A DNA stretch of 63,191 bases, counting the filler, from Globobulimina sp. (taxonomy: Eukaryota), in the NCBI GenBank assembly GCA_003354225.1. It is 45 parts of 45 records of this genome, joined end to end, with 100 filler letters (N's around TTAATTAATTAA, not from the genome) between each part and the next. Parts side by side here need not be neighbours in the genome. Positions count along the whole stretch, not along the records: positions 57,672 to 58,976 come from PIVH01019016.1; positions 59,077 to 60,381 come from PIVH01019017.1; 43 more parts are not named here. One strand, 5' to 3'. The translations under genes were made by a program, and so were the position numbers. Shown here piece after piece: positions 1-63,191 of this stretch; within the stretch, counting starts at the first letter, position 1, and each line of letters starts with the position of its first letter. The notes below the pieces were generated by a model. The model searched no databases, was not told the origin of the DNA, and saw only the letters and a list, made by a program, of their open reading frames with translations.

Positions 1-11261: not shown

Positions 11262-12434
11262 GGACATTCCAAAGTGTTGCCAGACACACAGACACCGCTG
11301 CTCGTATCACAACTTTCATCTCCATTGCACACATCACCGTCACCGCAGTCTATGGCGGTATATACACAGCCAACGTCTGGATCGCATACATGATCCTCAC
11401 ACACGACATCAGCACAGGTTATTGCCTCATAAATGCATCCTCCATCCACGCAGGAACCCGTCTCACATAAATTACCATTGTCGCAAGTCACTTGCTCGCA
11501 GAGATCGTCCAAATATATGCTGAATCGCGATGGACGGACACCGGATACACTCGCCCATTGCCCGCCGACGTATCCGGTCTTACCACAATCTCGAAAGGCC
11601 CCAACTGGCGCATCATTATAATTACAATAGCTCCAATCGGAGGTTCGCGAGACCGCAGTGCTCACATCGTTACTCATTATAAAATTGACGTTTAACGCAT
11701 TAACACCATATTCAGGATGAATATTCGCACGGCCGTCTGGGTCATTATCTGTATAAATATAATTTATTTAAATCTACGCAAACCTACGGGAAAACATGTT
11801 TTTTATGTTTTTTATTATATAATTACCTCCAGACCAGCTTCTCATTAAACCATAGGCATCGACTGCAGCATATTGTGCTGCATCATCCGTTCTGGCATAA
11901 TATATGGTTTGGTAATCAGCGGAACACGAAGGACATTCTCGGCGAATAATACCACTGTCTGCAAATAATGCATTAAAAAGGTCACGGCCGACATCGTTCT
12001 GATCACCTGAGGCCGCGGGAAAGTTTGTAAACTCCATTGCTACTGCAAAATCTGTAGAAATATGTTAAAATATAAATGTACATATGATGTGACTGTATAT
12101 ATATCTATATACCTCCATCAATGCACACATAATTATACACGAATTCTTTCGCGCATCCACCTGCCGGATCGCCATAGGAGTTGAAATGACTGATAGTGTA
12201 CGTACAGGTTTCTTTACCATCACATTCCCCGGAAACATCTACTAATGCATTGTTTGCTGTCACTGTATTGCCTGTATGGCCAATACAATTTAAACCATAC
12301 GTTGCCTCTAACACTCGTATGGTCTGACCAGCATCACATGTTATTGCAAATTGTTTGCCACTGGCTTCCTGTGAAACTGAACGACTAAATACTACACCAA
12401 TGATACACGATAACGAGATTAATTTGGATATCAT
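11262..12434 (-). CDS. Secreted protein: signal peptide, SUEL/galactose-binding lectin, unknown domain, Cys-rich repeats; introns 12052-12112 and 11749-11826
   Basis: C..GQTIRVLEATYG..C, CDGKETC, GDPAGGCAK are SUEL motifs; CDNGNLC and CGDGDVCNG repeats; both GT-AG introns keep the frame. Confidence 0.8.
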
Positions 12435-12748
12435 CTTGCTTTTAAAAGACACACGTTAATGTCTGAATTGTCAGTTATTGTCTGTCTAGAGCACTGCACT
12501 TTTTTTTAAATTGTTGAATTGGATTTTGGTGATATGAAAAAGAATGTAAGTAGAGTAGTAGACACAATNNNNNNNNNNNNNNNNNNNNNNNNNNNNNNNN
12601 NNNNNNNNNNNNTTAATTAATTAANNNNNNNNNNNNNNNNNNNNNNNNNNNNNNNNNNNNNNNNNNNNATTTATACAGTACATTGTTACTATGGTTACTA
12701 TGCTACTACTAACAGTATACATGGGTCTTAGCGATTTTCGGAACTCGA

Positions 12749-12950
12749 AAATCCTGACTTTTTCCTGACCAAAATCCTGATTTTTCCTGAAATTACTATG
12801 TTTAACACGCCCGACGGCGAAAACAAAAGAAAGGAAGGTTACATTAACCCGATTTTTCCTAACTTTTATGGAAAAATAGCTCTAAATCCCGACTTTCCTG
12901 ACTTTTTACGAAAAATATTTAAAATCCTGACTTTTCATGACTTTCCTGAC
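12749..12950. repeat. Dispersed AAATCCTGACTTTT(CCTGA) motif cluster, transposon/MITE-like
   Basis: At least 4 imperfect copies in a non-coding contig. Confidence 0.6.
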
Positions 12951-13181
12951 CACTAAGACCTTTGAGTATACTACAACTGTATACAATATACTACAGTATG
13001 TGCAGGTACGCTCACAAAGAAGCACACAAAACGCAAAAAGTTTGCAAAAAATGACAAATAGTACGCTACCTCTAGCACGTGTTTTTGTAGTTTCCTCTAG
13101 TACTATTGTATTGTATTGTAACATATTGGGCGTTTTAATCTAGAAAACCTGGTTTTAGGCCAGACCATCGTGATATATTTT

Positions 13182-13296
13182 AATCACTTTCCAAAAAATA
13201 TCTCCTGGTGTTCAGGAGCTCACAATGGAATATAAATAATTATCTATATTCTATTGTGAGCTCCTGAACACCAGGAGATAATTTTGGAAAGTGATT
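13182..13296. repeat. Near-perfect palindrome of about 115 bp
   Basis: TATCTCCTGGTGTTCAGGAGCTCACAAT ... ATTGTGAGCTCCTGAACACCAGGAGATA with outer arms AATCACTTTCCAAAA / TTTTGGAAAGTGATT and centre ATAATTAT. Confidence 0.95.
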
Positions 13297-14280
13297 TAAT
13301 GATAAATATTTCAATATTTTCTATGTCAATTTTGAAACATTAGTTGGACGGGTTGAGTGCATGGGGGTAGGGAGCCCCATAGCGTTTTCGGCGACCACTC
13401 GATACCATGTGTTATCACATGGTATATGGACTAACTCTATCTAAAGGTACAATAAGGCAGAATGATGCTTAAGTATGCCTCTAAATCGCCAGAAACTGTT
13501 GCTTAAAGGTGATATTCATCGTTTTTGTAACATATTATCAAATTTTCTAACATTTAGGGGCAAAATTTGGTGATTTTGATAAGTTTTTGTGCTAATTGGG
13601 ATTGGTATTGGGTAATTGGAAAATTGGGTTTTAGTAATTGAATTGGGATTGGGTATTGTATAATTGGGTTTTTTTTTACTAAATGGTAACACTACAAAAT
13701 TTGTTACTTTTTTGCATTTTGTGAGCTTATTGTGAGCGTACCGACGCACATACATACGATGCATACCTTCGAGTTCCTTTTCGTTTATTTGTTGCTGATT
13801 GGTGCAGGGTATTCCATCTCCTGAAGGGACCACGTCACTGATACCTGGAAAAGGGATATTAATTAAATTATAACAGTATAGTACAGTATACTGTTACAAC
13901 AGTATGCTACTAATGTATACAGTATACTACATACAGTACAGTATGCTGCTGCTGCAATGCAGCCCCTGCTACTCCNNNNNNNNNNNNNNNNNNNNNNNNN
14001 NNNNNNNNNNNNNNNNNNNTTAATTAATTAANNNNNNNNNNNNNNNNNNNNNNNNNNNNNNNNNNNNNNNNNNNNCGATTTTTATCTGAATTTATAATCA
14101 AGGCTGAAAAAAAATAAGTTTACAATACTTATTGAACATTTAACAAAGAAACCAACAAACACCCACACACTAGAGAGCCATAATAATTTCTAAATGCAAA
14201 TCGTTTCAAACAATATATATTTGCAGCAAGTATCCACGCACAACAACAAAAATAATACACTAAAATAAAAATATAAAACC

Positions 14281-15382
14281 TCAGTATGCTAAATGTGCGA
14301 CAAATAAAGTCATATCAATACATTCATAATCCACTTTCGAGATATTCCCTTTCCATAATTGATACGGTTTCGAATAATAAATACCACCATATTGCGTATC
14401 ATAATAATACCCCTGATAATAAGCAATAACATTTTGTAATATTTCCAACCAGTTATCATTCTCTTCCTCATCATAGAAATTCCAATAATAATACAATGTT
14501 TTAATCCCATTACAAACGGTCCAATATGGCGGATTCGTATATTTATCATAGTCAATTTTATCATGAATTCTGTCCAATTCCTTGTCATATCCTAAATTGA
14601 CTGCATATTGCAAAAATAACAGTGCATAGTCCCTATTCGGATTATGCACATTTGTTTCAATTATATTATGGTCAATAAAATACGATATCAAATATGACCA
14701 TTTATACGCATTGCCCAACGACACATAGCTCGACAACGGTTGCGTCCAATTTTGATTGTACTCTTCATATAACACGTAATAATTAACCAGCCCCAATGGG
14801 TACGGATGCAGTAAATCGTTGCAAACGAAATCAAATATCGACACAATATCTTGTCTATGACATGAAGTAAAAACAAAATTAAAATCATTTTGGAAAACAA
14901 CGTATACACAAAACAAAGAAGAAATGAGTTGCATACTTAATGAGAGTTAAACTTAATAAATTTTTATACTTTGGCGTATAATATATATTCTGTGCCACGC
15001 GCAATAATTGCGACAACGCTTCGAAATAATACATCAAACTCTGTTGCGATTTCGTCTCTGTTTCGCCCACAATCTCCGTCCAATTATTTGACAAATTATC
15101 ATAAATCCCGCCATAATCATCGATGAAATATTGTTGAAACACACCGTAAGAATGATTCAATATATCCAAATATATTTCTTTTTGCTGTATTTCCGAATTT
15201 GGAGTGCTAATAAATGCGGTCGAGACGGCATACATTGTGAGCGAGTGAGCTATGCTATTTTTGGTCTTATCGATATCAATGATTGTGCTCGAATTGCTTT
15301 CTTTGATGGAATAATAAAAACCACCGTTTTCGCTGTCATTAAACCGGGTCAATAACACATTGATGCCATGGATCATTGCCAT
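14281..15382 (-). CDS. AGE/cellobiose 2-epimerase superfamily protein, divergent, 5'-partial; intron 14855-14936
   Basis: FNDSENGGFY, DDYGGIY, KSQQSLMYYFEAL, VSLGNAYKWSYL, YDTQYGGIY and KGNISKVDY follow the AGE motif order. Confidence 0.7.
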
Positions 15383-15482
15383 NNNNNNNNNNNNNNNNNN
15401 NNNNNNNNNNNNNNNNNNNNNNNNNNTTAATTAATTAANNNNNNNNNNNNNNNNNNNNNNNNNNNNNNNNNNNNNNNNNNNN

Positions 15483-16506
15483 AGCCTACATATTTTAGTA
15501 ATTTTGGTTGTGGTATTTGTTGCATGCACGACAACGTTGCACCTCCAATTCTAAAGGAATAGCCAGTCAATCTTTTTGGTTCTGGTTCATTCATCAATTT
15601 GGCGATTTCTTTTGCTATTTTGCCTAAGTTTTTTGTTGTTGCTGCAATTCCATTTTTAAATCTGAATACTGGCGTTTTATTTGTAAATGGGAAATTATTT
15701 GAATTTAATGATAATTTTCGGCAACGTTTTAAATATGTAAATAATAATTGGTATGGATTTATTAAATTGCATGGACATATTTTGAATGTGCCTGGAATGT
15801 ATCTATTGCCACAGGCACTATTCCCAATTATTATTTTTTTTACATATTTCTTAGATGTTTGATTTTTGAATGATGATATATATAAAATGAAATACCATTC
15901 TTTTGGATTGGTTGCATCCGTATTATGGTAAATATCACCTAAATTTAAGCCGAATTTGGATGTGCTTCCAATTACTTTCAATAATTCGCACGGTCTTGGC
16001 ATTGTGCAAAAGTATATTTGGGCTAATAATACTTTTAAATAATTATCCAAAGGTATTGTTTTTAAATGCTTTCCATAGCAATTATAATGTTTTGTATATT
16101 GAAAAATATGATTTAATTCAAAAGGAAGCCTTGTATCAGATTCTTCTGCATATTCTTTTTTTAATTCTTTTTTAAACGTTGAAAAATAATAATTATCTTT
16201 AAATGTTGGTTTATAACCTTTTATTTTGCATAGCCAACTTAGTGACGATTGCCACGTACAAATAGACGCTACGCTTCCTGCTTGTAACGCCCTTTCGGAG
16301 AACCAATAAATTATTACAATTGGATCTAAGGGCATTGCAAAAGGATCCTCTGCATATTCAATGCAATATTTTGCCCAATTTCTTAAGCTTGATACATAAT
16401 TTGTTTTTGTTGTTGTATCATTATAAGCTTCTTTTATTTTATTTATATGATTTTTATTTCTTGTATCTTTTCTTGCCATTCTATTATTGGCTAATCTCTC
16501 TCTCAT
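15483..16506 (-). mobile_element. Tyrosine recombinase of a DIRS-like YR retrotransposon, 3'-partial
   Basis: T..NY.S..RNW..YC N-terminal domain, RLPF, MPRPCEL (catalytic R), SFKN (K), GYSFRIGGAT, KYVG. Confidence 0.85.
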
Positions 16507-16889
16507 ATGATCTATTTATATTTTTATTGTATTTAATTCTTTTATAATTATAATTAATTTTAAAATTGTATACCGAATTATAACGCTTATGTAATTTTAT
16601 TAAACCACCATTAAAGTAGTCATAATGCAACAGTTTGCAACATTTACTGAGATTACATAAGTTTCATTATAATTATATTATAAGAAATTTGTTTATATTT
16701 TGTAAAACTTGTTTCTCACAGTTAAGTCGCAAAGTTTTGTAGTAAGTGCTATTTTTTGTGCCCTTGACTTTTTACTCCGAGCATCGGCTNNNNNNNNNNN
16801 NNNNNNNNNNNNNNNNNNNNNNNNNNNNNNNNNTTAATTAATTAANNNNNNNNNNNNNNNNNNNNNNNNNNNNNNNNNNNNNNNNNNNN

Positions 16890-17642
16890 TCATATTTGTC
16901 ACAGATTGGAATCAATAAAATGGATTTGTGTTTGGGGTCGAAGCGAGATTTAAAGCATAAATCGTTGTTTCAGCCGTTGTTAACTCCGATCAATGTACAG
17001 ATTGACATTGAGACAGATTCGATTGATATAAATAAGAATAATGTGAAAGTGCATAATATTGGAAATATTGAATTGTTGCTGAATCCAGAGATTATAACAT
17101 CGAATGCATTGAAAATTGATAAATTGGTAAAGGATATAACTAAAATTATTAAAAAAAGAATTAAAGAAAACAGGCGAATGTTTGATGTTGTTGCTATTGA
17201 AGAGGAGGAAGAGAAAAAAGAAAAGAATGAGAATGTAAATATAATAAACATGGATGATATATTAATGGTAAAATCAAATGATATGAATTCAAAATATTTT
17301 GTATCATTACAGTACATTCATAAATCATGCAATTTAAAAGAAACCACAATTGCGGGGTATTGGGTAATATTGCAATCAGAAAATAATAATTCTGATCAAT
17401 ATGTGTTTGGCAAAAATAAGAATAACAATAATATTGCCGTCATTAAATTGAAAAATGTATTAAGAAATGTTGATGATAAATATATGACAATACAAACACG
17501 ACATATGCAAAACGAAGGTAATACGAATATGGTGCAGTGGATTGTGAGTGATAAACAGCAATTTGTACACTATTTGCAACAAATGGAAAAATCAAAGCTT
17601 GGCATTGAGGTTTATATTGAGAATATTGATTTGCTTGAGTGA
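16890..17642 (+). CDS. Hypothetical protein, 5'-partial
   Basis: About 250-codon open frame ending TGA; no confident domain. Confidence 0.6.
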   Translation, partial: SYLSQIGINKMDLCLGSKRDLKHKSLFQPLLTPINVQIDIETDSIDINKNNVKVHNIGNIELLLNPEIITSNALKIDKLVKDITKIIKKRIKENRRMFDVVAIEEEEEKKEKNENVNIINMDDILMVKSNDMNSKYFVSLQYIHKSCNLKETTIAGYWVILQSENNNSDQYVFGKNKNNNNIAVIKLKNVLRNVDDKYMTIQTRHMQNEGNTNMVQWIVSDKQQFVHYLQQMEKSKLGIEVYIENIDLLE

Positions 17643-17679
17643 GTTGAGTGAGTTAATTCGTTTTTTTTCATTTTTGTTT

Positions 17680-18196
17680 TTACAATGCTGGATAAAAGTA
17701 TTCAAAATCACTCAGATAATATTGCCTTATCAGTTGTTTATTGGTTTCATTGATATCATCCACGACCAAATTTGAACAGTTACTCCGAGGTCTTTCTGTC
17801 AAATACAATGGATTTGTTAAATCACTCTTGGTGATATTTCTTGTATCCTCGAATAACTGTAACAAAGCAATAAATTCATTTTCCAAATCTTCAAATCTTA
17901 TCACATGTTTCATTATCTTTTCTTTTTTATAATATATAAAATTAGATTGTGGCACAAAATGACAATTTTCTAAATTCCATTTGATATTATTATTCAATAA
18001 ACCTTCAAATATGATACTTGTCACATCATTAAACCGAGAAACATCACAAAAATCATCCTGCAAACTACCACTCGCAACAAAACCTATATCTCGCAGCAAA
18101 AACTTCCAACACGGAAACCGATCATTGCCATAACAAAATTTATACTCTGACATGTATCTATCGAATGGATTTCGAACCACTGTGAACAAATCTGTT
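17680..18196 (-). CDS. Sulfotransferase family 2 protein, 5'-partial
   Basis: FTVVRNPFDRYMSEY (3'-PB motif), HFVPQ, IRFEDL, YYLSDFEYF. Confidence 0.88.
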
Positions 18197-18496
18197 NNNN
18201 NNNNNNNNNNNNNNNNNNNNNNNNNNNNNNNNNNNNNNNNTTAATTAATTAANNNNNNNNNNNNNNNNNNNNNNNNNNNNNNNNNNNNNNNNNNNNCTAT
18301 ACGAAAATAATCAATGAGATTCATATTTAGGATCGCCAATCTAAAAGACAAGTGTAGACATTGGAGACATGAAATGTAACGGTCTCGAAAATCACTTAGT
18401 TGGCCAAAGTCAATTGTTTTGTTTCCTTGTGTTAACTCCAAGTGATTCTTACTTGTGAATGTTTATGTTGCATGGGTCCAGCAGAAAACAAACAAC

Positions 18497-19603
18497 AATG
18501 TCACATTTCCAATTGCCTGATAAAGCAATAATATACTGGGATTATGGAACAATGCCATTGGAAAATACAAGCAATGCCCGCATCATATTAACAGTGATCA
18601 AAAGTAGGTTATTCCATTCTGTTGGATACAAATTGCACGTACATATAAAAGCATATATTCATTCGTCAAACCTGACAAAAGAAATAAAAAATACATTTGA
18701 TAGCAATGGAATTGATATGATTCAGGTTGACGAAATCAGCAAAAGATTAATTGTTGACATAGCATTTTCTGTTTATGACCTTCAAAGACAAAATAAATCA
18801 CAAGTCATGGCTTTAATATCAGGCGATGTGAGTTTTGTTGATTTGTTATTCAAAATACATCGAACCCCGCCGGTATCACACATATGTTTGATTTTATTGC
18901 GAGATATATCAATGAGGAATAAACTAAAGTTATCAAAGAACATTGACGATGTATTTCAAATACAATGCGATCAGAACAAATACAATCAATCAATAAATAA
19001 TGAATTAATGAGTCAAACGTCGATTGTGCAAAATACAAATAATAATAATGATTTATTCAAGAATGATGCTTGTGATAACAAAGAAATTTCGATTAACGTA
19101 AGATTTTGTAACAGCGATAATTATGCATCAACCCAAAGAACTGCGATGAGTTTGCGTTTGGATGCATCGATTGATTCAATTAAACAAATTATAAAATCAA
19201 AGTATATTACCAAATATTCACATTATGCAAAATATGCAAAATATTCAAAACGGGCGGTTTATTTTTCAAAATTAACTCCAAGAATGGTTAATACAAAGAC
19301 CACGAATACATTGAGAGATTATTTGGTTTCCGATGGAGATACAATTGGGTGGCATTGGAGCAAGAATGGTGAACGACATCGAACATTTCAAAGAAGAATA
19401 ACTATGAATATAAAAGAAATAAATAAAATGTCAAATACATTTATACTGAAATGGAAAGTCAAAAATCATATCGATAATATCAGAGTAGCAGTTTATCGAA
19501 GAAACAAACATTTAAATGTAGCAAAATCTGCATTTAAATTGCTATATAATAAAATTGAATTAATTGATGGAAATATACTTTACGATTATAATATGGCTGA
19601 TAA
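18497..19603 (+). CDS. Degenerate NYN (PIN-fold, MARF1/LabA-like) domain plus ubiquitin-like domain, 3'-partial
   Basis: IYWDYGTMP, IVDI, LISGDVSF match the NYN layout; SIDSIKQII...TLRDYLVSDGDTI is Ubl-like. Confidence 0.7.
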
Positions 19604-19703
19604 NNNNNNNNNNNNNNNNNNNNNNNNNNNNNNNNNNNNNNNNNNNNTTAATTAATTAANNNNNNNNNNNNNNNNNNNNNNNNNNNNNNNNNNNNNNNNN
19701 NNN

Positions 19704-20980
19704 AAGAAAGGGGGAATGTTAAGTAGTATTTTTTATGTTTGTACAGTAATGAGATTGGTGGTAATATGTGTATTTGTATACAGACTGTCGACATTGACAT
19801 ACAAGTACAAGATATTTGTGCATCGGCCATGAATCATGTATTGATATATATGTACACCGGGCATGTCACTGTAACCTCAAAGGACTTAATACCGTTATTT
19901 ACATTGGTGGAGAGATTAAAAATGAAGGGAGACATTGAAAAACAGTTATTATCCAATATCCGAAATCAATACGAAGGCAACGATGACGTGTTGATACCAT
20001 ATTTGTTACAAAGTAAATCTGTCGATGCACATTCTATTATCGATGAATTGCAATTGCAAATCATAAAAAAAGCAGAACAGAAACAATTAAGACATGTTGG
20101 TTTACAAAATTTAATGTTTGATCAATTCGAGCCATTATTTAAAGAATCGATTATTTTGTGTTCGAAACATAATATAAATGCAAATGTGCCGTACAATTTA
20201 ATTATTAAATATGTTAATTATATTACATTAATTGCAGCCAATCAATCTGACAATTTTAAAGATAAACGGTTTGCGAGAGCCATCTTACAGAAATTATTGC
20301 GTTTGAAAGAATTTGATGGCGACATTTGTAGTATTTATCAATGCATTGAATTTATAAAAATAATGGACATTTTGTATGGTGAACACGATGAGACAGATTT
20401 ATTATTATTTTATAAAGAATGTCTAAACAAAGTACAATTTGAATTCAATCCCTTTGATGCCGACGATTGTTTATCTTTAAATGAGTTATTACCCAAAACA
20501 TTCAATACCATATTGGTGAATGCCTTACATTTACAAAAATCTATGATTGAAGTTGCGATTTTAAAATATCGGGAATTGAATTATGCAAAATATAAAAACC
20601 AATTAAAAGCGTTTAATTTCAAATCTATTTTGAATCAAAGATCGCAAATTTATGGGGAACAACCAATGACAATCTCGATTGTACGAACCTTAAAAAGAAG
20701 GGAAAAAAAAGAATTATCGCCACCGATTATTCGTACTCCACCATCTCCGCCGAAATCGCATAATGAGTGTTTCTCGCCGGTTGCGCCGAGATATCGCATT
20801 GCGCCAAAATTAACAAATAATAAATCAAATGTTTCCTTATTAGAACAAATTGAGCCCGTTCCAGTTACTCCAGACATTCTCGACGCGGCCATCGCGCAGA
20901 TTCAACAAGAAAATCTACAACGAAATAGTTCCCAAACTGACATTGATGCGATTATTGAAACAAAATATATTAAAAGTTAA
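19704..20980 (+). CDS. BTB/POZ-domain protein, 5'-partial; probable intron 19718-19783
   Basis: I.VQDICASAMNHVLIYMYTGHV...LF.LVERL is the BTB C-terminal half. Confidence 0.75.
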
Positions 20981-21110
20981 ATTTCTAGATTTATTTTTTT
21001 ATATTTGCTCNNNNNNNNNNNNNNNNNNNNNNNNNNNNNNNNNNNNNNNNNNNNTTAATTAATTAANNNNNNNNNNNNNNNNNNNNNNNNNNNNNNNNNN
21101 NNNNNNNNNN

Positions 21111-21805
21111 TAAATGTTTCTATACAGTTCAATCATACGTTCAAGCACGAAATCAGCTAAGTCTTGGACTTCATATGTGTTCATTGCGGTGTAGTCAGAT
21201 AGATGATACTGCAGGACACGGAAGGGGTGATATTCATTGAGGGCATGAATTATTTTTTTATGCTGATTGAGGACTATTAAGGGGCGTAGTTCCGAGGAGG
21301 ACTCTACATCATCAAATACATCGACCAATGTGTTTATGCCTTCAATGATTCGTTGTTCGTCTGGCAACCACGTGTTTTTCAAATCGGAGTACTGTTTATA
21401 AAGTGTGTAATTTTGGATGTTTGGATTGGTCCTCCATTTGTGCATATATGTGATGGGTTTATTTTTGCATAGTTTCCAATAGAAAGCAAGTTTTAGGACT
21501 GCCCATCTTTCAATGGGGGGGGACGGGATGCCTGCAAATATAGAGAATTGCTCAAAGACGAATTCTTTGATGCCTGTGTGGTTATGGATCACTTTTATTT
21601 GTTTATTGGTGGCTTCTTGCAGGTTTATGTCGTTGCAATCTAAAACTTGCGCTAATATCTCCGTATATACTAAATAAAAAGTTTTCAGTATTCTTATTTT
21701 GTCACTTAGTGAAATAAAGCTGTGATTAAAATCAAGCTGTGTCAGCATTCTTGCTTTCTGGTCCAACTTGTTTAGGAAGCTGCGAACACCAAGCCATAGA
21801 ACCCC
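21111..21805 (-). pseudogene. Non-LTR retrotransposon ORF2 remnant (RT thumb and C-terminal region)
   Basis: In-frame WLGV (like YLGV) upstream of the called ORF, then KIRILKTF..TEILAQV and GIPSPPIERW..LKLAFYWKL; RT core absent. Confidence 0.45.
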
Positions 21806-21914
21806 TATAAATTATAATAATCCTTGCACAGCACACAGTGTTTTATAATTATTGTTTCTTCGTAGCACGCATTGTTAGCCCAGACATATAATTTATATAA
21901 ATTATTTATTAAAA

Positions 21915-22417
21915 TTATGAATTAAAATGTATTGCAACTCTCAAAGTCAATGAACTTACACCATTCAATAACATCTGCTCAAACAAATAGATATTTTTTG
22001 ATTTAACAGCGGATAAACGATAAAATAGTCTGTTATTTTCTAAATGATTTACATCATCAACAGCAATACAAAAATGTCCATCAACTGATGTGAATGGTAC
22101 ACTTTTAATTTTTAATTGGAATGATGTATATTTATCTTCTGATTGTCTACATATTCCAATTGTAAATCTAACTGTTTTTGTTGCCCCAATCTTATAAGAA
22201 AATTCTTGTTGTGGTGCAATCCATTTATCCTTTGGTCCCACTGTTAATGCTTTAAATTGCTCATCATTCAAACACCAAATATATTCCTCCATAAATTGTA
22301 TTTTTGAGATATTAATTAATGAAAATAAGAATGGTGTCAATATCATCTTATTTGGCATATCTTTCTCAAATATTATTAACTCACTTTGTAATGACTCGGA
22401 TAATAATTCAAATTCGG
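21915..22417 (-). CDS. Hypothetical protein C-terminus with MATH/TRAF-like beta-rich domain, 5'-partial
   Basis: YIWCLN..QF...alternating beta strands...SLTLRVAI; weak. Confidence 0.45.
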
Positions 22418-22963
22418 NNNNNNNNNNNNNNNNNNNNNNNNNNNNNNNNNNNNNNNNNNNNTTAATTAATTAANNNNNNNNNNNNNNNNNNNNNNNNNNN
22501 NNNNNNNNNNNNNNNNNGGGATCCTCGTGATATTCTTTGTAATAAAACGCATAAACCCTGCACACTTCTTAAATTTCAACAGATTTCAGGTCATTGTGAT
22601 GATCGTCGTCGTTTAGTTTCTGCCGCAATTCATCGTTTCTGCCGCAATTCCTATGTACCGGACATCTGCGTATTGGTTATTTTCATTCGGATCGAATGGA
22701 TTAGCTCAATTTTCGTAGTATGATTAAATCGGGAACAGAGTATTAGGCCGTGAACATCATAAATTACCGAGAACAATTTATTCATTACAAATATATACAT
22801 TCATGCATCTCATTGTAGTTAAACTGAGATTGCATGATCAATAATGTGTTATTAATGGAATTGAATTGATTCGGGATGGTATTAATTAATTTATTATATA
22901 GTTCAAATTGTTTGGTTGTCGGGGACAAAGGGGTTTGTTTGTCCATTATCTCACTCTCTTTCT

Positions 22964-23824
22964 TCATTTTATTATATTCATTTGATAATATACAGTTTTG
23001 ATTCGAGGGCGCAGCACATATTTTGTCGGTTTCGAGACATATTTTGTCGGCGTATCTTCATAATAATATAGTTTTAGGTGAATTTTCGGTGCATTGAAGG
23101 TATTATAGCCGGCGTCGGATGGATCGTCATAGTCCGCATTGTCATTGTTAGGTAGCAATGAGCGGATTTTATAGGAGTCATTGGCATTAATTTGTATTAT
23201 CTCAAACAGCCCAATCCAGCGTTCCTCGAATTTCTGGCGATTGCCAATATAATGCGAGGCCATATTATACAATACGTGCTGACCAATGACGAATGGATCA
23301 TCAATCTTATTTTTATCATGCGATGCAGCTCGGAGTTCATCATAAGTCCGTTGGGCCTCATTGGCGTCGCTGCGAATAATATTCAACCGATTTGCCATAA
23401 ATCGGGTATATTCCAATGGATTCTCGCGATCGAACTCGTAATTCAATATTTTATACGGATCGCGGCCAAATACGATATTCATGGGCGAGTATGTGGTCAT
23501 ACGATTCGGCAATGAATTGTATGTATATTGAATGATTGAGAGGTAATCGGACCAATCATCGGTCCCATTTAAAAAATTTAGACCTCCGTCCTGCGCGATC
23601 AACGCCAGCCGCTCCTTCAACCAACGATGTAGTCGCTCGATCTGCCCATTACATTCTGGATGGTATGTCGCTGTGTACTTTCTTTTGACATCACCATGGT
23701 TCAACATATAATTTTTATACATAGATGAGATAAATTGGCTGCCATTATCGGATAGGATACTTTCGGGCGGCCCAAACGTTGCGGTCCATTTATCTATGGC
23801 TTTGATGACGGAAATGGCTCGAAT
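22964..23824 (-). mobile_element. Ty3/Gypsy LTR retrotransposon integrase (rve core and GPY/F-type C-terminus), 5'-partial
   Basis: FGPPESILSDNGSQF, YHPECNGQIERLHR, YNS...TTYSP..IVFGR, RWIGLFEI. Confidence 0.93.
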
Positions 23825-23924
23825 NNNNNNNNNNNNNNNNNNNNNNNNNNNNNNNNNNNNNNNNNNNNTTAATTAATTAANNNNNNNNNNNNNNNNNNNN
23901 NNNNNNNNNNNNNNNNNNNNNNNN

Positions 23925-25116
23925 GCCAGTAGGGCCTCAAACAGTTGAGAATAATACGTTTTATCGATTTTGGTCTTTTATATTCTGTTCTACATGCAGT
24001 AAGGCAAGAGATTTCTGACATCGATTCTCTATCGTGCGGGCTTCTGATATATTCATGTCTGTCCATTTTTATACTATCATGTGGTACGCGTACAGCCGGA
24101 GTTCTAATGAACTCTTGTCTGTCGGGTAGATCTACAAGGTCCGGGGTTAGACATTTTATTGATTTTTGTCTTCTATATGTCGCTCTGCATGTAGTGGTGT
24201 CATTATTTTTTGCCTCAGGTGATTTATCACATTGTCTACGTTCATATATTGGAATTTCTAACGCATCTTTCAGGTTATGCAAGTTTTTGGAATTTTCACA
24301 TAATGGATATTCAATGATGTTTTCATTAGTATTCACTGCATATTTATTCCACTCTTTTCTATTAATTTCAGTTATTTCTAATAGATGTTGACCAGCCTTC
24401 AATACATCAGTACATACATTATCAGTACATACAGCTATTTTTGATTCTGGATTTTTAGATTTTTCAGATCCAATTTCCATTGGATGTGTATACATTCTAT
24501 CAAGAGTATTAGGTATATATTCATCCACTTTAATTATAGGTATAAAGCCAATCTTTTTAGCTTTCTTTTTAAGATTTTCTATGGATTTTGTGTTTAGATC
24601 CGCCGTAATGTCCGTCGGTTTATTATCCTTGAGTGCGGTCTCCTTGACCGAAGTCAAAAGACCGTCACTTCTCGGACTTGTACGTTTTGATTTAGATTTA
24701 TACTTAGATTTATACTTAGGTTTATATATCGTTTCTTTATATACCTCTGGATTATCACTTTTCGTTTTAGTTTTAGCTCTCCTTTTGGGTTGATATCTGG
24801 TCGGATTTTTCTGTTCTTCTTTCAATTTGGATTCCAAATCTTTCTTTATTTTATATTTTCTATCTCTCTCCTTCTTTGTACATCGCACACATCTTTTTAT
24901 TTTAGAACAAAATGCACACTGTTCCTTAATTTCTAAATTTTCTAAATTTTCTAGATTTTCTAATTCAATTTTTCTTATTATACATACATCAGTCGATAAA
25001 ACATTATTGGATACAACATTTGGCACATTTAAAACAGTTGAGACACATATATTTACAGGTTCATTAACAATATTAACAATATTATGTACAGGGTTAGAAT
25101 TGGCAACAATAGGCAT
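23925..25116 (-). CDS. Intronless Lys-rich hypothetical protein with CxxC-x5-CxxC, 3'-partial; possible mobile-element ORF
   Basis: About 397 open codons; CAFCSKIKRCVRC; internal repeats CRATYRRQKSIK / CRTEYKRPKSIK. Confidence 0.6.
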
Positions 25117-25732
25117 CTATGTTAAACACTCGTATAACGTTATAGGCCAGGCAGGGAGCTCAGGACGCGACACAACCTACTCGCGGCTCCGCTGGAAATC
25201 CGCTGGAATGAATGGTATATGACCGTTAAGGNNNNNNNNNNNNNNNNNNNNNNNNNNNNNNNNNNNNNNNNNNNNTTAATTAATTAANNNNNNNNNNNNN
25301 NNNNNNNNNNNNNNNNNNNNNNNNNNNNNNNTTATAGAAAATTCTATGGATCGCATTACATGATATTGATGAAGACTATGTCTTGAAAGAGGCGATTGTA
25401 ATGATCTATAGACGAGCCCATTGTTTGTTGTAAAGTTTTTAAAATGTTTTTATTGTTTAAACTAAAATCTTACCTTACCAAAACTCTGACTTTCTAACAA
25501 CGCATATAAACGAAATTATAAACAAAACACAATAAAATATATCCAGTACAGAGAGTAAAAAGAAAATAAGATTGGAACTAATAGTAGGCAAATAATATGA
25601 AAAAGACAAAAATGGTAATAAGGTATGTCTTCGTTAGGATATTAAATGTAGAAATCACACAATCAATAAAAGCATTTAAAATTTAAAAAACGTTTCAATA
25701 ATCAATATAGGATAGGATTTACAGTATATTTA

Positions 25733-26638
25733 CTATTTGTAAACGTGAATGAGGAGATTGATTAATTCCGTCATAGCAAGTATATGATGTTCGGGAGGAC
25801 CGGGTTGGCACAAATGACCCCATGGCTCTCCTTCACATAATATCCATCTATATTTGCCGAAATGATATGGGAGCAATGTCTCATTCCATCTCAACAATTT
25901 CAACTGATTACGTTGCAGTAGGTTAAGCCAAATTAAATTTGGATATTTGTGTTGCAAATAATTGAGGAAAGTTGTGTTAATGCCATGATCCAATGCATAT
26001 TCAGTGGGGAACCAGTCCCACCATTGACTTACAAAAAGAACTGGTTTATTCAAATGATTTATGAATTTCAAATCAGTCTCCAATTGCTCGTAAAAGTCAT
26101 AAACGGGCATATTGCCAATATTAAATATCACCACATCCAAATTCATAATATCTCTCAGTATTTCCTCTCTTTTCATATTTGTATTCCACTCAATATGTTT
26201 GATGTTCTCTTTAATGAATACATCCATTCTCTTATATTTTTGCCGATGGTTGAAATGCAAATACATGTTGCTGCCGTCTGCAATTTGTGAATATACAAAT
26301 CTCGCACCGCATGTTTTTATATTCTTGGCCTGTCTTTGTTTTTCAAATAATGTTTCATTTGAGAAATTAGCGCCTAATCCATTCAAATCAGCCGTCCTAT
26401 ATTTGTGATTCCAATCTGCCGCTCCGAATTCACCACAAACTGTGTCATTGTAATTGTATTTATGTGGGATGTTGCCATTAATTGTTTTAATGGCCGGATA
26501 GTAGGAATGTACTATTTTGTTATACGAATTAGAAAATAAATTGATCTCAACATCATCCATCAAACAGTACAATCCTTGAAATAGCTGTTTTAAGTGGGAA
26601 TTGCCAAAGAAATAGAGATGCAATTAGGCATTAAAGCC
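25733..26638 (-). CDS. SGNH/PC-esterase (TBL-like) family protein, 5'-partial
   Basis: FFGNSHLKQLF (GDS block), DVVIFNIG, HLCQPGPP (like HWCLPG). Confidence 0.7.
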
Positions 26639-27182
26639 NNNNNNNNNNNNNNNNNNNNNNNNNNNNNNNNNNNNNNNNNNNNTTAATTAATTAANNNNNN
26701 NNNNNNNNNNNNNNNNNNNNNNNNNNNNNNNNNNNNNNTTTGTCTTCTATTCCGTTGCCATTTTTTTTTATTATATTCCTTTTTCATTTTATTCCTTTGT
26801 TTGTGTTCGTGTTTTGGGGCTATATTTTCTGTTTTGTGGCTCGTGGAATGCAGTACATCACTTCTCCACGCCCTCAATGATTTCATTCTTGTTTTTTTTA
26901 TTTTTTTTTGTTTTTTTTTATTTGGTTTATGGTTTATCATAAGTTCAATGTGCAAGGATTTTTTTTACATTCTCATTTTTTCGTCATGTTGATTCAATTT
27001 GTAATTTTTCCATCTTTCAAGTTTCAATCAACTCATGTTTTAATATCCATTACATGGCAAATCATGTTAATTTATGACAATTGTTCTTTTTCTAGCCATC
27101 TAGATAAGGAACACCACGTTGAGTCATGTGCCGAAAGCATATTTTAATTATTTTACATTATGATAATACCAAAATTATTGTA

Positions 27183-28045
27183 TCATTTTTTTGAAATGAA
27201 GCAAATTGTATTATTTTCTTTCAATTTGAAATTTTTCCATCTTATAATCAACTCATGTTTTAATCCATTATATGGCAAATCATGTGATCGTAACCGTTGC
27301 ATTAACTGAGCAGTTGTCAATTTATTCAATGATACATCATCAAGTGATGTCATATATGCATCTAATTCCAAATAATTTATATTTCTTTCTGACAATTGTT
27401 CTTTTTCTACGCTTAAATCTGTTAACTCCTCATCTGTTTCATCATTACTATGCTTATCATATGATACATTCTTATACAATACATCAACATGTGATACATT
27501 CTTAGAATTAGCGACTATTTTATCTTCCCAATGTTTAGTCATTTTATTATCATCGAATAAAAATCGGCAATCAAAATCATATGCACTTATTTCTTTCGTT
27601 TTCATTTTCATTCTATTGAGTTTTTGCAACAACTTCTTTTGCGTTGTTTTTATCTGTATATCCCATATTGCCTCGAAGATTTCTTTCAAAAAATGCAATT
27701 CTTTGCCAAATCCATTATCAATCAGTCCTTTCTCCTGACCATTAATTATAAAATAGCCGCCTGTACCTTGTAACTTATCCAATGCACATTCTTCAAATTC
27801 CGAATCAGATGTTTTCAATGTACATACAGCAGAGCCGACCATAGCAGGTATTTTTCCAATGGTCATTGTGCTCTCAATGGTCGATGTCATATTTTCTTCC
27901 ATAGTTTCACCGTCTATTTCATACAAAGTTGTTACAATCGCACAGTCCATTTCTGCGCAGTATGTCAATCCTTGTAAAATACATTGCGACGGTAATAAAG
28001 GAACAGTTTCGAATTCTGGGAATGAAAGAGTTGTTGGTGGTGTCA
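27183..28045 (-). CDS. RNA polymerase RPB2-like N-terminal fragment fused in frame to an unrelated region and a C-terminal SAP domain
   Basis: LLPSQC...LTY, IGKIPAMVGS..C.L, EC..D...GGYFIINGQEK, then LNKLTTAQLMQRLRSHDLPYNGLKHELIIRW. Confidence 0.75.
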
Positions 28046-28331
28046 NNNNNNNNNNNNNNNNNNNNNNNNNNNNNNNNNNNNNNNNNNNNTTAATTAATTA
28101 ANNNNNNNNNNNNNNNNNNNNNNNNNNNNNNNNNNNNNNNNNNNNGCATTTGGTCATGGATTGTTTCTTGCAGACTTGCCATTATCTCTTAACGATTTTT
28201 CAGTTGAATTTGGTTATATTGTTTTCAAGATTACAGAACAAAAAATATTTGAGAAAATTTAGGCTCATTTGTTAGAAAGATTTGACATGTTTGAAATATT
28301 GCATGTTGAAATCCACATTAATGTCTAATGT

Positions 28332-29385
28332 CTATAGAATTCTATCACCGTCCATACAATGAATATACAATATAACGCAAAGCATTCCGTTTACCACAGC
28401 AATTAATTCAACAATGATACAAAACATACTTACTCTATGCACCATATTTGGATTATTCTCATATTGCGGTTGTACAAAAGCATAAACACTCCCAAAAACA
28501 CCCAAACAAACATATGTTATTACCATAATAATAATACTTAACGCACTCCAATGTTGATACATTGCAAAAGCTGTCGGTGCAGATATAAAAGTGACTGCGG
28601 CACCAAAGTAATGCAAACCTGTGGATAATTTACTGTGTAAATCCAATTCAAATCCAGTGATTATAGTGCTGCCAAAAGTGGACCAGAGCAGCAATACCAG
28701 CGACAGTGCCTCAATATTTAAGGCCTGAAATCCAAACCATTTGAATGAAGCAGCACTGAATGCCATACCAAAACAAATATTACTCGATGATCCCAGTAAA
28801 TAAAATAAGTTACTTCCTCTCATTGACGACATTGCAGAAATAGATGACATTATACTTGTTTTATATTCCTTAACATTATACGGCACCACTTAACATTTAA
28901 AAAATATCGATTTTCATATTAAATCAGCATCTAAAAAAACATCAGATTTTATCTATATTTTGCATGAAAATCAATATTTCAAAATGGAATTAATGGATGA
29001 ATTCACCTAAAAATAAAGTATCTGGAACAACTTTTCGAAAAACAACAATTGAATGTAAATGTTGCATTGTTAGTACAACGCCAAGAAATTGTATGAGCCA
29101 TAAACACTGCACCAATGCCATGCAATATGCAATATTCTGATAAGGACTTTGCGCTCTTAAGATATAAAATAATAGAAATGACGCAAAAATGAATATGCAC
29201 GAACAAAACAATCTGATATATCTCTCAATTTGTAAAGCATCAAAGTGTAAATGGACCTCTTCTATTGTGCTTTTTTTGTGAAGTTCAATATCATTATCGG
29301 AAGCATCTGTTGTTTCTATGGGTTGTCTGGAAATAGTGCCTCCAGATTCCATACTTATTAGTTGTACAGCTTCTGATGTAGCCAT
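28332..29385 (-). CDS. Multi-pass membrane protein, Frag1/DRAM/Sfk1-like; intron 28889-29006
   Basis: Spliced ORF with about 7-8 TM; SIS and LHYFGA motifs. Confidence 0.6.
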
Positions 29386-30624
29386 TACTGAGCCATTTGA
29401 TTAAACGATGAGAATTTTCTTTGCATAAATCATACAAAATATCGACCAGAGNNNNNNNNNNNNNNNNNNNNNNNNNNNNNNNNNNNNNNNNNNNNTTAAT
29501 TAATTAANNNNNNNNNNNNNNNNNNNNNNNNNNNNNNNNNNNNNNNNNNNNTGACCAACTTTAAACTCAACAGCTGGTCTTCACTTTGCAAGAGATACCA
29601 ACAGTATATATTAGCTGTAGAGGTAGCTTAGGCCAAACCTGGTATAAGTTTGGTTATTCGTTGAGCACTTTGTGATCGAGATTCTACATATAATGCAAGT
29701 ACGTGGAAATTAATGTACGGAGATTTTTAGGTCGCTTATATTAGTATACAAAGAAGCCAGTGTTTTCTACATTGCGTATGCAAAATACAAAATTACCTTA
29801 ATTACAAAGCGAGGTCAACCTTCAGTTTTTCGATTTGCCATATGCTTTATCTGTTAACTGCGTTTTAAGCGAAAAACGGATATGCGATACCTTTCTCTCC
29901 TAATTAACCGATCTGATGAAAATTGTTGAATAGCTACCTAGATACATGCTCTACAAAACCTCAAACTGCCCATTTGGAACTCCAATCAGAAGTTGCATTT
30001 TTTAAGCTAACAAAATTTTCACTTCCAGCTTTATCGCCAACGATTATGAATTGTGAGTTCAGATCACTATACGTCGATGGGCCATAGCCGAATTATCCAA
30101 GAAATACAGACCACCGAGGATTTCATCGAACTTTTCGTAGGTTCTAGTGCTTGAAAGTTACATTGTGAGTTTTGATAGTTATCAAATATGAATTATATTT
30201 GCTGTACAATTAAATTAGTTATTCTTATTTTGATATATTATTATATCAAAGTGCATTGCATTGTCTGATTTATAATTAATAAAATAAAATTTTGTTAACA
30301 ATAAAATTTAAAATGATGGGGAGAAGTTGAATGTAATTGCAGGCTTATCTAGGGTATATTGAGGAAATTTTCGAAGTCAGAAATATGGTAAAATTAGATT
30401 GGATTCGGACTTGCTGTTAAAAAGCAAGAACTATCCGGAAATTAATGTTCTGCCCAAAAAAAATCGCATTGTCGTCTAAATGGTGCCATTTGAACAGGTT
30501 GACAGTTGTCGTCGTCTACGGAACGGCAGTGAAATTTGATCTAATAGTTTTAGCCCCCTCGTTTCAGTAGTTACACAAAGAGCCAGGTGCAAATTTCTTT
30601 CTTAGCATTGACCATTTATGTCAT

Positions 30625-30780
30625 AGTACTGTACTATACTGTACTGTACTGTACTGTACTATATTGTACTGTACTGTACTGTACTGTACTGTATTGTACT
30701 CTACTGTACTGTACTGTTCTGTTAACTTTAGTGTACTGTACTCTACTGTTAATTGTACTGTTGAATGTATTATACTGTTT
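30625..30780. repeat. (TACTG)n pentanucleotide microsatellite, degenerating
   Basis: Directly visible. Confidence 0.95.
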
Positions 30781-31075
30781 AATGTTCGGTCGTGTCAGAA
30801 AAGGAGATAAGTGCGCGCAAAAAAATATTAAAGGCCGTGTCCTGTGATTAAGTAATANNNNNNNNNNNNNNNNNNNNNNNNNNNNNNNNNNNNNNNNNNN
30901 NTTAATTAATTAANNNNNNNNNNNNNNNNNNNNNNNNNNNNNNNNNNNNNNNNNNNNATAAGTGTTATCTCCATAAATTTTCAAACGCGGTGTTTCCAAA
31001 AGGTAGTATTCGATATTCTAAAGTACATAGAAAGGAAGAAACAAATAGAATGTGATATTGTGTAAACAAAATATA

Positions 31076-32263
31076 TTAATCCTTGATATTTTTTGTGTCC
31101 TTTTTAATAACATTATATTTATATTTTCCAAATTGAGGATCAACTCTTAAATTTTTTATTTCATCTTGCAACTGAGTCATAAATACTTGATTTGTATCAA
31201 ATTCTTTTACTTTTATTTGTAAATTCCGCATTACCATTTTCATAAACTCATCGATTTTTGCACCAACTCTAAACCCGCCAGACATCTTACAATATTTATC
31301 ATAATTGGTTTGTTGTAAATTGATAATAACTAATTTGCCTTTATTTTGTGTCCAACACATCAATGGAATATCACACGCCGGTTTCACCATTAATGATGAT
31401 CCAAATACAACACATAAATCTCCTTTGGAGCTTTGTTTGATCGCATTATTCAATTCCAACTCTGGCAATATTTCACCAAAATTTATAATCGAATCTCTTA
31501 ATTTTCCATTACAATCCAAGTCATTGCATAACCTCCCCGTAAATCTATGTTCACAACGCTTTGTGGTATCAAATGCGCGCAAATATTCCGCCCCACACTC
31601 TTCACAATGCTCCCTATAAATATTACCATGCAACTCTGACATCTCTGCCTTCTTTATTCCACTTCTACGATGTAACCCATCCACATTCGTTGACACTACA
31701 TAATGCAATAAATTATGCTTAAATAATTCCACAATGGCCATATGAGAGTATCTGCATTGTTTTAATGTACACAAATGTCAATTATCCATATATTTATATA
31801 CAAACATTACGTCGGTTTTGCCTGTTCCAATGTAATTGCGTGCTGAGGCTCCAATCCTTTGGCCCGCAATGTCCATACACCTTGCGGGCCTATACAGTAT
31901 GTATCAGAAACAATATACAAATATAAAAACGCTTTCATGAATGCAATGTTATACCTCTGTAATCTGGTAATTTTGCAGCGGTGCTGATACCGGCTCCAGT
32001 ATGAAAAACAGTATGTTTTGATTGTAATAACAAGTTTGTAAATTGCTGAGCAAATTGTTTCAATAAACTAGGCTCAGTATAAAGCTCTTTTACTTCCTCA
32101 GAATTGTCGTGTGTGGTATAATCAGTAACGCGAATTATATGTTTTACGATAGTCTCTGTTTCTTTTAATTTCTCTTTATCAAATTGTTTAATTCCACCAA
32201 ATATAGCACACATTTTCTTTTTTGTGTCTGATGGTTGCAAATCTAAAGTATCATTCTCTTTTG
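31076..32263 (-). CDS. Class IV sirtuin (SIRT6/7/SRT1-like) with N-terminal beta-thymosin-like motif; introns 31890-31954 and 31752-31810
   Basis: [35 protein letters not shown], ELHGN, CxxC..CxxxxC, DSIINFGE, GSSLMVKPA, IINLQ. Confidence 0.95.
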
Positions 32264-32363
32264 NNNNNNNNNNNNNNNNNNNNNNNNNNNNNNNNNNNNN
32301 NNNNNNNTTAATTAATTAANNNNNNNNNNNNNNNNNNNNNNNNNNNNNNNNNNNNNNNNNNNN

Positions 32364-32892
32364 CGCCAATGACTGGCATAGCAGTTCCGACATCGCCCAT
32401 ACCGCGTTGCAGTTCGTTTGTATATGAATCAAATCCTGCGATCGACATATTTGCTAATGATGGTATACAGTATTTATCGATGTATAGTTCCGATGGATAG
32501 GGCGCATTCATGCCATTTACGTAAATATGATTCTGGAAAAAATCGTCGAATGTGGCTTGATTACAATCATTTGTACATACTTTAAATCTGAATTCTTTTG
32601 GATCGGGCCAAAAAGCATAAGGTAAATCTTCTACGCCTTCGGTTTTGCCACATATCATTCCGGCGTGATTTACTCCACGTATTAAGCGATCTGGATCGCC
32701 GGCCATGTACGCATTAGACCATACATAGGATGCCAAGAATACAATAAATCCGAAAAATAATGCGATACATGGCATGTCTGTACATGATCGATTGGTTGCA
32801 ATTGAGGATAAATATCCGTCTGACTCATGATCAGAACAACTGCATCCTATTCGTCTACAACAAGGATCGCATCTCTTTGTGCAGCAAACCAT
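32364..32892 (-). CDS. Choline transporter-like (CTL/SLC44) N-terminus, 3'-partial
   Basis: RSCTD..C..LF and GDPDRL..G.N..G.ICG signature. Confidence 0.88.
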
Positions 32893-33770
32893 TCTAACTG
32901 AGATGTATAATTAACAGCAATTTGTTTCTGTAAATTTGTTTCTGTTCGGATTTGTGAATAAAAGATAAAAATAATTGTTTGATTTAAAATTTCTAATTAC
33001 GTCAAATCATGATGTCACTCATTCTTGATTATTACTGAAGACTACAAAGTTGATATCGGCGGATATGGTGTGTAATATAGTATTTGGTGCGCTTTTGCTG
33101 AGATTAGTCTCAGATTACAAGGATGTTAACAACTGCCAGTGCATGGTAAAAATGATTGATAATCTAAAGAGTTTTTTTGATTTCAATATTAAATATTGGC
33201 CAGAGAGGAATTGCCGCATAAAGTACAGTTATCCTTGCACAGAATAGTGATATTTGGCACCTGACAACAAAAAATAAAAGTTCAATAGATTGAAATATTA
33301 TTGGTCACTTGCACTCAAAGCACATAAATTAAAAAACAAAAACAAAAATACATGAACAAAAAGAAAAATGTGGGTTATTACAAAGAATTGCTTATCATGT
33401 TGGTGGTCAATGAGTTAATTAATTTGCAACAGAATTAAAAGAAAATACTATTCAAAACATTTTGATGTTGAACAATAAAATTACATTCTAAGGGATTGAA
33501 AATTGAATTGTTTATTATTGAGTTGTTTTCATTGTTTTCCAGATATATTTAATTGAGATGCCATTAACATCCGCCTCGAAGCATAATGGCAGAATGTAAT
33601 GTCATTCCCGCCTCGACTCCTGTTTATTTTTCATACAATATATCATCATTTTTTTATCAAACAATATGTNNNNNNNNNNNNNNNNNNNNNNNNNNNNNNN
33701 NNNNNNNNNNNNNTTAATTAATTAANNNNNNNNNNNNNNNNNNNNNNNNNNNNNNNNNNNNNNNNNNNNT

Positions 33771-34763
33771 GACATGGATGCGTTGCCCGTTCAAGAAGCA
33801 GATACTAATAATACAGATTACAAGTCACTAAACAATGGAATATCACATTGTTGTGGTCACGATTGTCATATGACAATTTTATTAGTCACTGCAAAGATAT
33901 TATGTACAATGAAATCGTCAATTGCAGGCAGTGTAAAATTTATTTTCCAGCCCGCAGAGGAAGGTGGAGGTGGCGCAAAATATATGGTAGAAGAAGGTGT
34001 ATTGGAAAATCCATTTGTTGATCAAATCTATGGTTTGCATGTCACGTCGACCTTGCCATTGGGTCAAATTGCTCTAAATGTGGAACCCAAACCATTTATG
34101 GCAGGCTGCGCCGAATGGTTTATTGACATAATAGGTGTTGGTGGGCATGGCGCCATGCCGCATGCCTCAAAAGATGTTATTATGATCGCTTCGAATTTGA
34201 TTCATCAGATTCATACAATTGTATCAAGAAATATATCGCCGAATGAGATGGGGGTCATCAGCATTGGTACAATGAATAGTGGCTATAAAAGTAATGTGAT
34301 TGCGGATAAAGCTGCACTTTCTGGAACCATGCGATGGTTTAATAATAAAATTGGAGATATTATGAAAACACGATTGAAACAAATTTGTGATGGAGTTTCT
34401 GAAAGTTTTACAGTTGAAGTTAAATTGAGATTTGGTGATACAGAATTTCCACCGGTGTTTAATTCACAATCTGGACATAAAATTGTATGCAATGCAGCCA
34501 CTAAAATTGTTGGCAGTGACGGATTGGACATGGATTCGCAAACAATCCCAGCAAGTGAAGATTTCTCATTTTATTTGCAGAAAAGAAGTGGTTCATATTT
34601 TTGTGTTGGTGGCAAATTGGAAGATGGTAAAAATAAATTATATATGCATCATATATCTGATTTTAAAATTGATGAAAGATGTATGTTAATTGGTTCTCAA
34701 ATGTTTGTACAGATTATATCAGATTTGCTTTTAAAAGCAAAAATAGTTCCTTCTAAGTTGTAA
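33771..34763 (+). CDS. M20D family amidohydrolase, 5'-partial
   Basis: DMDALP, HCCGHDCH, FQPAEE, GHGAMPH, SEDFSFY, HH..F..DE. Confidence 0.95.
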   Translation, partial: DMDALPVQEADTNNTDYKSLNNGISHCCGHDCHMTILLVTAKILCTMKSSIAGSVKFIFQPAEEGGGGAKYMVEEGVLENPFVDQIYGLHVTSTLPLGQIALNVEPKPFMAGCAEWFIDIIGVGGHGAMPHASKDVIMIASNLIHQIHTIVSRNISPNEMGVISIGTMNSGYKSNVIADKAALSGTMRWFNNKIGDIMKTRLKQICDGVSESFTVEVKLRFGDTEFPPVFNSQSGHKIVCNAATKIVGSDGLDMDSQTIPASEDFSFYLQKRSGSYFCVGGKLEDGKNKLYMHHISDFKIDERCMLIGSQMFVQIISDLLLKAKIVPSKL

Positions 34764-34880
34764 ACAATTAATTTAATTCACATTTAAATCATGTAAAAAT
34801 ATGTACAACCGATTGTTTCTTTTATTAATTTTGCCGGATTTTAAATAGAAAAACGTTAATAGAAAACGATGGACAGTCAA

Positions 34881-35075
34881 TCATCTATGATTAATAATGT
34901 GGTCAACTTTAATTTTCCAATGGCGTCCACTTGTTTTCTCAAACAAATGGATCATTTCATCAAAATGGTATGATTGTATGATTGCAATGATATCATCTGA
35001 TGTTTTTCCTAAATGTTTAAATTCCTTCAATCTCCAACAATATCTAATATATCCATTTAAAATCAAATCGTTACC
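34881..35075 (-). CDS. C-terminal tail of a Kelch-type protein family member, 5'-partial
   Basis: LILNGYIR..W...DII.II.SY...IHLF....HWKI.VD.I, recalled as a foraminiferal Kelch-protein tail. Confidence 0.5.
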   Translation of the reverse strand, partial: GNDLILNGYIRYCWRLKEFKHLGKTSDDIIAIIQSYHFDEMIHLFEKTSGRHWKIKVDHIINHR

Positions 35076-35175
35076 NNNNNNNNNNNNNNNNNNNNNNNNN
35101 NNNNNNNNNNNNNNNNNNNTTAATTAATTAANNNNNNNNNNNNNNNNNNNNNNNNNNNNNNNNNNNNNNNNNNNN

Positions 35176-36481
35176 ATATTATTATTCACAAAGTACATTG
35201 TAATCAAGTCATGAAAGGGCGACTGATAAAAAAATGTGTCCCAATTCCGGTATTTTATCGCATCGTAATACTTTTTGATGCCTTCCTCGACGCTGATTCC
35301 TTCCTCTTTGGGATACTTAAACACAATCTTAGTCAGATTGGACTGTGCGTGACTATGCATGTGGCCGTCCATGAAACTCAGCAAACGCTTAAAAGTGTAA
35401 TCTGTCAAATACGGGCCATCTTTGATGATGATCTTGGTCACGTTTACAAATAAATTGCACAGCAAATCCAAATCAATCCACGAGTCGTCTTTGGTCATCA
35501 ACTGCTTCTTCAGCGAATAGTATCTATCGTTCATCTGATCGATGTCGATTTCGATCCATTTCATCTTTTTGCTGCAATAGTTACTGAATAAATTGTCGAC
35601 ATACTGCGGGATATTGCAATGTTGATGGTATTTCCGCTTTTTTTTGTTCATTTTTTTTACCTGATTCTGCATCAACATCACCATGGCTTTTTTGCCATAT
35701 TTCGAGGGAGAATCGTCGTCTTTGTCGCCGTGCAAGATATTGTTTAGATAGTTCATGCCGGAAATGTATTGATGGTAATTCTGAGAGTGCACAGCGTCTA
35801 AAATGGTCACTATACGCAAAGGACCAGTGCTGCTAAAGAATAATTTCTCATTTTCGTTGCAGAAATTTGAGATCCATTGACAGTCAAAGTACGTGGCGCT
35901 GGTATGATAGCGGGATAATTGTATGATTAATCCCTGCTGTTTCTCCATATTAATATTACACGAAACATACAAAGATTCGGTCATAGAAAGCGGTGAATAA
36001 ATGTTTAACAAACTATCTGTAAATAGATATTGCCCATACACGATATGATAAAACTTATCCGCAGAACGCAAGGATTGCCCATAAATCTCAGCACATTCTC
36101 GCAAATATTTGCTGAAATGCGCAAACTGCGAATGCCGCTGTATGATGGCATTGAAATCCTCCATATTTGCGGCAAAAAAGGACTGCGTAAACGCAGATTG
36201 AATGGCAGAATGATTGCAAAATAGCAGTAATACTAAGATATGATTCAGCGTTATCGGCGCTCGCTTATTGATATTGTATCTGCGAAGTAATTGGGTGTTG
36301 CCATAAAAACAGCTCGCTTTTAGCTTTCGCACTTTGTTGGTGGTCATCAAATCCTTTGTTTTTGCTAATAAATATTCAAAAGCTTTCTTGTTTAACTTAT
36401 TTTGATACAATTCCTGCTTCAAATCTTTATATTTATGCATGACGTACCAATCCGAAATAAATCCGCCATTCACAGTATCAA
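35176..36481 (-). CDS. Divergent ADP-ribosyltransferase-like domain protein, copy 1, partial
   Basis: KYKDLKQE, HILVLLLFCN, YLRECAEIYG, FYH, PLSMT, YFDCQWISNFCNENEKLF. Confidence 0.65.
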
Positions 36482-36581
36482 NNNNNNNNNNNNNNNNNNN
36501 NNNNNNNNNNNNNNNNNNNNNNNNNTTAATTAATTAANNNNNNNNNNNNNNNNNNNNNNNNNNNNNNNNNNNNNNNNNNNN

Positions 36582-37887
36582 AATCAACAATTTTCCATAA
36601 TTTTTATGTGTTTTAACAATACGAATTGAATGTATTTGAATCTGTGCATATCCGCCACAAAATAACCTTTCATCCTCTTCGCCATAGCAACTGAATAAGG
36701 AACAATTAAAACACTTTAACTTATTCCCCATTGGCTGTGCTGATTGCATTAAATCTAAAACAATGCCATTATTCTCATTGCCAAACATCATTATTACAGA
36801 TAACTGGGGCGAGGTTGATATTGGACAGCTAATCATTGCACGGAACTTATTAAAGATTATCTGCGCTGATACTCCATAATAAAATGTCTTAATATCATTA
36901 TCTTCCATAGTGGTTCCATACAATTCCACTGTTTCTCTGAGCAATCTATTCCAATTCACATATTCTTGCAATTGTTGCTTTCCATTAACATCAATATTAA
37001 TGTTCCTGTGAGTTAGACACAGTGCCAATGACAGGTATTGATGGTCGGTATATAATACAATGGATATTATATGTTGCATATACAACATCTCATTATTATT
37101 TATACCATAATGACAGTTGCCATATCCATGCGAGTTACTGTGGAATGACTTAATTATTGATGAATGTGCCTGATATGCCATTGATTTACTGTACGTTTTA
37201 TCAAATTCATTGATTGAAATATTAAATATTTCATTTTCAAGAATCTCCTCTTTTAAATTGCTATATTTTTTGCAAATATATAAGTCTTTGTATTTGTGGC
37301 CTATATTCCAAATTACGTCTTCATTCTCATTATGTTTATACCAATCCCAATAATAATATCTCGAACCAAAACAATATTCATATTTGAAATTATATTCATT
37401 GTTGTTATTATCAATGGATATGTCAGCAAAGAATTTATTATGTTGGTTTATTGATAGTCCTCTCATTGTTTTAAATGTATCGCGTTTGTTAATCAATGAT
37501 TGTTTTAAATATTTTAATTCTTTATCATCATATAATAATATTCCATCATCTATGACATCTAAATCTTGCTTTTCTTCGTCTTTTTCTTCATTGCTTATTG
37601 ATTTCGATAGTTTCGATAAAGAGTCCATTTCTTCATTTTCTTCGTCATCATCAAATAGATTTATTCGCAAACCTAAATCTAATGAATGCATAAAATAACA
37701 ATGTATCACATCCAATAGTTCCACATAAAAATCTAATAATTTGCTGTGATTCTTGTGTTTTTTAATGATAGTCCTTGTGTATTGTTTGCATGTTTTAACA
37801 TCACACTGTATGTGCTTTGATAATTTGCTGTAGATAAATAAAAAGTTTTCACTGTTTAGTAATTGTTTTTTATTTAAATGTTTTGAT
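36582..37887 (-). CDS. Divergent ADP-ribosyltransferase-like domain protein, copy 2, partial
   Basis: KYSNLKEE, HIISIVLYTD, LLRETVELYG, FYYG, PISTS, FNCSLFSCYGEEDERLFCGG. Confidence 0.7.
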
Positions 37888-37987
37888 NNNNNNNNNNNNN
37901 NNNNNNNNNNNNNNNNNNNNNNNNNNNNNNNTTAATTAATTAANNNNNNNNNNNNNNNNNNNNNNNNNNNNNNNNNNNNNNNNNNNN

Positions 37988-39185
37988 TTTCCATTTTGAA
38001 CATATATGGTTGATAGTTTTACGAAAGACAAAGCCGAACACCATTTTAAAGCAAAAGAACGCTTAACAATATTGACATGGACACAAAAAAACAAATTCTT
38101 TAACGCTTTGCGAAGGAACGATCGAAGAAAAGAAGATCAATTACGATCAGCTATGATGAGTTATACTAATCGTATCATGAATAGATTACAATTTGAACCG
38201 GCATTTAAAATCCGAGATGATTTGCATCGTATTGTTGAATATATTGTGGCTGTTGCTAGATTTATAAAATATACATTAATTCAGAGAGCAAAAGCAATGC
38301 CACCATTCCAGATTGATTTGTTAATTGCTGTAAAGGGAGTGATCGCTGTATTTGATGCAACAAATATCGATGATGAGGACAGTGATGAGGAAGATGATGA
38401 AAAAATGGATAGTTCAATGGATCCAAATGTTGATCATATTGGTTTTGTACAACAACATTTTAAAACAGTGAGACCGCCAATTTATTATGTACCACAAAAA
38501 CAAAAATATGAAAAGATCCAAGAAAAAAATGATAGAATCGGCGGTATTACAAGGATGTTAGGCGAACAGTATAAGGATTTTCGTACTATTTTAAGTGGTA
38601 ATGATGAGCAAAAATACAATAACATATATAAAGGTATAACCTATCCGTCATTGCGTAGATTTTCGGTGTTTATTGATCGAAGACAGAAAAAACCAACAAA
38701 ATGTGAGCAGGATGAAATGACCATATTTGAGCCGCCAAATGGTTGTAATTTAATGCCTAAGGATCATGTGCCTGAAATTGGATTTGAATTTTTAAGAACT
38801 TGCGTTTTACCGAGAAAAGGTGAACCACATATCACTGCAAATGATGGTTTGTGTGGACAATTAATTACGTTTATGTTTAATGTTGAGGCACGGAATGAAG
38901 TGAGATGTTATATTGTTTGGAATGGACAAACCAGTTAAATAATAAATAATATGTATATATGCATATTGCATATGTTTTATGTTTAATAAGTTTGTTGTAT
39001 ATATAGTGAGATTCCATGGAGATCATATTTCAAAAGTATTACCAAATATATTTGTTGAATCCGCGGCAAATAATAAATTTGTAAAAAGTAAGGAATCAAA
39101 GAATTTAGGGAGAGAATTTGATCAATGTGTGGATGACGTAAGATTTACAAATTTTTATGAAGCACTTACAAACTTTTTATTGTAA
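37988..39185 (+). CDS. Hypothetical protein, 5'-partial; intron 38934-39006
   Basis: Two ORFs join through a 73-nt GT-AG intron (WNGQTMRFHGD). Confidence 0.7.
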
Positions 39186-41050
39186 AGAACGTGATGTAAA
39201 TAAATTACAGGGAGGTCTTGCTTTCTTCAACTAACTAAAACAATGGCAACACCGTGGCAAACACAAACGCAACCACAGCAAATGGAGATGCAANNNNNNN
39301 NNNNNNNNNNNNNNNNNNNNNNNNNNNNNNNNNNNNNTTAATTAATTAANNNNNNNNNNNNNNNNNNNNNNNNNNNNNNNNNNNNNNNNNNNNAAATTCC
39401 ACACTTTTTAAGCATATTTTGAACCCAATTTCCCATTACATCCTGTATAGAATTTTGAGGTCGAATGTAAACATAAAAAAATTTTGTTCGAAAAACGCAT
39501 CAAAAATTTTCTCTTAGGGGTATTTTTTCATCGCGAAAACGAATATCGGGTCAATTTTTGCCATAGTCCTGTGAAAAATTACGAAAACCGCGATTTTTAA
39601 GTCATTTTCAACATTTTTCCACCATAAAATTGTATATTCAAAAAATTGACCATTTTAGTGCCAACTAATACAAAAAATCAGTTTTAATACACATATTTGG
39701 CGGTAATGGAGTGCAAACTATGTAAATTTTCTGAAATCCTGGTTTTCCACTAAAAATTGGCTTTTTTTGTCAGCAAAAATCATCTCCAATCTTCTTACTG
39801 AAAAGAGTAACATTTGAGACAGAATTAGTAACTATAATATTTCTATGAGAGGTAACATAAATTATAAGTTAGTTACAATACAAACAGCGAATAAATGCAT
39901 TATGAAGTGTTGTATGTAATGTATGTAATTATTGGAGATGTTCAACTAAAATGCTCAATTTTTATCAGCTAAGAAAACGTTGCTTAGCATAATGCGTTCA
40001 TAGTTTGTTATCAAAAGAATAACTGAACGAATCAGACAAATACAATCCTGACACTCTTTCTGCTATATTATGCAAAAACAAATCCATCTCGCTGTTCAAA
40101 AATTTCATCTTCAACCGTGTCATAGTTGGGATCATTTACATACTCGTCCCGCCTTGCATAATCATAACCATTTGAGGGATCTGGATCCTCAGCATTCAGT
40201 TGCTCGTCCAATTCTTCAGGGATCGACGCTGCTATACCTGTCAAAATTTTACACAATAAGGCAAAAAATACTCATAATGTCAAGCCCAAAATCATGTCCT
40301 CCAATAATGATAGCAAAAATAACTCTGTAAAAATGTCAAGAAAAACAGTACCAGTTTTTTTCCTTTTGGGTGCCGGTGGTCCACTTCGATCTTGTTTGGC
40401 TCTTCTCGAAAAGTAACTCATGCTTTGGGTTTCTTTCAAATATTCGTCTGGCTGAAACCGTGGTTCAGCAGGATCTAAAGCATGAAAATTGTCACAAGAA
40501 CAATATAATGGTGTGTATTACCACACCCTGTGTAACACTTATGGTCAAGGTTTGTAACATGTGCCATGGTCTTAGCAAGTTGTCCCGCTTGATATTTCAA
40601 CCTTGTGAGTCTGCCTTCTTCAAATTTCTCATACAGCCATGATACCTGATTCCAACTAAATCACACATTTGCACTTTGCTCACGAAAGGCCCATCCTCTN
40701 NNNNNNNNNNNNNNNNNNNNNNNNNNNNNNNNNNNNNNNNNNNTTAATTAATTAANNNNNNNNNNNNNNNNNNNNNNNNNNNNNNNNNNNNNNNNNNNNG
40801 CCGCATGTTTAATAATTATACGGACATACATTTGTGATCCGCTCTGAGAGAAAGTATACAAAAATCTGAAAGTTACTTTTTTTATTTTAGTGTAAAAGAA
40901 CAAGTTTGATGAGTATAATAAACAAATATTTATATAAATATAACTGCTATAAAATTAAAATTAAACTGATTGACACAAACATAATAATATAATATTTAAA
41001 AAAAGAAATTTATGCGTCAAACAGAGCATAGTTGAATAGTTTAATACAAA

Positions 41051-42105
41051 TTAAGTATGCAAATCGATTATTTCTTGCATTCTATCAACAATTTTCTCTT
41101 TCTTCCATTGTTGTTTTACTGATAACTTTAATAAACGAATAAATGGCTTCGGTTTATCTTCAATCAATTTTAATATCGGTTTCCTATCTGTTTTATCCTC
41201 ATAAATATCCCGAATATAATTTTCCGCCATTGCCATATATGTATCATCATCATATGATAGCAACATTAAACAATCATTTGTTTGTTGCATAATTTTCACC
41301 GCTTTCTCTTTATTAATTAATGTGTCGCGTTTATAATTAACGCGATGCTTTTCTTTTTTATTAAATTTTTGTTGATATTCACCAATTTTCTCATTCATTC
41401 ATTTTTTGTATTGGCATTCTCATTCATTTTCTTTCTCAATATATCAATTTCATCCGATCCATTTTTTGCCGGTTTCCATTTTTTCATCACTTCCTTACGA
41501 ATATGTTCATTTACATCATCAGCCAATTCCTTTAACGCCGGATTTCGACGCATTGCACAATGAGTTTTTTCTCTTATTTTGGGGATTCTGTATATCACAA
41601 ACATAATATAAATAGTTTTAATATACAAAAAAGTGTATAAAATACATACACATTTGCTAAGCCATTTGTGTTACGCCCATCAAATCCTTTTTGCCTTAAA
41701 TATTGAGCCAAGCCGGCTCTCTCAACAAATTTCTTCAACGCCTCGGTGTCATCGTAGCGCTGTCTCATAAACCATAATAAAATGCATTTTACTTCGTCGC
41801 CGGAATACGTTTTATTGCCTCTTTTCTTTTTATCGATATTATTATTATTCATATTATTATGCGGCAACAATTCTAATTTCAAATACAATGTCGTCATCTC
41901 AAAATTTACGGTCTTCCCATTACGAAAACCTTTGCGATCATCGCCATAAAAACATAAATCAAACCCATCCGCCGTCGTAAACCCATAACCGATTCGATAA
42001 TACGGTAAAATGTCTCTAAATGTTTTAATAAACGCCGGATAATCATAGCCATTCACCACAAACAAATCAAAATTCTTCATTTTGCAATATCTATCTTTGA
42101 AGTCG
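41051..42105 (-). CDS. Hypothetical spliced gene, apparently frameshifted near 41398
   Basis: Three consecutive minus-strand ORFs; intron-like stretch about 41590-41655; frame change inside a GAATGAATGA run. Confidence 0.45.
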
Positions 42106-42965
42106 NNNNNNNNNNNNNNNNNNNNNNNNNNNNNNNNNNNNNNNNNNNNTTAATTAATTAANNNNNNNNNNNNNNNNNNNNNNNNNNNNNNNNNNNNNNN
42201 NNNNNCAGTGGTAAATTTTTCCATGTCGAGCATTTAATGTTAAACATGAAAAAGCTTGGAGGCGCAGTTCGAAAACCTCCACAATGATGTTCCACAACAC
42301 CAAAAGCACCACATTGCTGAACCGCAAAATATGCGCCAATATCGTGGGTGAAAATGAGGTATTTCCCATGGTGAAATTACAACAATTACGCACATTCCAT
42401 TTAATCCTACACACAAACAATGATTCATTGGATTATAACGCATTGCCTCAGTTTTTTAGCACAGTCGCAATGTTTATTGCATATTAAACAATTTATATTT
42501 GATATTGAGTTAAATGATGCAAATCCTATTTGTGTGCATAAATTATTACAATGAATTCATAAATGATGAATCATTACTGTGAGTTTCAGTGAGTTTCTGT
42601 GAGTTATTAGACGAACGTATTGTTTTTTTTTAACTGTGTTACAGACTTATTTAGGTCATCGAATACTAGGTCAACTTCGAATACTAGGTTGAAAACCACT
42701 CTAGCTAACTCAAAAACATTGCCAATCGTTGAAATGAAATGAAACGAAACTAGAATGGTGATCTAGTTATCTTAAAAGCATACAAAATCCGGCTGTTTTC
42801 AATGCATCCTTTGTAAACAACAAAAGATTCCATACCCTTTTCTAAGATAAATGTGTGATAAAAGATAAAACAAGAAACAAAAACTCAAAAATAATTAATG
42901 TAAACTCAACTGATCCATCAAACATATACACACACAAAATGAGAAAAAAAAGTCAATAAATTAAA

Positions 42966-43511
42966 CTAAAGCATAGTTAATGACCTCGACTCCCATAAAT
43001 TAGGTCTGACCCCTTGTATTTTAAACAAATCTGTCAACGTATTGTCATCAAACATATTCCACTTTTTCCTGCCTCTTTCTCTCAAATCAATCCATTCAAT
43101 AAACCCCAACGAATCCTTCCTTCCACCGAACCCGATCCAGTCGCCCGCCACATAGCAAATATTCACATTGCTAAAATCCATCCAAAGCAATGGATATTTG
43201 TGTTCAAAATTGAACTGCGATTTATGCAAAACCCATTTATCCGCACAAATGTCATAGATCTCAATCTGCGTCGAGCCCTTTCCATAAATCATGCCGCCGC
43301 CGGCAATCACTTTATTTTTCTCGCCGATCAATGTGGCGCTCAGTTTGCTGCGTTTATAAAACATATGAGCCGCCATGGAACACCGCTCATTTTCGCACTG
43401 ATCGAAATTATTGTAAATCTCGCAGGTTTTCTCGGATTTTGATTTTTTATTCGTGCCACCTAATATCATATAGATATTATTCGCAATCGGACAAATCGCG
43501 CAGCCGTACCT
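42966..43511 (-). CDS. Kelch-repeat protein C-terminus, 5'-partial
   Basis: ILGG...CEIY, IAGGG...IEIYD...KW, IEWIDLR..KW. Confidence 0.75.
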   Translation of the reverse strand, partial: RYGCAICPIANNIYMILGGTNKKSKSEKTCEIYNNFDQCENERCSMAAHMFYKRSKLSATLIGEKNKVIAGGGMIYGKGSTQIEIYDICADKWVLHKSQFNFEHKYPLLWMDFSNVNICYVAGDWIGFGGRKDSLGFIEWIDLRERGRKKWNMFDDNTLTDLFKIQGVRPNLWESRSLTML

Positions 43512-43611
43512 NNNNNNNNNNNNNNNNNNNNNNNNNNNNNNNNNNNNNNNNNNNNTTAATTAATTAANNNNNNNNNNNNNNNNNNNNNNNNNNNNNNNNN
43601 NNNNNNNNNNN

Positions 43612-43797
43612 TGTCGCAACTGAGTCGTTAACCGACACACTGTGTCGCAACTGAGTCGTTAATCGACACACTGTGTCGTAAATCGACAATCTGTGTCTTG
43701 AATAGACAATCTGTGTCTTAAACCGACACTATGTGTCATGAATCGACAATCTGTGTCGTAAATCGTCAATCTGTGTCTTGAATAGACACTCTGTGTC
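43612..43797. repeat. Tandem array of about 20-bp units (two of about 31 bp) with palindromic core GACA(C/A)nnnGTGTC
   Basis: About 8-9 units such as AATCGACAATCTGTGTCTTG, running off the contig end. Confidence 0.9.
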
Positions 43798-43933
43798 AAA
43801 CAGTTATTATTTACAAATTTTTACTTCTTTTACATACAGCTATGTACAAACAACATTGCTTTTTACACTACAAAACAGTATCTACAAAACATGACATATT
43901 TTTAGTCTTTTCTCTTTTTCGGTACAATAATAT

Positions 43934-44917
43934 TTATAAAAATCGTTTCATTCGATTATTCCTCTGTTGTTTTGTCTTTGTCTTTTGGCGTTTCATTGCT
44001 TTCTTTTCCTTTCCCTTCTTTGGTTTTGTTTTCCCCACATGTTCTGCCCATGTTATCCATTTAAATTTTGGTTTAATGGCAACCATTTCTGGATCCGGTT
44101 GAACTGTTACAGTAGGAACCTCTGGGACTTTTGGTTCTGGCTGAATTGTTGTGATAGGTGATGCATTGTTTGCACGCCCTTCCAGCTCCGATGTTAGAAT
44201 ATCCGTTCTAATTCTAAGATGTTCTGGAGTTGCTGTGCAAAGATCGACAAGTACATGGCCATAACGTTTCCTTGATTCACGTTCATATGCTGCGACCAAG
44301 ATTCTCTGTTTTCCAAGCTGTGAGCCCAATGTTGCCACCTGTTTTGCCATTCGAGGTGATTTTAGTAGAAAAAAGTAAGCTGTGTTGGCCGAAATGATCC
44401 TGCTGCTTGGCCAAGGCCCAAAAATAAAGTGCAACAAGAGCACGATACTGCAGTTTTTATGTCGAGCAATTGTGAAAACTTGGGCCACTTCTTTACTGCT
44501 GGCTGCAGAGATAGAGTTGTCGTCAATTATTATCAGTGTTTGTCCACCATTTGGATCGGCCATAGCTTCGAGATCAGCTTCTGTGATGATTGATCCCTTG
44601 ATAAAGTCACACTTTATCCCTTGAGCAGCCAGATTCTCCCTTAATTTCATATATGAGTCTTGCATACCTAGAGTGAAAATTGTTTTTAAATGTTAAATTC
44701 AAACAAAAAGTACTTACAGCTGTAGATAAAGTACACTCGAGTTGGTATGGGATTGTAGATTTGAGTTGCATTCTCAAGCGTTTTCATGAGCAAGTATGTT
44801 TTTCCCTGAAAGAGAAGAAACATTAAATGAAACTGAGGTACTTATACTGCACTTACGCTCTGACTTGAACCAGAATAAATGAAATTGTTTGGCAGTTGGA
44901 GTCTTTTATCAAATTCA
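43934..44917 (-). CDS. A32/FtsK-HerA packaging ATPase of Polinton/Maverick/adintovirus type, 5'-partial; introns 44806-44856 and 44668-44717
   Basis: Spliced product: FIYSGSSQS|GKT (Walker A), LIIIDD (Walker B), FTIARHKNCS, SRIISANTAY, YGHVLVDL, RIRT. Confidence 0.88.
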
Positions 44918-45017
44918 NNNNNNNNNNNNNNNNNNNNNNNNNNNNNNNNNNNNNNNNNNNNTTAATTAATTAANNNNNNNNNNNNNNNNNNNNNNNNNNN
45001 NNNNNNNNNNNNNNNNN

Positions 45018-45190
45018 GCCATTTAGGATTACCTTCGTTATAACCAGAATTTACAAGCTTAGATATAGACGACAAGCTCACTGCTGATTGCACACCTGCC
45101 ACATTTTCCATTTGCCATTGAAATCGATCAATCGTGGACATGATGTCATAATAGGTACAAGCATTAGCCGTTGTTTCAATGATAACAGAC
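45018..45190 (-). CDS. Fragment of a bacterial RND/MMPL-family transporter (chimeric segment)
   Basis: SVIIET....C..Y..M..IDRFQW.M.NV.GVQS..SL....K.VNSGYNEGNPKW recalled from proteobacterial RND permeases. Confidence 0.65.
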
Positions 45191-45699
45191 ATATAATTGT
45201 GGTATGTGACTAAATATTTGCGCCCCGGGTTTGATACTATTTGTAAACGGGATTGTTAATGGAACCATTGTGCCGAAATAAAATGGCAGCAATGGGAATA
45301 ATAACCATAGTAAAAACTTATAATCTTGCTGATAAATAGCAAATTGATACATAAATATTGAATGCTGAATCACATTAAACACTCCATACAATACAACAGA
45401 AGTTGTTTCTGTGTTGATATAAAATTGGTTTGTTGCGTTTTTTGTGTTTTCGAAGTGTGGATATATTTACAAATTATACCTCCAGTTAAATACGCATTGA
45501 TCATTAAAAAAGCAGCACCCACAAGTTTTATAACGATACCAGTTGATGAGAACCCAATTGTTGATTTGCGTTGAAAGTTTTTAATAGCCTGCGGTGCGTA
45601 TTGCAGTGTGAAACATAATGTTGCTGCCATTCCGAGGAAATGGCCAATATGGTGGGTATTGAGCGTTATCGTTGTGTTTGTTTGAAGTTGATCGTTCAT
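45182..45699 (-). CDS. PQ-loop repeat membrane protein, cut in the second PQ loop; intron 45409-45479
   Basis: LQYAPQAIKNFQRKSTIGFS and SHIPQLY. Confidence 0.85.
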
Positions 45700-45841
45700 G
45701 ATTTGAGACAGGTAGTGCAGATTTGATATGATGACTGTGATGCTGTGGACAAGGTGCGTCCAATAATATTGGTCAACGTCACAGCGACATGAACACGAAA
45801 AAACTTTGCTTAAAGATATATTTAAATAGGTACTCCAACTC

Positions 45842-46216
45842 ATGTTTACAACACTATGTAGAAAACGGTTGATTTGTTATGGTGTCAGCCAAATGTTTTA
45901 TAGCACACAGCACAATAAAACAAAATTAAGTATATTGTGTTTTGGTGCATCGTTGACATCTGGATATTTTGATTGTGGATTACAATATGAACCGTATGCA
46001 AACACATTGGAACAATTAATTGTGCACAGATATGAGTCAATTGACTTATCAATCACTGAAAGTGGTGTTGATGGAGAAGAACTAGAGTCAATAAACTATT
46101 TCACGCCTGTGGATGCTATCAATTCAATTCCTGATATTGTAGGCGACGGAACCATGGAAATGCTGGCAGGCGGAAGAAATGGAAATGTATATTGTTATTC
46201 AGGTAATACAATTTAG
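45842..46216 (+). CDS. SGNH/GDSL hydrolase N-terminus joined to an FG-GAP/beta-propeller-like fragment (probable chimera)
   Basis: ILCFGASLTSGY...PYA...SGVDGE, then IPDIVGDGTMEMLAGGRNGNVYCYSG. Confidence 0.6.
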   Translation: MFTTLCRKRLICYGVSQMFYSTQHNKTKLSILCFGASLTSGYFDCGLQYEPYANTLEQLIVHRYESIDLSITESGVDGEELESINYFTPVDAINSIPDIVGDGTMEMLAGGRNGNVYCYSGNTI

Positions 46217-46423
46217 TGTCTTCCTATGCAAAGGACTGAAGCCTATTGTCTTTCAGGGAATACTTGTGGCACAATTTAGTGACTTGGTGTGCAAAGACCT
46301 CTTGACAGAACACTATCAGTTTANNNNNNNNNNNNNNNNNNNNNNNNNNNNNNNNNNNNNNNNNNNNTTAATTAATTAANNNNNNNNNNNNNNNNNNNNN
46401 NNNNNNNNNNNNNNNNNNNNNNN

Positions 46424-46633
46424 ATCTATTTTAACTCCTAAAAAATTTATGCCGACAGTATGTAGTGGAGGACAATCAAAACCATTCATCAAATAATTTT
46501 TAAAATGCGAGGCATGCACCATTTTACCCAACGACCGGCAATAAGAATCACATATATCTAAACAAATATATTCTATACCATCATCTTTTATTCTTTGTAA
46601 TAACGCTTTTTGTGCCGTTGAGAGTGCTGTCAT
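46424..46633 (-). CDS. Glutamine synthetase type I/lengsin-like N-terminal domain, 3'-partial
   Basis: IKDDGIEYICL..CD..CRSLGKMV...F. Confidence 0.7.
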
Positions 46634-46787
46634 TGTGTGGTGTCGACGTTTTGTTATTTTTGTTTTTTATTATTTATACAGATACTTTGTAAGTAAGTAA
46701 GAAAGAATGATGATATTATCATATTATTGCGAAATTAAATAGATAGTGATCTAATACACACAAAATGCACACAAAATAGACAATCAA

Positions 46788-47670
46788 TCAATCATTGTTG
46801 ACGTTAATTGATTGCTGATCATGTTTATTATTAATGACAAATCGTTTCTTAAATTTGTAATAAGAATTTCTTTTTATATCAAAACAAATGATAGAAATAC
46901 ATAATATAATTACTGTGCAAATGAATGTCATTAGTGTTGCAATCCCAAAACTTACCATTGATGCATGTCCATAAACTGAAGTTAATGAATACTTTTCTGG
47001 AATTAAACAACTTTTATGTATTTGACTCACTTTTATTTTAATTTTTAAGTAAGGAATATAAGATTCTTTATCCATATTTAATTGTAATTTATATTCACCG
47101 CCATTGACTATAGGATTTTTAATATATGAATGAATCACATAAATGTTTTTAAAACTGTCATCATTATCAATGGTTTGCGAAGTTAAAATATCGTCCAAAT
47201 TGATATCGTCAACAATTCCCCATAACTCACGTCCAATTGGCTCGAAATTTTCGTATATTAATATGCGTGGATTTAATTTAATATCGTTATGTAATTTACA
47301 TATTTTTTTAAACATTATTTTCTCATTCCAACTACTTCCAGAAATATGTTGTTGTGTTGACATAAATTGACCAAAATAAATGATCTCAAAATTAATAAAC
47401 GACCACGGATGTGTAGTTACAAAATGTTTCGCATAAATAGTCATTTCAATATCCGCAGCACAGTCAATTTTACATGATTTAAACATTGCTATTTTCATAT
47501 TAATTGTATTTCGTTCATCATAAATATTGATTGGATGCCATGAACGCATTTTTTTGGACAGTAATGGTTGGATATTTAACTTTGATTTAAATAAAGTAAT
47601 ATCCAATGCATCATCTCTTGCTATCATCAATACAGTAATTGCCTCATCAAAATGACAATGCCATCCTAAA
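46788..47670 (-). CDS. Hypothetical protein with C2-like region and C-terminal TM, 5'-partial
   Basis: SWNEKIMF, ILIYE, hydrophobic C-terminal helix. Confidence 0.5.
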
Positions 47671-47864
47671 TCAACAATTCCCCATAACTCACGTCCAATT
47701 GGCTCGAAATTTTCGTATATTAATATGCGNNNNNNNNNNNNNNNNNNNNNNNNNNNNNNNNNNNNNNNNNNNNTTAATTAATTAANNNNNNNNNNNNNNN
47801 NNNNNNNNNNNNNNNNNNNNNNNNNNNNNCAAAGTATTTTATCCTTGCACTCAAAGGTTGAACC

Positions 47865-49062
47865 ATGCGCACAACAGAGAGTGTTTTGAAAATCCAAAAG
47901 GGCATCGTTGACAAATACAATGAGAACGATGTGTATAATTCATCGGCAATGAGTCTGATGGATGTTGATGGCATGTCCTCTGCGATCAGTCAAATGGATA
48001 CCAATGATACGCTGCGGCATCATCCTGATAATGACACCATGGTAATTCTTGAAAATGTTGAAATTGAAATGGGCTCAAGGAAAAATACAGCATTATATAT
48101 GAATGATATGAACCAACTCTTGGCAAACTATAAAGACACTTTCCATTCACTCACCAAGTTACGAAAACACTCACCAATTGATACGGACACTGAGCCTGAC
48201 ACTGACATACAACCAACACATAAATCACGTTTATGCCGTGGCACCGGCACATCCGTTCTATTATGGATATTACTCACTTATTCTGTATTATGTAGCACAT
48301 ATTTTTTATTCTGTGTTTTTTTTCGATCCAAAAACCTGCCCTTTTTACCAGATTCGGAGCAAAGTATGAATGCACTCGCACCGATATTTATTCCTACAGC
48401 GTCTCCAACCATTGCCATAGAAAAGTTAGTCACTTATTACATTGTTAATATATATACTTTGTGACAATTATAACAAACCATGCAGAGTTGAAATGGTATC
48501 AACGGAGCCAACATTAGAGCCAACATTGGAACCTACAAAGGCACCGCTAATAGTTGATAGATATTTTGTTGGTGATTACAAGGTCTCTGCACAGCTGCAA
48601 TCGCACGGAAACTGGTTATTATGTGATGGCACATTGTATAATGTCTCAGATTATGAAGAATTATTTGGAGTTATTGGCTATGTATTCACCGCAAAGCTTA
48701 ATGATGTATCGATATATGATGAGACTTTGTTTGCTGTTCCAGATTCGAGGGGTAAAGTGATTGGAATTTATGATGCTACAAAGCATTTATTTGGAGATGT
48801 TATTGGTGCGGATTGGATTAACTTGACACGGAGTAATCTACCATCACAATCTCATTATTTATTAAAGCACTTAAATGTGGATTTGGAGAGCATAGATTCA
48901 AACAATATGAGTAGGAATGTAAGCAATGTAACGTTAGATCATGGCACTGAATATATTGTATATGGAGGAATTGATGAGGAAACAAATGGAGTTAAATCCA
49001 GTCGGCCATTTTCCTCTTATCAACCAACCATATTTATGGGGAATGCCTTCGTTTATTCATGA
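47865..49062 (+). CDS. Single-pass membrane protein with C-terminal phage tail-collar domain; intron 48425-48485
   Basis: TM, then PT-rich stalk, then VGDYK.S..HGNWLLCDG..Y.ELF.VIG..F..F.VPD.RG, LT..NLP, QPT. Confidence 0.88.
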
Positions 49063-49235
49063 TGTAATTAGATTTTATTTATTTTTATATTAAAATTATC
49101 GTGATTTGGGTATTGGGTTTGCTTTTTGTTAATTTNNNNNNNNNNNNNNNNNNNNNNNNNNNNNNNNNNNNNNNNNNNNTTAATTAATTAANNNNNNNNN
49201 NNNNNNNNNNNNNNNNNNNNNNNNNNNNNNNNNNN

Positions 49236-50541
49236 GTCAATAATAAAACTATCATATCAGCGAACATCATTTGAATTGCAAATACTGTCAAAACTCCAAA
49301 AAGAAAGATTTTCCAAAACCCGTTTCGCAATGTTTCTTGCAAATAGGCATAAACCATAAAAGTATCAAAATAATACGTATCTGTTAAATCACTGGCTACA
49401 GCAATATCTTTATACACCTTTTCATACTCAAAATAATCTCCAATTGGTTCGATAGCATACGAATGTCTCGAGAATTTAGTTGAAAATATATTCTCTTTCT
49501 CGTCATCAAATAAAATATATTGCTCAAACATGGGATACGCGACTAAAAATTCGTCACGTAATACATCATAAATATCGCCATCTGTGACATTGGTGTCATT
49601 CGACCACAGTAAAAATAGCGTGACCCATTGATAAACTTCGCTAATCTTAACTTGGTCACTCATATTATTCAATGACTCAAAATAATGTAACAGTTTATTT
49701 GTATCGTTGGCTAATTCTACATTTTGAACCATAAAATGACTGTCGGTCACGAATTGATTTGGAAACATTTCTTCGAACTTAGCATAATACGCATCCGTGT
49801 CCGATACAGTGGGTAATACCATTGCTCTCGAATGGCTAATGTCGAATGACTGCTTAATTGCTATGGCAGCAGCAAGCGATAGACACATAATAGTGACTGC
49901 TATTAGAAACACCAAAGCTGTACAGAATGTATTCTTAAATATTAAATAGCTTTTTATTTTCCATAATAACTGCTCTGCCCATGATTGTGCTTCGATTTTG
50001 ATAAAATCATCTTCCTCCACTTCCAATTCACTTTCTTCATCCTTCGCTTCATCATTCTGTATGTTTTTATTATAAACTGGATCCTCTGCAATTTTTGTAT
50101 GCACAATGCACGGCAAAAAAAAATTTCGTTGACTTTCCATGCGCCGAATGTCATAAACAAATAACGGTACAAAAATAAGAAATTGAAATAAAAATAAGCC
50201 GACAAACGACCATATCATAAATGATGCAAATGCAGAAATAGCTGGGATCTCTGCAATATACGCAAACAAAAATGGTACACATGATGAGACAAACGTTAAT
50301 GACAAACAATGGCCTGTTTGCAATATGCATACTGCAAACCGTTTCTGCGCATCATCGTCACCATCGTCTTCAGTGACATTAATTTGCTTCGAAAACGCGT
50401 CACAAATAACCATTGTATTGTTTGCACCGATTCCCAAAATCAAAAATGGAACCACTATACAAACAAAATTAAATTTGATACCACAATAAAAAGTAAACCC
50501 AAAACCAAACGCTAACGAGCATAAAACTGTAAATATAACAA
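49236..50541 (-). CDS. Patched/NPC1-like sterol-sensing RND protein, partial
   Basis: VPFLILGIGANN, TG..LSLT, IPAISAF, D.RR.E..R, followed by a large luminal loop. Confidence 0.85.
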
Positions 50542-50641
50542 NNNNNNNNNNNNNNNNNNNNNNNNNNNNNNNNNNNNNNNNNNNNTTAATTAATTAANNN
50601 NNNNNNNNNNNNNNNNNNNNNNNNNNNNNNNNNNNNNNNNN

Positions 50642-51211
50642 TTATTGATGATGACAAAGGAAATGAAGAAAACGAGTGTTTCTGTAAATATTTCCGGGAA
50701 CAATATGATAAAATATAATATGGTACCATGCGATGTAATGATTCTTGCGATAGCAATTTTGCTTTACATATCGCATTGATCCAATCGTTTGAATTATATT
50801 TTGATTTTATATGATTCATTTTTAATTGAAATGTTTGATTTGAACCAACAAAATGAAGATTAAATCTATTATCTATATATTGTCTAAATGACTTATCATA
50901 TGTTGTTATAATTGTATTGTAATCAATTATCATTGCTTCGGTTGGTTTGTGTGATTTCTTTTTCACTTTTTTATATGATGAGTATGCTGGTTTATTATAA
51001 TTCTCTTTAAATGTACATAACACAAATGTAAATTTGCATCGTTTTAAAACTGCCCATCTCACTCTCCATCTGCCTAAATACCGACTTTTCTTTTCGATCC
51101 AACCTTCAATCAATATATCGCCATGATTCTTATTACCATATATTGACTTTGGATTTGAGTAATGACCGTTGCGATCAGTTTGTGAGATGTATAATATGTT
51201 GCTGCTTGCCA
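50642..51211 (-). CDS. PH-domain protein, 3'-partial
   Basis: EGWIEKKSRYLGRWRVRWAVL...DWINAI. Confidence 0.8.
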
Positions 51212-52047
51212 TTTGAATCAGAGAGTTGAGTGTGATTCGGTCAAAAACTCGCTTATCAAAAACATAAATACGCTGCCAATTTGATATATATATATCCATA
51301 ACGATAGTCATTTGTGTCAAGGAACACATTATTTGGTGAAACTGCATTTTGCATTTAAGAAACAAAAATGAACAATTTTCGGAGAATTTGGAAAGATTCA
51401 GCTGCAAATCCACAGCGAATATTCGCAAAAAAAAATATGCATTTTATATATTGAAATTACAAAATGCAAACACAAATTGTGTCCATCAATGGTGAATCAA
51501 TTGATTTAAATAAATTGGTGTGTTTATCATCGATATTATCTGACATTTTATATCGAATACGAATAGAACCGGAAAAGTCGCGCTTTAAATATGATTGCAA
51601 AACGTCGGTGGAATTTCTCGACAATCGTATACTTCGGTTGTATTTACCGTTTGTAGTCACATTATTCGGTAAAAGATATAACTTATTTTCATGCAGTATT
51701 TTTAAAAATGGGATCGGCTTTGTCCAGAAAAACGGCTTTATATTTGGAATTTTCGAGAGAGTAAAGCCATAACTCATATTGGAATTAATATTCTCTGACA
51801 AAGACATTGGATTCGCAGGAGATTTTGAATCAATGCGGCTATATGAGAAACTTGTTCTAACATTATTTAGTAGAATTAAGAAAAGAGGATTCTTTGTCTT
51901 TTTGTTAAATGACTCAGGAATTGAAAATGACTTTGATACAGTTATTGNNNNNNNNNNNNNNNNNNNNNNNNNNNNNNNNNNNNNNNNNNNNTTAATTAAT
52001 TAANNNNNNNNNNNNNNNNNNNNNNNNNNNNNNNNNNNNNNNNNNNN

Positions 52048-53255
52048 TGACTTATTTTCATGATCCATATTTTGTGCCATTTGCTCCAAATGTAATGATT
52101 TATAATCATCATATTCAACTTTAAACTCTTCAAAATTATGTAATACCACAGACATTCCAAATGATATTGACTGAATTTTTTCGTCTTTTTCTAAAATGGG
52201 AGGTAATGTAATATCAAAACTATTATCAAATTTAATATCCATCAATTTGGGATGTAACGACGTATAATAACCATCTAATTCCGGGCAACCGAGATTAAAC
52301 TGAATTTTTACTGGTTTTGTAACACCAATCAGTTCCATTTTAATATCAAATAAGTTCTGAATTTTGGTCAATTGAGGCCTGAACACAACATTATTTCCCT
52401 CTGATAGTTTACATGTAACAGTACGTCCACCAATCTTGAGATTATCATATTTTTCTGAGACTCTTGTTATTAATTTGAACGTCTTCGCTGTCATCTTATA
52501 TTTGGTTGTAAACACTGGAAACAACATGACATTATGTTTAATTTTTAAATATGAAATAAATGCACCAAACTCGCCATTTTTTCCAACAAACATTACCTGT
52601 AAATTGTCATATAATTCTGGGATTTGATATGTATTCAACCAGATTTTATGTTTATTTATGATTAATGATCCAATCAAAGAGCTTAAATATTTGGAAGATG
52701 GTGATATTGTATCATTCATTATTGATTTTAACAAAATACATAATCTGTTTTGATTCTTTTTTTTCAACAATTGTTTGGAATGAATCTTATTTCCATGCAC
52801 TAATAAATCATATAAAGACAGAGTATTCATCAATATATTTCCAATCCAACTCCTTTCAGTTGGAACAAATATATCTTTGATATGTAATCTTGTTTCAAAT
52901 ATTAAATGTTCACTTTCTTCAAAGCAACTAAATAAAGCCATGTCGAGCGTTCGTATAAATTCGGATGACTCACTGCTTTCAAATTTAATCACAATCCCAG
53001 AACCTGTACCAAATGTAGTTGCAACTGATGATGCGCTGGTGGTTGATGTAGGCGCATCGAATGAACAATACAATGTGGAGAATAATAAAGGAACCGACAT
53101 TCCGTGGTATAATACCGTAATTTTGCTGTCCTTTGATGCGTAATTTTGCTTCATATAATAACCGACCCATATTTGCAAACTGAGCATGTCGCTCTTTTTG
53201 TTTTTTCATCTCTTCATTTGCATGAATCTTTCGATACGTTTCTCTGTGTAAATGT
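52048..53255 (-). pseudogene. Divergent ADP-ribosyltransferase-like domain protein, copy 3, frameshifted near 53145
   Basis: RETYR..RHAQFANMGRLLYEA lies in one frame; LYHGMS, PTSTT..VA..F, GIVIKF and FEESEHLIF lie in another. Confidence 0.65.
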
Positions 53256-53453
53256 CATAAATATTGAATTAACGTAGAGATCGCTGCCTAAACCTAAACG
53301 TAAAGCCAGACAACGAAGGCAGTCCATACCGCCGCGATCCGCCAGAAAGAATANNNNNNNNNNNNNNNNNNNNNNNNNNNNNNNNNNNNNNNNNNNNTTA
53401 ATTAATTAANNNNNNNNNNNNNNNNNNNNNNNNNNNNNNNNNNNNNNNNNNNN

Positions 53454-54447
53454 TGCGTCCAAATCCATGGATAAGGCGGTAAATTATATGGCGTATTTGC
53501 ATCGCTTTGATGATGATGAAATAGAGCAAGAAAGCGACGATTTTGCTGACAACAATGATTTTGATAAAATAATAAAAAGCTATAATCAGGGAAATAAAAA
53601 GAATTTTGGTACAGAGAGACACGAAAAGAGCCTGAAAGCAATAAACTCGATTTTAGAATTAGACGAAGTGGAACCGCTTATAATGTCATTCAAAGAAGGA
53701 AAGGCAAATAACAGTGATAAATCCAACTACGTTCTATTACGAAATGGAATTGATATTTTAAAGCAGGGATTGTATCTTTGCTACAATTCATTATTCATTT
53801 TAGGTATCAGAGAGATAACGATGAACATAAGAGATATTACAGTGATATTAAAATCAGGCAAACCAGCAAAATATATGGATAGCTACAGACCCGTTTCCTT
53901 GCAGTCGAGCTGTAGTAATCCGTACGATAAATGGATGGCGGCTAAATATTTAAAGTATGGGATTGAAATGAAAATAATTAAAGAGAGACACTTTGGATTT
54001 GTGAAAGGATTAGGTTGTGTTGACGCGATTGGATACATTGTAGAGCAGATTTGGAATAATAGAGTTATTAAGAAAGATACGCATATATTATTTATAGATT
54101 TTAAAGCAGCATTTGACACAATTCAACATAAAATAATATTAGAATGCATTAGTATTAATATAGGTATCAAAGGATTTGCGTTTGAATATTTATTTGTTGC
54201 ATTAGAATTTAGATGGGGCAGAGTCAAAATATATGGATATTATTGTACGTGGAGACAGGATATTTGTGGTGTACCACAAGGATGGCCCCCTTCGTCGATA
54301 TTATTCATATTCTTTACAATTGAATTTGATGCATTGAATGGACTTAAAATTGGTTTAGTTATCGTAGGATATGCCGACGATAATACTGTGTTTTCGGATG
54401 GATCAGTCAACGGAGAGGAGCTGAGACGAAACATTCAATATGATTGA
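53454..54447 (+). mobile_element. Non-LTR (LINE-like) reverse transcriptase, truncated just after YADD
   Basis: SYRPVSL, HFGF, FIDFKAAFD, GVPQG..S.ILF, YADD. Confidence 0.92.
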
Positions 54448-54859
54448 AATTGATAACAAATTATACAGAAACGATTTGAATGAGACGTGGATCTTTGTCG
54501 ATGACGAAGACAACAAAAGTGATGAATTCAGTGATAAATCGATTATAACGGTAAATATTAGAAAGAAAATAAAGAAGAGATACCATTTATTTCATGAATT
54601 GTTTGACGCAGCGATAAAATTGAAAAGTACCGACGTGAAATACATGAAAAACGTCGATTTTAATGTTGTCCCAAAGCGGTTATCGTATCATCTAAAAATT
54701 ATGAAGACACCAAATAATTTAAAGAGTCATATTGAAGATGTGAATGGGCAAAAAATATCNNNNNNNNNNNNNNNNNNNNNNNNNNNNNNNNNNNNNNNNN
54801 NNNTTAATTAATTAANNNNNNNNNNNNNNNNNNNNNNNNNNNNNNNNNNNNNNNNNNNN

Positions 54860-55791
54860 AGAGAGACTTACAATTGGCATTGATTCCTGATGCAGCAGAT
54901 GATGATATAAATGAATTAGAAAATTATATTACTGATTGGGAGTCGAAGAGTGGTCATTATTCAGATAACAGGATAACAAAATATATTGCAGATAATCCGC
55001 ATGATATTAGACATTTATTATCATTTAAACCGAAGGATTATAGGAATATTACCAAAACAGGTCCATTGCATCTGTTGCATATGGTTTTTGTTGGGTTTGT
55101 GCAGGAAACATGGAAGGAGATCCGTGGTGATGGCGATTATAAGAATCTTAATAATTGCGGCAGAGTTTGCGTATGTTTTGGATTATTTTTTTTATGTTTT
55201 GGAATATATGTATTGGTGCCATGCGCGGTTTTATTAGTATTAACCTCGTTGTTTTATCCAATTATCGCAATAATAATTACCTATTTTGTCAGTGGTTTTG
55301 AAGCAATCCATTATTTGCAATTGACATTGACAGTAATTTACGTTTTTGTATTACTATCATTATTAATTATGATGCCAAGAGTTTATAAATTCCAACATGC
55401 AAATTATCATTTTTATGCATCACGATGGAATGTTTGTAAATTTTCGAATTCGGGGAATGCATCAATTACTGTACCAAGAAAACAACAATTTGCAATAAAA
55501 TACATTCAATTATATGCTACAATGCAAAGAAATGAAATCATTAAGGAGTTTTGGGGTGATCTGTCTGCAGAATTTATGCTATTTTTACCACCAACACAGA
55601 TTATTGAAGTGGAATTAATGAATCTTCAATCTGGAATTAATGAATCTTCACAAGTGGCATTAATGAATCTTCTATTATATAATAACTCAATCAAAGAAGC
55701 TGTTGGTAAACGTCTCCAATTATTACAACAGCAAGTTACAAATGCAAACAACACCAAAATGCAAAAGACTTTGTTGGATTACATGGACTGA
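54860..55791 (+). CDS. Hypothetical membrane protein (about 3 TM), 5'-partial
   Basis: About 310 open codons with a hydrophobic cluster. Confidence 0.65.
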
Positions 55792-55896
55792 AAACAAAAA
55801 TGTACACTTGGATGTGATAGGTGTTTGCACTTATCATGTTTATTTTTCGCATTGTTTTCATTTTTATTCATTTCTCTAGAAAACCTCCCAAGTGTC

Positions 55897-56165
55897 ATGA
55901 CTCCATCTACACTATTACTCACCACCTTAATTTCAATCACGTTCTATATCTCGCATTCAGAAGTTAAAAATTGCCAAGGGGATTGTGCTTGCGACGCAGA
56001 TAGAACCTCACAAACTTGCACATTAAAGTTAAACCGAAATCTACAAATCCAAACCACCTCTACAAACAATATACAATACACACCAAAGTTGCGCCACTGC
56101 AGACAGTTGCAAAAAAAGCACATTAACCTGCGGAGCGGGCAGACCATGCAACGTATATTGCACTA
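55897..56165 (+). CDS. Secreted Cys-rich protein N-terminus; intron 56028-56088
   Basis: Signal peptide MTPSTLLL...; spliced CTLNCATADSCKKSTLTCGAGRPCNVYC. Confidence 0.7.
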
Positions 56166-56265
56166 NNNNNNNNNNNNNNNNNNNNNNNNNNNNNNNNNNN
56201 NNNNNNNNNTTAATTAATTAANNNNNNNNNNNNNNNNNNNNNNNNNNNNNNNNNNNNNNNNNNNN

Positions 56266-56725
56266 GGTGTGGAACTGTATTAAATCCACCAATTAATGTT
56301 TCATTCTGTACTGCAGACTGCGTTGATCGTTGACGGGTATTTTGTGTTGCAGTATGAGTTGAATTTTGTGCAGTTATTGGTTCTGCGTTATATCCTGCAA
56401 ATTGTTGAGTGTTATTATTATTATAATGTTGTTGGTTGTTATTGCTATTGTTTGAAAGTATATTTATTAAATTATTTAAATCATTGGCAGTCCATTCTCT
56501 ATTTTGTTTGTATTGTTGTTGATCATGTTGTAATTGCTGTTGATTATTTGTAGTTGTATATAATTGTTGAGGTTGATATTGTTGAGTTGAATTCATATTA
56601 GTCGATATTGATTGTAATGGCATTGACGTGGATTGTTGTTGTTGTTGCTGTTGTAAATTGTTTAATTGTATTTGTTGTTGATTATAAACGTTTTCATTTT
56701 GGAATGTTTGATGGAGATTATTCAT
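56266..56725 (-). CDS. Q/N-rich low-complexity protein N-terminus, 3'-partial
   Basis: ATG-started ORF with polyQ and polyN. Confidence 0.6.
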
Positions 56726-57058
56726 GACTGCTGACTGTGTGTCACTGTGCGAACAATTTAGTTGTTACGACAAAAAAGTGACGAAAGGATTACTACCAAA
56801 TAATTTGTTGACTGCTCGACTAAATAGCAAAAACAGTTATCTAATCGTCAAAAAGAGAATCAGTCATAAGCACCGGCATCTTGCTACCATAGGCATTAAC
56901 TGTAGATTCTCAGATTCTGATATGTAACAACTGTCTTTAGCTATTTTTTGTATAATTATTTCGGCAAAATATCTATTTTTATAATTATGAATGCAGCAGC
57001 TGAGAATTATGAAACTAAATAGTTTGTGACGACTGCAACTAAAAAGTAAAACTAAATC

Positions 57059-57095
57059 GTTGCCTAAATAGTTGGAAAGCAACTATTTAGGCAAC
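57059..57095. repeat. Perfect 16-bp inverted repeat with 5-nt loop between divergent ORFs
   Basis: GTTGCCTAAATAGTTG-GAAAG-CAACTATTTAGGCAAC. Confidence 0.9.
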
Positions 57096-57191
57096 TATTT
57101 AGGAAACCTAGGCTCCTTTTCCAAAATAAAATAATATCCAGAATGATTTTTTTTTTGAGGTGAAAAACTAAAAAAAACTTTTCTCAGAAAG

Positions 57192-57571
57192 ATGAGATCA
57201 CAACGGCCGGAATATATGAGTGAGGAAGAAATAAGTGTCTTAGCATTGGAAATTATGAAAGATTTGCGCAGAGTGAGTACAAAAACAAACATTGAAACTA
57301 TTTATAACATTGTACCATTACAAGCAGATGATTCGTTACATGGCATCCCACCGATACCAACTCCCAAAACGAACAATTATGATTCCGGTCATAAAAAACG
57401 TGGTATAAGCAACACCAAAAAATTAGAAACAAATTCAATTAATTCAGGCGATACAATTGATACAAACCCATCAATACAATCTATAACACCCTCTGATATC
57501 TCCCTCAATATCACTGGATATTCTCCACATTCATCAAAATTCAGTCAATCAACATCCATTTGTGTATCGAT
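57192..57571 (+). CDS. Hypothetical Ser/Thr-rich protein, 3'-partial
   Basis: ATG-started open frame to the contig end. Confidence 0.45.
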
Positions 57572-59186
57572 NNNNNNNNNNNNNNNNNNNNNNNNNNNNN
57601 NNNNNNNNNNNNNNNTTAATTAATTAANNNNNNNNNNNNNNNNNNNNNNNNNNNNNNNNNNNNNNNNNNNNAAAACATACCGATGTTCACATTGTTAAGC
57701 TGATAATGGCTGGCCGTCGTCGACATTTTATGCGATTTAAATCACGTAAATAACTGTTGACATTTATTCAAATGCAATGTTTGATAATGCGTGATAATAA
57801 AAAGTATTGTTTCTGTTTTTTTCACGGATGTTTTTGTCCAATTTTTTTCAGTTGTTTGTTTGTTTGCTTTTTTGTTGTTGTTGTGCTTTGTTTGTAACAT
57901 ATTGTATCATTGGTGTTGCATTCGTATATTTTTTTGCTGTGTTTGTTTGATGATTTCTTTCATAATATTGGGTGGTTTATTTTTCTTCGTATCCTCTTTG
58001 TTAATTCAATTTTAATTCAGTTTTAAATTCAGATCGAAATAAATTAATTGTCGAATCTGCGAAAACATCTGTCTGTATACGTAAAGTACTAAAAACACTC
58101 AGTCAGATTTTATTTGGATGTGTCAAAACAGATTTGCTCAAAAACAAATTAACACGTCTTGCGCCAGAAACGTGTTCTTATATTGCAGAGTGTTCTGAAT
58201 TTAAAAAATCTGAAACCAAACCACCTAAATTAAGAACACTCTGAAAACAAGTACTGACAAAGTATATTTCTAACACAATAGCGTAGATACTAAAAAATAG
58301 AATATACGAAAACACAGATTTGTGTACTTACCTTTTACCAATTAATTGTTGGTTAATGTCCAAAAAATAAATTTTATTTTTCTTTTCTCTCGCAGCTTTT
58401 TTGTGTTATATGAAAACGGTTTCAATACATCAAATCTCACACTTTTATAATATCAATATTCTGCACTTTATTTTGATAATACATTCACATTATTGAATAC
58501 ATTTGGAATTGTAACTACTTTGGAGACCATATTAAAGGTACAACAGAAAACGGCGTACAAATATTAATGTAGCTATTGTATACCGCCTACATTTGTATAT
58601 TATATTTAAATTCAATAATTGATACAAATTAAAATTGACAGTTTTGACACTAATTATATCAATCGATCATACAAAGCTTCGTTTAGTAGTTTATTCCGTC
58701 ACCATTTTCATGATACAATTTTCCGCAAAACAATGCAGTTAAACACATTTTATTTCATGAATGAACAATGACACTGCACATATTACTATAAACCTTGAGC
58801 CACTGCTTAATTCATATTCATATTAATTGGTTTGTTTTTCTTCATCATTAATTTTAATATTATATGCAAATCATAAATTGACTCATCTTAGTGACGCTAC
58901 ATACAGCATACATTACTATTTATATATCGATCGATCATATAAACCGTGAGTCACTGTTTCATATTGGTGTTATGTANNNNNNNNNNNNNNNNNNNNNNNN
59001 NNNNNNNNNNNNNNNNNNNNTTAATTAATTAANNNNNNNNNNNNNNNNNNNNNNNNNNNNNNNNNNNNNNNNNNNNACGAGCCCAATAAGGTAATTTGTT
59101 TAGAAACGTATACCTAAATGCTATTCTGCGCAGTTACTAAAAATAGCATACATTAAAAAGAAGACTCTCAGCGTCTTCACAGAAGG

Positions 59187-59194
59187 TATATAAA
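59187..59194 (+). promoter_or_regulatory. TATA box, followed by a probable 5'-UTR intron 59319-59572
   Basis: GGTATATAAAGG with Inr-like TTCATT about 30 nt downstream; GTAAGT donor and TTTCAG acceptor 28 nt before AAAATGG. Confidence 0.6.
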
Positions 59195-59600
59195 GGCCAG
59201 GCTCTGTTTCGGCCATTTTCATTATTTAGTTTGTGTTACGACGTTTATTGTGACCGATTATTTTTAATCGTTGAATTATAATAGACATTTTATACCAGTA
59301 ATTTTTGAAATCAAGTTGGTAAGTACATAATTACTTAATATTCTGTCAGTACAGTATATTATCCTTCTTTTAAGGTTGTTAGTGTTGCATATTTTCCAGT
59401 TTTAACAAGTTGTTAAATAAGTATAAAATGTAGAAATTAGAAAAATTTACTGTAAAAAAAATAAGAAAAGAATGGACTTTTGAAAAGATTCCCTCCATAG
59501 AAATCAGCCTTTTTAAGATTTGACCATTACGTCTCAACGATTCACTCATATAATCGTGAATTTTCATTTCAGAAACCATTTCTTATTTTTCTAATCAAAA

Positions 59601-60381
59601 ATGGTGAAACCTAAAAATCAAGGATTTTGTCAACCGTGCGCTAAAAATTTCAAGGATTTATCTAATCATAGACGTCAAGTGCATAACGACAAATTAACTA
59701 TTTGTGGCTACTGTAGCAAATCTGTGAAACGAACTTATTTGCGTAAACACACTGAAAATTTACACCCAGGATTTGAACCAAAACACCGACCTCCAAGCCA
59801 AATATGCCCTCACTGTTCTAGGGATTTTTGCTATTCATCAAATGAATATTTTACAAACCATGTCACCAACTGTTATCAAAATCCTGCTTCTGAATTTCTT
59901 CAAAGAGCCTTTCATTGCAACTTCTGTACGAAAACCTTCATTAACAGACATAATCTTATGCTTCATACAGAACGACGCCATGAAACTGAGTCCCCTATGC
60001 AGGGAGAGCCTGCTACAGAACTTGAGCTTGCTGACTTCAGAGAGGACCACTTTGATTATGGACAATTATTTGTGAAAACAAAAGAACATGGAAAACATAG
60101 TAATAGATTTAAGGCTTCCGAAAAGACTGTCAAATTTCGAATTACTGAGCTCGGATTGCGTCTCTGCCGAGCTGGAATGATACTTCCAGTTGTGAGCAAA
60201 ATCTTATATGGTGTTATCGACATAGGTCAATATGACCCCGAAAGCCTAATTTCTGTTACCATTGACAGTCCAGGTCTCGACCATGGTCACACAAGTGGCC
60301 TTCAGCAAGTGAAACATTTTCAAACTGACCTGTTTTTGATGAATTTCGAAAAAATTATCGATAGTAGTGATGTCATTCGTC
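59601..60381 (+). CDS. C2H2 zinc-finger array fused to a region resembling the Polinton pPolB N-terminus, 3'-partial
   Basis: Four CxxC..H..H/C fingers; PESLISVTIDSPGLD...FEKIIDSSDVIR resembles the D.V.I.I.SP.LD...IE.VLQSN..F motif recalled from Polinton polymerases. Confidence 0.65.
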
Positions 60382-60617
60382 NNNNNNNNNNNNNNNNNNN
60401 NNNNNNNNNNNNNNNNNNNNNNNNNTTAATTAATTAANNNNNNNNNNNNNNNNNNNNNNNNNNNNNNNNNNNNNNNNNNNNAAATTATGATCTGACTGTT
60501 TATCTAATATTTGTAGTATTTTGTACACAAAGCAAAGAATAAGCAAACACACTGTACACAATACTTTACGTTAATTATTTCGTCAAAAACACATAAAAAA
60601 AAATAAGTGCAAGGATA

Positions 60618-61786
60618 TCAATCGCTCTTCTCATCATCATCACCATCCTCTTTATTTATTTCCATTGTCATTTTCTGCAATTCCTCCTTTGTATATGGCC
60701 TCATATTATCTGGCAAGGCACTCATTGATAAATGTATCTTTGATCCATATTTGTCATTCCATTCTATAAAATATTTCAACGACGACTCAGGAAGGGACGG
60801 TTTAACATTATTCAATGCCAAAGAAAAATGTTTCAATTCAATGGATGGCATATCGTTCAAATCTTTTATTTCAATGATCTTCGCTCCCAAATCACGAATT
60901 GGTCCCATCGACGCATCTTTGCACAATGTACTCAAATCAGAACATGAATATCCATTCGTTTTCGCCACAACTTGTTGAAAATCCTTCTCATTCATACTAT
61001 TTTTCTGTTTGGCCATTAGCAGTGTCAACAGTCCATATCGTGTGTCTTGATCAGGCAATGGAACCATAATCCTCTTACCAAACCTCCTCAGCACAGCCTC
61101 ATCCAATTGGGCCGGCAAGTTCGTCGCACCAATAACTAACACTCGCTTCTCCGCATCCGACGCTTTCTTGACCCCATCAAACTGTATCAGAAATTCAGTC
61201 TTTATCCTCCGACTGCTCTCTGCCTCGTTATTGCCACCGCGCGCTGTCAATAAACTGTCAATTTCGTCGATAAAGATGATGCTCGGCGCCTTTTCCCGCG
61301 CCAAGTCGAACAATGTCCGCATGATTCGCTCCGCGTCGCCCACAAATTTGGAGGTGATGGACGAGGCAGAAATACTAAAAAAAGTACCATCGCATCCGGC
61401 TGCCACACATTTGGCAATCATGGTTTTGCCGTTGCCGGGCGGCCCAAACAGCAATAAGCCAGAGGTTGGAGCCCGAAGTCCGGTGAATAAGTCAGGACAT
61501 AACGACGGTAATATTATGGTTTCATATAATGCCAATTTAACTGCTGCTAAACCCTGGACGTCACGGAACGAAATGTCTGGCTTTTCATCGATAATATCGG
61601 CTTCTAAACGCGATCGAAACTCAGAATCCTGTTTATTTTGTCGGTTTTGTTTCTTTTTTTTATGCTTTTTGTCCTTTTCTGATTCTGAATCTTCACTTTC
61701 ATTTTCGCTCTCACTTTTATTGGCTGCTTTTCTTTTTTTTTTATTGCTCGCTTTTGCTTTTTTTTTCTTCTTTTTTTTTGGTGTTG
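60618..61786 (-). CDS. Spastin/fidgetin-like microtubule-severing AAA ATPase, 5'-partial
   Basis: PDLFTGLRAP..GLLLFGPPGNGKT, IFIDEIDSLL, RRIKTEFLIQFDG, LDEAVLRRF. Confidence 0.95.
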
Positions 61787-61886
61787 NNNNNNNNNNNNNN
61801 NNNNNNNNNNNNNNNNNNNNNNNNNNNNNNTTAATTAATTAANNNNNNNNNNNNNNNNNNNNNNNNNNNNNNNNNNNNNNNNNNNN

Positions 61887-62300
61887 TAGGTATCAACACT
61901 AAAATGCATTGCGAGAAGCATCAACAGTAAAATACATCGGGATAGGCATCGGGATAGGCATCGGGATAGGCATCTGGATAGTCATCAACACTAAAATACA
62001 TCGTGATAGGCATCGGGATAGTCATCGGGATAGGCATCGGAATAGTCATCGGATAGTCATCAACACTAAAATACATCGGCATCAACACTAAACTGCATCG
62101 GGATACATCGGATATACATTAATATGACATTAATATGGCATTAATATCTCATTAATATGACAATAATATAATGTAATCTTTTAGCATTAATATATCATTA
62201 ATACTACATTAATATCCAATATTTATCAATATGCATTAATATGACATTAATATGATGATAGAGCATTAATACTGCATAATATAGCATTAATATCGCATTA
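61887..62300. repeat. Two adjacent minisatellites: 12-bp CATCGGGATAG(G/T) mixed with CATCAACACTAAAATA, then about 11-bp CATTAATAT(GA)
   Basis: Directly visible. Confidence 0.9.
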
Positions 62301-62534
62301 ACATGAATGCTTTCTTAAATACCTTTTTTATTAAAACTAACATCAATAATTCTCTCTTCCTCTTGCGACTACGTCTCTGTCTCGCAATGACCAGATATTG
62401 TTCAGTTATTAATTGTATCAATGTTGGTTTTGAATATTTTTTGCGATAATAAGATGCTATGGTTTTTTTTACATCGTTTGGAAGGAAATATGATGTGATG
62501 TTACATTTTTGTCTGAAATAAGCACCAACCAATA

Positions 62535-62681
62535 AAGAGCATCAGATTTTCAGCGTCAGATTTTTATTGGGGTAAGGTGGATGCAAACCGTTTCTGGTGA
62601 TTGACAAAAGTAAAAATTATATAGGTTTGCCTTCGTTTCTCAGAAACAATAATAATCTGACGTTGAAAACCGGATGCTCTT
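62535..62681. repeat. Imperfect inverted repeat, about 35-bp arms with about 77-bp spacer (MITE-like)
   Basis: AAGAGCATCAGATTTTCAGCGTCAGATTTTTATTG versus CAATAATAATCTGACGTTGAAAACCGGATGCTCTT; inner GCAAACC/GGTTTGC. Confidence 0.8.
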
Positions 62682-62768
62682 ATCATCTTCGTCTATAACA
62701 TGTTGTTTGTAAATTCATTTTTTGAATGGTTGCATATTTGAGTGAGTCAAAAAAATAACTCTAAAACA

Positions 62769-63089
62769 ATGACAAAGAAGGAATACTGGACAGATATTTT
62801 TACGCCTCAGAGACTATGGGCCATATTTTTCAGTTAATAGCCAATTTATATTATGTTAAAAAGAAACAATGAGAATTTATTATTTTATATAGTCCAATTA
62901 AACGAAGGTTATCAAATGAACGCAATATTACCATTTGTTGTATTCATGATTCGGGATTTTAATTTCTCTGAAAATTCAGTCGGTGTATATGCAGGTCTAT
63001 TAACAGCAACCTTTGCATTGTGCCAATTTCTGTCCTCGTACTTTTGGGGCTGGTTTTCAGATTACAAGGGTCGGAAAATAGGCGGCTGA
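62769..63089 (+). CDS. MFS transporter N-terminus (ZIFL/DHA1-like); intron 62833-62892
   Basis: LPFVVFMIRDF, GVYAGLL, WGWFSDYKGRK (motif A). Confidence 0.85.
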
Positions 63090-63191
63090 ATCCACCATGT
63101 AAACGCAAACAGCACAACACCACAGAAAGCCATTTGGATTCCAATTTCAGTAGAATCAAAGCCCAACGTTTGCGCCATCAATAAAGGCACC

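What the first reader, a model, noticed from the sequence alone, without database searches (positions are those of the whole stretch)
31076..32263. Beta-thymosin/WH2 actin-binding motif fused to a class IV sirtuin
Seen: [14 protein letters not shown] (32151-32192) sits in the same exon and frame as the sirtuin GAGIST motif. Knowledge: thymosin beta-4 has IEKFDKSKLKKTET as its G-actin-binding core, and SIRT6/7 normally lack it. Inference: an NAD+-dependent deacylase tethered to or regulated by monomeric actin.
Basis: partly seen in the sequence, partly recalled or inferred. Interest (0 to 1): 0.7.

Follow-up and report, generated by a model that had tools for sequence, protein, structure and literature searches.

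The report
Sirtuin carrying an actin-binding motif
A SIRT6-like enzyme of a foraminifer-like protist carries at its front end a short conserved peptide that closely resembles the actin-gripping core of thymosin beta-4, and the same add-on recurs in dozens of amoeboid protists, which points to an undescribed link between this enzyme family and unpolymerised actin.

Summary
[14 protein letters not shown] (32151-32192, minus strand) lies in one open exon with GAGIST of a three-exon SIRT6-like gene. Public contigs carry both introns spliced out. The window is a chain of 45 unrelated ~1.3-kb contigs, and the contig end cuts off about 7 N-terminal residues.

On the window alone the match is weak (Pfam Thymosin 18-20 bits, cut-off 24.8). 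The family evidence is stronger:
- 51 of 129 class IV sirtuin homologues with a long enough N-terminus carry the same motif 62-84 residues before GAGIS. They come from Foraminifera, Amoebozoa, Heterolobosea and an apusomonad.
- A profile of the motif finds thymosin beta-9 and beta-4 in the PDB at E 1e-7 to 3e-4.
- 13 relatives add a C-terminal PPP-WH2 (N-WASP, E 1e-8).
- 35 relatives add a CAP-type CARP domain (fold Z 18-19 to CAP1).

Best reading: a G-actin-binding module tethers the deacylase to monomeric actin (P about 0.75). Actin is more likely the substrate than only a regulator. Binding is untested, because the complex predictor was unavailable. Seven full-text searches found no paper on this architecture. 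I rate it a new variant of known kinds, interest about 0.68.

The parts
30958..32263 (.). The 1306-bp contig that holds the gene. It is flanked by 100-base linkers (44 N + TTAATTAATTAA + 44 N), so neighbouring contigs in the window are not genomic neighbours.
31955..32263 (-). Exon 1, 5'-incomplete (first full codon at 32261). It encodes the N-terminal extension with the motif, the SIRT6-like N-terminal helix and GAGIST...DYRG. The donor is AGAG|GTATAAC.
   Evidence: joint 31888>31954 in contigs of runs X1, X3 and X6
32211..32213 (-). The only in-frame ATG upstream of the motif on this contig (KKKM). The Nonionella orthologue has a Met at the same place and starts 23 residues further upstream.
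32139..32207 (-). WH2/beta-thymosin-like module [23 protein letters not shown]: an amphipathic helix part followed by LKETET.
   Evidence: Pfam Thymosin E 5.2e-4 to 0.0019, below cut-off; family profile against PDB thymosins, E 1e-7; conservation of F, K, L, T, T
32151..32192 (-). 10 of 14 residues are identical to thymosin beta-4.
32016..32099 (-). Start of the catalytic domain: a helix that corresponds to SIRT6 residues ~22-50 ([10 protein letters not shown]...LLLQSK).
31980..31997 (-). GAGIST NAD-binding motif.
31890..31954 (-). Intron 1, 65 nt, GT..AG.
   Evidence: skipped in contigs of runs X1, X3 and X6, retained in X2 record 7
31811..31889 (-). Exon 2 (GPQGVWTLRAKGLEPQHAITLEQAKPT). It holds the GVWTL motif typical of class IV.
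   Evidence: the GVWTL statement is from PMC7376869 section 14
31752..31810 (-). Intron 2, 59 nt, GT..AG.
   Evidence: skipped in contigs of runs X1 and X3
31076..31751 (-). Exon 3 up to and including the stop codon. It holds STNVDGLH (31670-31693), the catalytic LHGN (31622-31633), zinc cysteines CEEC (31595-31606) and CNDLDC (31511-31528), GSSL, NLQ, and a conserved C-terminal block LRVDPQFGKYKYNV (31109-31150). It has no C-terminal WH2.
   Evidence: Pfam SIR2 5.6e-20

Best explanation
The gene encodes a SIRT6-type (class IV) NAD+-dependent deacylase of a foraminifer-like protist. Its N-terminal extension carries a working WH2/beta-thymosin-type G-actin-binding module.

By analogy with solved WH2 and thymosin complexes, the amphipathic helix (A-I-F-G-G-I-K-Q-F) would sit in the hydrophobic cleft at the barbed face of an actin monomer, and LKETET would run along the actin surface. 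A short flexible linker of about 18 residues then leads into the catalytic domain. That domain would be held against the monomer, towards subdomains 2 and 4.

I think the tether most likely presents actin itself as the substrate: removal of acyl groups from actin lysines, or possibly mono-ADP-ribosylation, which SIRT6-type enzymes also perform. In relatives the same enzyme is built into a fuller clamp that resembles CAP, with the WH2-type motif plus a CARP domain, or with two WH2-type motifs flanking the catalytic domain.

Shown: the gene model, the class IV identity, conservation of the motif at a fixed position, its profile similarity to thymosins, and its co-occurrence with WH2 and CARP. 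Inferred: actin binding (my estimate about 0.75), the geometry, and actin being the substrate.
For: 1. Gene and transcript. The gene has three exons with GT..AG introns. The spliced product of 353 residues aligns without gaps to the Nonionella stella protein P0002 at 73.5% identity (258 of 351). Contigs of 3 of 4 laid runs skip exactly the predicted introns, and one contig (X3 record 12) joins the motif exon to exons 2 and 3.

2. Conservation.
- 51 of 251 non-redundant homologues carry the motif; 129 of these have at least 69 residues before GAGIS.
- The distance from the conserved Phe to GAGIS ranges from 62 to 84, median 68, in 48 of them.
- In the whole-protein alignment A2 (32 rows) the low-entropy columns of the extension are F (0.87), K (0.80), L (0.84), T (0.77) and T (0.90), inside flanks of 2.3-3.4 bits.

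3. Named carriers span four deep lineages (lineages for five species, the others from recall):
- Foraminifera: Nonionella.
- Amoebozoa: Balamuthia (two paralogues), Pelomyxa (two), Mastigella, Pellita, Luapeleamoeba, Flabellula, Cochliopodium.
- Heterolobosea: Naegleria lovaniensis, N. fowleri, Willaertia.
- Apusomonadida: Thecamonas.

4. Likeness to actin binders. A profile of 35 motif segments (A1) searched against 177,635 PDB sequences gave 8 hits at E up to 10, and 7 of them are beta-thymosin or WH2 chains: thymosin beta-9 at 1e-7; beta-4 chimeras at 3.6e-7, 8.1e-6, 1.3e-5 and 3.4e-4; ciboulot at 0.096; N-WASP at 0.75. The alignments have no gaps. Pfam Thymosin passes its cut-off in homologue P0039 (25.6 bits) and gives sub-threshold hits at the motif in 6 more of the 61 homologues scanned.

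5. Independent actin modules on the same enzyme clade.
- A C-terminal 'DDGPPP-VLxxIxxG-LRxV' motif occurs in 13 of 251. Its 8-sequence profile hits N-WASP at 1.2e-8 and 4.8e-4, then INF2, WAVE2 and WASP; 5 of 6 hits are WH2.
- hhalign of the two motif profiles gives probability 74%, E 2.7e-5.
- Pfam CAP_C passes its cut-off in 16 proteins. A family CARP model finds 35 of 251, of which 21 also carry the motif.
- In the model of P0115 the domain at 358-494 superposes on CAP C-terminal domains: 1k8f Z 18.9, rmsd 2.6 A over 133 residues; 2b0r Z 18.6; 1k4z Z 18.1. TBCC and RP2 score only Z 10.4-13.1.

6. The motif is not part of the sirtuin fold. SIRT6 superposes on model residues 55-326 only. The linker after the motif has pLDDT under 50 in P0002 (residues 45-56). 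The whole motif region has pLDDT under 50 in P0115 (residues 1-5 and 14-44).

7. Context from papers (passages read). WH2 and thymosin modules are defined as a short helix at the barbed face plus LKK(T/V) (PMC7407642; PMC11589041). Actin is acetylated at K50, K61 and K328. A complex of CAP and acetyl-actin inhibits INF2. The deacetylase is unsettled, with HDAC6 only a candidate (PMC7555357; PMC11589041).
Against: - No binding or complex test was possible.
- On the window's own sequence both Pfam scores are below the Thymosin cut-off, and Pfam WH2 gives no hit at E up to 10.
- The single-sequence PDB hits are not significant (E 0.25 and 0.52).
- The second basic residue of LKKT is Glu here and mostly Pro in the family.
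- The second, C-terminal helix that defines true beta-thymosins is not matched.
- The segments in A1 were picked with a regular expression modelled on the thymosin core, so the PDB E-values partly reflect that choice. The regex-free alignment A2 shows the same consensus.
- The closest sister group of the window/Nonionella pair (P0004, six cluster members) has a different N-terminus without the motif.
- 14 CARP-bearing proteins lack a detectable motif; two of these (P0077, P0142) have too short an N-terminus to judge.
- Some motif carriers also have a YEATS domain, a histone acyl-lysine reader (P0058). The one studied amoebozoan class IV sirtuin, AcSir2, is nuclear (PMC7376869), though it probably lacks the motif. 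Both facts fit a chromatin enzyme merely regulated by actin as well as they fit an actin-directed one.
- In the P0002 model the helix at 14-32 has pLDDT 67-80, and I could not inspect whether it packs on the core.
Confidence: 0.45

Rival explanations
1. The motif binds G-actin, but actin is a regulator and not the substrate. The enzyme would be a chromatin or nuclear deacylase whose import, retention or activity is gated by the pool of free actin. Known precedents are the RPEL proteins MRTF and Phactr, and the WH2-bearing JMY, in which bound actin masks a neighbouring basic import signal (recalled knowledge).
For: - Class IV sirtuins are chromatin enzymes in animals. AcSir2 of Acanthamoeba localises to the nucleus (PMC7376869).
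- Motif carrier P0058 also has a C-terminal YEATS domain.
- A basic patch (TKKK / RKK / KQK) sits directly before the motif in the foraminifer-like clade.
- All evidence for actin binding listed under the best explanation applies here too.
Against: - A CARP domain that superposes best on CAP, plus a second WH2 preceded by PPP, is the equipment of proteins that handle actin monomers, not of actin sensors.
- Paralogues swap the motif for a zf-UBP domain (38 of the 120 listed). That is the accessory domain of HDAC6, which the passages read describe as cytosolic and acting on cytoskeletal substrates; that HDAC6 carries a zf-UBP domain is recalled.
- The window protein and P0002 lack six residues of the SIRT6 zinc-module loop. 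From memory, that loop carries the arginine that anchors SIRT6 to the nucleosome acidic patch. SIRT7 also has a short loop, so this point is weak.
Confidence: 0.3
2. The motif is a conserved short linear motif or helix with a job unrelated to actin. It might be a docking site for another partner, an export-signal-like amphipathic helix, or an intramolecular element that regulates the catalytic domain. On this view the likeness to thymosin is convergent.
For: - WH2-like patterns are short and degenerate.
- The Pfam scores are sub-threshold in the window and in most homologues: 1 of 61 passes the Thymosin cut-off.
- LKKT is altered to LK[E/P]T.
- There is no thymosin C-terminal helix.
- The helix at 14-32 of the P0002 model is fairly confident and could pack on the core.
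Against: - The conserved positions are the same ones that align, without gaps, to the thymosin core. At E below 1 the profile finds thymosin, WH2 and ciboulot chains and nothing else among 177,635 PDB sequences.
- The same enzymes repeatedly carry two other actin-monomer modules, which convergence would not explain.
- The region is predicted disordered in P0115 and is separated from the core by a disordered linker in P0002.
Confidence: 0.2
3. Chance resemblance or an assembly or annotation artefact: the motif is not translated, or it is a random K/E-rich stretch of an AT-rich genome.
For: - The window has 34% G+C, and K/E-rich peptides are common in such genomes.
- The contig is tiny and 5'-truncated.
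Against: - The motif is conserved in 51 homologues at a fixed distance from GAGIS.
- Spliced contigs contain the motif exon.
- The orthologue comes from a transcriptome-derived protein set and starts upstream of the motif.
- The shuffle expectation is 0.05 per window.
Confidence: 0.03

Closest known systems
Thymosin beta-4 / beta-9 (Pfam PF01290; PDB 4pl7, 4pl8, 1hj0)
   Same: The helix, linker and LKKTET core match: 10 of 14 residues are identical in the window, and the family profile matches at E 1e-7 without gaps. As in thymosin, the motif sits at or near the N-terminus in many members: the conserved Phe lies within the first 20 residues in 19 of 48.
   Different: It is not a free 43-residue peptide but the leader of a ~350-residue enzyme. 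No second C-terminal helix is matched. The motif reads LKETET / LKPTET in place of LKKTET. It is below the Pfam cut-off in the window. It occurs in protists, whereas true beta-thymosins are known mainly from animals (recalled).
WH2 domains of N-WASP, WAVE, WASP and INF2 (Pfam PF02205; PDB 3m3n, 2vcp, 2a40, 2a3z, 9g7t)
   Same: The plan is the same: a short amphipathic helix followed by an LKK(T/V)-like element (passages in PMC7407642 and PMC11589041). The C-terminal motif of amoebozoan relatives is a canonical PPP-WH2.
   Different: The window protein has only the N-terminal, thymosin-flavoured copy. Pfam WH2 does not hit it. Known WH2 proteins are actin assembly factors, not NAD+-dependent enzymes.
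Cyclase-associated protein CAP/Srv2 (WH2 + CARP; PDB 1k8f, 1k4z, 2b0r)
   Same: 35 of 251 relatives carry a CARP domain, whose model superposes best on CAP (Z 18-19). In the C-terminal-CARP forms the order is WH2-type motif ... CARP, as in CAP, with the sirtuin domain in between. Mammalian CAP forms a complex with lysine-acetylated actin (PMC7555357).
   Different: The window protein has no CARP domain. No helical-folded or oligomerisation domain of CAP was seen. In most fusions the CARP domain lies N-terminal to the motif (28 of 35), which is the reverse of CAP.
Human SIRT6 (and SIRT7), class IV sirtuins
   Same: The catalytic domain matches: phmmer 1.9e-57 to SIRT6 and 1.7e-45 to SIRT7, and fold Z 31.1 to SIRT6. 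GAGIS, GVWTL, NVDGLH, HG and four zinc cysteines are all present.
   Different: There is an N-terminal extension of about 50 residues with the actin-type motif, which is absent from solved SIRT6 and SIRT7 chains. The SIRT6 zinc-module loop is six residues shorter. The long basic C-terminal tail of SIRT6 is missing.
HDAC6 (cytoskeletal lysine deacetylase with a zf-UBP domain)
   Same: HDAC6 is a deacylase directed at cytoskeletal substrates by accessory domains, and it is a candidate actin deacetylase in the CAP/acetyl-actin/INF2 pathway. 38 of the 120 listed class IV sirtuin homologues carry a zf-UBP domain in the place where the window protein has the motif.
   Different: HDAC6 is a zinc hydrolase, not an NAD+-dependent enzyme, and it has no WH2. 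The parallel is one of architecture only.
AcSir2 of Acanthamoeba castellanii (the only studied amoebozoan class IV sirtuin found in the searches)
   Same: It is a class IV sirtuin of an amoeboid protist with an accessory domain (YEATS), like relatives P0058 and P0140.
   Different: Its SIR2 core starts at residue 24. That leaves no room for a motif 62-84 residues before GAGIS, so it probably lacks the motif. It is nuclear. Its sequence could not be examined here.

Membership tests
Class IV sirtuin (SIRT6/SIRT7 type) | Sir2 catalytic domain (Pfam PF02146) above the curated cut-off | tested here: met
   Exon 3 translation: E 5.6e-20, 72.5 bits, cut-off 24.
Class IV sirtuin (SIRT6/SIRT7 type) | NAD-binding GAGIS, catalytic His in HG, NVDGLH, two cysteine pairs for zinc, and the class IV GVWTL motif | tested here: met
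   GAGIST 31980-31997, LHGN 31622-31633, STNVDGLH 31670-31693, CEEC and CNDLDC. GPQGVWTL is in exon 2. GVWTL is named as a class IV motif in PMC7376869 section 14.
Class IV sirtuin (SIRT6/SIRT7 type) | Closest solved relatives are SIRT6 and SIRT7, by sequence and by fold | tested here: met
   Tested on orthologue P0002 (73.5% identical). SIRT6 scores 1.9e-57 and SIRT7 1.7e-45, ahead of Sir2Tm at 1e-32. The model superposes on SIRT6 with Z 31.1, rmsd 2.6 A over 259 residues.
Class IV sirtuin (SIRT6/SIRT7 type) | NAD+-dependent deacylase or ADP-ribosyltransferase activity | not testable with these tools
   This needs an enzyme assay.
Beta-thymosin (Pfam PF01290) | Pfam model above the gathering score | tested here: not met
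   The window scores 18.3 and 20.2 bits against a cut-off of 24.8. Among 61 homologues scanned, 1 passes (P0039, 25.6 bits) and 6 give sub-threshold hits at the motif.
Beta-thymosin (Pfam PF01290) | N-terminal helix, conserved linker and LKKTET-type element | tested here: met
   The family profile aligns without gaps to thymosin beta-9 and beta-4 (E 1e-7 to 3.4e-4). The window core is 10 of 14 identical to beta-4. Caveat: the profile rows were chosen with a thymosin-like regular expression. The regex-free alignment A2 gives the same consensus.
Beta-thymosin (Pfam PF01290) | Second, C-terminal helix that binds the pointed face of actin (definition from PMC7407642) | tested here: not met
   The profile matches to the thymosins end at profile position 27-28, and no match covers their C-terminal half. 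The region after the motif is predicted disordered. It should therefore not be filed as a true beta-thymosin.
WH2 domain (Pfam PF02205) | Pfam model above the gathering score | tested here: not met
   The window gives no WH2 hit at E up to 10. At the N-terminal motif of relatives there is only P0089 (E 0.0078). At the C-terminal motif there are P0018 (21.1 bits, cut-off 23.1) and P0016.
WH2 domain (Pfam PF02205) | Short amphipathic helix followed by an LKK(T/V)-like element, 17-20 residues (PMC11589041) | tested here: met
   The window has hydrophobic residues F-x2-I-x2-F, then L-K-E-T after five residues. These positions are conserved in the family. hhalign to the relatives' canonical C-terminal WH2 profile gives probability 74%, E 2.7e-5.
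WH2 domain (Pfam PF02205) | Binds monomeric actin | not testable with these tools
   The complex predictor was not available. No experiment was possible.
CAP-type CARP domain (Pfam PF08603): a feature of relatives, considered for the window | CARP beta-helix domain present | tested here: not met
   The window protein ends 31 residues after the conserved LRVDP block and has no such domain. In relatives it is present: Pfam above cut-off in 16 proteins, and fold Z 18.1-18.9 to CAP against 10.4-13.1 to TBCC and RP2.

The most novel reading that the evidence does not exclude
An ancient family of actin-dedicated sirtuins, possibly as old as the last eukaryotic common ancestor. In it a SIRT6-type catalytic domain is built into a G-actin clamp that resembles CAP: a thymosin/WH2 motif, with or without a CARP domain and a second PPP-WH2. 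The enzyme would erase acyl marks on monomeric actin, or ADP-ribosylate it. That would make it the missing NAD+-dependent eraser of the actin code in amoeboid eukaryotes, coupling actin dynamics to NAD+ metabolism.
Probability: 0.3. Interest if true: 0.85.

Novelty: new variant of a known kind. Interest (0 to 1): 0.68.

Why it matters
- Which enzyme deacetylates actin is unsettled. [quoted passage not shown]
- A sirtuin family that carries up to three different actin-monomer modules gives a concrete candidate that can be expressed and assayed.
- It is also a natural experiment on how a deacylase is aimed at actin.
- If instead actin gates a chromatin sirtuin, this would be a new route from the free-actin pool to chromatin, alongside MRTF-type sensors.
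- Thymosin-flavoured motifs in Rhizaria, Amoebozoa, Heterolobosea and an apusomonad push this module well outside animals.
- Seven full-text searches found no paper that describes a sirtuin with a WH2, thymosin or CARP module. A large survey of chromatin-enzyme evolution does not mention one in its main text.

Tried and rejected
The fetched actin went unused.
- No whole genome is held for this window.
With A3 it scored only the 7,996 candidates sharing most words and returned 14 sirtuins already known. This says nothing about other proteins with this motif.
- phmmer of the CARP part of P0082 against the PDB gave 0 hits at E up to 1. The relation to CAP shows only with Pfam profiles and the fold search.
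- The protein-atlas search on residues 10-50 gave best scores of 0.75-0.79, below the level the tool calls a lead.
- The scan's earlier findings hold nothing on this genome or sequence. The word search returned only unrelated Asgard WH2-like microproteins.
- No actin gene was found among 100 ORFs of the window at Pfam E up to 1e-4.
- The look-up of sequencing runs listed no RNA holder. The run kinds are unknown, so the spliced contigs are read as transcript-derived only because they lack both GT..AG introns, while another run of the same sample keeps them.
- The idea that AcSir2 is a studied motif carrier was dropped, because its SIR2 core starts at residue 24.
- Trees do not make the motif carriers one clade. 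In the FastTree of 119 rows the label needs at least 9 changes on starred branches. I therefore make no claim about a single origin, or about gain versus loss.
Full report
**What the window is**

The 63,191-base window is not one stretch of genome. It is 45 contigs of 1305-1308 bases, sorted by length. They are joined by 100-base linkers of 44 N, TTAATTAATTAA and 44 N. G+C is 34%.

The finding lies on contig 30958-32263. Neighbouring contigs say nothing about its genomic context. No whole genome is held for the window.

**The observation**

The minus-strand translation of 31953-32261 is stop-free for 103 residues (P0001). It reads ...[93 protein letters not shown].

- The motif core maps to 32151-32192 and GAGIST to 31980-31997.
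- The core is identical to thymosin beta-4 at 10 of 14 positions, as aligned to PDB chain 4pl8_H.
- Pfam Thymosin is the only family that hits this exon. It stays below its cut-off: 18.3 and 20.2 bits against 24.8.
- The single-sequence PDB hits to thymosin beta-9 and beta-4 are the top hits but are not significant (E 0.25 and 0.52).
- A loose pattern for the motif occurs once, intact, in the six-frame translation of the window. In 200 shuffles it occurs 0.05 times per window on average.

Taken alone, it is only suggestive.

**Gene model and expression**

The gene has three exons on the minus strand:
- Exon 1: from at least 32261 down to 31955.
- Intron 1: 31954-31890, 65 nt.
- Exon 2: 31889-31811.
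- Intron 2: 31810-31752, 59 nt.
- Exon 3: 31751-31076, including the stop codon.

Both introns are GT..AG. The spliced product has 353 residues. It aligns without a single gap to protein P0002 at 73.5% identity (258 of 351). P0002 starts 7 residues before the contig end.

Logan contigs from four public runs were laid on the contig.
- Contigs in X1 and X3 skip exactly 31752-31810.
- Contigs in X1, X3 and X6 skip the 65-base intron.
- A contig of X2 runs through the intron sequence.
- One spliced contig (X3 record 12) covers 31658-32263. It joins the motif exon to exons 2 and 3.
- Contigs run 48, 53 and 167 bases beyond 32263.

The run kinds are not on record. I read the joined forms as transcript-derived because exactly the GT..AG introns are missing.

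The only Met codon between the contig end and the catalytic domain (32211-32213) lies upstream of the motif. Any plausible start therefore includes the motif.

**The enzyme**

- Exon 3 matches Pfam Sir2 at 5.6e-20.
- [19 protein letters not shown], LHGN and two cysteine pairs are all in place.
- The orthologue's best solved relatives are human SIRT6 (1.9e-57) and SIRT7 (1.7e-45).
- Its AlphaFold model (mean pLDDT 85) superposes on SIRT6 with Z 31.1, rmsd 2.6 A over 259 residues, spanning model residues 55-326.

This is a class IV sirtuin. The first ~50 residues lie outside the SIRT6 fold. Compared with SIRT6, a loop of the zinc module is six residues shorter.

**Whose gene it is**

P0002 comes from the EukProt set of Nonionella stella, a rotaliid foraminifer. 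In a 42-row IQ-TREE the window protein pairs with it (SH-aLRT 90). The identity is 77% over 274 columns. The pair sits inside a starred group of three with P0004. The window therefore most likely comes from a foraminifer or a close relative.

**The motif is a family trait**

I gathered 251 non-redundant class IV sirtuin homologues from three searches:
- Exon 1 against longer proteins.
- P0002 against proteins of similar length, with 1453 hits at E up to 1e-20 and 120 listed.
- A 32-row profile against 1.84 billion representatives, with 1978 hits at E up to 1e-30 and 150 listed.

Of the 251, 247 have a GAGIS-type motif and 129 have at least 69 residues before it. Of these 129, 51 carry the motif by a local HMM.

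- The distance from the conserved Phe to GAGIS is 62-84, median 68, in 48 of them.
- The Phe lies within the first 20 residues in 19, at 21-60 in 11, and deeper in 18.
- In a whole-protein alignment made without reference to the motif (A2) the consensus of the extension is LxxIxxFxKxxLKPTxTxV.
- The conserved columns are F 0.87, K 0.80, L 0.84, T 0.77 and T 0.90. They stand among columns of 2.3-3.4 bits entropy.

Named carriers:
- Foraminifera: Nonionella stella.
- Amoebozoa: Balamuthia mandrillaris (two paralogues), Pelomyxa schiedti (two), Mastigella eilhardi, Pellita catalonica, Luapeleamoeba hula, Flabellula baltica and Cochliopodium minus. Clastostelium recurvatum has a degenerate copy.
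- Heterolobosea: Naegleria lovaniensis, N. fowleri and Willaertia magna.
- Apusomonadida: Thecamonas trahens.

Lineages were checked for five of these. The others are from recall.

The fungal and nematode homologues in the lists have short N-termini and no motif. Motif carriers do not form one clade in the trees. They are mixed with forms that carry a zf-UBP domain instead (38 of 120).

**Is it a thymosin/WH2-type actin-binding module?**

A profile of 35 motif segments (A1) was searched against 177,635 distinct PDB sequences. It gave 8 hits at E up to 10:
- Thymosin beta-9: 1e-7.
- Four thymosin beta-4 constructs: 3.6e-7, 8.1e-6, 1.3e-5 and 3.4e-4.
- Ciboulot: 0.096.
- N-WASP: 0.75.
- One unrelated protein: E 2.

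The alignments are gap-free over about 20 residues. No solved SIRT6 or SIRT7 chain appears.

A caveat applies. The segments were chosen with a regular expression modelled on the thymosin core, which favours this result. The regex-free consensus of A2 is the same.

Pfam Thymosin passes its cut-off in one homologue (P0039, 25.6 bits). It gives sub-threshold hits at the motif in six more of the 61 scanned.

The published definition (PMC7407642, passage) says actin-binding modules have a 9-10-residue helix at the barbed face, followed by LKK(T/V). It adds that beta-thymosins also have a second C-terminal helix for the pointed face. The sirtuin motif has the first part only. I therefore call it thymosin-flavoured WH2-type and do not file it as a beta-thymosin.

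**Other actin modules on the same enzymes**

Thirteen of the 251, mostly amoebozoan where named, end in '...SM-DDGPPP-x-VLxxIxxG-x-LRxV'.
- A profile of eight such segments hits N-WASP at 1.2e-8 and 4.8e-4, then INF2, WAVE2 and WASP. Five of six hits are WH2 domains.
- hhalign relates this profile to the N-terminal one (probability 74%, E 2.7e-5).
- Seven proteins carry both motifs, one on each side of the catalytic domain.

Pfam CAP_C (the CARP domain of cyclase-associated protein) passes its cut-off in 16 proteins.
- A family model finds it in 35 of 251: 28 N-terminal and 7 C-terminal. Of these, 21 also carry the motif.
- In the model of the Flabellula protein P0115 (mean pLDDT 74.8), residues 358-494 form a beta-helix.
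- That beta-helix superposes on human CAP1 (Z 18.9, rmsd 2.6 A over 133 residues), Cryptosporidium CAP (Z 18.6) and yeast CAP (Z 18.1).
- TBCC and RP2 score clearly lower (Z 10.4-13.1).

The window protein itself has neither the C-terminal WH2 nor the CARP domain.

**Is the motif free to bind?**

- In the P0002 model, residues 14-32 form a helix (pLDDT 67-80).
- Residues 45-56 fall below pLDDT 50, before the confident core begins.
- In P0115, residues 1-5 and 14-44 are below 50.

This fits a tethered, largely disordered module. I could not inspect contacts, so packing of the helix on the core is not excluded.

**Mechanism**

Most likely the motif binds a G-actin monomer in the way of WH2 and thymosin. 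The helix would sit in the barbed-face cleft and LKETET would run along the surface (general mechanism from PMC11589041, passage). I put the probability of binding at about 0.75. The short linker, about 18 residues in the window protein, would keep the catalytic domain on the monomer. There are two readings of what follows.

- Actin as substrate (0.45).
  - The added WH2 and CARP modules are the equipment of proteins that handle actin monomers.
  - Mammalian CAP binds lysine-acetylated actin (K50, K61). The eraser of these marks is unsettled (passages in PMC7555357 and PMC11589041).
  - Sister forms carry the zf-UBP domain, which from memory is the accessory domain of HDAC6. The reviews read here discuss HDAC6 as a cytoskeletal deacetylase.
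- Actin as regulator of a chromatin enzyme (0.30).
  - YEATS fusions occur in relatives (P0058, P0140).
  - AcSir2 is nuclear.
  - A basic patch lies next to the motif.

A non-actin role for the motif keeps about 0.2. Chance or artefact keeps about 0.03.

**Novelty**

Seven full-text searches combined sirtuin or Sir2 with WH2, thymosin, CARP, G-actin, actin-binding motif or Naegleria. None returned a paper describing this architecture.

A broad survey of chromatin-enzyme evolution has 0 occurrences of thymosin, WH2, zf-UBP or CAP_C in its main text. Its supplements were not seen. The library lacks most subscription journals. Automatic domain databases may already display the CAP_C-SIR2 combination for entries such as the Thecamonas protein.

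I rate the finding a new variant of known kinds: a class IV sirtuin with actin-monomer modules.

**What could not be done**

An actin sequence had been fetched for that test.

Noticed in passing
window 1-63191: The window is a pseudomolecule of 45 contigs (1308 down to 1305 bp, sorted by length) joined by linkers of 44 N + TTAATTAATTAA + 44 N. Adjacency between contigs carries no biological meaning, and most genes are truncated at contig ends.
   Followed up: yes
relatives P0013, 14, 15, 16, 17, 18, 19, 22, 23, 32, 41, 46 and 172 (C-termini): A canonical WH2 preceded by a proline run (DDGPPP-VLxxIxxG-LRxV) lies at the C-terminus of 13 relatives, mostly amoebozoan where named. Its profile hits N-WASP at 1.2e-8. 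The proline run could be a profilin site. The window protein lacks it.
   Followed up: yes
relatives such as P0029 (Bolivina), P0051 (Leptophrys) and P0103 (Physarum); 38 of 120: Many protist class IV sirtuins carry an N-terminal zf-UBP domain (PF02148) where the window protein has the actin-type motif. This echoes the architecture of HDAC6. The tree mixes the two forms, which suggests repeated swapping of the N-terminal module.
   Followed up: partly
relatives P0058 and P0140: These class IV sirtuins have a C-terminal YEATS domain, like the published AcSir2. P0058 also has the N-terminal actin-type motif.
   Followed up: partly
relative P0158 (Balamuthia mandrillaris, KAL6055358.1): This motif-bearing Sir2-domain protein is named 'ditrans,polycis-polyprenyl diphosphate synthase' by its source, probably a mis-annotation. 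It sits on a very long branch in the tree.
   Followed up: no
window 32161: In run X6, whose contigs are 95-99% alike and so come from a related strain or species, T>G on the plus strand changes the motif's LKETET to LKATET. This is the family's most variable motif position.
   Followed up: partly
window 31511-31528 compared with SIRT6: The zinc-module loop is six residues shorter than in human SIRT6 (gap in the alignment). From memory, that SIRT6 loop holds the arginine anchor for the nucleosome acidic patch.
   Followed up: no
window 30626-30749: A (GTACT)n microsatellite of 24 copies on the preceding, unrelated contig. It produces long spurious ORFs in several frames.
   Followed up: yes
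window 48430-49059 (+): An ORF with a Phage Tail Collar domain (PF07484, E 4.5e-8) on a contig with 36% G+C. This is odd for a eukaryote. It may be bacterial or viral contamination, or a transferred gene.
   Followed up: no
window 53455-54444 (+): A reverse-transcriptase ORF (RVT_1, 4.2e-18): a retroelement fragment.
   Followed up: no
window 35178-36479 (-) and 36582-37886 (-): Two ORFs of 434 and 435 residues span whole contigs from end to end and have no Pfam match at E up to 1e-4.
   Followed up: no

Follow-up and report, generated by a model that had tools for sequence, protein, structure and literature searches.

A virus-type packaging ATPase gene interrupted by two conserved introns, one dividing the Walker A motif, on a short contig of a Globobulimina sp. 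assembly

A predicted gene for a virus-type packaging ATPase lies on the minus strand of a short contig from Globobulimina sp. (assembly GCA_003354225.1) and is interrupted by two introns, the first of which divides the ATP-binding loop. The window analyzed here, 63,191 nucleotides including filler, is made up of 45 unrelated contigs of about 1306 nt joined by spacers, so the sequence adjoining the gene's own contig is uninformative on gene context. That contig is a separate piece of 1306 bp at positions 43612-44917. The features recognized on it are listed in Table 1.

Table 1. Features of the ATPase gene and its 3′ flank, in positions of the window.
Feature	Position	Strand	Description
Exon 1, 3′ end only	44916-44857	minus	20 codons, reads EFDKRLQLPNNFIYSGSSQS; rest lost at contig end 44917
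Walker A, first half (GSSQS)	44871-44857	minus	in exon 1
Intron 1	44856-44806	minus	51 nt, GTAAGT...TTTCAG, phase 0, in-frame TAA
Exon 2	44805-44718	minus	88 nt, reads GKTYLLMKTLENATQIYNPIPTRVYFIYS plus first base of a Cys codon
Walker A, second half (GKT)	44805-44797	minus	opens exon 2; YLLMKTLENATQIYNPIPTRVYFIYS follows
Intron 2	44717-44668	minus	50 nt, GTAAGT...CTCTAG, phase 1, within the Cys codon
Exon 3	44667-43937	minus	completes the Cys codon (two bases), then 243 codons
Walker B (LIIIDD)	44536-44519	minus	in exon 3
ARH motif	44467-44459	minus	in exon 3
Stop codon TAA	43936-43934	minus	direct reading
Tandem arrays, 3′ flank	43612-43797		begin 137 nt past the stop, reach the contig end
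20-nt units	43651-43797		about 7 copies, short palindrome per unit
31-nt units	43612-43678		2.2 copies, short palindrome per unit

Direct reading of the minus strand bore out the initial annotation on both introns. Removal of intron 1, with its in-frame TAA, forms GSSQS/GKT (the stroke marks the junction), and removal of intron 2 restores YSCMQD, in the form YSC/MQDSY, and joins the 243-codon exon that carries Walker B and the ARH motif. The same exon contains the remaining ATPase core and a lysine-rich C-terminal tail. The Walker A consensus GxxxxGK[ST] is matched only across intron 1; since this intron falls between the GSSQS and GKT codons, the ATP-binding P-loop would be present only in the spliced mRNA.

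Both introns occupy identical codon positions in the window and in all 13 metagenome loci whose sequence extends across the region, 14 sequences altogether, and all 28 introns have GT..AG ends. Their lengths vary from 46 to 61 nt for intron 1 and from 48 to 56 nt for intron 2, and pairwise nucleotide identity (91 pairs) has a median of 0.72-0.75 in the exons versus 0.57-0.58 in the intron interiors. The GT..AG ends, the restored frame and motif, and positions that stay fixed while length and sequence drift are together the features of U2-type spliceosomal introns. Intron 1, which falls between the S and G codons of Walker A, was also found in L015 and L016, relatives that are 40-42% identical, so that 16 of 16 assessable DNA loci are split at that site; intron 2 is absent from L015, L016 and P0030. 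The intronless relatives P0048, P0036 and P0043, aligned to the window by tblastn, show a gap of 17 residues that coincides exactly with intron 1 and change frame at intron 2, while their own residues run unbroken across both sites. More specifically, GSSQS/GKT of the window lines up with GASQSGKT of P0048, where the motif is contiguous. Comparison at the sequence level confirms the two GT..AG introns interrupting the ATPase gene as real, beyond chance, and the gene is probably spliced at the RNA level. The earlier picture of two introns, a split P-loop and an A32-like motif set was thus upheld by direct reading, by 14 of 14 copies and by the alignments with intronless relatives. A scan of the 45 contigs for short GTAAGT introns joining long ORFs returned only intron 2 of the ATPase gene.

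By fold and profile, the predicted protein is an A32/IVa2/B204-type (FtsK-HerA) viral packaging ATPase. Both Asp residues of LIIIDD are conserved without exception in alignments of 34 and of 37 sequences. Against Pfam PF04665 (Pox_A32), with a cutoff of 22.8 bits, the exon-3 ORF of the window scored 16.7 bits and the L015 ORF 15.0 bits, both queries being without the full P-loop region. A profile search gathered 3756 representatives at E<=1e-3; among 50 of these examined with Pfam, 32 matched Pox_A32 (E<=1e-3, best 1.2e-10), 3 matched Adeno_IVa2 and 2 matched FtsK_SpoIIIE. An AF2 model of the L015 ATPase, which is 40% identical to the window protein, reached a pLDDT of 79.4 and a pTM of 0.73. 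Foldseek with this model gave 37 BFVD matches at E<=1e-3, headed by adenovirus IVa2 (E 9.1e-6, TMq 0.64) and NCLDV A32-like packaging ATPases and including virophage ATPases and one adintovirus FtsK-like protein; the same search against the PDB gave none at this threshold. VIA-align over 48,161 PDB chains placed the STIV2 packaging NTPase B204 first (PDB 4kfr; Z 10.6, rmsd 3.6, 169 of 204 residues), followed by VirB4, HerA (Z 8.1) and FtsK (Z 7.8). The fold of the L015 model and the Pox_A32 matches of the relatives support an A32-like, FtsK-HerA assignment, of which the A32-like part had been proposed at the outset.

The ATPase family is diverged and multi-copy and occurs in several marine or sediment data sets. 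Twelve loci come from one WGS set, and run X1 contributed 102 contigs of the ATPase stretch, in identity classes of 29, 21, 17 and 35. Three joints in homologous run contigs do not coincide with the introns; these contigs are of DNA or of unrecorded kind. Codon comparisons show purifying selection on the gene: among 91 pairs, the 25 with unsaturated dS have a median dN/dS of 0.10, with values from 0.02 to 0.21. Exon 3 is open to the stop, with no frameshift or premature stop, in all 12 copies that reach a stop. The conserved introns also affect annotation, since they leave the ATP-binding loop missing from the database gene calls: a full Walker A was found in 0 of 33 calls of the close family, as the initial annotation had anticipated for ORF callers.

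In the relatives, exon 1 is 101-135 codons long and opens with two C2H2 zinc fingers. Of 13 close-copy exon-1 ORFs, the two covered by a Pfam scan, those of L003 and L008, both exceeded the zf-C2H2 cutoff (E 1.6e-6 and 3.3e-8, respectively), and both continue into FDKRLQLPxNFIYAGxxQS. P0043 has the same architecture as a single zinc finger-ATPase ORF with no introns. Sequence comparison thereby establishes a C2H2 zinc finger-ATPase fusion in the relatives, whose full-length members are predicted to run, from N to C terminus, through two C2H2 fingers, a linker, the ATPase and a charged tail. Exon 1 of the window is cut 20 codons before the donor, which places the finger region outside its contig. 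In the accessible parts of the literature on packaging ATPases, zinc fingers and Polintons, we found no description of a zinc finger-packaging ATPase fusion or of palindromic arrays beside a packaging ATPase.

Tandem arrays of similar style and other sequence, with palindrome-bearing units of 20-41 nt, adjoin related copies. The 20-nt unit of the window was not found in related loci when up to 4 mismatches were allowed, two repeat-unit patterns had no match in IMG/VR, and Rfam gave no match over the whole window. The arrays may play some role for the gene, and their co-occurrence with zinc fingers hints at a link between the two.

We favor, with confidence slightly above even, the reading that this is a virus-type packaging ATPase gene with two introns spliced in the nucleus, from a Polinton/adintovirus-like element lineage that has adapted to nuclear expression. 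The window would then hold a genuine protein-coding gene for an A32/IVa2/B204-like packaging ATPase, of which the 3′ two-thirds are present. Transcription would take place in a eukaryotic nucleus, where removal of two short U2-type introns would yield a working protein, and the family would belong to virus-derived, Polinton/adintovirus-like elements that form one lineage in an AT-rich eukaryote. The ATPase may still act as a DNA translocase. Its zinc fingers probably would confer sequence-specific DNA recognition, perhaps of the adjoining palindrome-bearing arrays, by analogy with IVa2 and the A repeats. The gene is thus placed, presumptively, in a mobile or viral element, and the present copy may be integrated or episomal. 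A more specific version appears doubtful to us: a Polinton-like lineage would have fixed introns in its motor gene, one of them in the P-loop, and acquired a C2H2 head that reads the arrays as a packaging or terminal signal. If true, an A32-type motor would carry its own built-in, sequence-specific module for recognizing the pac site, a counterpart to adenovirus IVa2 with its A repeats.

The label "Polinton-type" itself, given in the initial annotation, did not find support: none of the related contigs showed a pPolB, integrase, capsid, protease or TIR, and the flanks of close copies have no recognizable genes. Its suggestion of a metazoan source with nematode-like introns likewise found no support. 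The 17 neighboring ORFs of L015-L017, on short contigs, gave no Pfam match above cutoff, and neither protein-primed family B DNA polymerase nor rve integrase was detected among them; the window contig itself spans only 1306 nt. No terminal inverted pair could be defined beside the gene, and no contig spans an element. One ORF, L015:3175-3672(-), produced an Atlas lead to the Sputnik V18/19 minor-capsid cluster (score 0.94); it has a single close homologue, an AF2 pLDDT of 48 and no BFVD match at E<=1e-3. L015:753-1262 was considered as a pPolB fragment and rejected, since it matched no Pfam family and longer proteins included no homologue of it. Atlas look-up of one other window ORF gave nothing above 0.84. 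Among GTDB genomes, the sole match was the L017 contig, binned in a "Gammaproteobacteria" MAG.

The strongest competitor, which we regard as possible and clearly less probable, is a domesticated, host-resident family. A viral or Polinton A32-like ATPase would have been captured in the distant past, fused to C2H2 fingers, gained introns and been put to use by its host, with roles such as DNA-binding translocase, regulator or antiviral factor, and its copies would be paralogues, or orthologues of several related species in the metagenomes. Introns that hold their positions while synonymous divergence saturates are normally a mark of host genes passed down vertically, which speaks against an element; here the positions are kept over saturated dS, with dN/dS near 0.1. 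Domestication also fits the intact exon 3 in 12 of 12 copies, the C2H2 fusion, which is typical of eukaryotic nuclear proteins, and the origin of related loci in metagenome collections that may hold several related species. For the close clade, the flanking sequences, as much as 0.6 kb before the gene and 1.1 kb after it, contain only repeats and low-complexity ORFs with no viral neighbor, and such gene-poor surroundings are unlike a densely packed Polinton and fit a host gene. The intron-1-bearing contigs L015, L016 and L017, however, are gene-dense, with shuffled shared modules; the ORF divergent from their ATPase has viral clusters as its nearest Atlas neighbors, which is a lead only, and a 98%-identical copy on another contig. 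Furthermore, the downstream regions of L005 and L009 are 86% identical over 443 nt while their ATPases are more diverged, and such mosaic flanks suggest a mobile or recombining element. The many close and distant variants of the ATPase stretch in run X1 likewise argue against a domesticated gene.

A free DNA virus that replicates in the nucleus and infects the organism or one of its associates appears unlikely. Its ATPase mRNA would be spliced as in adenoviruses and the contigs would be genomes broken at the arrays, in line with the high rank of IVa2 among the fold matches, with the intact copies under purifying selection, and with the contigs that end inside tandem arrays (at the 5′ end for L003, L005, L008, L010 and L011, and at the 3′ end for the contig of the window gene). 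Longer contigs would usually be expected of such a virus, whereas all 33 close homologues lie on contigs of 3 kb or less. Moreover, a capsid gene was seen on no related contig, and IMG/VR yielded no relative with the window ORF, alignment A1, P0047 or P0085 as queries, a result that also counts against the favored reading.

An ordinary cellular P-loop NTPase with no viral kinship is very improbable. The sub-cutoff Pfam score of the window ORF would allow it, as would the source name of one relative among 10 looked up ("adenylate kinase family enzyme") and the middling PDB scores of RecA-like cellular ATPases, but BFVD matches are mostly viral packaging ATPases, a viral packaging NTPase is the best of all PDB chains compared, and the relatives match Pox_A32, Adeno_IVa2 and FtsK_SpoIIIE in the proportions given above. 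Finally, a decaying viral insertion, a pseudogene whose introns are chance GT..AG stretches or small insertions, is already strongly disfavored and scarcely credible: the argument for splicing comes from DNA, and predicted "introns" often mark degraded copies in vertebrate Mavericks according to the accessible text of PMC8097293, but all 14 copies carry introns of differing length and sequence at the same two positions, intronless homologues line up exactly with the exons, dN/dS is about 0.1, and exon 3 is undamaged in the 12 copies that reach a stop.

On the favored reading, the ATPase family indicates that fixed introns are possible in a core morphogenesis gene. As far as their accessible text goes, surveys of Polintons, Mavericks and Polinton-like viruses mostly used plain ORF finders, with the stated assumption of intronless viral genes (PMC9356565, PMC10748475). 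With the P-loop lost from gene calls, whole lineages may be missed or scored as degraded. Conserved introns and strong purifying selection indicate either that a virus-like element has resided in the nucleus for a very long time or that a viral motor has been domesticated, and either outcome informs virus-host gene exchange. The zinc-finger fusion and the palindromic arrays offer a testable idea of how packaging motors may choose their DNA.

Among known systems, the FtsK-like ATPases of Polintons, Mavericks and adintoviruses share a core of about 200 residues, a Walker A near the domain start, a Walker B of the form hhhhDD and an (A/G)RH motif. The fold matches to an adintovirus FtsK-like protein and to virophage ATPases, and the multi-copy occurrence in eukaryote-derived DNA, add to this likeness. 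The initial annotation had taken Polinton genes to be usually intronless, and the accessible parts of two papers state this for the core genes of intact vertebrate and nematode Mavericks (PMC8097293; bioRxiv 10.1101/2022.07.12.499685). The window gene differs in its two conserved introns, in the C2H2 pair of its relatives, and in having no hallmark genes or TIR found nearby.

Adenovirus IVa2, the top BFVD match, has a spliced mRNA. The accessible text of PMC4404914 describes it as a packaging ATPase that recognizes promoter elements and also repeated DNA motifs, the A repeats in the packaging domain. It is unlike the present family in its absence of C2H2 fingers, in an identity of about 14%, and in the rarity of Adeno_IVa2 relative to Pox_A32 among the relatives examined. 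Poxvirus A32 and the NCLDV A32-like ATPases belong to the family matched by most of these relatives and are numerous among the fold matches, although the window ORF alone stays under the PF04665 cutoff. NCLDV genes are cytoplasmic and mostly without spliceosomal introns, and we know of no NCLDV A32-like ATPase with a zinc-finger fusion. STIV2 B204, the best match among solved structures, is an archaeal-virus motor of FtsK-HerA type and belongs to the PRD1-adenovirus lineage; it is about 10% identical and has neither introns nor fingers. The dinoflagellate maverick-polinton-like proviruses provide a parallel for spliceosomal introns within Polinton-like viral elements, there described, in the accessible text, as recent insertions of introner transposons (bioRxiv 10.1101/2025.03.18.643946). 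In contrast to the introners so described, the introns of the window are about 50 nt long, have no transposon features that we could see, and keep their codon positions across deeply diverged copies.

The ATPase gene occupies the minus strand of one whole contig (43612-44917, 1306 nt, 38% G+C) among the 45 contigs of 1305-1308 nt that make up the window, which are ordered by length and separated by N...TTAATTAATTAA...N spacers. Since separate contigs are joined here, the sequence next to 43612-44917 is uninformative on the context of the gene; the 45 contigs are unrelated, their adjacency carries no meaning, and ORFs touching a spacer are artefacts. On the other contigs, 7 of 10 scanned long ORFs match families at E<=1e-3 (sterol-sensing/Patched, BTB, Vps4-like AAA ATPase, Rpb2, Kelch, reverse transcriptase and integrase core), indicating that the assembly is eukaryotic, and the remaining three gave no family match at this threshold. 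The reverse transcriptase ORF and the integrase-core fragment are retroelement pieces on two other contigs of the same assembly.

The gene is split by two introns, and its structure in the window agrees base for base with the initial annotation. Because the contig ends only 20 codons into exon 1, the gene is 5'-truncated. The C-terminal tails beyond the ATPase core (43937-44035 in the window) vary sharply among copies, being lysine-rich in the window and many relatives, and long and Asp/Glu/Ser-rich in others (P0006, P0007, P0009 and P0017 compared).

Features of the ATPase gene, of other contigs in the window and of repeat arrays at related loci
Feature	Position or locus	Strand	Details
Exon 1	3' end 44857	-	last residues ...NNFIYSGSSQS; read from sequence
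Intron 1	44856-44806	-	51 nt, GTAAGT...TTTCAG, phase 0, in-frame TAA
Exon 2	44805-44718	-	GKTYLLMKTLENATQIYNPIPTRVYFIYS + one base
Intron 2	44717-44668	-	50 nt, GTAAGT...CTCTAG, phase 1 within Cys codon
Exon 3	44667-43937	-	243 codons: Walker B (LIIIDD), ARH motif, lysine-rich tail
Stop codon	43936-43934	-	TAA
Reverse transcriptase ORF	53455-54444	+	RVT_1, E 4e-18
Integrase-core fragment	22967-23824	-	rve, match under curated cutoff
Upstream array units	L001, L005		ATCCTCATATATGAGGAT
Upstream array unit	L004		GCCCTCATATATGAGGGC
Upstream array units	L009, L010		CCACATATATGTGG
Upstream array unit	L003		CCCAAATTTTGGG

The intron sites are fixed across the close relatives. A word-based search retrieved 33 homologues (45-87% identity, every contig at most 3 kb), a metagenome scan yielded 17 DNA loci, and GTDB genomes added one, the L017 contig again; this 3414-nt contig (L017 = L018) is present both in a metagenome and in a MAG labelled Gammaproteobacteria, where it is probably mis-binned. 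All 14 sequences covering the region (13 loci and the window) carry both introns at identical codon positions, with lengths of 46-61 nt for intron 1 and 48-56 nt for intron 2, GT..AG ends in 28/28 introns, and the donor GTAAGT in 10 and 11 of the 14 copies, respectively. The distant Guaymas-type loci L015 and L016, which are 40-42% identical, have the P-loop split at the same place (GTSGS/GTAAGT...AG/GKT), and intron 1 is found in 16/16 assessable loci, L002, L017 and L018 beginning too late for assessment. The intron-2 site is uninterrupted in L015 and L016, marking intron 2 as a subclade feature. Compared across 91 pairs, the final 60 nt of exon 1 have a median nucleotide identity of 0.75 and exon 2 has one of 0.72; the interiors of introns 1 and 2 have medians of 0.57 and 0.58.

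Intronless relatives, recovered by exhaustive search, are single ORFs, such as the protein P0048 (...RRLQLPNHFIFCGASQSGKTLLF...VIFFYAEFQDSY...). When P0048, P0036 and P0043 were aligned to the window by tblastn, each alignment had a 17-residue gap coinciding exactly with intron 1 and switched frame at intron 2, the residues of the protein itself being contiguous at both sites. The suggestion that ORF callers miss the P-loop holds for the close family, in which none of the 33 database gene calls contains a full Walker A: two begin just before GKT and six contain the exon-2 peptide, five of these translating intron 2 as junk residues. From these sequences, we infer that the ATPase pre-mRNA is spliced.

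In a tree of 43 rows with an arbitrary root, which omits L002, L011, L017 and L018 (too short) and most representatives, 13 copies with both introns form a single clade (support 97/94), sister to P0037. L015 and L016 cluster with the intronless P0036 (98/93), implying either a loss of intron 1 in P0036 or two gains of it at a single site. P0036, the closest intronless relative of these loci, has GKI rather than GKT in its Walker A motif; it may represent either a separate lineage or a processed copy that has lost the intron. A second gene in L015 also has an apparent 62-nt GT..AG intron (2077-2138, phase 1, joining ...AMCSFLQ to GEWTRGKAHNK...), and the homologous gene of L016 is interrupted at much the same position, so introns may belong to the whole element, beyond the ATPase alone. 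In published accounts of related elements, the ORFs of intact vertebrate Mavericks lack introns, 'in agreement with Kapitonov and Jurka (2006)' (PMC8097293), and a report on nematode Mavericks places introns only in host-derived cargo genes, calling the FtsK-like ATPase and the other core genes intronless (bioRxiv 10.1101/2022.07.12.499685). Dinoflagellate maverick-polinton-like proviruses are described as populated by introner transposons (bioRxiv 10.1101/2025.03.18.643946), and the gene-finding account of a nematode Polinton survey, based on an ORF finder and tblastn, leaves spliceosomal introns undiscussed (PMC10748475).

The initial annotation had further assigned the gene to the Polinton type. 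Its observation stood and its interpretation was partly supported, Polinton membership being a part that found no confirmation: the 17 neighbouring ORFs in L015-L017 reached no Pfam cutoff, and four IMG/VR scans yielded no relative. These three loci (5.9, 5.4 and 3.4 kb) are gene-dense and contain common modules in differing order, and we lean slightly toward the ATPase gene being part of a Polinton-like virus-derived element. In the close clade, flanks of at most 0.6 kb upstream and 1.1 kb downstream contain only repeats and low-complexity ORFs, as judged by eye, and L005 and L009 alone share a flank, a downstream stretch of 443 nt at 86% identity; a host-domesticated ATPase family is the next explanation, and a distinctly less probable one. 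An ORF divergent from the ATPase in L015 (3175-3672, minus strand) has viral nearest ESM Atlas clusters, including Sputnik V18/19 minor-capsid (score 0.94), a lead that its fold model was too poor to probe. That the gene stems from a free nuclear virus seems improbable. A guessed polymerase fragment (L015:753-1262) found no support.

The encoded motor has a viral-type fold. Single sequences scored below the Pfam Pox_A32 threshold (16.7 and 15.0 bits, cutoff 22.8). When a 37-sequence profile was run against 1.84 billion representatives, 3756 proteins matched at E<=1e-3, of which 1584 reached E<=1e-10. Fifty relatives, chosen from 150 listed among the 3756, gave Pfam matches to Pox_A32 (32, best E 1.2e-10), Adeno_IVa2 (3), FtsK_SpoIIIE (2) and zf-C2H2 (3). 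The window protein was represented in modelling by its 40%-identical relative, the L015 ATPase ORF (AlphaFold pLDDT 79.4, pTM 0.73). In BFVD, this model matched viral packaging ATPases (37 hits at E<=1e-3): adenovirus IVa2 and NCLDV A32-like ATPases come first, Sputnik V3, an adintovirus FtsK-like protein and the ATPase of a Yellowstone Lake virophage are also among the hits, and the mavirus ATPase follows at E 1.3e-3. Foldseek gave no PDB match at E<=1e-3, and an exhaustive VIA-align comparison with 48,161 chains placed the STIV2 packaging NTPase B204 first (Z 10.6, rmsd 3.6, 169 residues), followed by VirB4 (10.1), HerA (8.1) and FtsK (7.8). Taken together, these matches indicate an A32/IVa2/B204-type ATPase of the FtsK-HerA superfamily, bearing out the earlier A32-like assignment, and a cellular NTPase is very unlikely.

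The family is also under purifying selection. In all 12 copies that extend to a stop, exon 3 stays open up to it, over 187-288 codons; in two more, the frame runs past the contig end. Over 93 ungapped codons, median dN/dS is 0.10 (range 0.02-0.21) in the 25 of 91 pairs with unsaturated dS; the other 66 are saturated (median pS 0.83), and median pN across all 91 pairs is 0.18. Such values point to a deeply diverged family under purifying selection, which all but rules out a decaying pseudogene, the least credible reading of all. Sequencing run X1, which is probably from the source sample, contributed 102 contigs on the ATPase stretch (29 at >=99% identity, 21 at 95-99%, 17 at 90-95% and 35 at <90%), and one WGS set supplies 12 loci; the family is either multi-copy or spread over several related genomes.

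Close relatives carry a zinc-finger fusion. Their exon 1 is long (101-135 codons in nine loci with a mappable start) and opens with M-A-P..., after which come a pair of C2H2 zinc fingers, then a variable linker and, at the donor, FDKRLQLPxNFIYAGxxQS. Both ORFs scanned exceeded the Pfam zf-C2H2 cutoff (L003, E 1.6e-6; L008, E 3.3e-8), and the other exon-1 ORFs show a CxxC...HxxxH pattern by eye. Intronless zinc-finger-ATPase fusions are present in P0043, P0075 and P0117, and a C2H2-like pattern occurs in 19/145 representatives by regular expression only; no fingers are present in L015 and L016.

Close to the gene are tandem arrays whose units, 20-41 nt long, each contain a short palindrome. Upstream arrays end ~40-230 nt before the start codon in 8/9 loci with a mapped start, L013 being the only exception, and unit sequences vary from copy to copy. 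Downstream arrays are found in L014 and in the window (43612-43797, 137 nt past the stop), where units of 20 and 31 nt, each containing a palindrome, continue to the contig end. The window unit was not found in the other related loci. Summed depth in X1 is ~160-210 in array bins vs ~13-120 in gene bins, and parts of the array also occur in X2 and X3, two runs of other studies, which gives the repeat a wider distribution than the gene copy in the window. G+C-rich palindromic repeats of the CCGCCGCGCGG... type (L004:1-71 and L009:51-180, 91% identical) lie further upstream than the AT-centred arrays, forming a second repeat layer. An irregular C-rich repeat (CCCACA-like) at a contig end, L014:1886-1920, was rejected as a telomere, its C-rich strand running toward the end in the wrong orientation.

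In the proposed mechanism, the host spliceosome would splice the ATPase pre-mRNA, the P-loop would be present only after splicing, and the product would act as a ring-forming DNA translocase. The zinc fingers may supply sequence-specific DNA binding, with the palindromic arrays as a possible target serving as a packaging/terminal signal or a promoter element. The gene is best described as a viral A32-type packaging ATPase whose spliceosomal introns are fixed and which bears a zinc-finger head in close relatives; our literature search turned up no account of such a zinc-finger-ATPase fusion. The array proposal resembles adenovirus IVa2, to which both the packaging-signal and promoter roles belong: IVa2 is described as binding the packaging-domain A repeats and as occurring in complexes on late-promoter elements (PMC4404914).

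Follow-up and report, generated by a model that had tools for sequence, protein, structure and literature searches.

A C2H2 zinc-finger array ahead of a terminal-protein-like domain in a probable Polinton-type polymerase gene fragment from a Globobulimina assembly

Background

Polinton and adintovirus polymerases are now read as TP-OTU-PolB polyproteins, in which a terminal protein (TP) is part of the polymerase itself. A complete element of this kind is further marked by an rve-type integrase, a virion module (double jelly-roll capsid protein, penton, A32/FtsK-like ATPase and maturation protease) and terminal inverted repeats with a 6-bp target-site duplication. To our knowledge, it is not known how these polymerases find the ends of their own linear genomes. 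In Alpha-class adintoviruses and Polintons (Mavericks), PolB comprises an OTU domain plus pfam03175, as described in the accessible sections of Starrett et al. 2021 (PMC8502044), and the available part of PMC11161782 gives the architecture of adintovirus/Polinton PolB as TP(D1)-vOTU(D2)-Exo-Pol. According to the same part of that text, polinton TP/D1 domains show the structural signature of a Y-family little finger, and the linking residue sits in the loop before the last strand of the TP fold. The TPs of PRD1-like tectiviruses and the adenovirus pTP are proposed to share this little-finger-like fold, built of four strands in a sheet and two helices, again with the linking residue in the loop before the last strand (PMC11161782, available part). 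They are, however, separate proteins without zinc fingers, whereas the TP described here is fused to a polymerase and its priming residue is a predicted one.

The word 'zinc' has no occurrence in the available part of PMC11161782, and in that of PMC8502044 it is used only for separate 'Oncoid' genes. Our search of the open-access literature yielded no paper describing a C2H2-pPolB fusion. Here we describe a contig in which a C2H2 array precedes a TP-like domain, and we compare it with these systems.

Results and discussion

The contig and its reading frame

The window analysed, 63,191 nucleotides from the Globobulimina sp. assembly GCA_003354225.1, consists of 45 unrelated, length-sorted contigs of 1305-1308 bases each, joined by N/TTAATTAATTAA spacers. 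The finding occupies one whole contig of 1305 bases (window 59077-60381). Its GC content of 0.347 lies inside the range of the other 44 contigs, among which we found no DNA or pPolB piece in common with it, and Rfam and repeat scans of the contig gave nothing notable. The start codon at 59601 lies in an A-rich context with G at +4 and is preceded by 524 bases (Table 1). The start Met aligns with the starts of the homologues P0002, P0003 and P0011, and the protein is 62% identical to P0002 over 260 aa, 49% to P0003 and 77% to P0004 over 141 aa. Several paralogues display 47-80% identity. The peptides ISVTIDSPGLD and FEKIIDSS, which the first-pass annotation had picked out behind the fingers, are located at residues 217-227 and 249-256.

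Table 1. Features of the contig at window positions 59077-60381
Feature	Position	Strand	Basis
Upstream segment repeated in the source organism's reads, including the TATA box	59077..59219	.	Word depth, run X1 contigs
Candidate TATA box, TATATAAA	59187..59194	+	Identical octamer upstream of the homologous gene in L001, about 611-618
Putative non-coding first exon	59220..59318	+	Predicted; start ~30 nt past the TATA box, end at the donor
Putative 254-nt 5'-UTR intron, GTAAGT...TTTCAG	59319..59572	+	Comparison with L001
5'-UTR part of exon 2	59573..59600	+	In-frame TAA at 59592-59594
First 260 codons of the probable pPolB polyprotein gene, cut by the contig end	59601..60380	+	ORF open to the last base
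Finger 1, C10-x2-C-x9-H-x4-H28	59628..59684	+	Model strands 8-10 and 15-17, helix 20-27
Finger 2, C35-x2-C-x11-H-x4-H55	59703..59765	+	Model strands 32-35 and 41-43, helix 44-54
Finger 3, C2HC form, C69-x2-C-x14-H-x3-C91	59805..59873	+	Ligand conservation, model
Finger 4, canonical C2H2, C106-x2-C-x12-H-x4-H127	59916..59981	+	Best Pfam stretch 104-127, model
Terminal-protein-like (D1) domain, residues about 153-260; last strand past the contig end	60057..60380	+	Fold
Ser255-Ser256; Ser255 the candidate DNA-linking (priming) residue	60363..60368	+	Conservation, P0002 model

The zinc-finger array

Four units of the protein fit the pattern C-x2-C-x9-15-H-x3-5-[HC], and its AlphaFold2 model contains four beta-beta-alpha units. 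On the window protein alone, PF00096 scores 17.1 bits, below the Pfam cut-off of 25.2. Solved C2H2 proteins are recovered by a profile built from 21 family members (Aart at E 1e-14), all listed best stretches of these matches lying within profile positions 7-113, and of the 21 family representatives, 17 have a match to a C2H2-type Pfam family (E <= 1e-3). The ligands C69, C72, H87 and C91 of finger 3 are kept in at least 90% of 21 aligned sequences; in finger 4, H122 and H127 are invariant in these sequences and C106 and C109 are kept in at least 90% of them. The four fingers noted in the first-pass annotation are thus present by ligand pattern, family profile and model, and they are more than a chance resemblance.

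With the arrays of Zif268, CTCF and Aart the family shares the beta-beta-alpha units and the Cys/His ligand pattern, and its profile matches them at E 1e-14 to 1e-7. In the window protein, however, only finger 4 has canonical spacing; the Cys-His spacers of fingers 1 and 2 are short, at 9 and 11 residues, and finger 3 is of the C2HC form. Long linkers, none of the TGEKP type, join the fingers, whose DNA binding is a prediction.

A library search returned 151 matches, most of them generic multi-finger proteins aligned over residues about 8-130 only. At least 21 library representatives, by contrast, align across both the fingers and residues 130-260. The conserved fusion of a C2H2 array to a TP domain is found in at least 21 sequence clusters; apparently an adintovirus and protein clusters of arthropods and echinoderms have it too. 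The 'near'-length protein search gave nothing with residues 130-260, and with P0002 it added P0154 alone.

The terminal-protein-like domain

The residues behind the fingers display the order of strands and helices and the Y-family little-finger signature reported for polinton TP/D1 domains, whose four-stranded sheet is combined with two helices and in which a Ser or Tyr follows alpha2 and precedes the last strand. Pfam found no match for residues 134-260 of the window protein. The earlier guess that residues about 150-260 form a terminal protein is supported by this fold, which matches the TP/D1 signature in the available part of PMC11161782. Ser255 is invariant in alignments A2 (6 sequences) and A6 (4 sequences), and the P0002 model has it immediately past helix alpha2, in the loop that leads to the last strand. 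On conservation and modelling, Ser255 would be the best candidate for the priming residue.

A model of P0002 residues 140-460, which covers TP and OTU (pLDDT 81.2), had seven matches in BFVD at E <= 1e-3. All are adintovirus, MELD-virus, mavirus or bidna-like proteins, and six of the seven are named polymerases. The top match is a 'C2H2-type domain-containing protein' from Drosophila-associated adintovirus 2 (A0A7D4VFN9 in BFVD/UniProt, 560 aa; E 6.9e-6, probability 1.00, 382 columns); the presence of a C2H2 domain in this same protein is indicated by its database name. The genome of this virus is a 13.3-kb contig, and the near-identical adintovirus 1 carries PolB, integrase, capsid, protease and FtsK-like genes, according to the available text of PMC8363768, which has no occurrence of zinc fingers. 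With the model of the whole window protein, BFVD returned zinc-finger proteins only. The Foldseek comparison proposed for the TP region came out in two ways: the PDB gave no match at E <= 1e-3, and BFVD gave viral polymerases with the P0002 140-460 model.

Scanning IMG/VR with P0011 produced a single locus, L003, matched only over the finger region, and the close alignment A6 produced nothing, so neither scan revealed a viral contig with a family member. P0011 had no match among phage records.

The polymerase in longer homologues

The reading frame of the contig ends at codon 260, before any polymerase part. Four longer homologues (28-77% identity) extend beyond the N-terminal region, first with an OTU-like protease fold, then with a Cys-rich module and finally with a protein-primed PolB of the PF03175 family. 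PF03175 exceeds its cut-off of 25.8 bits in all three of P0002 (42.4), P0003 (31.3) and P0004 (38.5); in them, the match covers positions of about 9-164 in a profile of 468 and follows the N-terminal region that they share. The fourth, P0011 (1079 aa; 32% identity by search, 28% in alignment A1), combines a zf-C2H2 match with PF03175 at E 2.8e-24, and PF03175 is thus present in four of four members that are long enough. Between TP and exonuclease, the homologues have an OTU-like cysteine protease that retains its Cys and His, and the OTU and Exo regions are separated by a long Cys-rich module. The alignment of homologues makes the Exo I-III motifs visible, and the relative L002 contains motif A-, B- and C-like pieces in alternating frames, each exon piece by itself being too short for Pfam. 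For the OTU-like region of P0002, the Pfam matches were limited to three at chance level (E 0.05 or worse), none of them to an OTU family, and the Cys-rich region of P0002 had no match; PHROGs searched with P0001 or P0002 gave nothing useful.

Aligned with hhalign, the family matches P0154 at E 2.9e-40; the 578 columns of the match stretch from the Cys motif of the OTU region as far as polymerase motif A. P0154 is a complete pPolB of 1202 aa (PF03175 E 6.5e-50) that matches tectivirus and phi29-type polymerases. Beside the polymerase, its contig L004 holds only a PDDEXK endonuclease and ORFs without assignment, so a polinton context for P0154 is not established. The resemblance to Polinton pPolB proposed in the first-pass annotation holds through the PF03175 matches of the three longer homologues and P0011; the opposite outcome, an absence of pPolB similarity with an ordinary zinc-finger gene downstream, did not occur.

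Like Alpha adintovirus/Polinton PolB, the family combines PF03175 above the cut-off, an OTU-like fold with Cys and His (in the homologues) and a TP/D1 little-finger signature with a Ser between alpha2 and the last strand, and its best BFVD matches are adintovirus, MELD-virus, mavirus and bidna-like polymerases. It differs in the four-finger array ahead of the TP, the long Cys-rich module between OTU and Exo and the multiple spliceosomal introns of the relatives; no linked integrase or capsid gene was seen on the short contigs.

The region upstream of the reading frame

The motifs of a TATA box and a leader intron noted before are all present in the upstream region, the TTTCAG acceptor lying at 59567-59572. 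GGTAAGT at 59318-59324 places the intron GT at 59319-59320. Both TATATAAA (15 in the window versus 11.8 expected) and GGTAAGT (3 in the 63-kb window versus 3.3 expected) occur at chance level, so these short motifs gain weight only from comparison with the relative L001. In L001, which is 62% identical, TATATAAA, GGTAAGT (about 834-840) and TTTCAG (1155-1160) follow in the same order. The blastn similarity between the two genes starts at the acceptor (window 59567 = L001 1155), and AACCATTT comes directly after the acceptor in both. An X1 contig covering 59455-59705 has the intron unspliced and is probably genomic. This comparison suggests a non-coding leader that is probably interrupted by a 254-nt intron. 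While the motifs themselves stand, the promoter and splicing parts of the earlier reading have comparative support from this one relative, and we refer to a putative TATA box and a putative 5'-UTR intron.

The first 140 bases of the stretch upstream of the ATG are repeated in the reads of run X1. In contigs from this run, summed word depth is 49-150 over 59077-59208 versus about 2-20 in the coding part. The repeated segment also has several short variant contigs, and one contig diverges after 59219. The segment could be a repeat, a MITE or a terminal repeat. Pieces near-identical to the contig are present in X2, a marine metagenome run.

Another window contig (43612-44917) carries an A32-like packaging-ATPase fragment at 43934-44665(-). 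Its match to Pfam Pox_A32 (E 0.0049) is below the cut-off, and 24 of 30 Atlas matches belong to the Pox_A32 family set, with a best score of 0.96.

Virus, transposon or host gene

Most likely, the contig represents the promoter region and the first 260 codons of a zinc-fingered, self-priming DNA polymerase gene of the Polinton/adintovirus type, from an intron-bearing family. Domain order, folds and homology establish the polyprotein, its polymerase part by way of the homologues. Against this reading, the contig stops at codon 260, and this copy could be truncated or decayed further on; OTU, exonuclease and polymerase are known from homologues and lie outside the 260 codons seen here. Integrase, capsid and protease genes and a terminal repeat linked to the contig or its relatives are likewise missing, on contigs that are short, and the IMG/VR, PDB and window-model BFVD searches described above did not favour it. 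Moreover, intact vertebrate Mavericks are intronless, unlike this family, according to the available part of PMC8097293.

This last point would also suit a host-resident pPolB gene, domesticated or solo, that bears introns and its own TATA promoter and is selected for a host function. We consider this rather unlikely. The relatives L001 and L002 do have small GT-AG introns at shared positions, and to judge from their codons (dN/dS = 0.06 over 628 codons, with dS saturated at about 1.8) they evolve under strong purifying selection. However, low dN/dS is also seen in diverged transposon or virus lineages. The contigs of L001 and L002 (4.1 and 4.9 kb) contain the polymerase gene only, without linked integrase, capsid or protease genes or a terminal repeat, and no capsid or integrase gene is near any member; yet all contigs are too short for neighbouring genes. 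The low depth of the coding part in X1 beside the upstream repeat and the two IMG/VR scans without a family member also fit a host gene. On the other side, the several paralogues, together with paralogue-like loose ends in X1 and X2, fit a multicopy element, the A32-like packaging-ATPase fragment is in the same assembly, and the intact OTU dyad and TP domain suit protein-primed replication of a linear element.

It is very unlikely that the contig is a piece of an exogenous, non-integrated adintovirus or MELD-type virus in the sample. The best structural matches are adintovirus and MELD-virus polymerases, near-identical pieces occur in the marine run X2, and splicing is possible in nuclear DNA viruses, as in the adenovirus E2B messages. 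The many small introns in the polymerase part of the relatives, however, are atypical for a small DNA virus, the GC content falls in the range spanned by the other 44 contigs, an abundant repeat adjoins the low-depth coding part, and neither IMG/VR scan gave a family member.

An ordinary host C2H2 transcription-factor gene with an unrelated C-terminal region, which the weak Pfam C2H2 matches in the 260 residues and the mostly generic multi-finger library matches might suggest, is scarcely credible, since it is contradicted by PF03175 in all four long-enough homologues and the hhalign match to P0154, and at least 21 representatives align through residues 130-260, where the TP/D1 fold signature follows the fingers.

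Conclusions

Taking the contig as the start of a Polinton/adintovirus-type polymerase gene, the full protein would, from its homologues, comprise four C2H2-type fingers, TP/D1, a flexible linker, an OTU-like cysteine protease, a Cys-rich module, a 3'-5' exonuclease and the polymerase. A hydroxyl in its own TP domain, possibly that of Ser255, would serve the polymerase as the primer for DNA synthesis, and the OTU-like domain would then cut the TP off. The fingers precede the TP in the chain and so would remain attached to it on the genome, where they could let it bind specific DNA sequences such as the ends or the origin of the element.

On its own, the contig is an ordinary fragment of such a gene. 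Unusual are the four fingers ahead of the TP domain and the membership of an intron-bearing family. A bolder and distinctly doubtful idea is that a protein-primed polymerase lineage has settled in an animal-type nuclear genome as spliced genes, with a TATA promoter, a leader intron, many small coding introns and strong purifying selection, and that its product is a genome-linked TP with its own four-finger, sequence-specific DNA-binding array. If this were true and the ends of the element were what the fingers read, the primer protein itself, and not host factors, would recognize the origin; if the genes were domesticated, a host would be using protein-primed DNA synthesis. The intron-rich, strongly constrained genes of the relatives bear on the question of life as virus, transposon or host gene. 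The C2H2 array fused to the TP suggests a built-in DNA-recognition module, for which the DNA bound by the fingers provides a testable handle.

Homologues and the polymerase downstream

Everything that the first-pass annotation had named on the contig at 59077-60381 could be located there: the candidate TATA box, the putative intron donor and acceptor, four zinc fingers, and the strings ISVTIDSPGLD and FEKIIDSS, both present in the protein of the open reading frame. The positions are collected in the table below.

Table. Features of the contig, its relatives and its longer homologues
Sequence	Feature	Position	Remark
Window	TATATAAA (candidate TATA box)	59187-59194	
Window	GGTAAGT (putative intron donor)	59318-59324	
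Window	TTTCAG (putative intron acceptor)	59567-59572	
Window	in-frame TAA	59592-59594	upstream of ATG
Window	ATG	59601	
Window	ORF, 260 codons	from 59601	runs off contig end
Window protein	four zinc fingers	C10-H28, C35-H55, C69-C91, C106-H127	
L001	TATATAAA	about 611	
L001	GGTAAGT	about 834-840	
L001	TTTCAG	1155-1160	
P0011	insertion with E-x-(N/H)-G-C-F motif	residues about 905-935	
L001	insertion with E-x-(N/H)-G-C-F motif	4120-4145	
L002	insertion with E-x-(N/H)-G-C-F motif	2350-2560	
P0002	homologue, 797 aa		62% identity, all 260 residues
P0003	homologue, 795 aa		49% identity
P0004	homologue, 701 aa		77% identity, 54% of query

The core of the earlier interpretation, a Polinton pPolB-like N-terminal region, was supported. 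A search among longer proteins gave three matches from 364 candidates (P0002, P0003 and P0004), and in all three PF03175 (DNA_pol_B_2) follows above cut-off, the match falling at about 9-164 of the profile's 468 positions. An exhaustive library search yielded 151 matches at E <= 1e-3, 14 of them at <= 1e-10. The majority were generic multi-finger proteins aligned over residues 8-130 only; the fingers and residues 130-260 were both aligned in at least 21 representatives, one of which (P0011, 1079 aa) has a zf-C2H2 match together with PF03175 at E 2.8e-24. The family profile also aligned with P0154, a complete pPolB of 1202 aa (PF03175 E 6.5e-50), at E 2.9e-40 over 578 columns, starting at a Cys motif near residue 320 and ending at polymerase motif A. 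The polymerase part of P0154 matches tectivirus and phi29-like protein-primed polymerases. The window thus carries the coding sequence for the first 260 residues of a pPolB-type polyprotein. The polymerase of the window copy would lie past the contig end and is known from homologues alone.

P0154 is encoded, complete and intronless, at 3889-7494 of L004, an IMG/VR contig of 9754 nt binned with a giant-virus MAG. It has OTU-like motifs and a Cys-rich module as in the finger family, without the fingers, and its neighbours are a PDDEXK endonuclease along with two ORFs, each about 650-675 aa long, to which no function was assigned. Profile and protein scans of IMG/VR found no members of the finger family itself. 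We also observed that the polymerases of P0011, L001 and L002 carry, between Exo III and motif A, an insertion with the motif E-x-(N/H)-G-C-F-(V/W)-H-(G/A)-(C/H); in the relatives' contigs L001 and L002 an intron splits the motif after the G. Endonuclease_7 (PF02945) is frequent in Atlas neighbours, and none of the family members scanned had an Endonuclease_7 Pfam match.

Zinc fingers, terminal-protein-like and OTU-like domains

Pfam matches on the window protein stayed under the cut-offs (best E 0.003; PF00096 17.1 bits versus 25.2). The 21-member family profile matched solved C2H2 proteins (Aart at E 1e-14, and many others), the best stretches among the matches listed all lying within profile positions 7-113. 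A C2H2-type Pfam family was matched by 17 of the 21 representatives at E <= 1e-3, and an AlphaFold2 model of the window protein (21 sequences, mean pLDDT 83.3) displays four beta-beta-alpha units. The fingers are therefore real. Canonical x12 spacing is found in finger 4 only and finger 3 is of the C2HC form; the ligands of both are conserved in 90% or more of the sequences in the alignment.

A model of P0002 residues 140-460 (pLDDT 81.2, above 90 across most of the terminal-protein domain, D1) had seven matches at E <= 1e-3 among viral predicted structures (BFVD). The top match is a 'C2H2-type domain-containing protein' of Drosophila-associated adintovirus 2 (E 6.9e-6); the other six are an Adintovirus sp. 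polymerase, a MELD-virus PolB, the mavirus polymerase and three bidnavirus-like polymerases. In the model, Cys321 stands at the start of a helix and His423 at the start of a strand, and both are invariant in all four close members. Ser255 (window 60363-60365) directly follows alpha2 and lies in the loop that leads to the last strand; it is invariant in the family alignments, and we propose it as a candidate for the linking residue.

Putative leader intron, and splicing in relatives

Taken alone, the DNA motifs occur about as often as expected by chance, with 15 copies of TATATAAA in the window against 11.8 expected and three of GGTAAGT against 3.3 expected (126 kb, both strands). Their order recurs in L001, which carries the P0002 gene at 1194-3584 behind 1.2 kb of upstream DNA. 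The window has TATATAAA, GGTAAGT, a 254-nt gap, TTTCAG, AAACCATTT and ATG; past the acceptor, L001 has GAACCATTT and, 24 nt further, TAA-ATG. By blastn, similarity of the two genes begins at the acceptor (window 59567 = L001 1155), and the donor-to-acceptor stretches gave no meaningful alignment. Since GGTAAGT occurs only three times in 126 kb on both strands, its correct placement in both genes is unlikely to be due to chance. A stop lies just 5' of the ATG in both genes, so the putative intron would be entirely inside the 5' UTR. One contig of X1, a read-contig run of organism A, spans the acceptor and is unspliced, as expected of genomic DNA. As for the TATA box and leader intron claimed initially, the motifs and their order hold and are the same in L001; for splicing itself the support is comparative.

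Further downstream, in both L001 and L002 the long first coding exon closes with ...ELLI(R/K), followed by a GTAAGA donor. The two also have at least three more small GT-AG introns in common, in identical places, and L002 goes on into pieces that resemble motifs A, B and C and lie in alternating frames. These shared introns and alternating frames argue that the finger-pPolB family is spliced. Between L001 and L002, dS is about 1.8 (saturated) and dN/dS is 0.06 over 628 codons. An otherwise AT-rich intron of the L002 polymerase gene is interrupted at 2369-2520 by about 150 nt of GC-rich, partly palindromic sequence, absent from the available part of L001, that looks like a small inserted repeat.

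Genomic context

The window is not a single locus; it consists of 45 contigs of 1305-1308 bases, arranged in order of length with N44-TTAATTAATTAA-N44 spacers between them. The span 59077-60381 is one entire contig (GC 0.347); no DNA shared with it, and no further piece of the same protein, was found elsewhere in the window. On the remaining contigs (101 ORFs >= 90 aa scanned) lie ordinary kinds of eukaryotic gene whose exons are long and open, for example SNF2, Sir2, a Patched-type sterol-sensing domain, peptidase M20, an RNA polymerase Rpb2 domain, an AAA ATPase, a sulfotransferase and a SUEL lectin. One reverse transcriptase (RVT_1, E 4.2e-18; open frame 53455-54444, +) is also present, a retroelement fragment alone on its contig. 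A Phage Tail Collar match (PF07484, E 4.5e-8; open frame 48430-49059, +), on a contig amid eukaryote-like ones, could stem from contamination or else from a eukaryotic protein with a collar domain.

X1, a run of unrecorded kind, has exact contigs over 59455-59705 and 59757-60199, with a word depth of about 5. The first ~140 bases (59077-59214/59219), including the TATA box, have a summed depth of 49-150, 10-30 times that of the coding part, in several short variants, which means that an abundant repeat adjoins or includes the TATA box. One X1 contig diverges after 59219, about the expected transcription start. Loose ends in X1 and in X2, a marine metagenome run, resemble a P0004-type paralogue, pointing to more than one family member in these samples.

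The Polinton/adintovirus hallmarks are an rve integrase, capsid genes, a protease and terminal repeats, and the window and relatives' contigs are too short to span them. The contig at 43612-44917, to which the first-pass annotation had pointed, carries a 243-aa ORF (43934-44665, -) resembling A32/FtsK-type virus packaging ATPases, with a Lys-rich tail; Pox_A32 is matched below cut-off (E 0.0049), and the Pox_A32 family set accounts for 24 of the ORF's 30 Atlas matches, 0.96 being the best score. The ORF could derive from a polinton-like element of the same assembly; nothing found joins the two contigs.

Comparison with known systems and proposed mechanism

In Starrett et al. 2021 (PMC8502044), an OTU domain together with pfam03175 operationally defines the Alpha-class adintovirus/polinton PolB. 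The bidnavirus-like structure matches fit this class, to which the family would belong by this domain definition. It differs from that class in its four-finger array and in the long Cys-rich module that precedes Exo I. The introns are a further difference: intact Mavericks of vertebrates are reported to lack them (PMC8097293). The combination of fingers and polymerase can be seen in databases, in the C2H2-named top BFVD match and in Atlas clusters from arthropods and echinoderms, where PF03175 and zf-C2H2 occur together in 18-27% of members. No paper describing it was found in the open-access literature searched: 'zinc' does not occur in PMC11161782 and PMC8363768, and PMC8502044 and PMC11071296 mention it for separate genes only. 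The contig holds part of a gene of a known kind, in an architectural variant for which the open-access literature searched has no description.

From its homology to polinton/adintovirus polymerases, the protein would start DNA synthesis from its own terminal-protein (TP) domain, after which the OTU-like domain would release the TP, a model taken from PMC11161782. Being N-terminal to the TP, the fingers would stay on the DNA-linked TP. Their simplest role would be to bind, in a sequence-specific way, the ends or the origin of the element itself, a task with which the host factors NFI and Oct-1 help in adenovirus. Alternatively, the fingers may serve in nuclear targeting or chromatin tethering.
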